A DNA stretch of 64,000 nt from Eledone cirrhosa (lineage: Eukaryota). Every line of letters starts with the position of its first letter. Position 1 is the first letter of the stretch. Both the position numbers and the translations under genes were made by a program. The notes below the pieces were generated by a model that did not search any database, had not been told where the DNA came from, and worked only from the letters and a program-made list of their open reading frames with translations. Shown here in pieces: positions 1 to 64,000 of the stretch. The stretch covers positions 62,682,001 to 62,746,000 of the forward strand of contig OZ024742.1 of assembly GCA_964016885.1 (NCBI GenBank), given 5' to 3'.

Positions 1-354
1 AAATAAACAAATAAAAACACACACTGACACCCAGATGCAAACTAAGCACACAACATACACAAAAACAAGATGGCGTAGGACAGAACAAAGGACAAGCACA
101 AAACAAAGAGAAGAATCCCTGTCACTGAAGAGGTCACAGAATGTGTGACGAAAGAACTTTGACAATATATGAACAACCGTCCGGTTGTGGAACCAACCAA
201 CCAATCGGAAATTTATAAATTTAATTTATAATAAATTGGAGTGAAAGCAACTGGTGCGTGTGTTTCTTATTGGCAACATGACCCTCCCAAAGTATAACAA
301 TATCGGTTTCAACACACGTTTTCAGATAAAGAATCTTGCTAACAAATTCAGAAA

Positions 355-358
<4 letters not shown>
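1..358 (+). mobile_element. PLE pseudo-LTR (3' terminal repeat), same family as 18925-19325, ending at a (TA)n tract
   Basis: Near-identical to the terminal repeat downstream of the GIY-YIG remnant at 17926-18847; contains an HHR motif. Confidence 0.8.
120..164 (+). ncRNA. Minimal type-I hammerhead ribozyme
   Basis: TGTCA-CTGAAGA-G GTCACA..TGTGAC-GAAA-GAAC-TT-TGACA: stem I, CUGANGA box, stem II, GAAA box, vestigial stem III. Confidence 0.7.
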
Positions 359-432
<74 letters not shown>

Positions 433-890
433 GGGGGGGGGTCTGATGGTAGCTAAGATGCTTCCATAGGCGGTATGCTGGTTGAGCACTCTATGCTCTT
501 ACGGAGAAGAGTATGATATAATAGAAAACGAAAAATCAGTGATGCATCTGAACTCAATTTATTGTGTTACAATTGTTTCGCCGGCGGACAGCTCGAGACG
601 CGATCATTGTGTGGATCTGTCTGATTCTGGACCCGCAGGTTGGACGGACACGTCTAATGATTTCGGAGCATATTCTCTCACTGGGGTATCTGACCCTCTA
701 GGCCAGTGCCGTCAAAAAACTACATCCTCTTCGCGCGCCCTGTGAGTGGCCGCTGGTTGTCTACGTCATCATAATTCTGACCACAGGTACCAGTCCGCTG
801 ACCATCAGGGCGTTGTCTGTCCCATGTCTGCTACACTTCAATAAATCACTGCTGTATTTGGTAGTCCACACATCCACGCGCGCACTCACA

Positions 891-941
<51 letters not shown>

Positions 942-1475
942 ACATAGATAACGACAGTCGTACGCATAGACGCCCGCTGTACACACACATTTAAGAACAT
1001 ATAAACATATAAACATACGCATACATGCATCCAGAGAGGCACGTACATACACAAACACATGCCCACATGCCCATATATATCTCAACATACACACACATCT
1101 GTGCATACACATGCATACACGTATATATACCCGTACACACAAACACGTACAGACATATACATAGACGCCCCTCCACCCACGCACACACAGGTATACACGT
1201 ACCCATATACACACACAGATACACACTCGCTCGCAAACACATATATATACACACAAACAAGCCCTTTCCTTACACTGGTGCTTGTACACACACACTGGCT
1301 CATATACACTCTTACAAATATGCGCATATTCATATACACATAAAAATAATATACACACAAAGTCATATAAAGATACACAATGGGTCATACATGAAAGGAT
1401 GCATCTTGTTATAAATATATACATATATAAAAAATACATACATACACACACATATATATATATATATATATATTA

Positions 1476-1930
1476 TAAAGAAAACGAAAAATCAGTGATG
1501 CATCTGGACTTAGTTTATTTCGTGTTACAAATGTTTCGCCGGCATGTAGCTCGAGTCATGGTCCTTGTATGGATCTGGCTGATTCTACTTCTGCGGGTTC
1601 TTTCAGACACGGGTGTTATGTCCGGAGCAAATTTTATCAATGGGGTGTTATCATCAAAACAACACCCTCAAAAAACCCTCTATCCACTCTTGTCATGCCA
1701 TTGGCTGTTTTTACTCCACGTCATCACAAGTTCTGGTCAGTATCTGCTGCCACACGGTTCATCAACCATTTTCCGTCCGACGCATTTCAATGGAGTCATG
1801 CTGAGTTCAGTACTTCACACGTCTTGTCACACTTCAGGGTAAGCACCCACACATACTAGAATAAACACATAATAACACACATATTGAGACACATACCTAT
1901 CTATGCATTCACACACGTACGTCTACATGC
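1476..1930 (-). mobile_element. Inverted PLE pseudo-LTR with a degenerate long-stem-II HHR (1521-1611)
   Basis: 1705-1925 is the reverse complement of ~6825-7043; a related copy lies at ~520-860. Minus strand reads CGTGT-CTGAAAGA-(long hairpin)-GAAA-CATTTG-TA-ACACG. Confidence 0.6.
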
Positions 1931-3486
1931 GTTTATATTATAATGAGGCACTGCGCAGGGCCGGTTACAAAGACATCATAGTATATACCCCAGATAGAGT
2001 AGCGCCTAGCGATATGGCGTGCAGAAATGCCAATAGTGAGGGCGCCTCCCTAGGTAGAATTGACCCGGTAGCAGTAGCCAGGAACACAAATAACAACACT
2101 ACTAACTTTAATGACACAGGACCGACCAGAGATAGGACTAAGGCACCCATGGGAGCCAGACCACCCGGTGTGCGGAGGCATAGGCATGGCACGCACACTG
2201 CATACTCGGTGGAAACTGGGACCTTGGACAGAACTTCAACAAATAAAAACGGGGCACACTCCACAGAGCACGAACAGCCTAGTTCTAGTGCCACAGCACT
2301 GACAATAGCATCACTTAGACCTAAGGGGAATAGACGTATAGATGACCACATAGAACGACGCAAATCTATAACTGTAGAATATAAACACGACGAACGTAGC
2401 AGGCTAATAGACAGGGACAACACACGAGACGATAGACAGGGACAACACACGAGACGAAATTGAGGTGGGGAAGAGCACTGGACCGGTACCGAGCCCTAGA
2501 CACAACAACATGAATCCACGCACACGAAGGAACAGATCTAAGGCCATTACCTGGTTCAATGCGCCTTACTCTAAACATGTACGCACCAACGTGCCAGGAC
2601 TTTTCTTCCGAGCGCTGGATGAGTGCTTTCCGACGACAAATAAGTACCACAAAATCTTCAACCGCCACACGGTGAAATTTTCCTTCTCCACAGCGCGGAA
2701 TATGGCCGACTACATGGCTAGAACTAACGCGGTGAAGATGGCGCACACTGGCCGTCAACCGCGCCGACAGAGTGACCATGTTTCGGAGCGCGGAGAACCA
2801 CCTAGGGACCTGCCTTCAAATGACAACCTGACCCCCGAGGCGACCAGAGCGCCCGTCGAGGGCGATATGGTCCAACACCGAGAGGGAAATAGTGGCATGG
2901 GGGGGGGGGGGGCCAAATGTGTCGGCGGTGCAGCACACTGAGAACCCTGAGAGGGCCATTACAGATCGGGGCCCGGACATCGGACGCACAAGAATTGACA
3001 GCAGAACTTAGCAACTGTAGAGCGGGCACCCAGTTCCTCCTACAGGGAAAATGCTTAATGAAGGACCTAGTATACAAGTGTGTGGTTACGACCCAGAATG
3101 CGCATCGAACCTACATAGACGCAACATCCACGACCTTTAAATCGCGGATGTATAATCACACGAATTCCTTCAGGGACCGTAGCAAAAGGCACTCCACTAG
3201 GTTAGCGGACCTCGTGTGGGACATGGAAGACCACGGCACTCCATACGCCCTGGAAGGGAGTATCGTTCGCCATGCGCGTGCATATTCGGCCGGAAGTAGA
3301 AAGTGCCGACTGTGCCTACACGAGGCCATGGAGATAGTTAGACTGAAGGATGACGCCGTCAACCTGAAGTCTGAAATTATCATGACATGCAGACACCAGA
3401 GAAGATGCACTTTTGCAGCATGGACTCCGCCGGGTGACGCAGCCAGGGGGCACGAGAATGAGAACGTACAGACCCGATTGGCCTAG
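1930..3486 (+). mobile_element. 5'-truncated Naiad-like PLE: RT C-terminus, linker and GIY-YIG endonuclease, frameshifted
   Basis: YYNEALRRAGY, ITWFNAPYS..V.TN, KIFNRHTVKFSFS, KCL..DLVYKC..TYI..TSTTFK.R..NH, CRLCL.E, LKSEII.TCRH motifs across ORFs 1903, 2465 and 2917. Confidence 0.85.
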
Positions 3487-4912
3487 CGGGATTAGGGGAT
3501 CTGACGACATACCATGATGACGACGTCTGACCCGCGGGGCAATCATATGTAGACCGGGTGCGCACGTGACCGGGCACGCAACATTGGAAGATGCACCGCA
3601 TGGGTCGGGACTGGCTGACACGGGGCCCACTGCCGCCCGGACCTGTGCACTAAACGCTTAGAACAGCACACCCCAAACACGGGGCCATGCCCCATGGCGA
3701 CCGTGGCGGGTCGTCACATTGAATGTGTACACAGTTAATCGTGGCTATATACTCTACACCTACTTCACTCTTTGGAAAGTGATTGTTAATATTGTTATAT
3801 CATTGTTTTGTTACTGTTACCTGCTGTATACACGGACACGAGCCTGCATCTCATAATACCTGTGTAATACGTCACATGGACGCACGCACCTTCTCATATA
3901 CCTCCCCCCCCCCCCCCCCCCCCCCCACCACCCCCACCACCCACCACCACCCCACCCACCCCGTTTTTTTTTTTCGTTTTTTCTTTTTTCTTTTTTCTTT
4001 TTTCTTTTTTTCTTTTTTCTTTTTTCTTTTTTCTTTTTTCTTTTTTCTTTTTTCTTTTTTCTTTTTTTTTCTTTTTTTCTTTTTTCTTTTTTCTTTTTTA
4101 TTTTTTATTTTACCCGTTCCTTTATTTTACCCTGCTTTTCCTGTACCTATTTATGCAGTTACATACAGATTTAATGTACCCTAAAATATTGTAAATTTAT
4201 TTACGTATTTTATTTTATTATCATATTGTGTTTATGTTCACGAGTTTTTTTATGTGTGGACACATGTGTGTGGGTATGTATTCGTGTGTGTGTGTGTAGA
4301 TGCGTATGTATATGTATATATATATGCGTGGGTGGGTGTTGGGGTGTGTGTATGGGTGCGTGGGTGCAGGAGCTTATACGCGCCTGTATGTGCAGACATG
4401 TGCATATATATACATATGTGGCAGAATGTGGGTGTATGTGTGTGTGGGGGGGGGTGTATAGGTGTGTCTATATATGAGCATATATATGTATACATATATA
4501 TATATACGTATGTCTATATGTGTATGAGTGAGTAAGTACGTATAGCCACATATGAGTAGGTGTGTGTGTGTGCGAGCGGGTAAGTGTGTGTATATATGTG
4601 TGGGTGTGTATAGGTGTATATATGTGGATGTTGTGCATGCACTTACGGGCCTCTATATGTGTGTATATGTATTTGCGCATACATGTATGTGTTTATGTGC
4701 ATCTTTTGGGAATGTGTATGGATGTTTATATATGGACTATATATGTTTTTTTCATTATTATTATTATTCATGTTGTATTATTTTATCACATACCCCCTAT
4801 ACATACCGTATATATGCGTATATGTACGTATGAGTCTGTGTACGTGTGCGTCTGTGCATGTGTGTGTGTATATATACGTAGGTGCGTGTGTGTGTATGTG
4901 TGTATAATAGGG

Positions 4913-4997
<85 letters not shown>

Positions 4998-5354
4998 GTG
5001 TGTATATGTATATATATACCACATTGTATATAATATATTTCATTGTATATTTTTCTTATGTTATTACACTGCTTTATGTTATACTGTTTTGTGTTATACT
5101 GTTTTTTATTGCATAATGTATTTTCAACTGTTCACTTACAGGTGTGTTTATATATGTACATGTATATGTGGTGGCACTTCTGTGTGTGTAGGCAGATGTG
5201 CATGCGTGCAGGTGTATCCATGCGGCAGCATGTATGCGTACGCATGTGTAGATGTATGTATATCGGCCTATGCGTGGGTATTTGTATGTATATGTGTGGA
5301 TGTGCGTATGCATGTTAAGTTGTCCTTTTTCTTTTTTTTGTGTGTATAAATGTG

Positions 5355-5389
<35 letters not shown>

Positions 5390-5555
5390 AGGTACGTGTG
5401 TAGGCAATGTTTATGTACGTATGTGTTCGTATGTGTGTGCGGACATGTGTGAGTTTACGTTTGTGTATATATGTGTGTGTATGTACGTATGTGTGTGTAT
5501 ATATAGATGTATATATATACATATAGTTATCTAATGAACAACATAAGATAATTAT

Positions 5556-5609
5556 TTCGTTTACCAGTGGTTTCTTGAAACGATATTTGCTTTCATTCAT
5601 CAGAATGAA
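5556..5609 (-). ncRNA. Type-I hammerhead ribozyme
   Basis: Reverse complement: TTCATT-CTGATGA-ATGAAA..TTTCAA-GAAA-CC ACT GG-TA-AACGAA. Confidence 0.7.
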
Positions 5610-5707
5610 AAAATCCTAAGTGTGTATATATATGTGTGTATACGCAGGTGTGTATATATGTATGTATGTGAATGTATGTGTGTATGTATATATGCGTATG
5701 TATGAGC

Positions 5708-5755
<48 letters not shown>

Positions 5756-5896
5756 GGATACTATTTATGGTTATGTATATACTAAAACTTTTTATAGTTA
5801 TATATATTTAAAATGCTAAACAGTGAAGGTCAGTAATTTATTACCAGTAAGATAAATAGCTCAATGTAATAACATCAGTTGTTCTACAGAGCAGTT

Positions 5897-6511
5897 ATAT
5901 AGAATTCACAAGAATCAAAGCTATGTTCAAAGCATTTATTCACTTACAATTGTTTCATCCAAACCTAGGCTTGGAGTCTTCGGAGCATTTTTCAATGTTT
6001 GTACACATAATTGACCTCCTTTCCAACGCAAGAGACATACAGATACATATGTATATATTGATGTACAGTGGAGTGACATATATGTAACACCCTGCCGCAC
6101 AATAATCATATATAAATGAGACACACGTGCATGCCCGACGTGTAACTAACGCATATAATAACTAAAATAACTACTACATCTGACTAACAAACTATCCTCT
6201 TGCATTATCTATGTTAACTGCCGATTGTATTTTAATTTTGCTTTGATTTTGTATTTTAATTTTGCTTTGATTTTGTATTTTAATTTTGCTTTAATTTTGA
6301 ATTTAAATTGCTATACAGAAATAATATAATATAATATATGTCACTCCAATGTACATCAATATATACATATGTATCTGTATGTCTCTTGCGTTGGAAAGGA
6401 GGTCAATTATGTGTACAAACATTGAAAAATGCTCCTAAGGCTCCAAGCCTAGGTTTGGATGAAACAATTGTAAGTGAATAAATGCTTTGAACATAGCTTT
6501 GATTCTTGTGA

Positions 6512-6520
<9 letters not shown>
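5897..6520. repeat. Fold-back inverted repeat (~185-bp arms) with an HHR-like motif in each arm (5941-5987 minus; ~6430-6476 plus, decayed)
   Basis: Arms 5897-6083 and 6334-6520 are reverse complements. Left arm minus strand: TGCT-CCGAAGA-C TCCAAGC CTAG GTTTGGA T-GAAA-CAATTG-TA-AGTG. The spacer holds a 24-bp tandem repeat. Confidence 0.8.
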
Positions 6521-6599
<79 letters not shown>

Positions 6600-7860
6600 A
6601 ATGTATAGAAGGTTGGCCGTATGTGTGTGCGCGCATGTGTATGTATATATGTGTACGTTTGAATATGACATGCTTACCCAATTGATACAGAACAGTCAGA
6701 AGGCTCGTGGCGGTATGTATCAACAAGTGTGTGTGACTGGGTCTATGGGAGTGAGGGAGAGAGGGTGTGTGAGTATATATACTGCGATGTATGTATGTGG
6801 CCGTGTGGGTGTCTGCGCATGTAGATGTACGAGTGTGAATGCATAGATAGGTATGTGTCTGAATATGTGTGTTATTATGTGTTTATTCTAGTATGTGTGG
6901 GTGCTTACTCTGAAGTGTGAGCAGACGTGTGAAGTACTGAACTCAGCATGACTCCATTGAAATATGTCGGACGGAAAATGGTTGATGAACCGTGTGGCAG
7001 TAGATACTGACCAGAACTTGTGATGACGGGGAGTAAAAACAGCTCCACCCAAAACACCTTCAGATCTGGACCTGTGATCATTGAGGTAATCATATATCAC
7101 TAACTACCTCAGCTCAAATCTTCAGAAGCTGAGTTTCAGGGAACTAGAGAGGCATGTCTAAATAAGAAAATACAACTATAATCCATTAATGGAACTGTAA
7201 AAATATATAGAACATTCCAGAAGGTGAGCATGTAATAACTGTGTATAAACATGTGTAGTTATAAAAACATGTGTATATGAGCACATATACTGTATATTTC
7301 AAAATATACAGATCCACACATGCAATGACATCCTTGTCACACATGCAAGCAGGCTTCATTAGCTAATGAAGGTGTAAATTACAAGGAGAGGGCCTTGTTT
7401 CTATATATGAATAAGTACATCAAATTTCGCGCCAGTTCGCGTTCCAAAGTTCTTATTATATTTGCCTTAAAAAATGTGGTTCAAATTGCCTTAAAAAATG
7501 TGGTTCAAATTGTTGGGTTTTTTTATAAGTATAATTTGGTTGGTTAATGACTTTCACGTGAATAAGTACATAAAATTCCGCGCCAGTCCAATTTGAGGGT
7601 TCTTTATTGCCATTTTCAGACACATGATTGGCCATATAATATAGGTGCCAGAAAAAGATGGTTTGTCATAGAAAGTGTTGTGCCAAACAAAAGATAATGG
7701 TCAAGAAATGGGAGGTGGGGAAATAGTTCTGGTTCAGTGAGTATGGTTGATGTTGTGCTGAGGTGTCAAAATTCAGACTTTCTATTGAAATAAATTGAAT
7801 GTTTGTGTCGATAGTGGTGTCAGCGGGGATGGTGATGGCAGGGTAGAAAAGAGAAATATG

Positions 7861-7932
<72 letters not shown>

Positions 7933-8211
7933 CAAAACGGTTTATCGTCTTGATAATAGAAATAAAAATGATTCCATTAGTAGAAATGGAGAAGGGTGTT
8001 ATGACTATGTGTGTATGTGTGTGTGTGTTATGGTTAACATGTTAAGGTGTTAAAATATTAACGTATGTTAAAGTATATTTAGCTCTGGTCTTTTATTTTC
8101 AAATATAGAGAAGGGTGTTATGTGTATGTATGTGTGTGTGTGTGTGTGCATGTGTGTGTGTGCATGTGTATGTGTATGTGTGTGTGTGTGTCTGTGTGGA
8201 TGGTTAGCATG

Positions 8212-8900
8212 TTATGGTGTTAACATATTAACGTATGGTCTATATTTTTGAATAAACATATTTTCCTTATTTATTCGTATTTGGTATGCTGTATTATCAG
8301 TGCAAAGATAAAATGGGGAGACCTGGAATTTGGGTGTCTTATTATTTGCACATATGTCTAGATGTCCACTGAGTGGTATCTGTCTTGTGGTAGGGTCTTG
8401 TAATTGTTGGCGATGAATTGTCATTCTGTTTCTGAAGGTGAGTTTAGTTTGCCCTATATAATCTTCATTACATCCTTTACATTTAATGGCATAAGCTAAA
8501 TTTTTTGATGAGCAAGTGAAATGATTTTTTACAACAAAATTTTCTTCTGATTGAAATGTATACATTGTGCCTCAATGAGGTGAGTGCAAGTTCCACAATT
8601 AGAGCGACCACATTTTATTACAGTTGGTTTAGGGTTTGTGGTGGGTAATTTGGCATTGGTGAGTAATGTTTTTAGTTATTTACGTTGTCTTTTGCTTTTG
8701 ATTATTTCGTGTGCTTTAAGTGCTTTTTTTCATTCTTGGGTCTTGTTTCTATAGTGGGATGTTTTGGTGAATAATGCTGCATACTTCCGCATTTCTGGGG
8801 TTGTGTGTTGAGATATATGGTAGAATATTGGACGTACCTTGAGTTTATTTCGGTTTTCGTAATTCTTCAATGCCTATAGCTTTAGCCCTTTCTATTCCAT
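8212..8900 (-). mobile_element. Neptune-like PLE 3' fragment (Cys linker + GIY-YIG)
   Basis: KCGRSNCGTC linker followed by FTCSSKNLAYAIKCKGCNEDYIGQT..FRNRMTIH. Confidence 0.85.
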
Positions 8901-8929
8901 TATATTATACTATATATTATACTACCACT

Positions 8930-10450
8930 AACTTGCACAGCTGGTCCCTCATTTGATCCAACAGAGAGACTAGCTGTGCAAATTAGTGGTAGTATAGTAA
9001 GTAAGGCAATCAAAAATATGAAGACAGGCAAGGCAGTTGGACCTTCGGGGATAGTTGCTGAGATGTTGAAAGCATCTGGAATGGTGGGGCATACCATGGT
9101 CACCCGGATAATAAACCAAGTAATATAGAATATGGTTAACTGCTACAAGGGGAAAGGAGACGCTCTAAATAGAGAAAACTATAGAAGCATTAAGTTAGTT
9201 GATCAGGTCATGAAGGTCATAGAAAGAGTTATCGCTCAGCTGATTACAGACCAAATTGATCGAGATGAAATGCAGTTTGGGTTTGTGCTAGGTAAAAGTA
9301 CCACAGACGTTCTCTTCCTTGTACGGCAACTACAGAAGTACCTAGCTAAAAGTAAACTCCTCTACTTAACTTTTGTTGACCCTTTGACAGAGTCCCCCGC
9401 TCCATTATCTGGTGGGTTCTTAGAAAACTGGGAGTAGATGAGTGGCTTGTGAAAGCTATACAAGCCATGTATAGAGAAACAGTCAGTAAGGTTAGAATTA
9501 ACAATGAATATATTGAAGAATTTAGCATAAAAGTAGGTGTTCACCAAAGCTCCGTCCTTAGCCCCCTTCTGTTTATTATTGCCCTATAGGCAAACGAGTT
9601 TAAGAGTGACTGCCCATGGGAACTTCTATATGCAGATGATCTAACTCTCATAACTGAATCTATGGCAGGACTAGAGAAGAAATTCCAAACCTAGATTGTA
9701 TGATGCTTGTATACGAACAGCAATGTTACAAGACCAGGGCCTTGCGCGCACAGAATCTGCGCAGACTGGAAAGATGTGAAGCATGCACGCTCCGATGGAT
9801 GTGTAATAGTAATATACACAAACAGCAAAGTATAAACGAACTAAGTGAGAAATTAGGCATAAGAGGAGTCAGATGCAGTTTACTAGAGAGGAGATTGCGT
9901 TGGTATAGTTATGTGATGCGTAAGAAAGATGACAGCTGTATAAAAAGTGAAGGGCGATCAAAATCAATGGAAGCTACGGAGTAGGTAGACCCAGAAATAC
10001 CTTGGACGAGGTGATAAAAGCTGACCTTGCACACTTTAACCTCTCTAAGACAATGACACAGAGTCGAGATCTTTGGTCCTATGCAGTAATACAGAAGACC
10101 CGCCTTGTAGGCACCTCTTAATCCAATATACACCATACACCCCCACACCTCACACCCCTTACACTTCCCTCCCACTTCCGCCCACACCACCCTTACTTTG
10201 TAAAGTTATGTTGGTACCACAAAACATCCAGCCCACACTGTAAAGTGGTCGTGTAGGTGTCACGACAAAAAGCACCCAGCACACACTGTAAATGTGGTTG
10301 GTGTTAGGAAGGGTATCCAGCCAAAGAAAACCAGCCAGAAACAGTCCTATACGAGCGAGACATAGTCACCCGACCAAACTTGCCACAAATGGGACAAACC
10401 CGTCTAATCCATGCTCACGTGGAAGATAGACGTTAAATGATGATGATGAT
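8930..10450 (+). mobile_element. RTE-clade LINE, 5'-truncated and decayed, with (TGA)n tail
   Basis: MKTGKAVGPSG, YKGKGD..NYRSIKL, QFGF..GKSTTD, GVHQ.S.LSP, LLYADD, RRLRWY motifs; ends ...gacgttaaatgatgatgatgat. Confidence 0.85.
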
Positions 10451-10498
10451 ATGTGTTTGTGTGTGTGTGTGTGTGTGTGCGAGAGAGAGAGAGAGTGA

Positions 10499-10595
<97 letters not shown>

Positions 10596-10638
10596 CCTGC
10601 ATATACAATATGGAAAATAGATAAATAAAATCTCTTAC

Positions 10639-10808
10639 ATTCTCAACCGATATATTTGTCCAAGTATTTATAAAATGATCTCGGTAGGCCTCAGAACAAA
10701 TTGACTTCATACAATCGTTCATATGAGAATCACTGTAAAGCCCTTGATAGAAGTATTTCGTTTTTAATTGGCTGTCCTTCGGTAACACAAAGATCTTATG
10801 CCATTTAC
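10639..10808 (-). CDS. Internal coding exon (170 nt, phase 1 to 0) of host paralog A; homolog of exon 54435-54593
   Basis: ttctccag| acceptor and |gtaaga donor; open frame GKWHKIFVLPKDSQLKTKYFYQGLYSDSHMNDCMKSICSEAYRDHFINTWTNISVEN; about 82% nt identity to the plus-strand copy by manual alignment. Confidence 0.8.
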
Positions 10809-11248
10809 CTGGAGAAGAAAAAAATTATTTTTAAATTTGAATAATACTTAGAATATATAGGTGTAAGTATACGAAACAGAAAATTGTGGAAGGAATCTTA
10901 GAGAGAGACATAGTAATTAGTTCCTGTCAACCAATGTTTCAATTTTCAGTTATAAGTCATTTCACTTCACAATTGACAAATATTGTTGTATATTCTTAGA
11001 TCATCTCTTACTCCTTTCAAAGAGACAATTGGTAGTGGTATGTGAAGTTTTGAAATAATGATTCTTTAAATCTTGGATAACAAATATTTCTTCAATTCAC
11101 TTTACTCTATTGAAATAACTGTTCTTTAGAATATATAAATAGGAAATTATATTAGCAAAACGCTGGAAAATATGATGATTTGAATAATATTTGTTATTCC
11201 TAGAATCCGATATAAGGTTTATGTAAGTGGTATACATGATGAAAGAGA

Positions 11249-11325
11249 CAGCAGGTGTGGCTAAATGGTTATGACACTTACTTGGCAATCTTGAGTTCTC
11301 TGGTTCAATCCCATTATGTGACACA
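11249..11325 (+). mobile_element. Old tRNA-derived SINE head
   Basis: A box TGGCTAAATGG and B box GGTTCAATCC; no intact cloverleaf. Confidence 0.55.
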
Positions 11326-13220
11326 TACTCCTCTTCTGCATATTGAACAGGGTCACTTCCTTGATGGGATCAAGGTTCTGTTTTCATTCTTACTTACTAA
11401 CTCTTTAGTTTACTTTCAGCCCCCTTGATAGTAAATTCTGTTTCCACAGTCAGAACATCTTCTCTAGTTCTTCTACGTGTTCAGGTCATCCACATTAAGA
11501 TGTTCCCATAGACAGTCAGCCTTAAACTCCTATGTTATGGTCTGAACGTTTATTCAAGTCACTTTACTGTATTTTCAAAGGAATATTAGATACCACTATG
11601 TCCAGTATTGAAACAACGTTAAATAATTTAACTCTACATTGAAATAGGCAGTGGGTAATGACACAACCAGTTTTAAAATGATATTTCTTTAAATCCTGGA
11701 TAAAGTTGTGCTCCATATTGAAATAACCTTTCTTCAGATCATTTTACTCTATGGTTATTTAACCGTAAAACATGCTAGATATATCAGCAGCTCTGTAGTT
11801 ATATGTAACTATAAAACATGATAAATGTGTCACCAACTCCCAACATCATCTGTTCCAATCTATAGTTACTGATAAAATAAATGTTAATAGTTTTGATATT
11901 TCACCAACAAATTTCAACTGTTTATAACATAGAAACCTAGTAATACTCTTGTATGGTATCAATGTAATATAACACAGAAAGGTAGGATTTGAAGGATACT
12001 CTACTGCTAATTCTATCATATCTTACAACAATGTAAGGTTCTCGCATGTTTGTTCATACATACTTGTATAAATGCATATAAAAAGGAAGATTGATATATT
12101 AAAAGTTTTTACCAGCATGGTATATTAAAAGCTTTTATCACTCTTCTCCATGTCAGAGGTTCAGTGCAAACATGTACATTGAAGTCTATCATTAAGATAT
12201 GTGACTCAGTCTTAACTTCATCTAAAGCTGCAGTGACTGTTTGACATAAACTTGAACCACCCACAGAGAACTATATTTCAAGAGACAAATCCTCCCTCCC
12301 AATGGAATCCAGTATATAACATATTCTGACAGCTGGGGGCTTGTGGGTATCCCTGTGCAGTCATTTCTGGCACCACACCTGAATAGTAGAGTTTACATCC
12401 TGCATCCAAATTTACAGTACCAGACTCATGGTACTCTGTTGAGGAAGCTCCGACTATATCTAGCTGATATACAACATTGTTTGATAATCGATTAAAGTTA
12501 TTTATCATACTTTACAATTTACAGTGAAATATGTACATTTCGCTTGTTTACATGTCTATATACTAAACCCATAAATTTATATATGCTATTATGCTGATTG
12601 TGTTAACCACAGTTTTCTATATAGAAATATGAACTTTTTGGATAATTCAGCTGATTACAGCACATATTAATATGTATCAGAATTAACTACCATCATAATG
12701 TTGACAATATGCAAATTAGTAATTCCATTTCAGTGATACTACTATCTGTAATAAAGTATAAAAGCCCCTTAGTTAAATATTTCCTTGTCAGCGTTTAGTC
12801 ATGGTACATAAATCGATTCAAGATAATTTTGAGGGGAATCTAGAAGATACATCTTATTTGGAATCTTTACATAAGCAATGTATAAATTTGTATACACATT
12901 TTATTCTATATTGTCTTCTTCTTCACCCACTTATTCCTGAGACGGTCATGTGAGCAGAGTCCTCAAACACTCTTTCCAGCAGGTCCTAGGAGAAGCAACT
13001 GATCCAGCTGGATCCCCAAGTGAGGCCAACCAAACTCATGGATGTTATTCAACCATCTTGCAACTAATATTAATGTTTTATTTTCTTCTTGAATGCAGAT
13101 CCACATTATTATTTATGTTTTTAAATAATTGCTTATTTAACACCTTGAAAAACAATATGAATAATAAATATATAGAAAGACAAAGAAATCCATGACCAAT
13201 CAGTAAAAGATCAAAGTATT

Positions 13221-13328
13221 ATCCCGCCGAGGTTTACTTTGCCTTTCATCCTTACAGGGTCGATAAAATAAAGTACCGGTAATGTACTGGGTAATTGCTG
13301 GCCTTGTGCCAAAAGTAGAAACAATTAT
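13221..13328 (+). mobile_element. 3' half of the (ATT)n-tailed SINE
   Basis: Matches 57690-57795 and 63555-63660 (tttcatccttacagggtcgataaaataaagtac...ccttgtgccaaaagtagaaacaatta). Confidence 0.85.
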
Positions 13329-13481
13329 GAAGAAGAGGAACTTAACAAAGATGTCATAGAAATATCATTAACATGAAGCTTACAATAATATTGTAAAATA
13401 ATTTTATTTCTTCTCACCAACATTGTTTGTCTTCAGACTTGAATTACACTCAATGTAAAAATATTGATATTCTAAATTTAA

Positions 13482-13553
<72 letters not shown>

Positions 13554-13635
13554 GTGAGGTTTTTTTTACAAAATGAAAAATAACTGAGGTGTCCTACACG
13601 AGTGAGAAAAACCACAGACCCTCCATCTCAACTCA

Positions 13636-13673
13636 CCTTTTGAAAAGCAGAAGAACTGCGAAACCGGTAAAGG
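13636..13673 (+). ncRNA. Minimal hammerhead ribozyme, U3:A8 covariant core
   Basis: CCTT-TTGAAAA-GCAG AAGAA CTGC-GAAA-CCGG-TA-AAGG, inside a ~200-bp insert between (TA)n tracts. Confidence 0.7.
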
Positions 13674-13742
13674 AACCAAATAAATATATATATTTTTTAA
13701 AAAAATAAGACTTCAGTTGCATTTTCGATTTCATCCCTTTTT

Positions 13743-13794
<52 letters not shown>

Positions 13795-13798
<4 letters not shown>

Positions 13799-13970
13799 AG
13801 AATCAGGACCCCGACAGCTAGATCCAAATCATCCGGATCTAGCTGACGAAATGGCTGGAGCTCAGCCGTCGGAGTCCTGACTCTTTTCATATTACCCACT
13901 CTACTACCCTAAGTATTGAATACCTGGTGCATTATGGTCCACCTGGTATCTTACCACACCCTCTTTGCTA
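13795..13970. repeat. Short repeat (family also at 32088-32283 and 34830-35238) with a fold-back and the 3' half of an HHR
   Basis: cagctagatcc..ggatctagctg hairpin, then GAAA-TGGC..GCCG-TC-GGAGTCC; shared downstream sequence ccactctactaccctaagtattga. Confidence 0.7.
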
Positions 13971-14218
13971 TATATATATGTGTGTGTGTGTGTGTGAGTG
14001 TGTGTGTGTGCGCGTGTGTGTGTGTGTATTAGTGTATTTGATTCAGCGAATTACTGATGGTGGTACCAAAACAAGCACTCAATGCCTAGGTAAAATGTAT
14101 ATATTAAGAAAAATTAGGAAGTTTTGTTTACATCTACTTTTTTCTTGTGTATCGACCTGTTATGCACATTTTGCAGAGGATTGGCTCAGAGTCGCCAGCC
14201 AGAAGAGCAGATCAATAA

Positions 14219-15589
14219 CACTGGTCAACAAAATTTTGCTTTTGTTCTGCTGACCTAAATTTGAAACCTGTTCTTGAGTAATTTGTAGCTACTGAGTTTT
14301 AAAAGGACAATACTTTTTTCTATCATGTGGCAGGATTGTTAAAAGTGATGGGTGCTCTACAGTATGAAACTCTGTATACATAGTTCAAAGAAGAATCTAA
14401 AGTGTGTATTACATGGAAACTTGTTATGTGCAATTCCTATTGGTCACTCTGTGCACACAAAAGAGAAGCATGAAAGTATACAAAACTGTATTAGGTTTAC
14501 TCAAGTATGATGAACACAAATGGGACATATGTGTGGATCTGAAAATGGTAAACTTTTTACTTGGCCAACAAGCAGGGTATACAAAATATCTGTGTTTCCT
14601 GTGTTTATGAGATAGCTGAGTGAAAAACAGAAGCACTGGTTAGTTAGATAAAGTTTTGACTATTGGGGAGAATAATATCATACACCAACCACTTGTTGAG
14701 TGAGAGGAAATCATCCTCTCACCCCTGCATATTAAACTAGGACTGATGAAGCAGTTTATCAAAGCTTTTAACGTGGAGGGTGACTGTTTCAAATTCATAT
14801 GTATAACATTTTCTAGCCTAAGTTATGATGAAATACAGGCTGGTGTTTTTGACGGGACACAAATCAGAAAGTTAATGAAATGCCAAAACTTCTCGAGCTC
14901 GATGACTGACGTAGAAAAAAGAACATGGAATTCATTGGTGTCTGTTGTGAAAGGATTTTGGGGTAGTAAAAAGGCTGCAAATTACATGGATTCGGTGAAG
15001 ACATTGCTTGATAGCTTTCATCTTTTAGGCTGCAACTTGAGCATAAAGATTCATTTCCTCAAGAGCCATCTCCATGAAACTTCCTGCTAATCTTGCAGAG
15101 GTGAGTGATGAGCATGGAGAGTGCTTCCATCAAGGTTATGGAGGAGAGATATCAAGGTAGATGGAACACACACATGATGGCAGACTACTGTTGGAGTATT
15201 CAAAGAGACTGTGTAGACATGAAACACTCCAGGCGCTCTCGTAAGCGAACATTTGTTCCATGAATATGTCGGTTAGTGTACAATTGTTTGTGTTTTATCC
15301 ATTTTATTTTAGAATTAACAAGATGTATTTAATAAAAAGTTATGTTATTTTATATTTCATCTATCATATCAGATTCTATTGACATTATAACTTATGGTTT
15401 CAAGCTATAAAATTTAGTAATCCATCCTAAATTATAATATTCATACTGTACATAGTAAAATAGGGATGTGCTGTAGAATGAAAACCTGATATGTCAAGAA
15501 AGAATGGATGCCATATTTTAAATCAGCACCTCAAAATTAGCTAAAAACAGCAACAAAACCTAAGTCAGCAAAATGTGTATTGACCAGTG
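14219..15589 (+). mobile_element. Chapaev3-like (CMC) DNA transposon, internally deleted
   Basis: TIRs CACTGGTCAACAAAATTTTGC / GCAAAATGTGTATTGACCAGTG, 3-bp TAA TSD, and transposase motifs DLKMVNFLLGQQAGYTKY.CFLC, PLHIKLGLMKQF.KA, KIHFL.SHL, SDEHGE.FHQ, MMADYCW with stops. Confidence 0.85.
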
Positions 15590-16046
15590 TAATAGTCAGG
15601 TCCAATTCTCTGTGAAACGTGTGTGACAGTTTGATACACAATGAAAAACTAAATACACGTAAAAGAAACTTCATTGTTTTCACAATTATTCACTCAATGA
15701 GATATAGGTGTGCATGTATGTATATATATATACATACTACTGTACGTCTGTATACATATATGTATGTACGTGCAATACTTATATTTAAGTAACAACCGTA
15801 TTAAGAGTGGGAAATGAAATTTACTTTAAATATAAGTATGTATACGTTCATACATATATGTATACAGACGTACAGTAGTATGTATATATATATACATACA
15901 TGCACACACATATATATATATATGTACGTATGGATTCACCGAACATTTATTATAATGCTCGGTGTGTTTGTGAACAAAACATCCCGAATTAAGCCGTACA
16001 GTGTCTAGCAACCATCATTGCTCATTTGTTCAACACTGACAAAGGA

Positions 16047-16089
16047 ACGCTGTACTAGTTTCAAGCTTATTAGCTATCGTCAGCAACGT
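16047..16089 (-). ncRNA. Minimal type-I hammerhead ribozyme
   Basis: ACGTTG-CTGACGA-T AGCT AATA AGCT T-GAAA-CTAG-TA-CAGCGT. Confidence 0.8.
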
Positions 16090-16520
16090 ATACCTTCCTG
16101 TCAGATGATTTAACGTCTGAAAGTATATACTTTCCTTATGCATATTAACGGCTGAGCAGCCTAATTTGCATATCGAGTGAGTTAATCGGCCGGGCGCGCC
16201 GAAAACGATAAACAGAAAAAATGAAACGAAATTTCGTTTCTCACACTTAGTACGGCTGTTACTTAAATATAAATATGTATACGTACATACATATATGTAT
16301 ACGTACATACATATATGTATACGTACATACATATATGTATACAGACGTACAGTAGTATGTATATATATATATACATATATGTACACATATATATATATGT
16401 ACGTATGGATTCACCGAACATTTATTATAATGCTCGATGTGTTTGTAAACAAACATTCCGAATTAAACCATACAGTGTCTAGCAACCATCGTTGCTCATT
16501 TGTTCAACACTGACAAAGGA

Positions 16521-16563
16521 ACGCTGTACTAGTTTCAAGCTTATTAGCTATCGTCAGCAACGT
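16521..16563 (-). ncRNA. Minimal type-I hammerhead ribozyme (second unit)
   Basis: Identical to 16047-16089. Confidence 0.8.
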
Positions 16564-16889
16564 TTACCTTCCTGCCAGATAATTGAACGTCTGAAAGTAT
16601 ATACTTTTCTTATGCATATTAACGGCTGAGCAGCCTAATTTGCATATCGAGTGAGTTAATCAGCCGGGCGCGCCGATAACGATAAACGGAAAAAATGAAA
16701 CGAAATTTCATTGCTCACTCTTAGTACGGCTGTTACTTAAATATAAATATGTATACGTACATATATATATGTATACAGACGTACAGTAGTATGTATATAT
16801 ATATATACATACATGCACACATATATATATGTACGTATGGGTTTACCGAACATTTATTATAATGCTCGGTTTGTTTGTAAACAAACAGC

Positions 16890-17392
16890 CCTATAAAGCT
16901 GACAGAGCTCTGTTTGGCACTTGTTGGTGCTTATCAAAGCTAACTACTCCTCCTGTTTGCTGAAAATCATGAATGTTTGATTCTTATAGAATTCTAGTAA
17001 TAATCAGGAACTGATTATACAGAGCGGTTGCCGGTCAAGCAGAAATTGAAAATTAGAATTGGTGCTCTGAAATAGCGATATATATATATGAATGTATATA
17101 TAGTGTATTTTGCAATACACTGTATGCTTAATTAAAAGCATTTCGAAGACCTTATGCTATTGTTTTAGAGTAGTGAAAGTCTCACTTACTTTAATTTTCA
17201 GCAAACAGTGGAGATAAAACTGACAGAGCTCTGTTTCGCATTTGTTGGTGCTTATCAAAGCTAACTAATCCTCCTCTTTGCTGAAAATCATGAATGTTTG
17301 ATTCTTATAGAATTCTTATAGAATTGCAAAATACACTATATATACATTCATATATATATCGCTATTTCAGAGCACCAATTCTAATTTTCAAA
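16890..17392. repeat. Composite short repeat: direct repeat 16890-16997/17215-17316 and inverted repeat 17050-17116/17323-17392
   Basis: Manual alignment; abuts a long (TA)n tract. Confidence 0.7.
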
Positions 17393-19450
<2,058 letters not shown>

Positions 19451-19504
19451 GATTTAAAACTTCACTATTCACGAGTGTTTTTTAAGCTTCATATCATGTC
19501 TCCC

Positions 19505-19575
19505 TATTTTATCTGATGAGAACGCAGATATCATCCCATGATGATATTTGTTTTTGAAATGCGCATAATAAAATA
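19505..19575 (+). ncRNA. Type-I hammerhead ribozyme
   Basis: TATTTTAT-CTGATGA-(GCAGATATCAT/ATGATATTTGT stem II)-GAAA-TGCGCA-TA-ATAAAATA; 8-bp stem I. Confidence 0.85.
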
Positions 19576-19704
19576 CTTGGAACTCTTTTAACCATCTTTT
19601 GATCTTATATTATATATATATATATATATATGCAAGCCCAATGCTCTAACCACTAACCCATGCGTCTTCATATATTTATATATATATATATATGTGTATA
19701 TATG

Positions 19705-19795
<91 letters not shown>

Positions 19796-19801
<6 letters not shown>

Positions 19802-22451
19802 TAAAATAACAGATTAAAGTTTAAGCAAAGAATCGTTGCTTTCTCCCTTAACGGGATCTTCTGAAACTAACAAAGTCAATCTGTAAAAGCAGAACTGGAT
19901 ATTTCAAAAAACGTTGCAACCGGAGGAAGACAGGAAGACGATACTTTGGTTCGTGGAAACGTTCGCTGGCTAAGAACGGGGAAAAACGAATATAATACGT
20001 CATTAATAGGAGAGGTGAAAAACAATTACGCGCAAAGACAGAACCACGTTTATGGTATAAAAGAGGTCGTAGACTAATGTTCTCTTAGGTGGTGCATAGA
20101 GATGTTCTCTGGCGATGAACGAAAAAAACGAAGATAATACGTCATATGTGGAGCGTGGAGAACAATAGCACGCAAAGACAAAACCACGTGAGTATGGGCG
20201 CCAGTGATTCTGCGGAGGTTACTGATCTCTATCAACGACGAATTCCCCAACGCGGGCGGTGGTTTGTACCGTGATGATGGTCTTTTGACCATGACTAAGT
20301 GCGGACCTCGTGCTTGCGACAGGTTCAGAAAAGAACTCACAGCCTTCTTTAAAGGCTTCAACCTCTCTATACAGGTTGAGGCCAATCTCTCGGTCGTTAA
20401 TTACCTCGACGTTACCCTCAACTTATTGAATGGGTTGTATTACCCGTATAGAAAGCCGAATGATACGCTTAATTACATAAGTAAGCATTCCAACCATCCT
20501 GCCAACATAACCAAGAACCTGGTAAGAAACGTTTCGTTGAGGCTTTCCCGTCTTTCCAGCAACGATCGTATTTTCAACGACCATTCCACTTATTACAATG
20601 AAGCTCTTGCTCGAAGTGGATTTGTCGATAAGGTAGCATATACAGAGTACGAAAATAGACCTAGAAGAAATAGATCCCGTCGCATTTGTTGGTATAACCC
20701 ACCATATAATATGGAGGTGGCAACACCATTAACTAAGATCTTTCTTTCCCTTATTACGAAGCATTTTCCCCCTACACATAAAATAGTAAAATTTTTAATA
20801 GAAATACTATTAAAATTTCTTACTCTACGATTCCTAACCTAGCATATAACATCACAGCTTCAAATTTAGCTAAACTACCTAGCCGTAGGAACACGTGCAA
20901 CCCTGTAGTTAGTACTAACTGTAATTGTAGGAATCGGGTTGATTGCCCCCTATCCAGGAAATGCCTCTCTAGTAACATTGTCTACAAATGTAAGGTTGTA
21001 ACACCCACGTCCCGTATGGCCTACATAGGGTTAACCGCCAATAGATTCAAGCAGTGTCTTTACATGCATACCCATTCTTTTCGTTACCCTCTAAGAAGGA
21101 ATATGGCGTCACTTTCAGCTTATATCTGGAGTCTAAAAGACAACCACACCCAATATAAGTTACACTGGGAGATCCTAGCTAGGGCTAGATCGTATAACGG
21201 AAATAAAAGACCATGTGACCTCTGCGTCGCTGAGACCCTGGAAATACTCTACGCCACAGACCACATCTTAAACAAAAAATCTGAGGCGATTTCGGCTTGT
21301 AAACATAAATTGCACAAAACTTTCCTGTATTACAGCCCCACGTTATACCCTAACGGATAGTACGATCTATACGTGGATATCTTACGTCTCGATGTGGTAG
21401 CTAAGTATATGTTTTGTTTATACCTTTACTTATTTGCATAGGTAAGTATATATTATCCGTATGTTTTGTGAAGGTACGTATACCTTCTCGTACGTTATTT
21501 GATTGTTATGGCGTATAATTGTTTTATATATTCTGGTACATATGGTTCGGCTATGTGTATACGGGAATTTTGAGTCTGTGTGAGTATGCAGGTTCGTACG
21601 TATGTAGGGTGTGTGTATATGTGTACTTCATGTTTTGGTTGACTTACGTCTCCGAACATTCGTGTATTTACATGTAGGTATGTATGTGCGCTTGTTATAT
21701 ACGTATTTATTTATTTATATACGTTTATATAATTATTTATTTATTTGTATACACGCTTATACACACACACACATATTTATATGTGCGTGGTTTTGTTTAC
21801 CTGTGGTAAGTTTTTGCGTATGCTTGTGTATGTACGTTTTTGTTTGCGTGTATGTATTTATTTATTTCTATTACTTCTGTATTGTATTTATTTACTTTGT
21901 TCTTAACTCCGTAGCGGAGAATCATTCGGTCTCCTAGTTTGAATTTAGTCTACGACTTCTGCTATACCATTTACGTGGTTTTGTCTTTGCGTGCTATTGT
22001 TCTCTACGCTCCACATATGACGTATTATCTTCGTTTTTTTCGTTCATCGCCAGAGAACGTCTCTATGCACCACCTAAGAGAACATTAGTCTACGACCTCT
22101 TTTATACCATAAATGTGGTTCTGTCTTTGCGCGTAATTGTTTTTCACCGCTCCTATTAATGACGTATTATATTCGTTTTTTCCCGTTCTTAGCCAGCGAA
22201 CGTTTCCACGAACCAAAGTATCGTCTTCCTGTCTTCCTCCGGTTGCATCGTTTTTTGAAATATCCAGTTCTGCGTTTACAGATTGACTTTGTTAGTTTCA
22301 GAAGATCCCGTTAAGGGTGAAAGCAGCGATTCTCTGCTTAAACTTTAATCTGTTATTTTAATAAATATTTGCTCTACGGTTCTTATATATTTGATATATA
22401 TTTATCCTTATCGCGCCCTCTTTGGATTTTAGTCTTCAAATTTATTATTAT

Positions 22452-22455
<4 letters not shown>
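19796..22455 (+). mobile_element. 5'-truncated Naiad-like PLE with inverted 5' pseudo-LTR (19796-20190 vs ~21970-22370), flanked by (TA)n
   Basis: GLYRDDGL, VNYLDVTLNL, YRKPND..YI..HSNHP, WYNPPY, CNCRNRVDCPLSRKCL, YIGLT..FK, CDLC..E, LNKKSE....CKH. Confidence 0.9.
22294..22344 (+). ncRNA. HHR-like motif with CAGAAGA core in the pseudo-LTR (inverted copy at 19818-19868)
   Basis: AGTTT-CAGAAGA-TCCC GTTAA GGG(T/A)-GAAA-GCAG..CTGC-TT-AAACT; the other copy has compensatory GCAA..TTGC. Confidence 0.6.
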
Positions 22456-22510
<55 letters not shown>

Positions 22511-22540
22511 AAAGAATAGAGGTGTAACACACGAGTTATG

Positions 22541-22936
22541 ATATATTGGTAAAAGGAAAAGAAAATGCTGACAAATTGTTCCCAGTGAAAAATAGTTTAA
22601 TTAGGAATAAGTAAAAATTAGTAATAAGTATTGGTTAGTATTCAGTTTTGGTTTTAAGTTTTTACCGGTTGCGCATTTCTAATGCTTTTCAAAAATACTT
22701 TTGAGATAGAGCGCCCGTGATGTTTGCTCTAATCTATATTAGGATTAGAGCAAACATCACGGGCGCTCTATCTCAAAATTATTTTTGAAAAGCATTAGAA
22801 ATATGCAACCGGTAAAAACTTAAAACCAAAACTGAATACTAACCAATACTTATTACTAATTTTTACTTATTCCTAATTAAACTATTTTTCACTGGGAACA
22901 ATTTGTCGGCATTTTCTTTTCCTTTTACCAATATAT
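22541..22936. repeat. Near-perfect fold-back (~194-bp arms, 8-nt loop) with a U3:A8 HHR-like motif in each arm
   Basis: Apex at 22735-22742; AAGTATTT-TTGAAAA-GCATT AGA AATGC-GCAA-CCGG-TA-AAAACTT; single-arm copy at ~39349-39538. Confidence 0.9.
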
Positions 22937-23310
22937 ATATATATATATATGTATTTAATAACGGTCTGTCCCTGGTTTGGCACTTGAACTAAAAGCCTGA
23001 TGAGAAAGAGACTTCCTTGTTCAATCATCTTAACATTATTTGTCTAAGCAGACAGTACCTGATGTAGGAGTTGCAGAAACCCAAATGCTGGATTTAACCA
23101 ACCTTCCAGGGGTCCGGGTATAATTTTCAATCATATTTTATTTGTTTGACCCGAATTACTTGGTCATTTCTATGGCTGTGCGGTTAATGGTTTAACCATC
23201 GTCTCAGTCTGTTTGGCCTTTTAACTTATGTTGTAGCTCTAGCTCACTAGCTTCTATGGAGCGCTTGCCACACATCTCGGTAGTTGTTTTTCGCTAATTT
23301 CCAATAGCCG

Positions 23311-23975
<665 letters not shown>

Positions 23976-23994
23976 TATATATATATATATATTT

Positions 23995-24886
23995 AATAGA
24001 TTAGAATTTAGCTTCGAACATAGCTGTATACAAATATGTATTTGAATTTCATATTTCTAAAGAAATATGGTATGTTTATAAATAAACATTTAGAAAGCCG
24101 TAGCTATGCAAAAACACTGGCAGCTAATGCCACCCAGCGGTGTCCAGCAGAAGCAAGAGGGACAATCGTCGATGCATTTCGAACTGAACTGGTTCTCGTC
24201 GGGACGATCTCTCCAACTCATGCAGCTGCTAGACTTTGAAAACAGGCGAAAATATATAGATGTTTCGTCTGCGTAAATGAGGTGATTAATCTCATTTGCA
24301 TATGAAGCTGTATAAATTGGCTCAACTTAATATAGAATAGAATTAGAATTTAGCTTGGAACATAGCTGTCTACACATATGTATTTGAATTTCCTATTTCT
24401 AAAAAAATACTGTATGTTTATGAATAAACATTTGTTCCCCTTGCTTCTGCTGGATACTGCTGGGTGGCGTTAGTTACCAGTGTTTGTGCATAGCTACGGC
24501 TTTCTAAATGTTTATTTATAAACATACCGTATTTCTTTAGACACACGAAATTCAAATACATATTTGTATACAGTTATGTTCGAAGCTAAATTCTAATTCT
24601 AGTCTGCTATAAATTGAGCCAACTTATACAGCTTCATATGCAAATGAGATTAATCACCATATGTACATATACAAAAATATATATTTTTTCGCCTTGTTTT
24701 CAAAGTCCATCAGTAGCAAGAGCGGGAAAGATCGTCCTGCTGAGAACTATTTCAGTTCGAAATGCATCGACGATTGTCCCCCTTGCTGGACACCGCTGGA
24801 TGGCATTAACTGCCAGTATTTTTGCATAGCTACGGCTTTCTAAATGTTAATTTATAAACATACCATATTTCTTTAGAAATACGAAA

Positions 24887-24890
<4 letters not shown>
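23995..24890. repeat. ORF-less ~340-bp monomer in tandem and inverted arrangement, with HHRs at 24165-24208 (-) and 24731-24774 (+)
   Basis: ATCGTC-(CCGACGA/CTGCTGA)-GAAC..GTTC-GAAA-TGCA-TC-GACGAT; the consensus of the two copies is CUGANGA. Confidence 0.8.
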
Positions 24891-24920
<30 letters not shown>

Positions 24921-24925
<5 letters not shown>

Positions 24926-25115
24926 AAAATGAGATTTTTTTAAAAGATGTCCCACACGGGTGAAAATATAAGGAAAAGAAATTGAAAATGCAACTGAAGT
25001 CTTTTAAAAATATTTATTTATTTACTTTACCGGTCTAACAGTTGTGATTTTCAAAAGTGAAATTGAGATGGAGGGTTTATGTTTCTGTTGTGGTTTGTCT
25101 CGCGGGTAAGAGAAA
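24921..25115 (-). repeat. Decayed copy of the 13545-13745 U3:A8 HHR family
   Basis: Reverse complement ccctccatctcaatttcactt-TTGAAAA...CCGG-TA-AAGT, plus shared gacttcagttgcattttc. Confidence 0.65.
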
Positions 25116-25957
25116 ATATAACCAAAATACTTGAAAAAGAGTTTATTTGTTTACAATTGTTTCGAAGGATAATATCACAATTAAATCCATTAACATAGAT
25201 ACTATCAATATTTCAATAGATCCACGTGTTATTAAGAGCAAATCATGACACGAACCTTTTCTTCGGAACGTACAAAAAAAATTCAAAAAATATGTCACTT
25301 AGGGACGAATCAAAACAAACGGGGAAAACATACCAGTAATTTTATCGGAAAAAAAGCCCAGAAAGGTCCCAACATATTTTCTGGTGACAAAGATGCCCTC
25401 TGCCATTGTCTTTTGTTTCCTATATTTACCAACAAAACGTATCGACTGTACGCCCACATTTTGTATGCTTGTTGTTCGTGTTGTTATGGTGAAGCATAAC
25501 ATGATGAATTGTTATTCTTATTATTTTTGTTGGTATTGGTCATAATTACATGGTTATTTGACACAATGATCAGTAGTTTATCCCACAAATTATTCATGCT
25601 CATTGCTTATAAACTATGTTTTATTGATAAACTAAAGCAATTGTCTTCGGATCTTCAACCATTGTTAAGATGTTTATGGACAAGAATATTTATTAGCTGG
25701 ATGAAAAACATTAAATATTCATTTGCTTCAACGTGTCAGAACATGTTTTAATAGTTGAATTCTCATCGATATCAGAGAATTTCATCTCCGTTTTCTGTTA
25801 AGATGAGCATAATGAAAAACTGAGAAATACCAGAGCTTATTTCTATCAGACATTTCCTCAGAAGAGTAACTATCACCAGAATATTTTGAATTGTTCCAAT
25901 TTTAAATTGTATCGAGTGTCGACGCAAAATAAAAATTTGAGAAATGTAGTTCATCTT

Positions 25958-26034
<77 letters not shown>

Positions 26035-26037
<3 letters not shown>

Positions 26038-27760
26038 GGTTTGAGGTTCACCACTGTATAGAGCTGGTCTATTCCGTATGGTCAATCGTAATGCAATAAT
26101 ATAGAGAGTACTCAACGTAAGGCAGTTCAACCGTCTTTGTTTTTGTAGTTGGTGGTGCTATTACGGAGTTAAATATTATAATGAAATGACAGGAGGCTGG
26201 ATTTGTGTAAATCCTTGAAAGGTTTATTATACTATGATCATTTCAATGACCGGGTTCCGTATGAATCCGGTGACATCATCAGGTATTCGAAATATAATAC
26301 GGGAATGTAATAGATAAAATCCATGGGGCTGGAGTGCTTGGAAAAATAAATTTCCCCTTCTTTCGGTAAATGAAAATACTCGGCGTGGCTTAATTCGCCA
26401 TGGGGCCCGGGGCGCGGCCGGTGTTTTAACCGCCACATAGTACCTTTAAATTACAGAACAAATCGGAACTATTAGATATATCAACCTGAAAGTGTTAAAC
26501 TGTTGAACTTTAAATTTTCTAACCTCTTTAATATTGAATATTGATTATTAATTTTTTAATTTCATCCTATAAGTCTAAACATTGTAACACACTGACCCCC
26601 AATATATTCACCTCTGCTAAGATGCGGGTCCCTGTGAAAATTTTCTCGCGCCAACTCCTGGCCCGACTGTGGTGTGACATTAATATCGACCTTCCTTCCT
26701 CTCTCTTTCTATCTTCCTTCTTGTAGCCATCAACCATTACTCTTCTACTTCTCTAAGCAAAATTTTAAAGTTCCAACTTTCTGTCGGACTGTTGGGTGGG
26801 TTTTAATGGCGGCGCGACCAGCTTCCTGGCGCACGAGCTCACCTGTAGTGCTTGGAAAAATAAATTTCCCCTTCTTTCGGTAAATGAAAATACTCGGCGT
26901 AGCCTAATTCGCCATGGGGCCCGGGGCGCGGCCGGTGTTTTAACCGCCACATAGTACCTTTAAATTAGAGAACAAATCGGAACTATTATATAATAAAAGT
27001 TAAACGGTTGAACTTTAAATTTTCTAACCTCTTTAATATTGAATATTGATTATTAATTTTTTTAACTTCATCCTAGAAGTCTAAACACTGTAACACACTG
27101 ACTCCCAATATATTCACCTCTGCTAAGATGCGGGTCCCTGTGAAATTTTTCTCGCGCCACTCCTGGCCTGACTGTGGTCTGACATTAATATCGACCTTTC
27201 TTCCTCTTTCTTTCTATCTTCCTTCTTGTAGCCATCAACCCTTACTTTTCTACCTCTCTCTTCTCTTCCTTCTCTTCTCCCCTCTTCCTGTCTTCCTCCC
27301 GCAGACTTATCTTCCTTCCCCCTCCTGCTTGCCTATATCTGACCGGTAGTAGTTGCCTTTCTTCTTTTAGCTGACATTAACACTGGCTTCTCTTCTTCTT
27401 TCTTCCCCCTTCTTCTCTCTCCTTCCTTTCTGTCTTTCTTTTACCTTGTGTCTTGAGATTGACGTTAACTTATGTTCCCATCCCTTTCTGGTTTCGTTCA
27501 TCTGACCGGTAGTAGCATACTATAAACTTTAGCCACGTCACTCCAGGGCGACCGGCTGAGGTTGAAGGAACAGAATAGCGGTCGCCCTCCGGTCCTCGAT
27601 TTTCAGCCCCATGGATTTTATCTATTACATACACGTATTATATTTCGAATACCTGATGATGTCACCGGATTCATACGGAACGCGGTCATTGAAATGATCA
27701 TAGTATAATAAACCTTTCAAGGATTTACACAAATCCAACCTCCTGTCATTTCATTATTAT
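26035..27760. mobile_element. ORF-less PLE-type element: inverted repeats (26178-26332/27605-27758) each with an HHR (26229-26286 -, 27649-27706 +), plus an internal ~430-bp direct duplication
   Basis: ATAC-CTGATGA-(CCGG..CCGG stem II)-GAAA-TGATCA-TA-GTAT; 26333-26755 repeats at ~26846-27258; flanked by (TA)n. Confidence 0.75.
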
Positions 27761-27792
<32 letters not shown>

Positions 27793-27800
27793 ATATATAT

Positions 27801-30800
27801 ACTAACTGAATTACCCGGCGTTGCTCGGGTTACTGCTGTTCTTATTCAGATTAGTAAACAATAAATATGAAGATATGTTTTTTTTTTCTCATAATTATTT
27901 CAAAATATCTATATTTTATTCTAAAAATATCAAAATTGTAATGATAATAGAATTTAGAAATGAAAATCTGTCAACCTTGAAGCACCTTAGCGTTAACAAT
28001 ATTCACACAGACATACATTCACGCAGACACACGCATATCTTTTCACTTTATTTTTGGTCAGTTGCTACATATGTGTAGATGTGTGTGTGTATTGAATAAC
28101 GTACCTAATGAACGCGCACACACTCACAGACACATATTAATATACAAAATGTTACATGAGTGTGTTGTTTTCTATTGTTTTAATGCAAATGAAAATAAAA
28201 ATTATCACACATACACTCACACACACATACACTCACATATACACCCACACATACACTCTCACATGCACTCACACAACATACACTCTCACATACACTCACA
28301 CACACATACACTCACACACACATACACTCTTACATACACTCACACACACATACACTCGCACACACATACACTCTCACATACATATACTAAGACAGACACA
28401 CACAGACATACATTTACGCACACCTATCTGTCATCACATATGTATGTCTAGATGTGTGTGTGTGTGTTTAATTGTCTGTGTGTGAAGATAATGTGTATGC
28501 AACTTACGTAGTAACGAACTCGCAAACACACACACACTCACCTACACATACACACTCATATACAATGTGATGTCATCGTGGTCGTCATGGTGGTGGGGCT
28601 TTACTAGAGTTCACTATAGAAATGTTATTTTAGATTTTAAATTTTTTTTTTTATTTAAAGAAAAATGCATTTCAAACAGTGTGGTTAATCCGTGAGCAAA
28701 TGGGGTCCCACGTGCTGGCCTCCCCACAGCTCCGGCGGACAGGATGGAGAATGCGTTTCCTCGGAGGATGGTAAGGGAGATGCGCTGGAAGAGCCATTCC
28801 AACTCGCGAGGCTCACACCTGCGGCTGGCCAGCTCAGCGCCTATGGTGGTGAATAGGGAGGTAACCCTAGGGCCGAGGACACCAGAAGTCTCCACTGCCA
28901 AGGGCACGACCGCAAACCTGTTGGAGAGCGACCGGTACTTGGAGAGTTTGGCCTCCTCAGTAAGACGTGCAGCAATACCTGGGTTAGTCGTAGACTGCAC
29001 CAGGTTGCGGCTGGAGAAAGTGTCGCGGTGAGTGGCATCCCAGACGAGGGGTTTGCCACCGCGGAACGGAAAGATGGTCATACCGTCTGGCTTTTTGCCG
29101 TCCCCTCGGTCCAGCCCCACCGGCTCGAGCTGGGAGGAGAAGCCTGCAGCGTCCAAGCCATACTTTATGACCTCGTTAAGGGCAGCATGGCGTGAAAGGC
29201 GGCCGACACTGTGGCGACAGGAAAGCGGTTGGAGACCGAAAGAGTCCACTGTGGATCCACAGCAACATTTATGTGGCTCGCAGATCCGGAGTCCAAGCCT
29301 CAAGGAAACGCCGATGCGCAGGCTATCGTTATTCAGCTGCGTGCCAGTGGAGAAGGAGGCCAAGGCCGCCATATCTGACAGGTAAAGTGGCCTGTTGCCA
29401 TCCAATGTCGTCAAACTTGACGTTGCATATCTTCTCGGCTGCCGCTCGGATACAAGTATCGAGGTCAACGAGGAGAGATGTGTGAGTGTAGTACGGAGCG
29501 TTGATAAGGGTGTAGAGGAGCTTCGGCATAGCGAAGCAGTTCCTCAACAGAAAGAGGGCAAGGTGGCCGAAGAGAACAGGGTGGCCGTCGATCGTGAGGG
29601 TCTGGAGTTGTTGGAGCCTAGACCTGATGGTGGAGCGGATGGCCGGCAGGTGGATCGGTGACCCGAGGTTGAGGACATCCTCTTTGGGGGTCACCTGTAC
29701 CTGGTGGAGAATGGACCGCACGTCCGAGACGGAGGCTGCAAAGCTCTCACCATCATGGCTGACATTCACCACCTCCGACTTGGACGAGTTGACCTGGAGG
29801 CCAATTCCCGCCAAGACAGGAACCACCTATTGAAGGTCATGGCACACAGTTTCCACGGGCCCGCCCAGCGTAGCATCATCCAGGTGCCAAACGTTGAGAG
29901 GGCCGGGATACTCCGAGCAATGTGGTCTATACCAAGGGCAAACAGGAGGGGGCTCAAAGGGTGGCCCTGTTGGATATCAGTGGCCGAAGGTATGACCGTA
30001 TCAGCAGCAAGGAGAATGATCGGGGCTCCATATGACAAGTAGGCCAGCGGGTAGGCGGCGGGAGCTCGGCTGATGCAGGCATTGAACAGATGGTCCCGGC
30101 GTATGCAGTTAAGCTTGACAATGAGGTGCCTGGAGTACCTGGATGCCGGTTCCGGTGGGCAGCTGTTGAAGAACTGCCTGGTTGCATGTGCAGGCCCCTC
30201 ACAGCCACCGGACACGCCGACACCCAGTTGCACCGGACTGAACTCCTCACCCAGTTTAGGTGTTACGGACCTGCAGACCACCTTAGCAGCCAGCCTCCAG
30301 AAGAGATTGCCCACAGCGATGTGGCGTATGCTACCCTCTTTCTTCCTGAGAGTGGTCAGGCTAGCCGAAAAAAGAGGCCTCGGGCGTGAGGATCCATGGA
30401 GCCATGGATAAGCCTATTGGGGTTGCACTCAGAAGGGGGCGCCCGGCCTCAGTGGAGAGGGGGGATAACAACTCCTTGGGGTGGCCTGGTCGGAGACCAT
30501 CAGCACCTCCGCTGCTGCTAACTTGATGGCAGACATGATGTCTGCGTCGGAAACCACAAGGAGCAGGTGGGGAGAGGGTGGGGGTATGGGTCGGAGATCA
30601 GCAGGTGGCTCATGGTGCTTGAGTCGCAGGGCAGCCAGGACCTCCTCGGTGGGTTGAAGGACAGTGTTTTCTGAGGCAACCACTCTGACTGTGGCCGAGA
30701 CATCACCCATGATAAGTTTAGCGTTTACGCGTTCACGCAAACGCTTGGCGCTGGCCTCAGGGGTGGAGGATTGGAGGCACGCAAGAGCAGGGGCTGTGGC

Positions 30801-32033
30801 GTCCTTAGGCACGCTTGGAATGGGCGCTTGCCCAAAGGACGAAACATTGGCCTTGACAAAGGCTTCTGTCGAAAGGCAGCCTCTGACAGCGCCAGAGCTG
30901 GGAAGGCCGATGTACAAAAAGAAAACGGGATTGTTCCCAGCGGAATGACCCAAAGGTTGCTATTGTCACTGATGCTGGAGTTGGCTTCCTCTTGTTAATG
31001 GTGGTGGTAGTAATTGCTGGTAAGATGTTAATGTATACACATATATGTTGTTGTTGTTATTGTCACTGCGGCTGTCGTATCCTTCATCTTGTTAATGGTA
31101 GTGGTAGTTGAAACCGATACTTATTTCGGCTGCCAGGCAGGCTGCTAAGGTTCGAATGTCTTCTTTCACCGAAGATGCGGGGTCGTTGTTATTGTCACTG
31201 TTGCTGTCGTTGCCTTCCTCTTGGTAATGGTAGTGATAATTGTTGGTGCTACCTATTTCTACTGTCAAGCTAGCTGCTGAAACAGCTTCTGTTTGCATTT
31301 TCGCATACATCTTAACGATATTCTCAAAGTTTGAATATAACTGAATATTTGAATATAACTGAACCGTCGTATCATTTAATTTGAAAAGTGGAATATAGTA
31401 AAAGGAGAATAAGGTGAATTTGAAGTGTCAATCCCTTGTTTATTTGGGGGGTTTTTTTTGGGGGGGGGGGGTTAAACCGGATTTACTACCTTCTTGTTTG
31501 TGTTGTTTTGGTATTTGCAATATTGGTTTAGTGTTTATATTGGCCGTTATTTTCTCTGCTCTGTGAGATAAAATATATTGCCGAGGAGCAAAAAGAAACA
31601 ATTGGTCGTGAGTTTTTAAAAATCTGATTTGCTCTTGTAATGAAAATGTATGTAATTCACTATCATTCTTTGTCCATGGAAGACTTTCGGTTTCACCTCA
31701 GTTCCTAAGTTCGATACTCTTCGAGCTCAATCTTCCCGTGTTTTTAAACAGATATTTATTGGTGAACAATAAATAGTCGATGTGAAAGAGTTGCTAGTAA
31801 ACGTAGCTAGAGTTCTGTATTAAACTTTGCTATTAATATAACTTCCCTTTTCACGTTGTTAATTGTAGGTGAGTTTTTGTAATATCTATATAAATATTGT
31901 TTGAATCTAAATTAAAAATAAAAATGGCATGTTGATACTCCCGCGGTCTGATACTATTACCTTGTAAAATTTGATTTGATTTGGTCCAGCCGTTTGAGAA
32001 TGCATAGGAACAGACAGGCAGACATACAGCACG

Positions 32034-32040
<7 letters not shown>
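27801..32040 (-). mobile_element. Non-autonomous Helitron-like element carrying a nested CRE insertion
   Basis: Minus-strand 3' end has hairpin CCCG-AGCAACGC-CGGG then TTAGT; putative 5' end has (GTCT)n-like repeats and AAACGGCTGGACC, typical of non-autonomous Helitrons. Pairing of the two ends is inferred. Confidence 0.55.
28614..30950 (-). mobile_element. CRE-clade non-LTR retrotransposon (RT + restriction-like endonuclease), frameshifted
   Basis: QLGVGVSGGCE, IQQG.PLSPLLF.LG, QATLPVRYGGLG, C.CG..VD..G...LSC....GR..RH..LN, DGK.PDG.T, LVWDAT..DT, PLAVETSG; A-rich tail. Confidence 0.9.
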
Positions 32041-32090
<50 letters not shown>

Positions 32091-32166
32091 CAAAGGAATT
32101 GTGGTAAGGAACCAGATGGACCATAACGCACCAGAGTACTCAATACTTAGGGTAGTAGAGTGGGAA

Positions 32167-32278
32167 ATAGGAAAAAGTATGACCCCGACGGCAGAGCTCA
32201 AGCCGTTTCGACGGCTATTTCTGGATTCAGAAATAGCCGTCGAAACGGCTTGAGCTCTGCGTCGGGGTCATACTTTTT

Positions 32279-32283
<5 letters not shown>
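32167..32283. repeat. Near-perfect ~57-bp-arm hairpin built from the 3' half of an HHR
   Basis: Apex ctg-gatt-cag (32221-32230); arm reads GAAA-CGGC TTGAGCTCT GCCG-TC-GGGGTC; no CUGANGA box. Confidence 0.85.
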
Positions 32284-32313
<30 letters not shown>

Positions 32314-32699
32314 ATGAACTAAATTTCTCTCTCTATCTCTCTCTCTCTTTCTCTCTTTCTATGTGTATATATATATAAACTAAGCATTAAATTTAAAATA
32401 CTGTTAATGAAATACCTCATACCCTTCTTACGTCACGGATGTAGTTTTCTATTTTAAATATGATTTGCTCCACCACACTGTTTTTAAAATAGAAGTTGCA
32501 GAATATATGATTGTCGATAAAAAAAGAAGCTTTATTTGTAAGTGTGCAAACGTTCTCTTTTCTACTGGAAAATTGAAAATAGGAGACCATGCCAGAGAGC
32601 ATGGCTTTTAGTCAAATTTTTTTCAGGATGGCTGTGTTTCGCAAGGTATATTATATCATTGTCCTGGGCAAGACACTGAACTGCATCCGGTAATGAGGT

Positions 32700-34830
32700 T
32701 CGAGAATTCTTGGACTCTAGGGAGTATGGAGTTACTCCTTAGTCACCATCACTCGCAGGTCGGCTCTGGCCCGGAACGGTAGTACCTGTCAGGGTCCCAC
32801 CTATGAGTTAAATAGTCTTAGTGGCAAGGCTCGTCGTTCTAAGACCCTAAATCTACCGACATGTTAGGTAGTATCCAACAGCTATGCCACAGCCTGGGTA
32901 ACGTCTCCCGTGTCTCCGACGAAGGTTTTTAAGCCAAAGGCTAAGAGAGGGACACTCTGATGTAAACCTTACGATCCGAGGAACTCGTTGCCACCGTTTC
33001 AGCTTGCTACGCCAGGACGGACAGATGAACCCCGAGTGTAAAGAGTGGCGTCATTTCAGCGCACACTGCACTTCACCTAAAAACTGCGCTGAGCAGGCTC
33101 GAAGGACAAGTCCGCGTCCACCAACCACTCAAGACCTGTAGCGATGGAAAAGGGACAAAAACAGGTGTAAGATGATACTAGAAGTCCTAGTCCCAATTCT
33201 GCATGCAGTTTAGGGGGTTGGTCGTCTTATGTTCACCCGGAGACGCCAATATCATTGAGTACACACTGAATGACCAAGCAACTTTCTCAAGGAATAGCAC
33301 AGTTTGCTCTACGTGGAAAGGGGGTCTAGAAAAGGTGGCCTAAACAAAGCTCGTCTCCTACACTACCCAGTTAGCAAACCGTGGTCAATGGGCATCTCAT
33401 GCGGACGAAAAACATCAAGGAAGAAAAGGTACACACCCAACTATAAAGGTGTGAATGGAATGAAAGTCGCATGCTGGAACAACAAAACCATTCTAGACAC
33501 AGAAGTCCAGTACGTCGATCTGCTTTAACTGTACACGAGCCGTCAAGACTGAATGCTGGCATCGCTGCTCTTAGTGAAATCTGCTATCCAGAGGAAGGCA
33601 GCCTACAAGAGCATGGCACCGAATAGACCCTCTACTGGTCAGGCAAACCAGCAGTGAAGATACGCCTTTCAAGGGTGGGCTTTATGGTCAGGAACTGACC
33701 ACTGAGTAATCAACAATATGCCACTCTCTTCAGTGTGTACTTCCCTACTCTTCAAGCAGAACCTTTGGAAAAGAACAGGTTTTACTCTGATCTGCAGTCT
33801 CTTACAGGGCACCCTGTGGATGGCATGGTCATAATCCTTGGCGATTTCAACGCCAGAGTGGACCAAGATGCTGTAATTTGATAGAGAGTTCTTGTGAGAC
33901 ATGCTGTTGGTAACTGCAATAACAATGCATGTTTTCCTTTGGAGTTTTGCTCAGAACATCAACTCGTTCTCACGAACATCATCTTCCAGCAGAAGGACAG
34001 TTTGAAAATAACCTGGATGAATTCTCGTTCCAAACACTGGCACCTCATTGATTATATCCTAGTGCGCCGGTGTGACATGAAAGACGTCTTGCATACTAGA
34101 TTTATGTCCAATGCGGAATGTTACACCGACCATCGTTTTGTATGTTGCAAACTCAAGCTCCACTTTAAATCCAAATCAAAGAAAGGAAGCCCCTACAGTT
34201 AAAAAATTCATGGTTAGCAGTTTCCAGTCAGCTGATGTGAAAACTGACTTCCAGGCAGCCCTTCAGTTCATGCTGGAAGATAAGAGCATTCCCACAGATC
34301 CCTCTCCAAAACCACTTTGGTAACATCTGATAAATGTCATTCTGCAGGCATTTGCGAAAGTCCTTGGGTTCACCTCAAAGAAGAACAAAGACTAGTTTGG
34401 TGACAACAACGAGGAAATTCCAAAATTGCTGGTGAAGAAGAGATCCACCTACCAGGCTCACTTAGGTCAGGCATCTTCCCTGTTACTACATTCCGCTTCG
34501 TATGCTGTAACCTCCAGCGTAAGCTTCGAGAGAACTAGAACAAATGGTGGACCAACCTCGCTGAGAAAGAACTCAGTTGTGCACAGACACCGGAGACAAT
34601 AGGGGCTTCTAATAAGCCTTAAACCCTAACCCTAACCCTAACCCTACATACCATCTCCATAGTCCTTTGTATAGGGCAGATGACCAGTCTCTCCTCACAG
34701 ACAGAGTGTCCATCTTAAGCCGTTGGTCAGTACATTTCCAGACCCTCTTCAACGCTAACCACACTGTCCACGAATCAGAAATTCTCTGAATTTCCCAACA
34801 ACCAGTAAAAGTCAAGCTAGAGCAGCTAAG
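32700..34830 (+). mobile_element. RTE (BovB-like) LINE 5' part with decayed APE endonuclease
   Basis: MKVACWN, IAALSE, TLYWSG, ILGDFNARV, TWM..RSKHWHLIDYILVR, C.TDHR motifs with many stops; 5' boundary approximate. Confidence 0.8.
34622..34645. repeat. Interstitial telomere-type repeat (AACCCT)4
   Basis: aaccctaaccctaaccctaaccct inside the RTE remnant. Confidence 0.85.
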
Positions 34831-35238
34831 TGTGGTAAGGAACCATCGGGGTACTGACTCTTTTCCTCTTACCCACTCTACTACCCAAAGTATCGAGTAC
34901 TCTGATGCGTTATGGTCCACCTGGTTCTTTACCACACTTCCTTCGTTATCCAGCTCCTACCTCCGTAGTGGAGCACTTTCTGACCCAACCACGCCATATC
35001 AACCCGGCCCGGCGACATGCCACTACACTTTCGGGCCACATCTGGGATCCAAGCCGTTGGGGTCCTGACTCTTTTTATATATATATATATATATGTATAT
35101 AACAAAGGAATTGTGGTAAGGAACCAGAAGAACCATAACGCACCAGAGTACACAATACTTAGGGTAGTAGAGCGGGAAATAGAAAAAAGTATGACCCCGA
35201 CGGCAGAGCTCAAGCCGTTTCGACGGCTATTTCTGGAC
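34830..35238. repeat. Two oppositely oriented copies of the 13795/32088 repeat family around a (TA)n tract
   Basis: 35100-35237 nearly identical to 32088-32225 and truncated at the same ttctgga point. Confidence 0.8.
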
Positions 35239-35674
35239 TAAATTAGAATTTTTAGCCTGGTGAATAAATAGCCGAACTTGTCAAGTGGGTACTTCCTTAT
35301 ATGGGAAGATTGTAGTTGTAAAAAGGATTGGTTAAAATTTGTTGTAAACACAAATAAGTCTATCATGGCATTTGGTGGGATGTAGGGGTAGCTGAACTTG
35401 CCTGTAGAACAATAGGGGAGTGAGTGGAGCGGTCAAGCATTGAAAGTGATATGTATACAGCAGATTCTAAGGATAGTGTATGAAGTGGAGGAGGGAAGTT
35501 ATATACACACACACACACATATACACATATATATCCCTACGTACACTCAAACACACACATATATATACACATAATTATAGATACAAATACACACGTATAC
35601 AATAAATATACTTACACATACATACGCATCATACATGCATATATACACTTACATACATATACATACATATGCAC

Positions 35675-35727
<53 letters not shown>

Positions 35728-36449
35728 AACGGAAAAAATGAAACGAAATTTCATTTCTCACTCTTAGTACGGCTGTTACTTAAATATAAGTATGTACACG
35801 TACATACATATATGTATACAGACGTACAGTAGTATGTATATATATATACATACATGCACACATATATATATGTACGTATAGATTCACCGAACATTTATTA
35901 TAATGCTCGGTGTGTTTGTGAACAAAACATCCCGAATTAAGCCGAACAGTGTCTAGAAACCATCGTTGCTCATTTGTTCAACACTGACAAAGGAACGCTG
36001 TACTAGTTTCAAGCTTATTAGCTATCGTCAGCAACGTATACTTTCCTGCCAGATGATTGAACGTCTGAAAGTATATACTTTCCTTATGCATATTAACGGC
36101 TGAGCAGCCTAATTTGCATATCGAGTGGGTTAATCGGCTGGGTGCACCGAAAACGATGAACGGAAAAAATGAAACGAAATTTCATTTCCCACTCTTAGTA
36201 CGGCTGTTACTTAAATATAAGTATGTACACGTACATACATATATGTATACAGACGTACAGTAGTATGTATATATATATATACATACATGCACACATATAT
36301 ATATGTACGTATGGATTCACCGAACATTTATTATAATGCTTGGTGTGTTTGTAAACAAACATCCCGTATTAAGCCGTAGTGTCTAGTAACCATCGTTGCT
36401 CGTTTGTTCAACACTGACCGTTAATATGCATAAGGTAAGTATATACGTT
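35728..36449 (-). repeat. Second array (~1.6 units, 431-bp period) of the 15708-16890 family; HHR at 35995-36037; inverted fragment at 36418-36449
   Basis: HHR identical to 16047-16089; abuts the 3' end of the PLE at 36486. Confidence 0.85.
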
Positions 36450-36485
36450 CCACAATCTGGAGGTGAAGTGGGTTTTTTTTATTTT

Positions 36486-38615
36486 TTAGCCATCTGCCTT
36501 CATCACTGGCTTAAGATATTTGAAAGTTGCAAAGCTTTTGTGCATGCAATTCGAGCAGTGTTCAGAGAGTTTGTTCAGTATCGAGCCCTTGGCAAATAGT
36601 ATTTCGTAGCTCTCTGAAATACAAAGGCCACAGCACTTGTGTCCTCCCTATTATGAGCGCTTTTCTGGAGTATTTTTTATTTGAGCGTGAAAGGGGTGGA
36701 ATTCTTCTTGAAGTCCCAGACATAGGAGGCGAGTGTTGTCTGATTGGATTTGTCCGGTCTTCTGAAAGAGTGGGTATGGGCATACCACCGGGTCTTAAAA
36801 TTGTTGGAAGTCATTCCGATATAAGTCTTTTTGTTGTTGTCATCAGTGCCTGAGATGACATCACATTTATATACGATATCATGTGTCAGGCATTTGTTTT
36901 CAAGTGGGCAGGCTTCCTTATTTTGGCAGTTGTACAAAGCTCCCGTCCGGGAATTGGTTTCGGAGGTAATAGGCTTATTTAATTTTATAGTGTTGAGATT
37001 GGCTATATTCCTAGCTAGGTTAGGTGTAGTGGAGTAGGAGAGTCTTATTGTATTCTTATTAAAGATAGTACAGTACCTATGTTGTGTGGGGAAGTGTATG
37101 TTCAGCAATTTGAAGAAAGTCCTAGCTATAGGTGAAGAAACCTCTCTATTGATGGGGGGTTGTACCAACTAATCTGCCTATGCCTATTTCTCCTAGTTAG
37201 TCTTGGGTGGTTTATAGATAAGTAATCTTTTCTTTAAATCTACTGCGGGTGAGGGCGTCGTTGTAGTAAGAGGCAGAGGCGCTAAAGATATCTTCATTGG
37301 CCGAGAGACCGGAGATTCTGAGTTAGACGCTTTTAAATAAGTTATCTGGATGTTTTTAGGGGGGTTCGAATTAACATTTATATATCTGAGGGACTCGTTA
37401 GATTTGTAGTACGGGTAATAGAGGGAAGTATCTAAGTCGAGAGTGACATCTAAAAAGTTGGCCTTAATCATATTTGATTCTATGGTTATTCTAAATCCTA
37501 GATTATGGAAGAACGAGCTTAAGTTTCTCCGAAACCCATCAGTGGTTCTGGGGTTTACTTTGTGCAAGGCGAAAATGCCATCAACTCGGTATAATCCTTC
37601 GGTAAGGCCCGTGAAGTGGTTCTTCAGGTGGTATAAGATGTACAGGCCCACGAGGTCGCTAACTTCAGCCGAGTCACTTACCCTCATGCTGACGTCAAAA
37701 GGGGTCTCAGACTTCTTGTTAATCCAGTAAGATCCCTCGTGGTGTAGAAAGGTCTTACGGGTGTGGAGAATCACATCCTACTCAGCGTCGGTTATGGTGG
37801 TAAAATTCCTGGCAAAAGCAAGTGCATCCTTCAGTAGAGGCGCTGAGATAGAAGCGTAGTAGTCTTCTATGTCTAGTTGCAAAAAGCGAGTGTAGCGTTT
37901 ATCGGGCAATTCTTGGAACCAAGAGATTGTCTCGGAAGTTCTGCTCCAGAGTGGGAGAGGTGAGGCCACCCGCAGTGATGGTAGAACTCTATCAAGGATT
38001 TTTTTGCTGATATAACCGATGTCCGAACGTGTCGGGTTGATAAGTTTGACTGATGATTTGGTGAGGAAGTTTCCCTTGCCGTCCTTCAGGGTAAAGTGCG
38101 GGATCTTTACCCTAAAGGGTTCCGTTCGGTTGTCTAGTTTAAGGGACTTTGCAATTTCTTTTCCGACCGCATTGGTCTCAGTCAAAGCCATCTCGTTTAA
38201 CTTTTGTAGGTAGTCGTGATAGCATTTTATGCCAGCTTATTATAGGTCGGTAGGTCCACCTCATACACGTTTTTGGTTTTATCGGAGGGGATATGGAGAT
38301 TGGGGGACCGCATTTCATTATTTAAGTAGCCTGGAATGGTGTGTTGGCTCTACGAAATTTAATACCTCTGATCATCTTGAAGAGGTCTTCCTCAAATGGT
38401 TCAAGTAGGCTGTTGGTGAGTGATGCCTTATTCGTTTTGAAACCGAACTTCTCATCATTGGTAGATGCTACATGAGGGTGGTCGAAGAAGAAGGCTCTCC
38501 ATCTAATTCGCTTAATCAACTCGTCTGTACGTCTGATGAGTGTTTTTAAGTATTGTTTCCTTGAAGGGATTGGGATGTTCTTCATGGAGACATCGAGGTC
38601 GAGTTTGGTCAGCAT
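36486..38615 (-). mobile_element. Near full-length Naiad-like PLE ORF with stops and frameshifts
   Basis: N-terminal SMKNIPIP..RIRWRAFFF..FGFKT; LINPTRSDIG; LDIEDYYASI; DSAEVSDLVG; NFLDVTLDL; NC..KEACPLENKCL; YIGMTSNNFKTR; CGLC..E; CMH. Confidence 0.9.
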
Positions 38616-38801
38616 GTTTTCTTGGTGATGGTTAAGATGGGCACAAAGATTATATATATATTTAAAAAGAATAAAGACGGTTTTATATATTCAGCTTCAG
38701 TATATTGTCTTACATCACACCTGTTATGTACATCCAAAAGCACTAAAATATTTTTATGTAAAAGTTATTTGATGCGTTATCGTCAGATACATGTATATGT
38801 T

Positions 38802-38842
<41 letters not shown>

Positions 38843-38866
38843 ACGTATCTGTGTATGCATACATGA

Positions 38867-38934
<68 letters not shown>

Positions 38935-38967
38935 CTACTGACCATCCCTCTACCACGAATTACTCTG

Positions 38968-39028
<61 letters not shown>

Positions 39029-39382
39029 TCTTAATAGGCATTTGAACTGTCAACAGGCTGCGGTTCGCACACACATCCCTGCTGACCATTATCACAACAA
39101 CGAACCTCTTTACTACTACTACACACACACACACATATTTGTTGTGAAAGACTTATTTCTCAGTCAGCCGACACAAACCTACATTTGGCGCAAAATCAAT
39201 TTTTTACATTCACATGACCTCTACCGACCAATCAAAATTGTTTTAACCACAAGAATTTTTGCAACATTAATTGGCGCGAAACTTATTTTAATACCGCTGG
39301 AGCCACTTTTTTCACATAAAAACAGGTAGAATTTCCAAAACTAATCAGATTAGAGCAAACATCACGGGCCCTCTATCTCAAA

Positions 39383-39425
39383 ATTATTTTTGAAAAGCAT
39401 TAGAAATGCGCAACCGGTAAAACTT
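39383..39425 (+). ncRNA. U3:A8 HHR-like motif (GCAA in place of GAAA)
   Basis: ATTATTT-TTGAAAA-GCATT AGA AATGC-GCAA-CCGG-TA-AAACTT; same family as 22541-22936. Confidence 0.5.
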
Positions 39426-39530
39426 AAAACCAAAACTGAATACTAACCAATACTATTACTAATTCTCACTTATTCCTAATTAAAGTATTTTTCACTGTGA
39501 ACAATTTGTCAGCATTTTCTTTTCCGTTTA

Positions 39531-39569
<39 letters not shown>

Positions 39570-39585
39570 TATTTAGTATAGAAAT

Positions 39586-39636
39586 GGGTTCTATAAGACT
39601 AGAACTCTTTCATTTGTATCAAGTCATCAGGAATTC
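39586..39636 (-). ncRNA. Decayed hammerhead ribozyme related to 50673-50723
   Basis: TTC-CTGATGA-CTTG ATA CAAAT-GAAA-GAG TTCTAGT CTT A-TA-GAA. Confidence 0.55.
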
Positions 39637-39789
39637 CGGCTGACACAGTATGTCGTTGATATTTATAGGTTTCCTAGTGGCTGCGGAGGACTGTGGTGAT
39701 GGGGGGCTTATTTTAAGGAGCAGATATCAAGTAGTGGATTAGAGGGAGTGGGAGGGGAGAGGTACGAGGTCGGGTTAAGAACAATATGA

Positions 39790-40300
39790 TGAGACATGAA
39801 CATCTCTCTCAAAGCTAAACTGAGTCTCATGCGTGCGCCTATACGCTTCATCTCTTTATATGCTTGTGAGCTGGGGACACTCACAGCAGAATTACATAGG
39901 AACATACTAACATTCGAAATAAGAGGCTACAAAAAATTATGAGCATCATCTATACAGAACAAATAAGCAACCAAAGCATTCACACGGCAATGAGACAACT
40001 TTTGTGCAGCTATGAAGATCTGCTAACCACTCCAAAGAAAAGCAATTAAATATTACGGTAACGTAACAAAATCTGATTATATTGATGACAACGATCTTTT
40101 AATGAACAGTGCAAGGGAAAAGAAAGTAAGGACATCCAAAAAAGAAATGGTTCGATAACAGCAAGGGATGAACCAGTAAAGACTCGGAACAACCCAAGTC
40201 CTAGCTTGCAATAGAGATGTATGAAAAAAGATGGAACACTGCTCTATTTTGTCCGCCCCTACGACCCTGGAAGGTCAAAGTAAAAGTGATGTGAAATGAA
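39790..40300 (+). mobile_element. Old RTE-like LINE 3' fragment
   Basis: LYACE..TLT......LTFE.R.YKK motif and residual downstream similarity. Confidence 0.55.
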
Positions 40301-40322
40301 AAGGCGCCTGTGTATGTATATG

Positions 40323-40450
<128 letters not shown>

Positions 40451-40549
40451 TGTAAATGTGTGTTTGTGTTTGTGTGTTTGTTTGTATATGTGCGTTTGTG
40501 TATGTGTCTGTGTTTGTATGTATATATATTATATTTGTAAATATTATTC

Positions 40550-43055
40550 ACTGATTCATACACGTAACACTTATAGCGTTATTTTCGGCTTCAAGATCTA
40601 TGTATGGCTAAAACTGCAGACTCTACATGGTGGTGGAGAATGCTTGAAGCACAAAACATCGGCGTCCGTCATACGAAAGAAAACCTCCTCCTCCAAAATG
40701 TTCGTAGATTAAGATGGAAAGCTCCATTCCACCGCCATCGAAAATTCAACATCAATTTACTTCAGTGCTCCATCATTTTTAACAATTTAGCCCCTTTCAA
40801 GGCTGATCTCTTAGATTTAATCTCCAAATCAAATTATGTACCATAAGCCTTTCCAAAATATTTTCAAATATATTAAAAAATGTTAATTGTCCAAAAACGT
40901 TTTTGTCTTTTTCCACAAGACGAATAACTTATTCTAAACAAAGTAACTAATAAATACCAGAAGATTTGATCAGTCACCTATAACAAAATTAATGATGAGG
41001 CAAAAGAAATTGCTGGAAATTTAAAGAGTGCCGCTGCAATAGAACACTTAGCTAAACGTGTTGACTTCATCACTCTGAAAGACCATAAACCTCTCACGTT
41101 ACAAGCTGACCTAGCTGTAGATTGATAAACCCAGCTAAATCAGAATTAAGAATAGCAAGTAAAATATATTATGAGAAATTAACACACGTAATAAGAACAG
41201 TACTGACCTCTTACTACGGAACAACACATCTGTCATTATCCTGGTTCACAGATCTTATTTCGAACTTTAGGGCTATATCCACCCAGTTCGATATAACAGA
41301 TTTTTACCCATCCATTTAGATAACATTTTAGAATTCGCTTGTATTTATTAGTACATCAGTGACCAGGAATTAGAATTAATTTTCCGTGTCCGAAGGACGC
41401 TCCTGATCAACAACAGGAGGGTCATACGACAGTGCGACCTGGCTGGATTGTAATTTTTCATACACTTAAGTGCAAATATACCCAAACAGTTGTCTTTATT
41501 TATTACACAGTTTCAATGGCCAAGCCCTCGACGGGTTCCATTAGGATTTAATAGAAGCCTTTCGCGTGCTAAGGCTTAACAGTACAGTAAAAACAAACTT
41601 TGCTAATGTCAATTACTTTGATGTTAACGTAGCCTTAGCCTCGGGTACGTATAAACCGTACTATAAACCTAACGAAAAACTGAAATATATTAACAGAGGA
41701 TCCCGCCACCATCCCCGTAGTTTTTAAAAAATCCAGTCTCTAACATTAACCGTAGGATTTAGAACCTATCATCCACCAAGGGGATATTTAACATAGCAGA
41801 ACCCTATTACAATATTATTCGAGACAATGGTTTCAAAAAGAAGATTAAGTAGATACTCAAAGAGCCCAAAATCAACTAAAATCAAGTTAAAAATAAAAAT
41901 AGAACTAGAAAAATAATCTACTTCACTTCTACTCCCTTAACGTAAAGACAAATGAAGGTAAGAATTTTTTAGATATAATAGAAAAGCACCCCTCCTCCTC
42001 CGCAACCCAGGTACAGTAAAATATTCAGTCGACGTTTCGTGAAGATAAGTTATTCCTGCGGAAAATCCAGGATGCTCTTGCAGGATAATGGAAGGCTACT
42101 CCTTGTATAAAACTCATGTATAGAATATAAAATCCATCGTAAATGTGGCAGATATTACACATATCACTACCAAACATGCAGTGAAAGATATGTGGGTATA
42201 GTACAAGAACGTTTTAAACAACGATTCTACTCACACCTCTTTTCTCTTAGGTACCCTGAAATGAAGACCAATACGGCCTTGGCAAAAAGGGCCTGGTAAT
42301 TAGAAAATAAAGGAGTCCCACATAAAATAATATGGATAATCCTAGAAAGATCCAGACAATACATCTATGGAACAAAGAGATGTTCCTCTGCCTCAGTGAA
42401 AAATTCAAATTTTACATGGTTTGAACTAATCGAAAAAATAACTGAACTCTGAAAATGAGCTGTTTAAAGACCGTGTGTACCCCATGAGCCACCTACTTTC
42501 AACATGGAAGAGCCAACCATAAAATATCCAGTCAACTGATGTACTATATCCACTATAATTCCAACAAATTAACATTTTTCTGCATGCCGCCTGTAAGTGT
42601 CTTTTATAGCCTACACCCACTATAAGGACGGAATACGCAAATACAAAGAGTTGCATATGTGCTTTCACCATGGGGGCATTCGTCACAAAATACTCAGTAT
42701 TCTGATGTGTTGCATCCGACATGTTTCTATGAGGTCAAACCTTTTTAATATGTTTATAACTGTCTTTCATAGACTACACCACACTTCCAGGAGTTAGCAC
42801 GCAGACAGAAGTATACACACGTTACGAACGTTTTGTTAGGGCTCGAGTTGCCTCTTCTGGAAAACAAATCAGCAAAACGATTTGAGTTACAGTCTTTTCC
42901 ATACACGACTTTATAACCGAATCTCATTCAAACATTGAAATTCACCAGACGACGGAAGTAGATGTTTATGCTTCAGGCATTTAGCACAGTCTGCAGTTGT
43001 ACTTTGCATAGGCCTTAGAACCTAAAATAGTGCCACACATGTTACGTGTATGAGT
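40550..43055 (+). mobile_element. Highly decayed Naiad-like PLE with inverted terminal segments (40553-40660 vs 42960-43055)
   Basis: RRLRWKA, TLKDHK, LINPAKSEL, QFDITDFYPSI, YKPYYKPNE, LCLSEK remnants. Confidence 0.8.
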
Positions 43056-43237
43056 GATAATAATTGTTTCTACTTTTGGCACAAGGCCAGCAATTATCCC
43101 AGTACATTACTTTATTTTATCGACCCCGTAAGCATGAAAGGCAAAGTTAACCTCGGCAGGATTTGAACTCAGATCGTAAAGGGACGTAACTATGCTGAAA
43201 AGAATGTCCGACCCTCTACCGATTCTGCCAATAATAA
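43056..43237 (-). mobile_element. Full-length (ATT)n-flanked tRNA-derived SINE
   Basis: Reverse complement ttattattggcagaatcggtagag (A box), gagttcaaatcc (B box), ccttgtgccaaaagtagaaacaattattat. Confidence 0.85.
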
Positions 43238-43400
43238 ACAATAAATTAGTTCTCTTGCTCTAGATTTAGTATTTATTCCTTTGCTGCATATACATATATT
43301 ACATATATTTGAGTATATATATATGTAATATATGTATATGCAGCATGGTCTCATTCTTTAACGGTATGTCAATATTTGTTTATAAAACTGATCTATATTA

Positions 43401-43465
43401 TATTTTATCTGATGAAAGCGCACCATAATTTGCTTTGGTGTCCTTGAAATATGTATAATGAAATA
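43401..43465 (+). ncRNA. Type-I hammerhead ribozyme related to 19505-19575
   Basis: TATTTTAT-CTGATGA-AAG..CACCA..TGGTG..CTT-GAAA-TATGTA-TA-ATGAAATA; a ~27-bp-arm hairpin (43282-43345) lies just upstream. Confidence 0.75.
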
Positions 43466-44230
43466 AATATGGTTTTATAAATATAGTTTCCATTTGTTAA
43501 TATATTGTATATTTACTCGAATAATTTGTTGAGTGCTTTATATCAGTTATAAAAATATTTGCTTGTTGTATCCCAACAAATTAAATATAACTTCTATATA
43601 TATATATATATATATTCAGTATATATATATACAAACACACACATTTATATATATACATACACACACGTATATATATGGGACTTCCAGTTTCATTTTACAT
43701 TATATACATGTCTATGTATATTTTAGTTATTTAAAAATTATTTTTAAGTGAACATGATTTTTAAAAAATATTTTGAAGTGAACCTGGCCCAACGGATAAC
43801 AGGTGGTCTAGTACAAAGGTTCTCAACGGGGGTCGTATACCCCCTCCCCCCACCTCTGGGTCGTTTTGTAGCTCCGGGTGGGGGCGTTTTTGAGCAAGGG
43901 GGCGTTAGGGGGGAGTTTTGGGGGGGCGCTGGAAGCCCCTTTAGTTTGGTAAATTTTATAAGTCATATGTGTACGTCTCTTAGACAGCTAGTGTGAATGC
44001 ATTTGAATGAAGAAAACGAAGAAAATAAATAAAAGAAGCTTGTCAACGAATTCCCTAGGGAGATAAAAGAAAAACAAAAGAAATCAAAGAAAATGAACAT
44101 AAGGATGTCAACTTTGACAACAGTTACAAGAACAACTTCAACAGAAATGACAACAAAAAGAAGTAATGGTGATGAAAGGTGTGGGTGTATACATATACAT
44201 GCATACGAACATACACACACATGCATACGT

Positions 44231-44261
<31 letters not shown>

Positions 44262-45143
44262 GACCTGCGTTAGTGTTTGATGAGGTTGAGAACCTGGTCA
44301 GCTTTCAGCCAGAACTGTGGTATTTAATCTCCCTAGGTAATAAAATCTGGAGACAGAATTTTCTCCTTACCAAAAAAAACAACATAAATAATCATGTCAA
44401 CATCCTTACACACTTAAATATAAATGCATGTATATATACAAATGTATAAATGCATAGCTATATACATACGTAAATGTATGTATGTATATATGTATGTATG
44501 TATGTCGTTGGCGACTAAACTGGCAACCCCACCAAGGTTTCTTGGTGAGGAGGGTGGCTTTGGACATCCTGCAGGACTAAAAACAAAACCTGTCAAAAGG
44601 CAAAGGGGCTCTTAAGAGTCAATAGCCATCCAAAATCACCGGGAGAGATGACCCCTTAGCCTTTGTCAAGGCAGAATTCTAGGAGAAGGAAAACTCTGAT
44701 ATAACACCTGCAACTCTGATGGTATCCAATGATGTTGAATTGTTCTTCTTTTTGGTAAATATCATCTTGGTTAAGAGAGTGGGACTGGCTTTGTGCAGTG
44801 CCTTTGCTCACTATAAAAGCTTCACAGCACAGGCATTGCTTTATATCTGGAGATCTCTCTGTACTTGTCGTCACATGGTACCATGGGCCCAGCACTATGT
44901 GTCAATAATTGTCACAAGTGTAGTGTTTGTACCAGAGCTTTCAAGTCGCTGGCTGGACTAAAAAGTCACATTCGTTCAGCGCATCGGTAGGGGTTCTCCT
45001 ACATGGATATAAAGTAGTGGCCGTACTCGAAAACGAGTTGGCAGCCACCATGTATGTATGTATGTAGATTTATACATATATATATATATATATATATAGT
45101 GACGAAACATAAGTCAATTGCATGAACTCATAATCCTTTATTT

Positions 45144-45199
45144 ACTGCTATATATATTTCGATGATAGCCATTGAATGGCTATGACCTCATCAGGCAGT
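45144..45199 (-). ncRNA. Type-I hammerhead ribozyme
   Basis: ACTGC-CTGATGA-GGTC ATAGCCAT TCA ATGGCTAT CATC-GAAA-TATATA-TA-GCAGT, in a ~165-bp insert between (TA)n tracts. Confidence 0.8.
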
Positions 45200-45411
45200 T
45201 AGCCAGTTCTTAGATATGCCAGCTCTGTGTGTATAGTGTTGATGGTATCAGAGCCTTGGGACAATATATATATATATATATATATATAGTTTTAATATAG
45301 AAGACATTCTACAGGACTATAACTGTTTCATTCTTTAGAAATCATCTACATACATGCATACATACATTTACGTATGTATATAACTCTGCATTTATATTTA
45401 AGTGTGTAAGG

Positions 45412-45515
<104 letters not shown>

Positions 45516-45548
45516 TGTCTGTGTATAATATATATATATATATATTAT

Positions 45549-45616
<68 letters not shown>

Positions 45617-46087
45617 TTTTTTCAGTCTGCTCTACCATGTTTGAGCCCCCTGTTGGAGATAGATAGATAGACGTGTACCAAACACAGACACTCACACACA
45701 TTTCTTACTCTCTCTGTCCCTCCCTCTTTCTCTCTTCATCTATATATATATATATAATATCGATGTAATTTTTTATATCGATATTGCATGGGCGTCCACT
45801 GAGGAGTTATAAGGGCCCGCTTGTGTGTATTTCTATGGATTATATACAAGTTTCTACATAACTTGGACATTATTTATCCCAACTTGTAGAAATCTTATAA
45901 TGAAACGATCGTATGGAAAGAAAGAGAGATTTATTTAATTATGTCTCATATAAAATAATACAACCAATTTTCTACGGAATACTATATAATTATCACCCAA
46001 ACACTTAATTGGGATTATACTTAGGCATATCCTAATGTTTGTTGCGTGAGATGGAGTTGGTCAGATTATTGCTTAAAGCTTTCTCTG

Positions 46088-46121
<34 letters not shown>

Positions 46122-46129
<8 letters not shown>

Positions 46130-47042
46130 ATAAAATATAGAGAAAAATACTGCAGGTAGCACATGGATAACATGTAATAAAATGAGTCCCTCATCAGTGA
46201 TTTGCCGACGATCATCGATATTTCATTGCATTAAAAATCATATACCTCACGTCGGTGCAATAATAACCAAAATAAGTTATTAGGACAATTGAAACGCGTA
46301 AAGTGAGTGAGACAGGAGAACAACACAGAGTATAGCTAACCGTAGGGGAAAGAAACAAGCTTCAAAATTATTCTGTTTAGCATAAGCTAGGTGAATATAT
46401 GAGCTTTTAGAAAACAGACCTGACACGAACTCTGGCCATGTGAGAAGAGAGAAAAATAGCCTTCGTGGTGTACAGGATGAAATGAAGAGAAGAGAAACAG
46501 TGAGTGAGTGAAAGTGTGAGGAAGAGTTAACTGACATGACAGAGGGGGAGAAACAGAGAGACTGGAGGAGCAGTAAGAGAGAGAGAGAAAAAAACACAGA
46601 ATCGCAGTGGTAAATATATGTAATAAAATATAGAGAAAAATACTGCAGGTAGCACATGGATAACATGTAATAAAATGAGTCCCTCATCAGTGATTTGCCG
46701 ACGATCATCGATATTTCATTGCATTAAAAATCATATACCTCACGTCGGTGCAATAATAACCAAAATAAGTTATTAGGACAATTGAAACGCGTAAAGCGAG
46801 TGAGACAGGAGAACAACACAGAGTATAGCTAACCGTAGGGGAAAGAAACAAGCTTCAAAATTATTCTGTTTAGCATAAGCTAGGTGAATATATGAGCTTT
46901 TAGAAAACAGACCTGACACGAACTCTGGCCATGTGAGAAGAGAGAAAAATAGCCTTCGTGGTGTACAGGATGAAATGAAGAGAAGAGAAACAGTGAGTGA
47001 GTGAAAGTGTGAGGAAGAGTTAACTGACATGACAGAGGGGGA
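46122..47042. repeat. Near-identical tandem duplication, 493-bp period (~1.9 units), starting at (TA)n
   Basis: 46127-46549 repeats at 46620-47042. Confidence 0.9.
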
Positions 47043-49196
47043 TGGTGTTGTTATTTGGCGTTGTTGAAAAGAGCAGTGGCCTTTGACCTGGCAATAAAAA
47101 CTGGAGGCAAAATTCTTTCTGTACCAAAACCAAGGCACACACACACAAGTTTGTGTGTGTGTGTATCTATCTATGTATATATATATATATATAAAGGCTT
47201 TCTCACTGTCACCAAGCTTCTAAATTCATTCGTTGCTACGAGGTATTTTATTTTGCAAGGTACTATTTTTCCCCTGAGTTTGTGATTTCAGAGAAAAGTA
47301 AGAAATTCTTCATATTTTGCATCTTTTGTATTTTGGATTTACAGTTTGAATTGTAGAATTGTCTATCCACTCAAAATATTACAACAGCTAACAGTGAAAT
47401 ATAGAATTTAAAAAAAAAAAAAGCTTTTTCGACTGAGATCAAATTTTTTTTTTTTTTTTTTAATATAAAATTTGAAATAGCTTGCTTTTGTTTTGGACTG
47501 AAACTTTTTTGTGTTTAATTCGTACGAGTATTTTTAAAAAATTCTAACATAACTTGATTTGGCCCAGTAATCTACTGATTTCAAAATCAGTAGTATATTG
47601 AAAAATGGAAAAATAGGGTAGGGGGGCGTTTCGTGATTTCGAGGGGCCGAAATGGGTTGAGAACCTTTGGTCTAGTGTATATATAAAATTAATAAGAAAT
47701 GTCGAGAATTCAGACTCACAATATAACTATAAATTCAGTTGGTTGTTTATAGCATAGAAAATCGGGTAAACCATTTATAAACAGAAAAAAGTTGCCAGCA
47801 GTCGATACAAAGAATCAAATTTCATATCTTTCAGATACTGACTGACTGCGAACAGTATTGAGCTGAACAGTTCCTGACAACAATCACCGTCTAAATTAGA
47901 AACTAAATCAAATAGCGTGCAAAGTTTGAAAATTCGAAGCACTGAGAGATTATGTGGCTCATAGAAAATGTAAGAAACTCAGACACCAAAAATAACTGTA
48001 AATACAGTTGGTAATTATAAATATCCTACAAAATCAGATAAATGTCCTTATATCTAAAGGTATGATGAAAAATTTACGAGCTTAAGTTTTGCCAATATAT
48101 AAAAAATTTCATCAGCATGCTCGTGGTCTACACCTTCAAAAATGTATCTCTGCAAAATCCTATAAAATATGCACTATTAAGAAAGATGAGAGGAAACAAG
48201 TTCAGGTGGTGGTGGCAGTTACACCACATAGCTTGGATATATGATCGAAAAATCAAAATAATTTTCTAAAGAAGAAACCATAAAATATACAATGAATGGT
48301 TCTATTGCTAGTTATTGTGACAACTGTTATATTGTATATGTATATTGTTTTATATTGCTTAATCAATATATTAATTAGGGTTTAATGTTTATAGAGATGG
48401 TAGGTTTCTACTGAAACAACTTGTTAATCTTGTGTTCTGTTGTTTCGAACAAAGTAGCTAATTTCACAGTATTGAACAACCATCCTTGAATAAACTAGCT
48501 AATTTGTCAGTGCTGTAGAGACGTGCTTAAATCTTTCCTGAAGATACAAAAAGTTTATGGTACGCAATTTTACATCATCTCTTATCTATTTTGATCTTTG
48601 TTTTGTGACTCCCTGATACTGAAGGTTTTATATGTGGTCTCCTGGCTAGTGTTGAGAAATGGAGAAACGAGGGATTCAACTGAAACATTAGTTAGTTTAT
48701 GTTTTAAGTTTTCCTAATATGAATTTGGCATCGTACTCTAAGGAGGATATTAGTTTAGACCTTTAATTCGAAAAAATTGTAATGTGGTAGAATATACGAT
48801 GTAATGCAATCATATTTCTTTGACTCCTTTACGAAATGGCTTGTCATGATTGACAGTCTTACATTTATATTTCACTCGCCTTTTCTCAATAAATATTGTG
48901 ACTGAAATATTATGTTTAATGAAGCAGTCCAAGAACGAGATGATATATTTATGGAATCCAGTTTTAAATGAATGTCATAAGATTATGTAGCTGATTTTAG
49001 CTTCTCCAATTGTAAGTTCTTTCATGAATTTCTTTGTCTTTCTATATATTTATTATTTATATTGTTTTTCAATGTGTTAAATAAACAATTATTTAAAAAT
49101 ATAAATAATGATTTGTATCTGCATTCAAGAAATAAAACATTAATATTAGTTATATTGTAACAAAATAATTATCAGATAGCTACACAATATTCTGAA

Positions 49197-49250
<54 letters not shown>

Positions 49251-49255
<5 letters not shown>

Positions 49256-49797
49256 AGAAAAAACGATTATTAGTAAAAAAAAAATTTTTATTTTACTTTT
49301 TCTGGGTTAGAAAATGTTTAAAACAAATTATTTTACTTAATGTGAAGTGTCAAAGTATTCATTTATTTATTTATTAATTAACAATACCATTGATTTATTT
49401 ATTAATTTATTTATTCAATAATTATCAATTACCGGTTTCAGCATTTTATGCTTTTTCAAATTATGTGAGTGGGAGAGGTTTGTAAATAATATTATTCTTT
49501 CTTTCCCATTTCCTTAACCTGTTTAACATCACCTTATTTTCTGTTCTACATTTTCTACAAACACAAATTCCTTTTTTTCTCTCCCACTCACATAATTTGA
49601 AAATGCATAAAATGCTGAAACCGGCAATTGATAATTATTAAATAAATAAATACTATTGTTAATTAATGAATTAATTAATACTTTGACACTTCACTCAAAG
49701 TAAAATAATTTGTTTTAAACATTTTCTAACCCAGAAAAAAGAAAAAAATAAGGAAAAATATATATTTTTCTTCCTAATAATCGTTTTTTTCTCCCTA
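49251..49797. repeat. Fold-back (~225-bp arms, ~95-nt spacer) with U3:A8 HHRs at 49426-49463 (-) and 49593-49630 (+, U16.1C)
   Basis: TAAT-TTGAAAA-AGCAT AAA ATGCT-GAAA-CCGG-TA-ATTG; flanked by (TA)n. Confidence 0.85.
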
Positions 49798-50021
49798 TAT
49801 ATATATATTCCAACTCGTGTGTTCCTTCTCCACATTTTATTATTATTATTATTATTATATATATATATACACACGCGCCCTCTTACAAACGTACACACAT
49901 ACACGCACGCGCACACAGGCAGGCACATATATATGTGTATGTGTATATGTGTGTGTATGTGTGTATATATGTGTGTATACGTATATATATGTGTATATAT
50001 ATATATATGTGTATATATATA

Positions 50022-50064
<43 letters not shown>

Positions 50065-50672
50065 ATATATATATATATGTATGTATATGTGTGTGTATGT
50101 ATGTATGTGCATGTATTTATGTACGCGTATGTATGTGCATAAATATGTATATATGTTTGTACATATGTATGTGTGTATGTACCTTTTTGTATGTTTCTTG
50201 TGTGTGTGCGTGCGTGTATGTGTGTGTACGTGTGTAAGTGGGCGCGTGTGTGAATGTGCTTGTCGACACCTGGAATATATATTAAGAGAAACTTCACAAT
50301 AAGGGGAATCACCCCAACACTTGAATCTGCTGATGGAACCCTTTCTGCCTTTGTCACCCTTATTTCAGCCTTAAAGAATTAGCTTCTAAAGAATTTCCCT
50401 TTTCTTTAAACCAATGAAGCCCACCCATTCTGTAGACACCTGTCTTACAGGCATTGTTAGTTTAAGTGATAAACTAGGATTGGTATTCCAAACTTGAATT
50501 TGTTTACAGTATTCTTTCTGCCTTTGTTAATATTTTAGCTTTAAAGAATTAGCTTTTAATGAATCCCCTTTCTTTAAATCCATCAACCAATGACCTCCAC
50601 CCATCACAATCCCCACCCTCTCATACCACCAGAAAAGAAAAGATATAAATACCACCACCTACTTGGAAATCC

Positions 50673-50723
50673 AGCTTCCTGATGATTTCTCATGAATGAA
50701 ACGGTTCTAGTCCTGTAGAAGCT
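50673..50723 (+). ncRNA. Type-I hammerhead ribozyme
   Basis: AGCTTC-CTGATGA-TTT CTCATG AAT-GAAA-CGG TTCTAGT CCTG-TA-GAAGCT; 6-bp stem I, weak stem II. Confidence 0.7.
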
Positions 50724-51239
50724 CTTCTATATTAAAACATTTATATATGTATTGAGTACCTTACTTACTGTGGTTACCTCCGATTCAACCCGGATAATAT
50801 ATATATATATAGATGATGATATATAAATTTAGAATATCAATATTTTACATTGTGGCTCCTTCAAGTCTGTTTGTTCAAACTTGATCAGTTCATCTTCTCT
50901 ATAATATTATAAGATTTTACTGATTGGTCAAATAGTTAGCTCTTATATATTTGTTTCAGTTACATTAGATGATGATAAATGTTGTCAGTGAAGTCCTAAT
51001 GACCCAATAATTAATTACACCCCTGTATTGTGTTCAGAAATATATATATGTCATAGTATTTAGTTATATCTCTCTACAGAGTTCAATTCCCACCATAGTC
51101 AAATTAGTTTTACATCACTTGTGGTTGGATACAATTAATGTTAATAATACATTAGAATTGATTTGGTTGACAATATCACACATCCAAAATATGGGGGCTT
51201 TATGTCTAAACAAAGTGAAAAATCTTCTTTTCAGATACA

Positions 51240-51576
51240 ATGATGTCGAAGAAATATTGGCAACATATAATAATTTTATTGATGTTCCACTTTTTCACTC
51301 TGCATATATCACATTCTTCTAATTCTAATACCAACACTGGTTCCCTTTTTCGTCTACTGGAAGGAAAAACTATTATACATACCAAAGAACTGGCTAGAAC
51401 ATACCCTGTGATATTTGTTAATGTTATATTTGAATGTATTCAGCATTGCATTAGTATGCCCTGTTGCAGTTATTTTACTTACCATGATAAAATCTGTGAG
51501 ATATTTCATGCCTGGCAAGACAGTATTGTTGTGATATCATCAACAATACACCAGAGTTATTACACAGTACATGAAG
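51240..51576 (+). CDS. First coding exon of host paralog B: signal peptide + PAN/apple-like domain
   Basis: Acceptor ttcttttcag| at 51234, ATG 51240, hydrophobic leader, ECIQHCISMPCCSYFTYHDKICEIF Cys pattern, G|gtaagt donor (phase 1). Confidence 0.8.
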
Positions 51577-51659
51577 GTAAGTAAAATTATTTCACAAACA
51601 TTCCTACTTCAAGATGACTGGTGTATAAATTAATAGTAATGTGGTATTATTGACTGGTC

Positions 51660-51985
51660 ACCCAGCCTCAACCTGTTGCAGTCTGCAACTAACCCAGGTT
51701 CTGCTGCAATTCGGTTTGAGGAGGGCAAACTCTCCAAGTATCGGTTGCTCTCCGACAGGTTTGCGGTCATGCCCTTAGCAGTGGAGACTTCTGGTGTCCT
51801 TGATCCTAGGGCTACCTCCCTACTTACCACCATAGGCGCTGAGCTGGCCAACCACAGGTGTGAGCCTCGCAAGATGGAATGGTTCTTCCAGCACATCTCC
51901 CTTACCATCCTCCGGGGAAACGCCTTCTCTATTCTGTCCGCCGGGGCTGTGGGGCGGCCAGCACATGGAACTCCATTTGCTCATA
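51660..51985 (+). mobile_element. CRE 3' fragment in the intron (family of 28614-30950)
   Basis: KLSKY..LSDRFAV.PLAVETSGVL..ISLTILRGNAFSIL. Confidence 0.9.
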
Positions 51986-54434
51986 ATACAGAGAGATGGA
52001 GAGGCAATGACAGTTGGAGTTCGGTTCTTCCGTGTTTGGACACATTTGTCAAACTAGGTTTTATGAAACAATTGTACCATAAATTAAACAGGCCTCTGAC
52101 CACTACTGCTATCAATTCAGTTTGTCTAGTTCAATTACCTGAGTACATATCTTCCTAATCAATAACTTTTGAACAACACTTGAGTTCAATATTTTAATAG
52201 AAATTCATTAGCTGTTGATGTTAAGTTTAATTTCTTGTAGACTGTAGTTGTTCAAGAATAATATAAAGTGTCAGTCTTATTAGATTATGAAGGCCTGCCA
52301 AACCAAACCATTAAAAGAAGAAACAAAAAATTATAAACTCTGACACACATACATATCAAATGTATCATAGATTCACATTAGTAGTTTCACTATTAGTTTA
52401 ATAAAATAACCTCTTGAATCGGTTTGTGTGTATCGGCTAAATAACAACAAAGAAATATGTAAATAAGGTGCCTAAATACCTTATTACTGATAGTAATAGC
52501 ATGGAAATGGAGATGTTAATTTGCATATTGTCAGCACTTATGATGGTAGTTAATTTTGAAACATATCAAGTTGTCCATTAAGCAGCTGAATTATACAAAA
52601 AGTTTATATATCTCTATATACAGTACAGAATATACTAAAAATGTGTAGATTTATATATGCATAATAACATATATAAATTTACACATGTTTAGTATATAAA
52701 TAAGTAAACATTCGCAAATTACATATTACCCTGTAAATTGTAAACTATGATAAATATCTTTGATCAATTATGTTACCATTTTGTATATCTGCTAAAGCAT
52801 CACAAGGAAATATATAACTGAGGGTATTCTGTCATCTATCACTTTTTGTAATATCACTGAACTGGACATACTAACTTGATTATTATTTGAGCTCATATTG
52901 GTAGTTAATTTTGATATCAAAACCTTCTGTTTTTTATATGCATGTATACAGGTATATCTGAGAACTTTTCATTGTAGCAAGATATGTTTGTATTAGCAGT
53001 GGCATGACCTTTCAATCCTACCCTTCTGTGTTATGATACTTTGATACCATACCAGGGTATTGGAGATTTCTCTGCTACTAACAGTTGAAAACTGTTGTTG
53101 AAACATCAAAATTATTAATATTTATTCCATCAGAAACCATAGATTTTAACAGAAGACGCTAAGAGCAGGTGTCACATCCTCAACGCCTCATGGTTAAATA
53201 TGACTGCAGAGCTGCTGATATATTTAATATGTCTTATGATTAAACATAATCACAAAGTAAAGTGATTTAAGGAAATGTTATTTCAATACTAGATGTATCA
53301 TTAGCTACTGCCTCTTTGAAATTAGAATTAAACAAATTAACATAACATTATTTCAGTTAGTGTTATGTCATGCTCCACTAAAAATAGAGTAAAGTAATTT
53401 GAAGAAACATTATTTCAATAACAAATGTGATCGAAGATTTAAAGAATCATTATTTCAAAACTTCACATACCACTACCTACTGTCTCTTTGAAAGGACTGT
53501 GAAATAATTTAAAGAAATCAATACTGGTCATAGTGATGTTTCTTTGAAATAAAGTGAAGTAATTTGAAGAAATGTTATTGCAACAATACCAGACATAATG
53601 TTATCCAGGTTTTGAAAGAACATTTTCTCAAAACTGAGGAGTTTGGGTCAGGTGAATACATTGATCTCTGACAGTAACATTCTTAGGGATTAACGAGTAC
53701 ACTGGTTCTCATATGACTCTCACTTTTGGTTCTAGGACATTTTTTGGTCACTTTCAGATAAATGCTTCTGCTGGCAGACTAAACTTAATGAGGGACTTGT
53801 TGCTTGGTGTGGGGATGGGCACTGCCAAGCATTTCTAAGACCTATTGAAATGACATGATGAACATGGAGTCAAATATCTAGAGTGGAATCCCAATGACTG
53901 GCTGCACCAGATATGGGATTTTATTGATTGAACCAAGAGCTGGTGATATATCTAGCATATGTTGTGGTTAAATACAGTCACAGAGGCTCTTTGTGTTGTC
54001 TTTAAAGACACCTAGAAGAATGATACTATTGTCTAATATTATTTCTTCAGAAGACACCACAATCTTAAACTGTTATGGGTTCTAATTTATCTCTAGCATG
54101 GTGTTGAAGGTGTCATTTCATAAAACAAAACTGGAAAAGAGACAATAAGGTGTCTTCTGTTCAGTGTGCCACCATGATAGAAATAACTGCCATATTTACA
54201 TCAAATCAAAGGCTACAATCATAAATCATTGAGAGATGATGTCCTAGAGCTAAACAACAATATTTGTCAATTGTGAAGTGAAATGACTTATAACTGAAAA
54301 TTGAAACATTGGTTGACAGGAACATTACCTATAATTACTATCTTTCTCTCTTTAAGATTCCTTCCACAATTATCTGTTTCCTATATATATTCTGAGAATT
54401 GTTCAAATTAAAAATAACAGTTTTTCTTCTCCAG

Positions 54435-54593
54435 GTAAATGGCATAAATTCTATGTATTACCAAAGAACAGCAAATTAAAACCAGTAGACTTTTATAATG
54501 GCATTTACATTGATTCTTATATAAATGATTGCAAGAGGACAATTTGTTCGAGATCATTTTATAAACACTTGGAAAAATATATTGGTTGAGAAT
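54435..54593 (+). pseudogene. Second coding exon of paralog B with an 11-nt deletion and premature TGA (54587-54589)
   Basis: Phase-compatible acceptor (G|GT AAA TGG); 159 nt versus 170 nt in paralog A; lacks tgaggcctacc. Confidence 0.75.
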
Positions 54594-54844
54594 GTAAGAG
54601 AATTTTGTTTTTTATACTCATTATGCATGTTCATTTGGTTATATTTTTATGGGTTTCTCACTAGTAGAAAGTGAAAGAGAGAGAGTCTGTGACTAACCCC
54701 AAAACAAGATTCTTTCATTGGAATTTGCATGCGGGTATCTGTATATATGAATTATATATGTGTACATATACATACATCTCTTTATCTATATATATACACA
54801 TGTGCTATTAAATGCTGACTCTCTGGAAAGTTTTGCATATTTTT

Positions 54845-55500
54845 ACAGTTCCTTGTAATGTCTTAATTTTTCATGCTTTTTTAATTCTGTGAAGTCAAGT
54901 TTCTTAAGTTTTGCACTGAGGCAGTTAGTAACATATCTAATTGCCCAAAAGATCACAGGTAGAAATTTAAAGGTAGAGTCATGATCGAGGATCTGCAGAT
55001 TATTAGTTAATGTTCTTCTTTTCAATAACTTCTAACACTATATTAACATCTGCTAGGTAGTTAATTTTAACTATTGTGTATGTCTTATTTTCCCTCTCCC
55101 ATGTCATTAAATCTGGTTTGTTATGTCTATATTTTACTAGAGTTTTGACAAGAACAGTCCAGTTCTCTTTCATATTATGTGTAAGTGTGCTTTCCATTAC
55201 TCTACCTTTTGATATTTTAATTTTCAGGTCTATCTTTTCTACCGATATCATTATGAAGTGTTTGATCACTACATCATGTCACATTGGTACATAGTAACAT
55301 AATGATAATGTTGAACAGCTGCTTAAGATGTAGATGCTATACAAGATGTTTATTCCAATGAATCTGCAATTGTTTTGGCATCAAAGTGTTAAACCAGCAG
55401 CTATACTCTCTTTGAGTATCAGATATTTTATTGGTATTTCCTGTTCCCGTATTGCAAAAATGCATCTTTCAAAATGAGAGCTAATATACCAGTTGTTCGT
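54845..55500 (-). mobile_element. Decayed R4/NeSL-type restriction-like endonuclease fragment
   Basis: HDVV, HNKPDL.TW, IV.I...AD.NI...EK, LQIL..F.FLPVI remnants. Confidence 0.6.
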
Positions 55501-55554
55501 CCAAGATGACTACTTTTTTCATCTATCATATTAAATTGTGTAGCGTTTCTACAA

Positions 55555-55800
55555 TCAAACATTAAGTATCTAGAATTACATTATCTAATGTGTCTTCATT
55601 CAGTCATAATATATCTAAGACTACATTACCTAATGAGTCTTCATACTTAATGTGTCAAACATAATGTATCTAGGGCTACACTACCAAATATATATTTCTG
55701 ACAAACTACAATAACCTTCATTCAGTCATATTATATCTAGAATTACATTATGTAGTGTTTCTACATTCAGGCATTAAGTATCTAGAACTACATTATATAT
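55555..55800. repeat. Degenerate ~45-bp minisatellite
   Basis: Repeated tatctagaattacattat..ttcattcagtcat units. Confidence 0.7.
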
Positions 55801-56018
55801 TGTGTTGATTCTATTTTAATAAGGTAGGGTGTGATATGAGGGGAATTTGGGCTCTAATTTTAGCAGATCAAGTCACTACACAATGGTCTATTTGTTGTCT
55901 TGAGAAGCTTTCTTGTTTGTTTGTTATTTATAAATGTTTATACATGTTGATATATCAGACTTGATATAACTGTTAATGTTATTCTCACATCACTGATTGT
56001 TGGGATTGTTTATTTCAG

Positions 56019-56176
56019 GTAAAAGTGGTTCTTGAAAAAAACAAAACTGAGGTTGTGACAATTACCTTCAATGGAACAGGTTCAGACAAAAAGAACTGGT
56101 TTAAAAAAGATAGAGTTCTACATTTTCCATGGAATGATTTTGGTGACGGATTTGACAAGTTCCAGATGAATTATGG
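56019..56176 (+). CDS. Third coding exon of paralog B (phase 0 to 2); uncharacterised domain seen in mollusc secreted proteins
   Basis: tttatttcag| acceptor, open frame VKVVLEKNKTEVVTITFNGTGSDKKNWFKKDRVLHFPWNDFGDGFDKFQMNYG, |gtatgt donor. The phase fits the undeleted 170-nt exon. Confidence 0.75.
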
Positions 56177-56479
56177 GTATGTCTGTTTTAAATGTCTCAT
56201 TGATACATTTTACTAATAATCATGTGCATGTGAAGTGGATGAAATACACATTCAAGCACGCACACAAACACATATATAGACACACACACCCATAGAGACA
56301 TACACACATAAACACACACAGACATAGACACATACACACACTTAGTCATACACATACACACACATAGAGACACATACACAAACATTGTATCAGAAATAAG
56401 ATCAAACCTTGAGCTGATCAATTACGAAATGCGCATCACACCTCAATGAATGTAATGAAAATTTGACAGTTCGCCCATA

Positions 56480-57600
56480 CTGAGGTTGCGACATCTCTGG
56501 CGCTTCCTTGGCGGTGAACAGGTGTGGTCGCCATTCGACAGGCACGTTTTCCCACAGCTCGTCTCCTTGACAGAGCTGCAGTCCTGGGTCAGGAAAAGAC
56601 TGAGGGATAGTGCTTGGAAACTGGAATGTCTCCAGGTGCTCACTGCCCTCTGCCAGCTGGGCACCAGTATCGGTGGAACAGCCACCTCGGCGTTCTATAG
56701 AGGACTAGTGGAGGGGAAGAGTGACGACGTTCTCGGAGAGATCCTGGGCGTCGAAGAAGATCAGCTGTTTGCTCTCTTCCGGAGAACTTTCAGCCCAGGG
56801 CCTATGGATAACTTCCAAAAATCCCTGGCCTGGCAGTGCTACCGGGGAGCCTTGCCGGTTCGAGATAAGCTCTACAGGCACGGAAGTGCCGTCAGCCGAG
56901 CCTGTCCGAGATGCGCGCAGAGCGACAAAACCGTCGTGCACGCACTCGTTCAGTGCCCGAGCATTGCTGACTTGTGGAGCTATGTTGAACAGTTGCTGTC
57001 GCGTGTAGGACCGATCCGGTTATCGACTGAGTCCATTGTGCAGATGGTCTCACCATCTTCCTTCGAGGAGGAAGGGCAGGCGGTTTTCATCTGCTTGGTG
57101 GCCATGGCGAAAGAGATTGTGTGGTGGACAAGGTTGAAAGGGTTAAAGACAGACACTTTCCTCTTCGGCGAATCCCTAATTAAGTTTTTCAAGTTTGACT
57201 TGAAGAGGAAAATAGGGGTGGAGAGGCAAGTGCTGCCTTCTAACAAGTTTGTTGAAAGGTGGGTGAATGTAGCGAGAATGGTCCGAGTGAACGAGACCGC
57301 TCTGAATATACGCCTGTAGTTCGAGAAATGGAAAAATTGAGAGAGGGCGCTTGCCCTGGTGGTCAGGGTGGCCGTAGTCTTTTGTGTGGTTTTCGCCACG
57401 AGTAATTCCCTATACGGGAATTTTTCATTGTTTCAATTTTCATTTTTATTGTTTATATATATATATATGTTTCTATGTCTTTTTTTTCTTTTCGTTTATA
57501 AATAATAAAAATCTTTACACGCACAAAACCCACATCGTACCGTCCTGTGCCATCTGTAATGTTTTTCTTAGTGTCAGCCCTTGTGGCCAATAAAGAAATC
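56480..57600 (+). mobile_element. Tx1-clade LINE 3' fragment with (ATT)n tail
   Basis: ALPVRDKL, CPRC....TVVHALVQCP zinc knuckle; homologous to 62440-63497. Confidence 0.85.
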
Positions 57601-57616
57601 ATTATTATTATTATTA

Positions 57617-57795
57617 TTGGCAGTATCGGTAGAGGGTCGGATGCCAAGATTTAACGCATAGAGTTACGGCCCTTGCCATTCTGAGTTCAAATCCCGCAGA
57701 GGTTAACTTTGCTTTTCATCCGTATGGGGTCGATAAAATAAAATACTAGTAATACACTGGCTAATTGCTGGCCTTGTGCCAAAAGTCGAAACAAT
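57617..57795 (+). mobile_element. Full-length (ATT)n-flanked tRNA-derived SINE
   Basis: tggcagtatcggtagag A box, gagttcaaatccc B box, 3' ccttgtgccaaaagtcgaaacaattatt. Confidence 0.85.
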
Positions 57796-57810
57796 TATTA
57801 TTATTATTAT

Positions 57811-60800
57811 TGTTCTTTGAGTCTCAGTCATTGATGTTATTTAACTGGAAAGTTTGTTGAAATGAATATCAAGCCACTACCTGCAGCCTCAGATATTCAG
57901 GACGTATCGGAGGGTTCTTGCTGTTCCCAGCAAGCATGCCCTTTAAAGGGTTCCAAAAAGCGGGGCAGGACCAATTTTCTTTAACCATCCTTGGAAACTC
58001 TTTGAGATAGTACCTAGTGCGCCTATGAGAATCGCGACCACTTTGACTTCATGGCAGTTCCAAATCCTTTTTACCTCCCACTTTAAGTCCTGGTATCGGT
58101 TAATTTTCTCCTTCTCCTTCTCTTGCACACTTGTGTCGAATGGGCAGGCTACAATCAGGCACGATCTTGTTTCCTTGTCTAAAACCACCAGGTCAGGTTT
58201 ATTGTGTTCCAGTTTCTGTATCCTAAAATCTGTATCCTAAAATCCCACAGCACCTTCACCTGATCGTTTTCTATCACCGACTCTGGCTTATGCCCATACC
58301 ACTTCTCAGAGTGTGGTGAATTGTTTACTTTGCATAGGTGCCAGTGGATCACCCTGCCCATCACATCATGTCTCCAGCCTTTATAGTGAGTCTGGGCTAG
58401 GTGTTTACACTCGGATACAATGTGAGCCACAGTCTCCTCTCTCTCTCCACAGATCCTACACACTGGGCTAGCCTCCTCCTTGTAGATATGGTGTTTCAGC
58501 CACTTCGTTTTGAGGGCCTGCTCTTGTGCAGCCATTAGCATTCCTTCTGTAGCCTTTTTAAGGTCTCCTCTTTTCAACCAGTTCCATGTCTGTGGATCTC
58601 TAAATTCAGTTTTCTCAAAGAAGGTACTATGAAGGTTGCTCTTTCTCCTTGTTGTTATTTCCTCCTTGGACATCCCCTGGTCTATTGTCCTCTCCTTCAG
58701 TACAATTCTGAGCATTGGCTCCCTACTATCAGTCACGTATTTGTGTAGGTTGTTTTTCTCCATCTGAACATAGTCCTCTATGCTAATAAGACCTCTTCCA
58801 CCTTCAGATCTCCTTAAGTAGAGTCTATCTACATCACTCCTCTTGTGGAACATGTTGTAGATAGTCATGAGCTTCCTAGTCTTCCTATCCATTTCTTTTT
58901 GTTCAGCAACATTCCATCTCAGAATTCCCGCACTGTACCTAATAAAAGACACAGCTCGAGAATTCACTGCACTTATGACAATCCTACTATTTAGATGTGA
59001 CTTTAATACGCTCCTTACTATCCGAATGTATTCAGATCTTATCAATTCCTTCATTTTTTTGTTCTTGATGTCATCAGTCTCCAGAACACCTAAATATTTG
59101 TATCCTTCTTCAGTGTCAATTTCCTTTATCATCTCACCTGTTGGTACCTGGATTCCGTTGCTTCTGCTCAATTTACCCCTCTTCATCACAAGGACTCCAC
59201 ACTTACTAATACCAAATTGCATATATATATCATTGCTGAAAATACGGATAGTGTGAACAAGCAAATCCAACTCCTTCTCACTCTTCCCGAAGAGCTTAAG
59301 ATCGTCCATGAAGAGGAGGTGATTGATGGTAAGCTCTCCCTTTCCCAACTTGTATCCTGCTCTCACTTTTCGCAGTATAATGGTCAGGGGCATCAGGGCA
59401 AGGACAAACAACAGAGGGGACAGACTATCTCCCTGGAAGATACCTCTCTTGATCTTCACGCCTCCCAAGGATTCTCCAGCCAATGTTAACTCTGTTTTCC
59501 AGGACTTCATACTTTTGCTCAACAACTGTCTGCCACCTTGAAGATCTCTAGGCTTTTGGTGATCCAAGAATGAGGTACCATGTCGAATGCCTTTTTGTAG
59601 TCTATCCATCCCATGGCAAGACCAGTGTGTCTCCTCTTGCAGTTCCTCATTACCATCTTATCAATAAGTAACTGGTCCTTTGTACCACAGGACTTCTTTC
59701 GGCATCCTTTCTGTTCGTCTGGTAACAAGTTGTTTATGTGGAGGTGGTGGTAGATTTCCTCAGACACAATGCTTGTTAACAGTTTCCACATTACGGACAG
59801 ACATGTGCTAGGTCAAAAGTTGGTAACATCATTACCCTTGATTCGGTCTTTCATTACCAGAACTGTGGTACCTTTTGTCAACCACTCTGGTACTTCACCT
59901 GACATCAAGCAGTCATTGAACATGGTTGTCAGTTTCAGGTGGAGGGATGTTATATTTTTAATCCAATACCCCTGCACACCATCTGGGCCTGGTGATTTCC
60001 AGTTGGTTAGTTTTTTGGCCTGCCCCTTAAGAGTTTCAACTGTGATACTCAAATCAGTTTGTTGGTGTGCCTGTTCACTAATCTCCTTTTGTACTGTCTC
60101 AATCCACACTGCCTGATCATTATGTTTAACATTCTGCTCCCATATTCCTCTCCAGAATGTCCTAGTTTTGCCTCAGGGATCAAGTCGTTGCCTCTTTCTT
60201 TCCCTTCAAGCTGTCCAAACAACATTTTCTGGTTGTTGTCAAACATGCGGTTCTGTCTATACTGACTGACTCTGCTCTCGTATCGCCTAATCTTTGCACC
60301 TCTTTGCTACAATGCGTTGCTTCAGTTCCTCTATGATAATATTTAGCTTTTTCCTCCTAGTTTTGTACTTTATTTCCAGTCTATTTTTAGTGTCTATGTT
60401 TTTTAGTGTCCCATTCAGTAGGGCCTCAAGCTTTCCAATATCATTTCTCATTTCCCTGTTTTGACCATTCAGTCGTTTCTTCCACCAAGGTTCTGATCTT
60501 TCTTGTTTGTTGTTTCCTCTCACTTTTATGCCAAGTAATTTCCTCATCGCATTTGCTGTTGCTTTGAGGATATTGTTGCACTGGTGAAGGCTCCTCACCT
60601 CAAGGTATGGGATGACTTTGTTACCTTAGCTGTTGTTTCTTTTAACTTTTTCCTGTCTACAAATCTTAGGTTCATAGGTTTCCCACTATCATTGTTCATT
60701 TCATCTACCACTAAGTTTAGGATATCTACCAAATCTTGTCCTAGCCCGTCAGCATTCATTTCCTCAATGGCCGTATCTTTGTTCCAGGTATTATTTATTT

Positions 60801-61702
60801 CAGCATTCAGATCATTGTCTGCTTCGGATGATTCCTCCGTTCTCTCAACCTCTTCACCTTCATTTCCCACTGGCTCCTTTGTCTGGCATACTCCTCTCTC
60901 CATTTCCAACCTAATCTCTCTGCTCAGTTCCTCCAGTTCCAGCTCGCTTATCCATTCATTAGTTCTTATTACCCGAGCCTGCCCGGCCAATTTTTGTTCA
61001 TCTAATTTAAATAGACCAATCTCGTTCCAGATGTTATGCATCCGTTTCCTATAGCCTTTTTCCTTGGGGTTACTCTTCAGGTAACATTGCATAACAGTTC
61101 TATTCAATTCTTTCGTCCAGTTGGTTCTGGTCCCTTTCCTTCTTCTTCTTCCTCCAACACCAGCAGTATTTGGATGACAGCCAGGTCCCTGCTGCTGGGC
61201 CAGGGAGCACCTGCTGGGTGAGAGTCTGTCACATGACATTCCAGTCTCCACTTCACCGTTATTCGAACTGTTTAGGTTCGACATTTAAACACTCATATCG
61301 AGGATTGGGGAATGTATGGTTACATAACTACCGGTGATTTCATCGCCCCCAGTGATTTCATCACCCCCGGTGATTTTAGCGTGGCACCATCACGCTGTAG
61401 ACGAACATAAATAAATAAACAAATAAATACGTAAAAACTTTAAAACAATAAATATAAGTTTCATTGTAATGTTTGAATGTCTGACTTAGTTTTTTTTTTT
61501 TTTGTTTGGTTGTTTGTTTTTTTCCTTTGCGTTTTTCGTTTTACAAGGCCAGTAACATCGGTTACTAGTGTTGTTGTTGCTGCTGCTGCTAAGGGAAGTA
61601 GGGGTTGTTGTGTTCAAAACTTTTGAAATTTGTGTTTGTTGTTGCGTTTGCTTCTGTCTGTGTTCTGTTCTATAATTTTTCGACTTGTTGCTTATCATAA
61701 GC
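57811..61702 (-). mobile_element. R4/Dong-like non-LTR retrotransposon (RT + CCHC + RLE), probably full length, frameshifted, between (TAA)n tracts
   Basis: [67 protein letters not shown]...ETVAHIVSEC, RHD, LWDF, CPFD..EK..RYQDL; ORF start 61284; 5' boundary inferred from the (TAA)n tract. Confidence 0.85.
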
Positions 61703-61726
61703 ATTATTATTATTATTAAAATGGCA

Positions 61727-63497
61727 GCGACATCTGCTCTGTGGTGAGAGTGAACGGTCACCTTTCAGAACCGTTCAGCATCATGCGCTCGGTTCGCCAA
61801 GGATGTCCCCTCTCGTCCCTCTTGTACGTATTGACTCTCGAGCCATTACTGCACAAACTGGAGGGTTGAGGGCGTCCCGCGCGAACTAAGATGCGGAAGA
61901 TCCGTGTCAGCATATGCGGACGATGTGACCGTAGTGGTGTCGAAAGCCAAACACATCGAGGCGATCGGCACTACACTAAGAGAATACGAAGCGGTGACAG
62001 GAGCAATGATCAACCAGGAAAAGTCAGTGGGCCTGAAGCTCGGCACCTGGAGAGGTAGGTCCATGCCGTCCAACAGCGTCGTCGGGCGCTGGACGGACGG
62101 ACCGGTTAAATTGCTAGGGGTCTGGTTCGGTCCGGACCTCCAGACGGACAAAAACTGGGACGAGGCGACGAACAGGGTGGCTTCTCTCACCCAGAAATGG
62201 GCGGAGAGGAAGCTATCCCGGAAAGGTCGAGCGGAGGTGGCTAACGCGTACATCGCGTCCGTCATCTGCTACCGCCTGACCGTCGTACCTTGTCCTAAGC
62301 CCCGCCTGACTGCGCTGGAGCGTTTGCTCTTTCGCTTTTTGTGAAAGGGACGCGCTCCGATGGTCAGGCGGTCCATCTGTTGTCAACACCCGCTACGTGG
62401 AGGGCTGGGCATGCCGTGGCTGATGATGCGCAGACACGCGCTCAGGCTACGATATCTCCACCTCTTCCTCGACGGTGATCAGGTGTGGTCGCCGTTTGCT
62501 AGACGCGTCTTTCCCCAGCTCGTTTCCTTGACGGAGCTGCAGTCCTGGGTCAAGCGAAGACCGAGAGGGAGCGCTTGGAGACTGGGATATCTTCAGGTGC
62601 TCACAGCCCTCGACCAATCGGGCAATGTGGTCGGTGGAAACTCCACCTTGGCGTTCTATAGAGGATTAGTGGACTAGAAGAGCGACGACGTACTTGGAGA
62701 AACTCTAAGCCTCGACGAAAATCAACTAGCCAATCTCTTCGGAAGAACTTTCGGGCCGGGGCCTATGGCTACCGAGGAGCCTTGCCAGTTCGGGATAAAC
62801 TCTACAGGCATGGAGGTGCCGTCAGCCGGGCATGTCCGTGATGCGCGCAGGGCGACGAAACCGTCCTGCACGCACTCGTCCAGTGTCCGAGAATTGCTGA
62901 CTTGTGGGTTTATGTCGAACACCTGCTGTCGAGTGTAGGACGGATCCGGCTATCAGCTGAGTCCATCGTGAAGATTTCCCCGCCCTCTTCCTTTAGCCGG
63001 GAAGGGCAGGCAGTTTTTATCTGTCTGGTGGCCATGGCGAAAGAGATAGTATGGTGGACACGTTTGAAAGGGCTGAAGACGAGCACTTACCTCTTCGGTG
63101 ATGCCTTGATTAACTTTTTCAAATTTCATTTGAAAAGGAAAATCAGGGTAGAGAGGGAAGTGCTCTCTTCCCAGCATTTTGTTGAAAGATGGGTGAGAGA
63201 AGCAAGAATGGCCCGAGTGAATGGGCCTACTCTGAGTATGTGTCTGTAAATTAAAGGTGGAAAACTGGGAGAGGGCACTTGCCCTGGTGGTCAGGGTCAC
63301 TGTGGCCTTTTAATGGGCTTTCTCCACAAATGTCCCTCCGAATTCTCCCCCCTATTGGGGAATTTTTCATTGTTATTTTTATTACATCCTCTGTTTTTGT
63401 TTTTTACACGCAGAAATGCCCATTTGTACCGTCCTGTATTGTCCTGTACTATCCTTAATGTCTACTTTATGTAAACCCTTGTGGTTAATAAAGAAAG
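61727..63497 (+). mobile_element. 5'-truncated Tx1-clade LINE with 19-bp TSD
   Basis: [27 protein letters not shown] motifs; TSD TATTATTATTAAAATGGCA at 61708-61726 and 63498-63516. Confidence 0.9.
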
Positions 63498-63507
63498 TAT
63501 TATTATT

Positions 63508-63660
63508 AAAATGGCAAGGGCATAGAGTTACGGCCCTTGCCATTCTGAGTTCAAATCCCGCCGAAGTTAACTTTGCCTTTCATCCTTACGGGGTCGATAA
63601 AATAAAGTACTAGTAATGCACTGGGATAATTGCTGGCCTTGTGCCAAAAGTAGAAACAAT
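63508..63660 (+). mobile_element. 5'-truncated SINE with (ATT)n tail to ~63701
   Basis: Matches 57656-57795; begins with a short inversion (aatggcaaggg, complementary to cccttgccatt). Confidence 0.85.
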
Positions 63661-64000
63661 TATTATTATTATTATTTTTATTATTATTATTATTATTATT
63701 ATCGGCCTGATCGGATGTCTTTTTGCTCGTTCCCGTAAGTCTCTTTATTTACCTGTCATAAATCATTTATTGTAATTTGTTGTTGTCGTATAAGGGACAT
63801 AAGCCCTTGGACTTTGCCCTGTGAAGGGGAAAGTATAATATTTGGGCCTTTTGGCCCAAATATTTGAAGTTTTTACTTTTAAAAATTATCAAATAAAGCA
63901 TGGTTGAGCCACCCCGTGATATGTCTGCTGTCGTGTGACAACGGCGTAAAAGTTGAGAGGAGGGTTATGGCGAACACAGAAATTGATACAACAAACTCCA

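What the first reader, a model, noticed from the sequence alone, without database searches (positions are those of the whole stretch)
13636..13673. U3:A8 covariant hammerhead (UUGAAAA...GAAA CCGG UA) shared by at least three unrelated repeat families
Seen: 13636-13673, 49426-49463/49593-49630, 22656-22700/~22780-22820/39383-39425 and a decayed copy near 25025-25060 all replace CUGANGA with UUGAAAA and share CCGG-UA, but have different, still-pairing stems I and II. Known: C3 and G8 form a tertiary Watson-Crick pair, and U3:A8 is a compensatory double change reported only as a rare natural variant. Inference: a whole lineage of mobile elements has fixed this variant and would be missed by standard CUGANGA searches.
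Basis: partly seen in the sequence, partly recalled or inferred. Interest (0 to 1): 0.85.

Follow-up and report, generated by a model that had tools for sequence, protein, structure and literature searches.

The report
U–A core hammerheads in Penelope retrotransposons
These short motifs are the ends of related jumping genes (Penelope-like retrotransposons), present in about 25,000 copies in this genome, and each carries a hammerhead-shaped RNA with a swapped U–A core pair that likely cuts its own transcript, a variant already published for the same kind of element in blood flukes.

Summary
The motif at 13636-13673 is real: a minimal type I hammerhead with U3:A8 and a palindromic ACCGGU stem III. 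It lies in the pseudo-LTR of a Neptune-like Penelope-like element (PLE); intact copies (ORF1 plus a 775-aa RT/GIY-YIG frame) exist elsewhere in the genome. The three families are not unrelated: their RT-endonucleases are 50-56% identical and form one clade. Only 2 of the 7 named copies match the stated pattern; family C has fixed GCAA (A13C) instead of GAAA. About 25,500 U3:A8 matches stand against at least 124,864 C3:G8 matches. PLE relatives from other organisms gave 22 C3:G8, 6 U3:A8 and no mismatched cores, needing 4-6 switches on the tree. U3-A8 in PLE hammerheads, with the same UUGAAAA core, is already published (Schistosoma, ~1,300 copies, PMC4209133), and this scan noted it earlier in another genome. 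New here: scale, recurrence, the A13C family. Cleavage is untested.

The parts
13636..13673 (+). Family A minimal type I hammerhead, U3:A8 core; predicted cleavage 3' of 13669 (GUA)
13602..13747 (+). 5'-truncated 3' end (pLTR) of a family A PLE, ending at the short end in (TA)n
   Evidence: same end in 19 of 65 distinct family A copies held
13547..13605 (-). Inverted piece of the same pLTR: the ~64-nt tail that runs to the long end, abutting (TA)n
49240..49808 (.). Family B inverted pair of PLE 3' ends between (TA)n tracts; hammerheads at 49430-49459 (-, intact) and 49597-49626 (+, U16.1 changed to C)
   Evidence: RT-EN upstream in L069, L070, L075, L227, L228
22541..22936 (.). Family C inverted pair; hammerhead-like motifs with U3:A8 and C13 at 22663-22692 (-) and 22785-22814 (+, stem II damaged)
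39347..39560 (+). Family C 3' end; motif at 39390-39419 with U3:A8 and C13
24887..25084 (-). Old, decayed relative of family A; motif remnant 25028-25054 lacks GAAA
16893..17316 (-). Family D: tandem ~320-bp repeat (non-LTR retrozyme type), two U3:A8 hammerheads with a 12-nt palindromic stem III and a GUC site (17222-17258; 16901-16937 with G12 lost)
8221..8901 (-). Fragment of a family A-related PLE frame (linker and GIY-YIG, 64% identical to L031); no hammerhead found in the 1.7 kb downstream

Best explanation
The motifs sit in the pseudo-LTRs of one clade of Penelope-like retrotransposons (likely Neptune-type) and are minimal type I hammerhead folds in which U3:A8 replaces the C3:G8 core pair; they likely cleave the element's own tandem transcript slowly, as dimers and probably with help from the element's protein. 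Shown: a full element is hammerhead, ~170 nt, ORF1 (400 aa), an overlapping 775-aa RT/linker/GIY-YIG frame, a 0.4-1.2 kb 3' UTR, and the hammerhead again. Most copies are 5'-truncated, often 5'-inverted, and end in (TA)n at one of two points. Inferred: target-primed reverse transcription into (TA)n from two internal start sites made the copies. Predicted: the four-base CCGG loop cannot close stem III alone, so two hammerheads of one tandem transcript pair through ACCGGU to form active cores and cut after GUA. The U3:A8 pair was likely fixed once in this clade's ancestor, and the same double change arose several more times in other PLE lineages. Family C (A13C, three U-A pairs in stem I) is probably a weakened or dead version that its element tolerates.
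For: Element anatomy: L031, L209, L598, L602 and L212, with Pfam RVT_1 and GIY-YIG. In L598, L602 and L212 two same-strand hammerheads flank one full element. Ends: 31 long, 19 short and 15 other among 65 distinct family A copies. One clade: A, B, B', C and E lie in one starred branch (95 SH-aLRT; 98/91). Covariation between families: 264 kb around the window gave 12 C3:G8, 5 U3:A8 and 0 mixed hits against 0.4 per shuffle. 119 loci of PLE relatives from other organisms gave 22 C3:G8, 6 U3:A8 and 0 other GAAA-core hits against 1.65 per shuffle. The tree needs 6 switches (5 forced by starred branches), 5 or 4 without doubtful rows, and one U3:A8 clade is rejected at p-AU 5e-5. In retrozyme family D, homologous units show C3:G8 in 5 and U3:A8 in 1 of 6 relatives at 72-81% identity. 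Monomer stem III costs about 5 kcal/mol and the ACCGGU self-duplex gives -8.3. Papers: PMC4209133 (dimer model, low in vitro activity, U3-A8), PMC3088659 section 8 (U3-A8 natural; active in vitro according to its ref. 32), PMC11167929 (protein-assisted PLE hammerhead; tail lies between two RT start sites).
Against: No cleavage or expression data; no RNA run was listed. Folding z-scores of the 7 window copies are unremarkable (-1.55 to +0.56), and stems I+II are marginal in B (-0.3) and C (+1.1 kcal/mol). In a type III hammerhead, full pairwise mutagenesis rescued position 3:8 only by the G:C swap, not U:A (PMC9901934 passage). In the Anolis PLE, hammerhead mutants did not affect insertion in vitro and no RNA-seq reads ended at the site (PMC11167929). 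Naiad PLEs thrive without canonical hammerheads (PMC8557442). Foreign hammerheads were assigned to their RT by proximity only. The label is only weakly clustered on the tree (22-23 of 500 shuffles as low). No named Neptune reference was in the tree.
Confidence: 0.75

Rival explanations
1. The U3:A8 motifs are catalytically dead or nearly so, and the fold is kept only as a structural or protein-binding element, or carried passively by a successful element.
For: Family C fixed A13C yet has 4,130 exact matches, 99 of the 100 listed with C13, and 7 of 7 copies picked without regard to the core have it. U:A gave no strong rescue in PMC9901934. Cleavage was dispensable for insertion in vitro.
Against: Mismatched 3:8 states were never the family state in any set examined. 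G5, A6, A9, G12, A14, A15.1, U16.1 and the palindrome are kept across families whose sequence after the cleavage site no longer aligns. That pattern fits selection on the catalytic core better than passive carriage.
Confidence: 0.2
2. The inverted pairs are MITEs or DNA transposons with terminal inverted repeats, and the hammerhead look is chance in an AT-rich repeat.
For: Several window copies are short palindromes between (TA)n tracts, and folding energies are not exceptional.
Against: Arms join 5'-to-5' at variable points and extend upstream into RT and GIY-YIG frames. They have unequal ends, the tail. The descriptor finds almost nothing in shuffles.
Confidence: 0.02
3. One reading: three unrelated repeat families converged on, or exchanged, the same U3:A8 module.
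For: Stems I and II and the sequence after the cleavage site differ between A, B and C. Family D, a tandem retrozyme, has U3:A8 with no link found to the A-E 3' UTRs, so a second origin in this genome is likely.
Against: A, B, B', C and E share RT-EN ancestry and one tree branch; A and C share alignable upstream DNA.
Confidence: 0.03

Closest known systems
Minimal type I hammerheads of Penelope-like elements, U3-A8 families Sm3 and Sm4 of Schistosoma mansoni Cercyon (Cervera and De la Pena 2014, PMC4209133)
   Same: pLTR location, U3-A8 core (UUGAAAA and UUGAUAA both listed in Fig. S3), palindromic short stem III, opposite-strand pairs 100-700 bp apart, mostly truncated single copies, dimer model
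   Different: About 25,500 matches here versus ~1,300. Four-base CCGG loop rather than two bases. Whole clade fixed. One family with C13. Host is likely an octopod (nearest named proteins: Octopus bimaculoides 76%, Argonauta 59%).
Neptune-type EN+ PLEs (domain scheme in Craig et al. 2021, PMC8557442)
   Same: RT with DKG motif, CX4CxxC linker, C-terminal GIY-YIG with CCHH-type residues, inverted or partial-tandem pLTRs, tail, (TA)n targets
   Different: Tail ~64 nt in family A (about 39 in C) versus 30-40 bp described. ORF1 is separated from the RT frame by a predicted -1 frameshift (a frameshifted ORF1 is mentioned for PLEs in that paper's Fig. 1 legend; the clade is not visible in the text).
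Non-LTR retrozymes (PMC7229834; bioRxiv 10.64898/2026.07.22.740005)
   Same: Family D: ~318-321 bp tandem units, each with a type I hammerhead, no ORF
   Different: U3:A8 core with C3:G8 homologues; no U3:A8 retrozyme appeared in the passages I read of those two papers.
Natural hammerhead core variants (Perreault et al. 2011, PMC3088659)
   Same: U3-A8 covariation and a U10.1-U11.1 opening of stem II (as in families B and B') are described
   Different: A13C is not among the variants named in section 8.

Membership tests
PLE minimal type I hammerhead | Stems I and II around a YUGAN(G/A)A core with a 3:8 Watson-Crick pair | tested here: met
   Families A, B, D, E; stem I is only 3 U-A pairs in C
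PLE minimal type I hammerhead | G12-A13-A14-A15.1 (GAAA) and U16.1-H17 | tested here: met
   A, B, B', D, E; see the separate row for family C
PLE minimal type I hammerhead (family C only) | A13 | tested here: not met
   C13 in 99 of 100 listed matches and in 7 of 7 copies anchored on flanking sequence
PLE minimal type I hammerhead | Palindromic short stem III allowing dimers | tested here: met
   ACCGGU self-duplex -8.3; D palindrome -20.1 kcal/mol
PLE minimal type I hammerhead | Located in the pLTR of a PLE | tested here: met
PLE minimal type I hammerhead | Self-cleavage at the NUH site | not testable with these tools
   No raw RNA reads were offered
Rfam hammerhead families | Gathering score of an Rfam hammerhead model | tested here: not met
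   No hammerhead hit for A; HH9 14.9-17.2 bits for D and 20.4 for a canonical control, gathering score 52
EN+ Penelope-like element | RT followed by C-terminal GIY-YIG | tested here: met
   Pfam PF00078 and PF01541
EN+ Penelope-like element | Inverted or partial-tandem pLTRs, tail, microsatellite targets | tested here: met
Neptune clade | CX2-5CxxC linker, CCHH-type residues and DKG | tested here: met
   Read by eye in the L031 and L209 translations; Nematis shares the linker
Neptune clade | Groups with named Neptune references in an RT tree | not tested
Non-LTR retrozyme (family D) | ~300-bp tandem units each with a type I hammerhead | tested here: met
   Spacings 317-321 bp or multiples of it in L126-L128; 321 bp in the window
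Non-LTR retrozyme (family D) | Expressed as circular RNA | not testable with these tools
   No RNA data

The most novel reading that the evidence does not exclude
Family C is a working hammerhead with two departures from the core consensus at once (U3:A8 plus C13), rescued by dimerisation and the element's protein, and PLE hammerheads flip the 3:8 pair repeatedly in evolution. This genome would then be a natural allelic series (C3:G8, U3:A8, U3:A8+C13, C4, U10.1-U11.1; about 150,000 motif copies, with intact parent elements for several families) in which the open question of what PLE hammerheads do can be tested directly.
Probability: 0.2. Interest if true: 0.6.

Novelty: new member of a known kind. 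Interest (0 to 1): 0.3.

Why it matters
The headline variant is in print, so its presence alone is not a discovery. What this adds is modest. First, phylogenetic support that the C3:G8 tertiary pair is under selection in PLE hammerheads: repeated double switches and no mismatched family state. Second, CUGANGA-only descriptors would miss about a sixth of the motifs counted in this genome (25,500 of about 150,000; both are lower bounds from a few patterns). Third, a multi-thousand-copy family with a fixed A13C bears on whether cleavage matters for PLE spread. Fourth, intact parent elements and a tandem retrozyme with a stable stem III give ready test substrates.

Tried and rejected
Whole-window Rfam scan: only microsatellite-driven noise in the 150 of 252 matches listed. 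The viral-contig pattern scan gave about 320 stretches in the whole collection; I took these as probably chance and did not analyse them. No RNA holder was listed for L031:6560-6790 (not evidence either way). Laying contigs cannot show cleavage; one contig of organism B covers positions 3 and 8 without a listed difference, which is too little to count. The within-family test of 3/8 linkage was rejected as invalid. C3 with A8 or G8: 151 matches (7 of the 100 listed have G8). U3:G8: 98. Against 17,512 U3:A8 these are about 0.5-0.9%, as expected from decay after insertion. No autonomous partner was found for family D: PLE frames near L120 and L121 belong to other insertions, and the D unit matched no PLE 3' UTR held. 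Family E's frame is linked to its hammerhead only through an adjoining inverted pLTR in one locus (L225). Literature searches for A13C and for G8A/C3U/compensatory returned 0 papers, and octopus + hammerhead ribozyme returned no relevant one. Lunse et al. (PMC5785218) and the Terminon paper (PMC5850863) are not held; either may already list these variants.

Full report
Observation. At 13636-13673 the + strand reads CCTT TTGAAAA GCAG AAGAA CTGC GAAA CCGG TA AAGG: a type I hammerhead layout with U3 and A8. The stated pattern occurs exactly twice in the window, against none in 100 shuffles, and 17,512 times in the 3.0-Gb genome G000 against 5 control matches. Of the seven copies named, two fit the title. 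One family B copy has C at 16.1, the three family C copies have GCAA for GAAA, and the 25025 copy has lost GAAA. Rfam does not call the family A motif and scores family D and a canonical control far below the gathering score.

What carries it. Thirty family A loci share the sequence on both sides of the motif. They end in (TA)n at one of two points and often lie as inverted pairs joined at their 5' ends. Among 65 distinct copies held, 31 stop at the long end, 19 at the short end and 15 elsewhere; the two ends are about 64 nt apart. Locus L031 holds a near-complete element with RT and GIY-YIG. A search with its endonuclease end had 21,695 candidates, of which 150 were scored, and many of these lie in 775-aa open frames. 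L598 and L602 show the whole unit: hammerhead, ~170 nt, ORF1, overlapping RT-endonuclease frame, ~1.05 kb 3' UTR, second hammerhead; L212 shows the same layout for family C. The protein has DKG, a CX4CxxC linker and CCHH-type residues (read by eye), which PMC8557442 gives for Neptune and Nematis elements (passages). Inverted 5' copies, tails and (TA)n targets are described there as typical of PLEs. The nearest named proteins are from Octopus bimaculoides (76%) and Argonauta (59%), so the host is likely an octopod.

The families are related. Families B and C also have RT-endonuclease frames upstream, about 50-56% identical to family A. Two further U3:A8 families appeared: B' and E. In a 42-row quick tree all nine own U3:A8 rows fall in one starred branch, together with eight database proteins whose hammerhead state I could not read; a careful tree agrees. 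PLEs of the same genome with Hydra-type motifs (DKT, CxCX5C; read by eye) carry C3:G8. Genome counts, all exact-pattern lower bounds: U3:A8 17,512 + 4,130 + 3,568 (control 179) + 294, about 25,500 with slight overlap; C3:G8 40,199 + 76,363 + 8,302 (control 367, C4 variant) = 124,864 from only three patterns.

Is 3:8 covarying? Among genomic copies single changes occur alone: 151 matches with C3, of which 7 of the 100 listed also have G8, and 98 with U3:G8. That is under 1% of 17,512 and is what decay after insertion gives; it tests nothing. Between families the pair holds. In 264 kb around the window a descriptor blind to positions 3 and 8 found 12 C3:G8, 5 U3:A8 and no other state, against 0.4 hits per shuffle. 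In 119 loci of PLE relatives from metagenomes and MAGs, cores with GAAA numbered 22 C3:G8 and 6 U3:A8 in 27 loci, with no other state, against 1.65 per shuffle. The looser scan also gave 7 hits without GAAA, which I set aside, and 86 loci had no hit at all. For the tree I used 24 of the 27 loci (three near-copies dropped), five own families and five unlabelled proteins. It needs 6 switches, 5 forced by starred branches, and 5 or 4 when the doubtful L502 and L524 are left out; a single U3:A8 clade is rejected (p-AU 4.7e-5). The nearest labelled outgroups (L531, L533, L535) have the same CCGG loop with C3:G8, which suggests that U3:A8 is the derived state here; the tree is only midpoint-rooted. 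Family D is a tandem repeat of 317-321 bp with a hammerhead in each unit. Of six homologous units at 72-81% identity in other loci, five have C3:G8 and one has U3:A8 (alignment): the double change within one alignable repeat.

How it likely works. A monomer cannot close stem III on CCGG (about +5 kcal/mol), whereas ACCGGU pairs with itself at -8.3. A transcript running through a partial tandem has two hammerheads that could form the dimer described for PLE motifs (PMC4209133, parts 1-2 of 4 read). That paper found no monomer activity and low dimer activity for a C3:G8 motif. PMC11167929 (parts 1-2 of 4) found a PLE hammerhead to be protein-assisted and dispensable for insertion in vitro, and found the tail to lie between two RT start sites, which matches the two ends seen here. 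Against strong activity: the window copies fold no better than shuffles, stems are marginal in B and C, and pairwise mutagenesis of a type III hammerhead rescued 3:8 only by the G:C swap (PMC9901934 passages). PMC3088659 section 8 states that covarying versions were active in vitro. Family C has fixed C13. That A13 changes strongly lower activity is recalled, not from a call. Its motif is not clearly more conserved than the 90 nt upstream, so selection after the change is not shown. Family D could fold stem III as a monomer and is the best candidate for activity.

Comparison with what is known. PMC4209133 reports U3-A8 in Schistosoma Cercyon PLEs with about 1,300 hits. Its supplement (parts 1-2 of 3, figures as text) lists families Sm3 (761 motifs) and Sm4 (39 motifs) and a PLE-associated motif with core UUGAAAA whose S. 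japonicum counterpart has CUGAAGA. So the variant, its PLE setting and its multi-copy spread are in print. I found no paper on octopus hammerheads or on A13C, but Lunse et al. and the Terminon paper were not available (the first seen only as a title in a reference list). Also consulted by passages only: PMC7229834, PMC6765202, PMC6155905 and PMC3846280; bioRxiv 10.64898/2026.07.22.740005 was read in part 1 of 5 and in passages, and its supplements were not seen.

Verdict. The feature is real and correctly recognised as a U3:A8 hammerhead fold of PLEs, but it is a new member of a known kind, and the families are one lineage. The additions are its scale, its repeated origin across PLEs, the A13C family and a U3:A8 retrozyme with C3:G8 homologues. 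Interest 0.3.

Noticed in passing
L598:3853-7316 (slippery site near 5013-5019); also L602, L603, L213, L521, L523, L528, L530, L531, L543, L545: ORF1 overlaps the RT frame in the -1 frame, with an in-frame U UUU UUA heptamer; in family A the RT frame has no Met for about 165 residues. Of 58 loci examined, 21 had a -1 overlapping upstream ORF and 13 an in-frame heptamer (11 U UUU UUA) (no chance control). Predicted programmed -1 frameshift; PMC8557442 Fig. 1 legend mentions frameshifted ORF1 in PLEs. ORF1 has no Pfam match.
   Followed up: partly
G000 genome-wide; window 125+, 19081+, 16083-, 16557-, 36031-, 19513+, 43409+, 45194-: At least about 150,000 hammerhead-pattern matches in one genome, far above the ~9,000 given for Xenopus in PMC4209133; they include long tandem arrays of ~466-bp units (C1 near 5.74 Mb).
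   Followed up: partly
window 5983-, 24202-; L340, L346, L353: Hammerheads with a fixed C4 (CCGAAGA, CCGACGA), 8,302 matches against 367 control; the CCGAAGA family sits on Hydra-type PLEs.
   Followed up: partly
L342, L358, L341, L346: Hydra-type PLEs with long open frames (up to 821 aa) and no Pfam match for the one tested.
   Followed up: partly
window 18497-19343 (+): Remnant GIY-YIG of a distant PLE family followed by a C3:G8 minimal hammerhead at 19081; its 3' end recurs at 1-378.
   Followed up: partly
L479-L518: PLE relatives lie in contigs filed as bacterial MAGs (GTDB set), probably animal host DNA in the bins.
   Followed up: no
window 50679+, 39630- and many flanks: Abundant repeat with CTGATGA...GAAACRGTTC that resembles a hammerhead but did not pass my descriptor.
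   Followed up: no
window 10623-12823 vs 52412-54610; 56480-57817 vs 62441-63682: Other dispersed repeat pairs of 69-80% identity, not identified.
   Followed up: no
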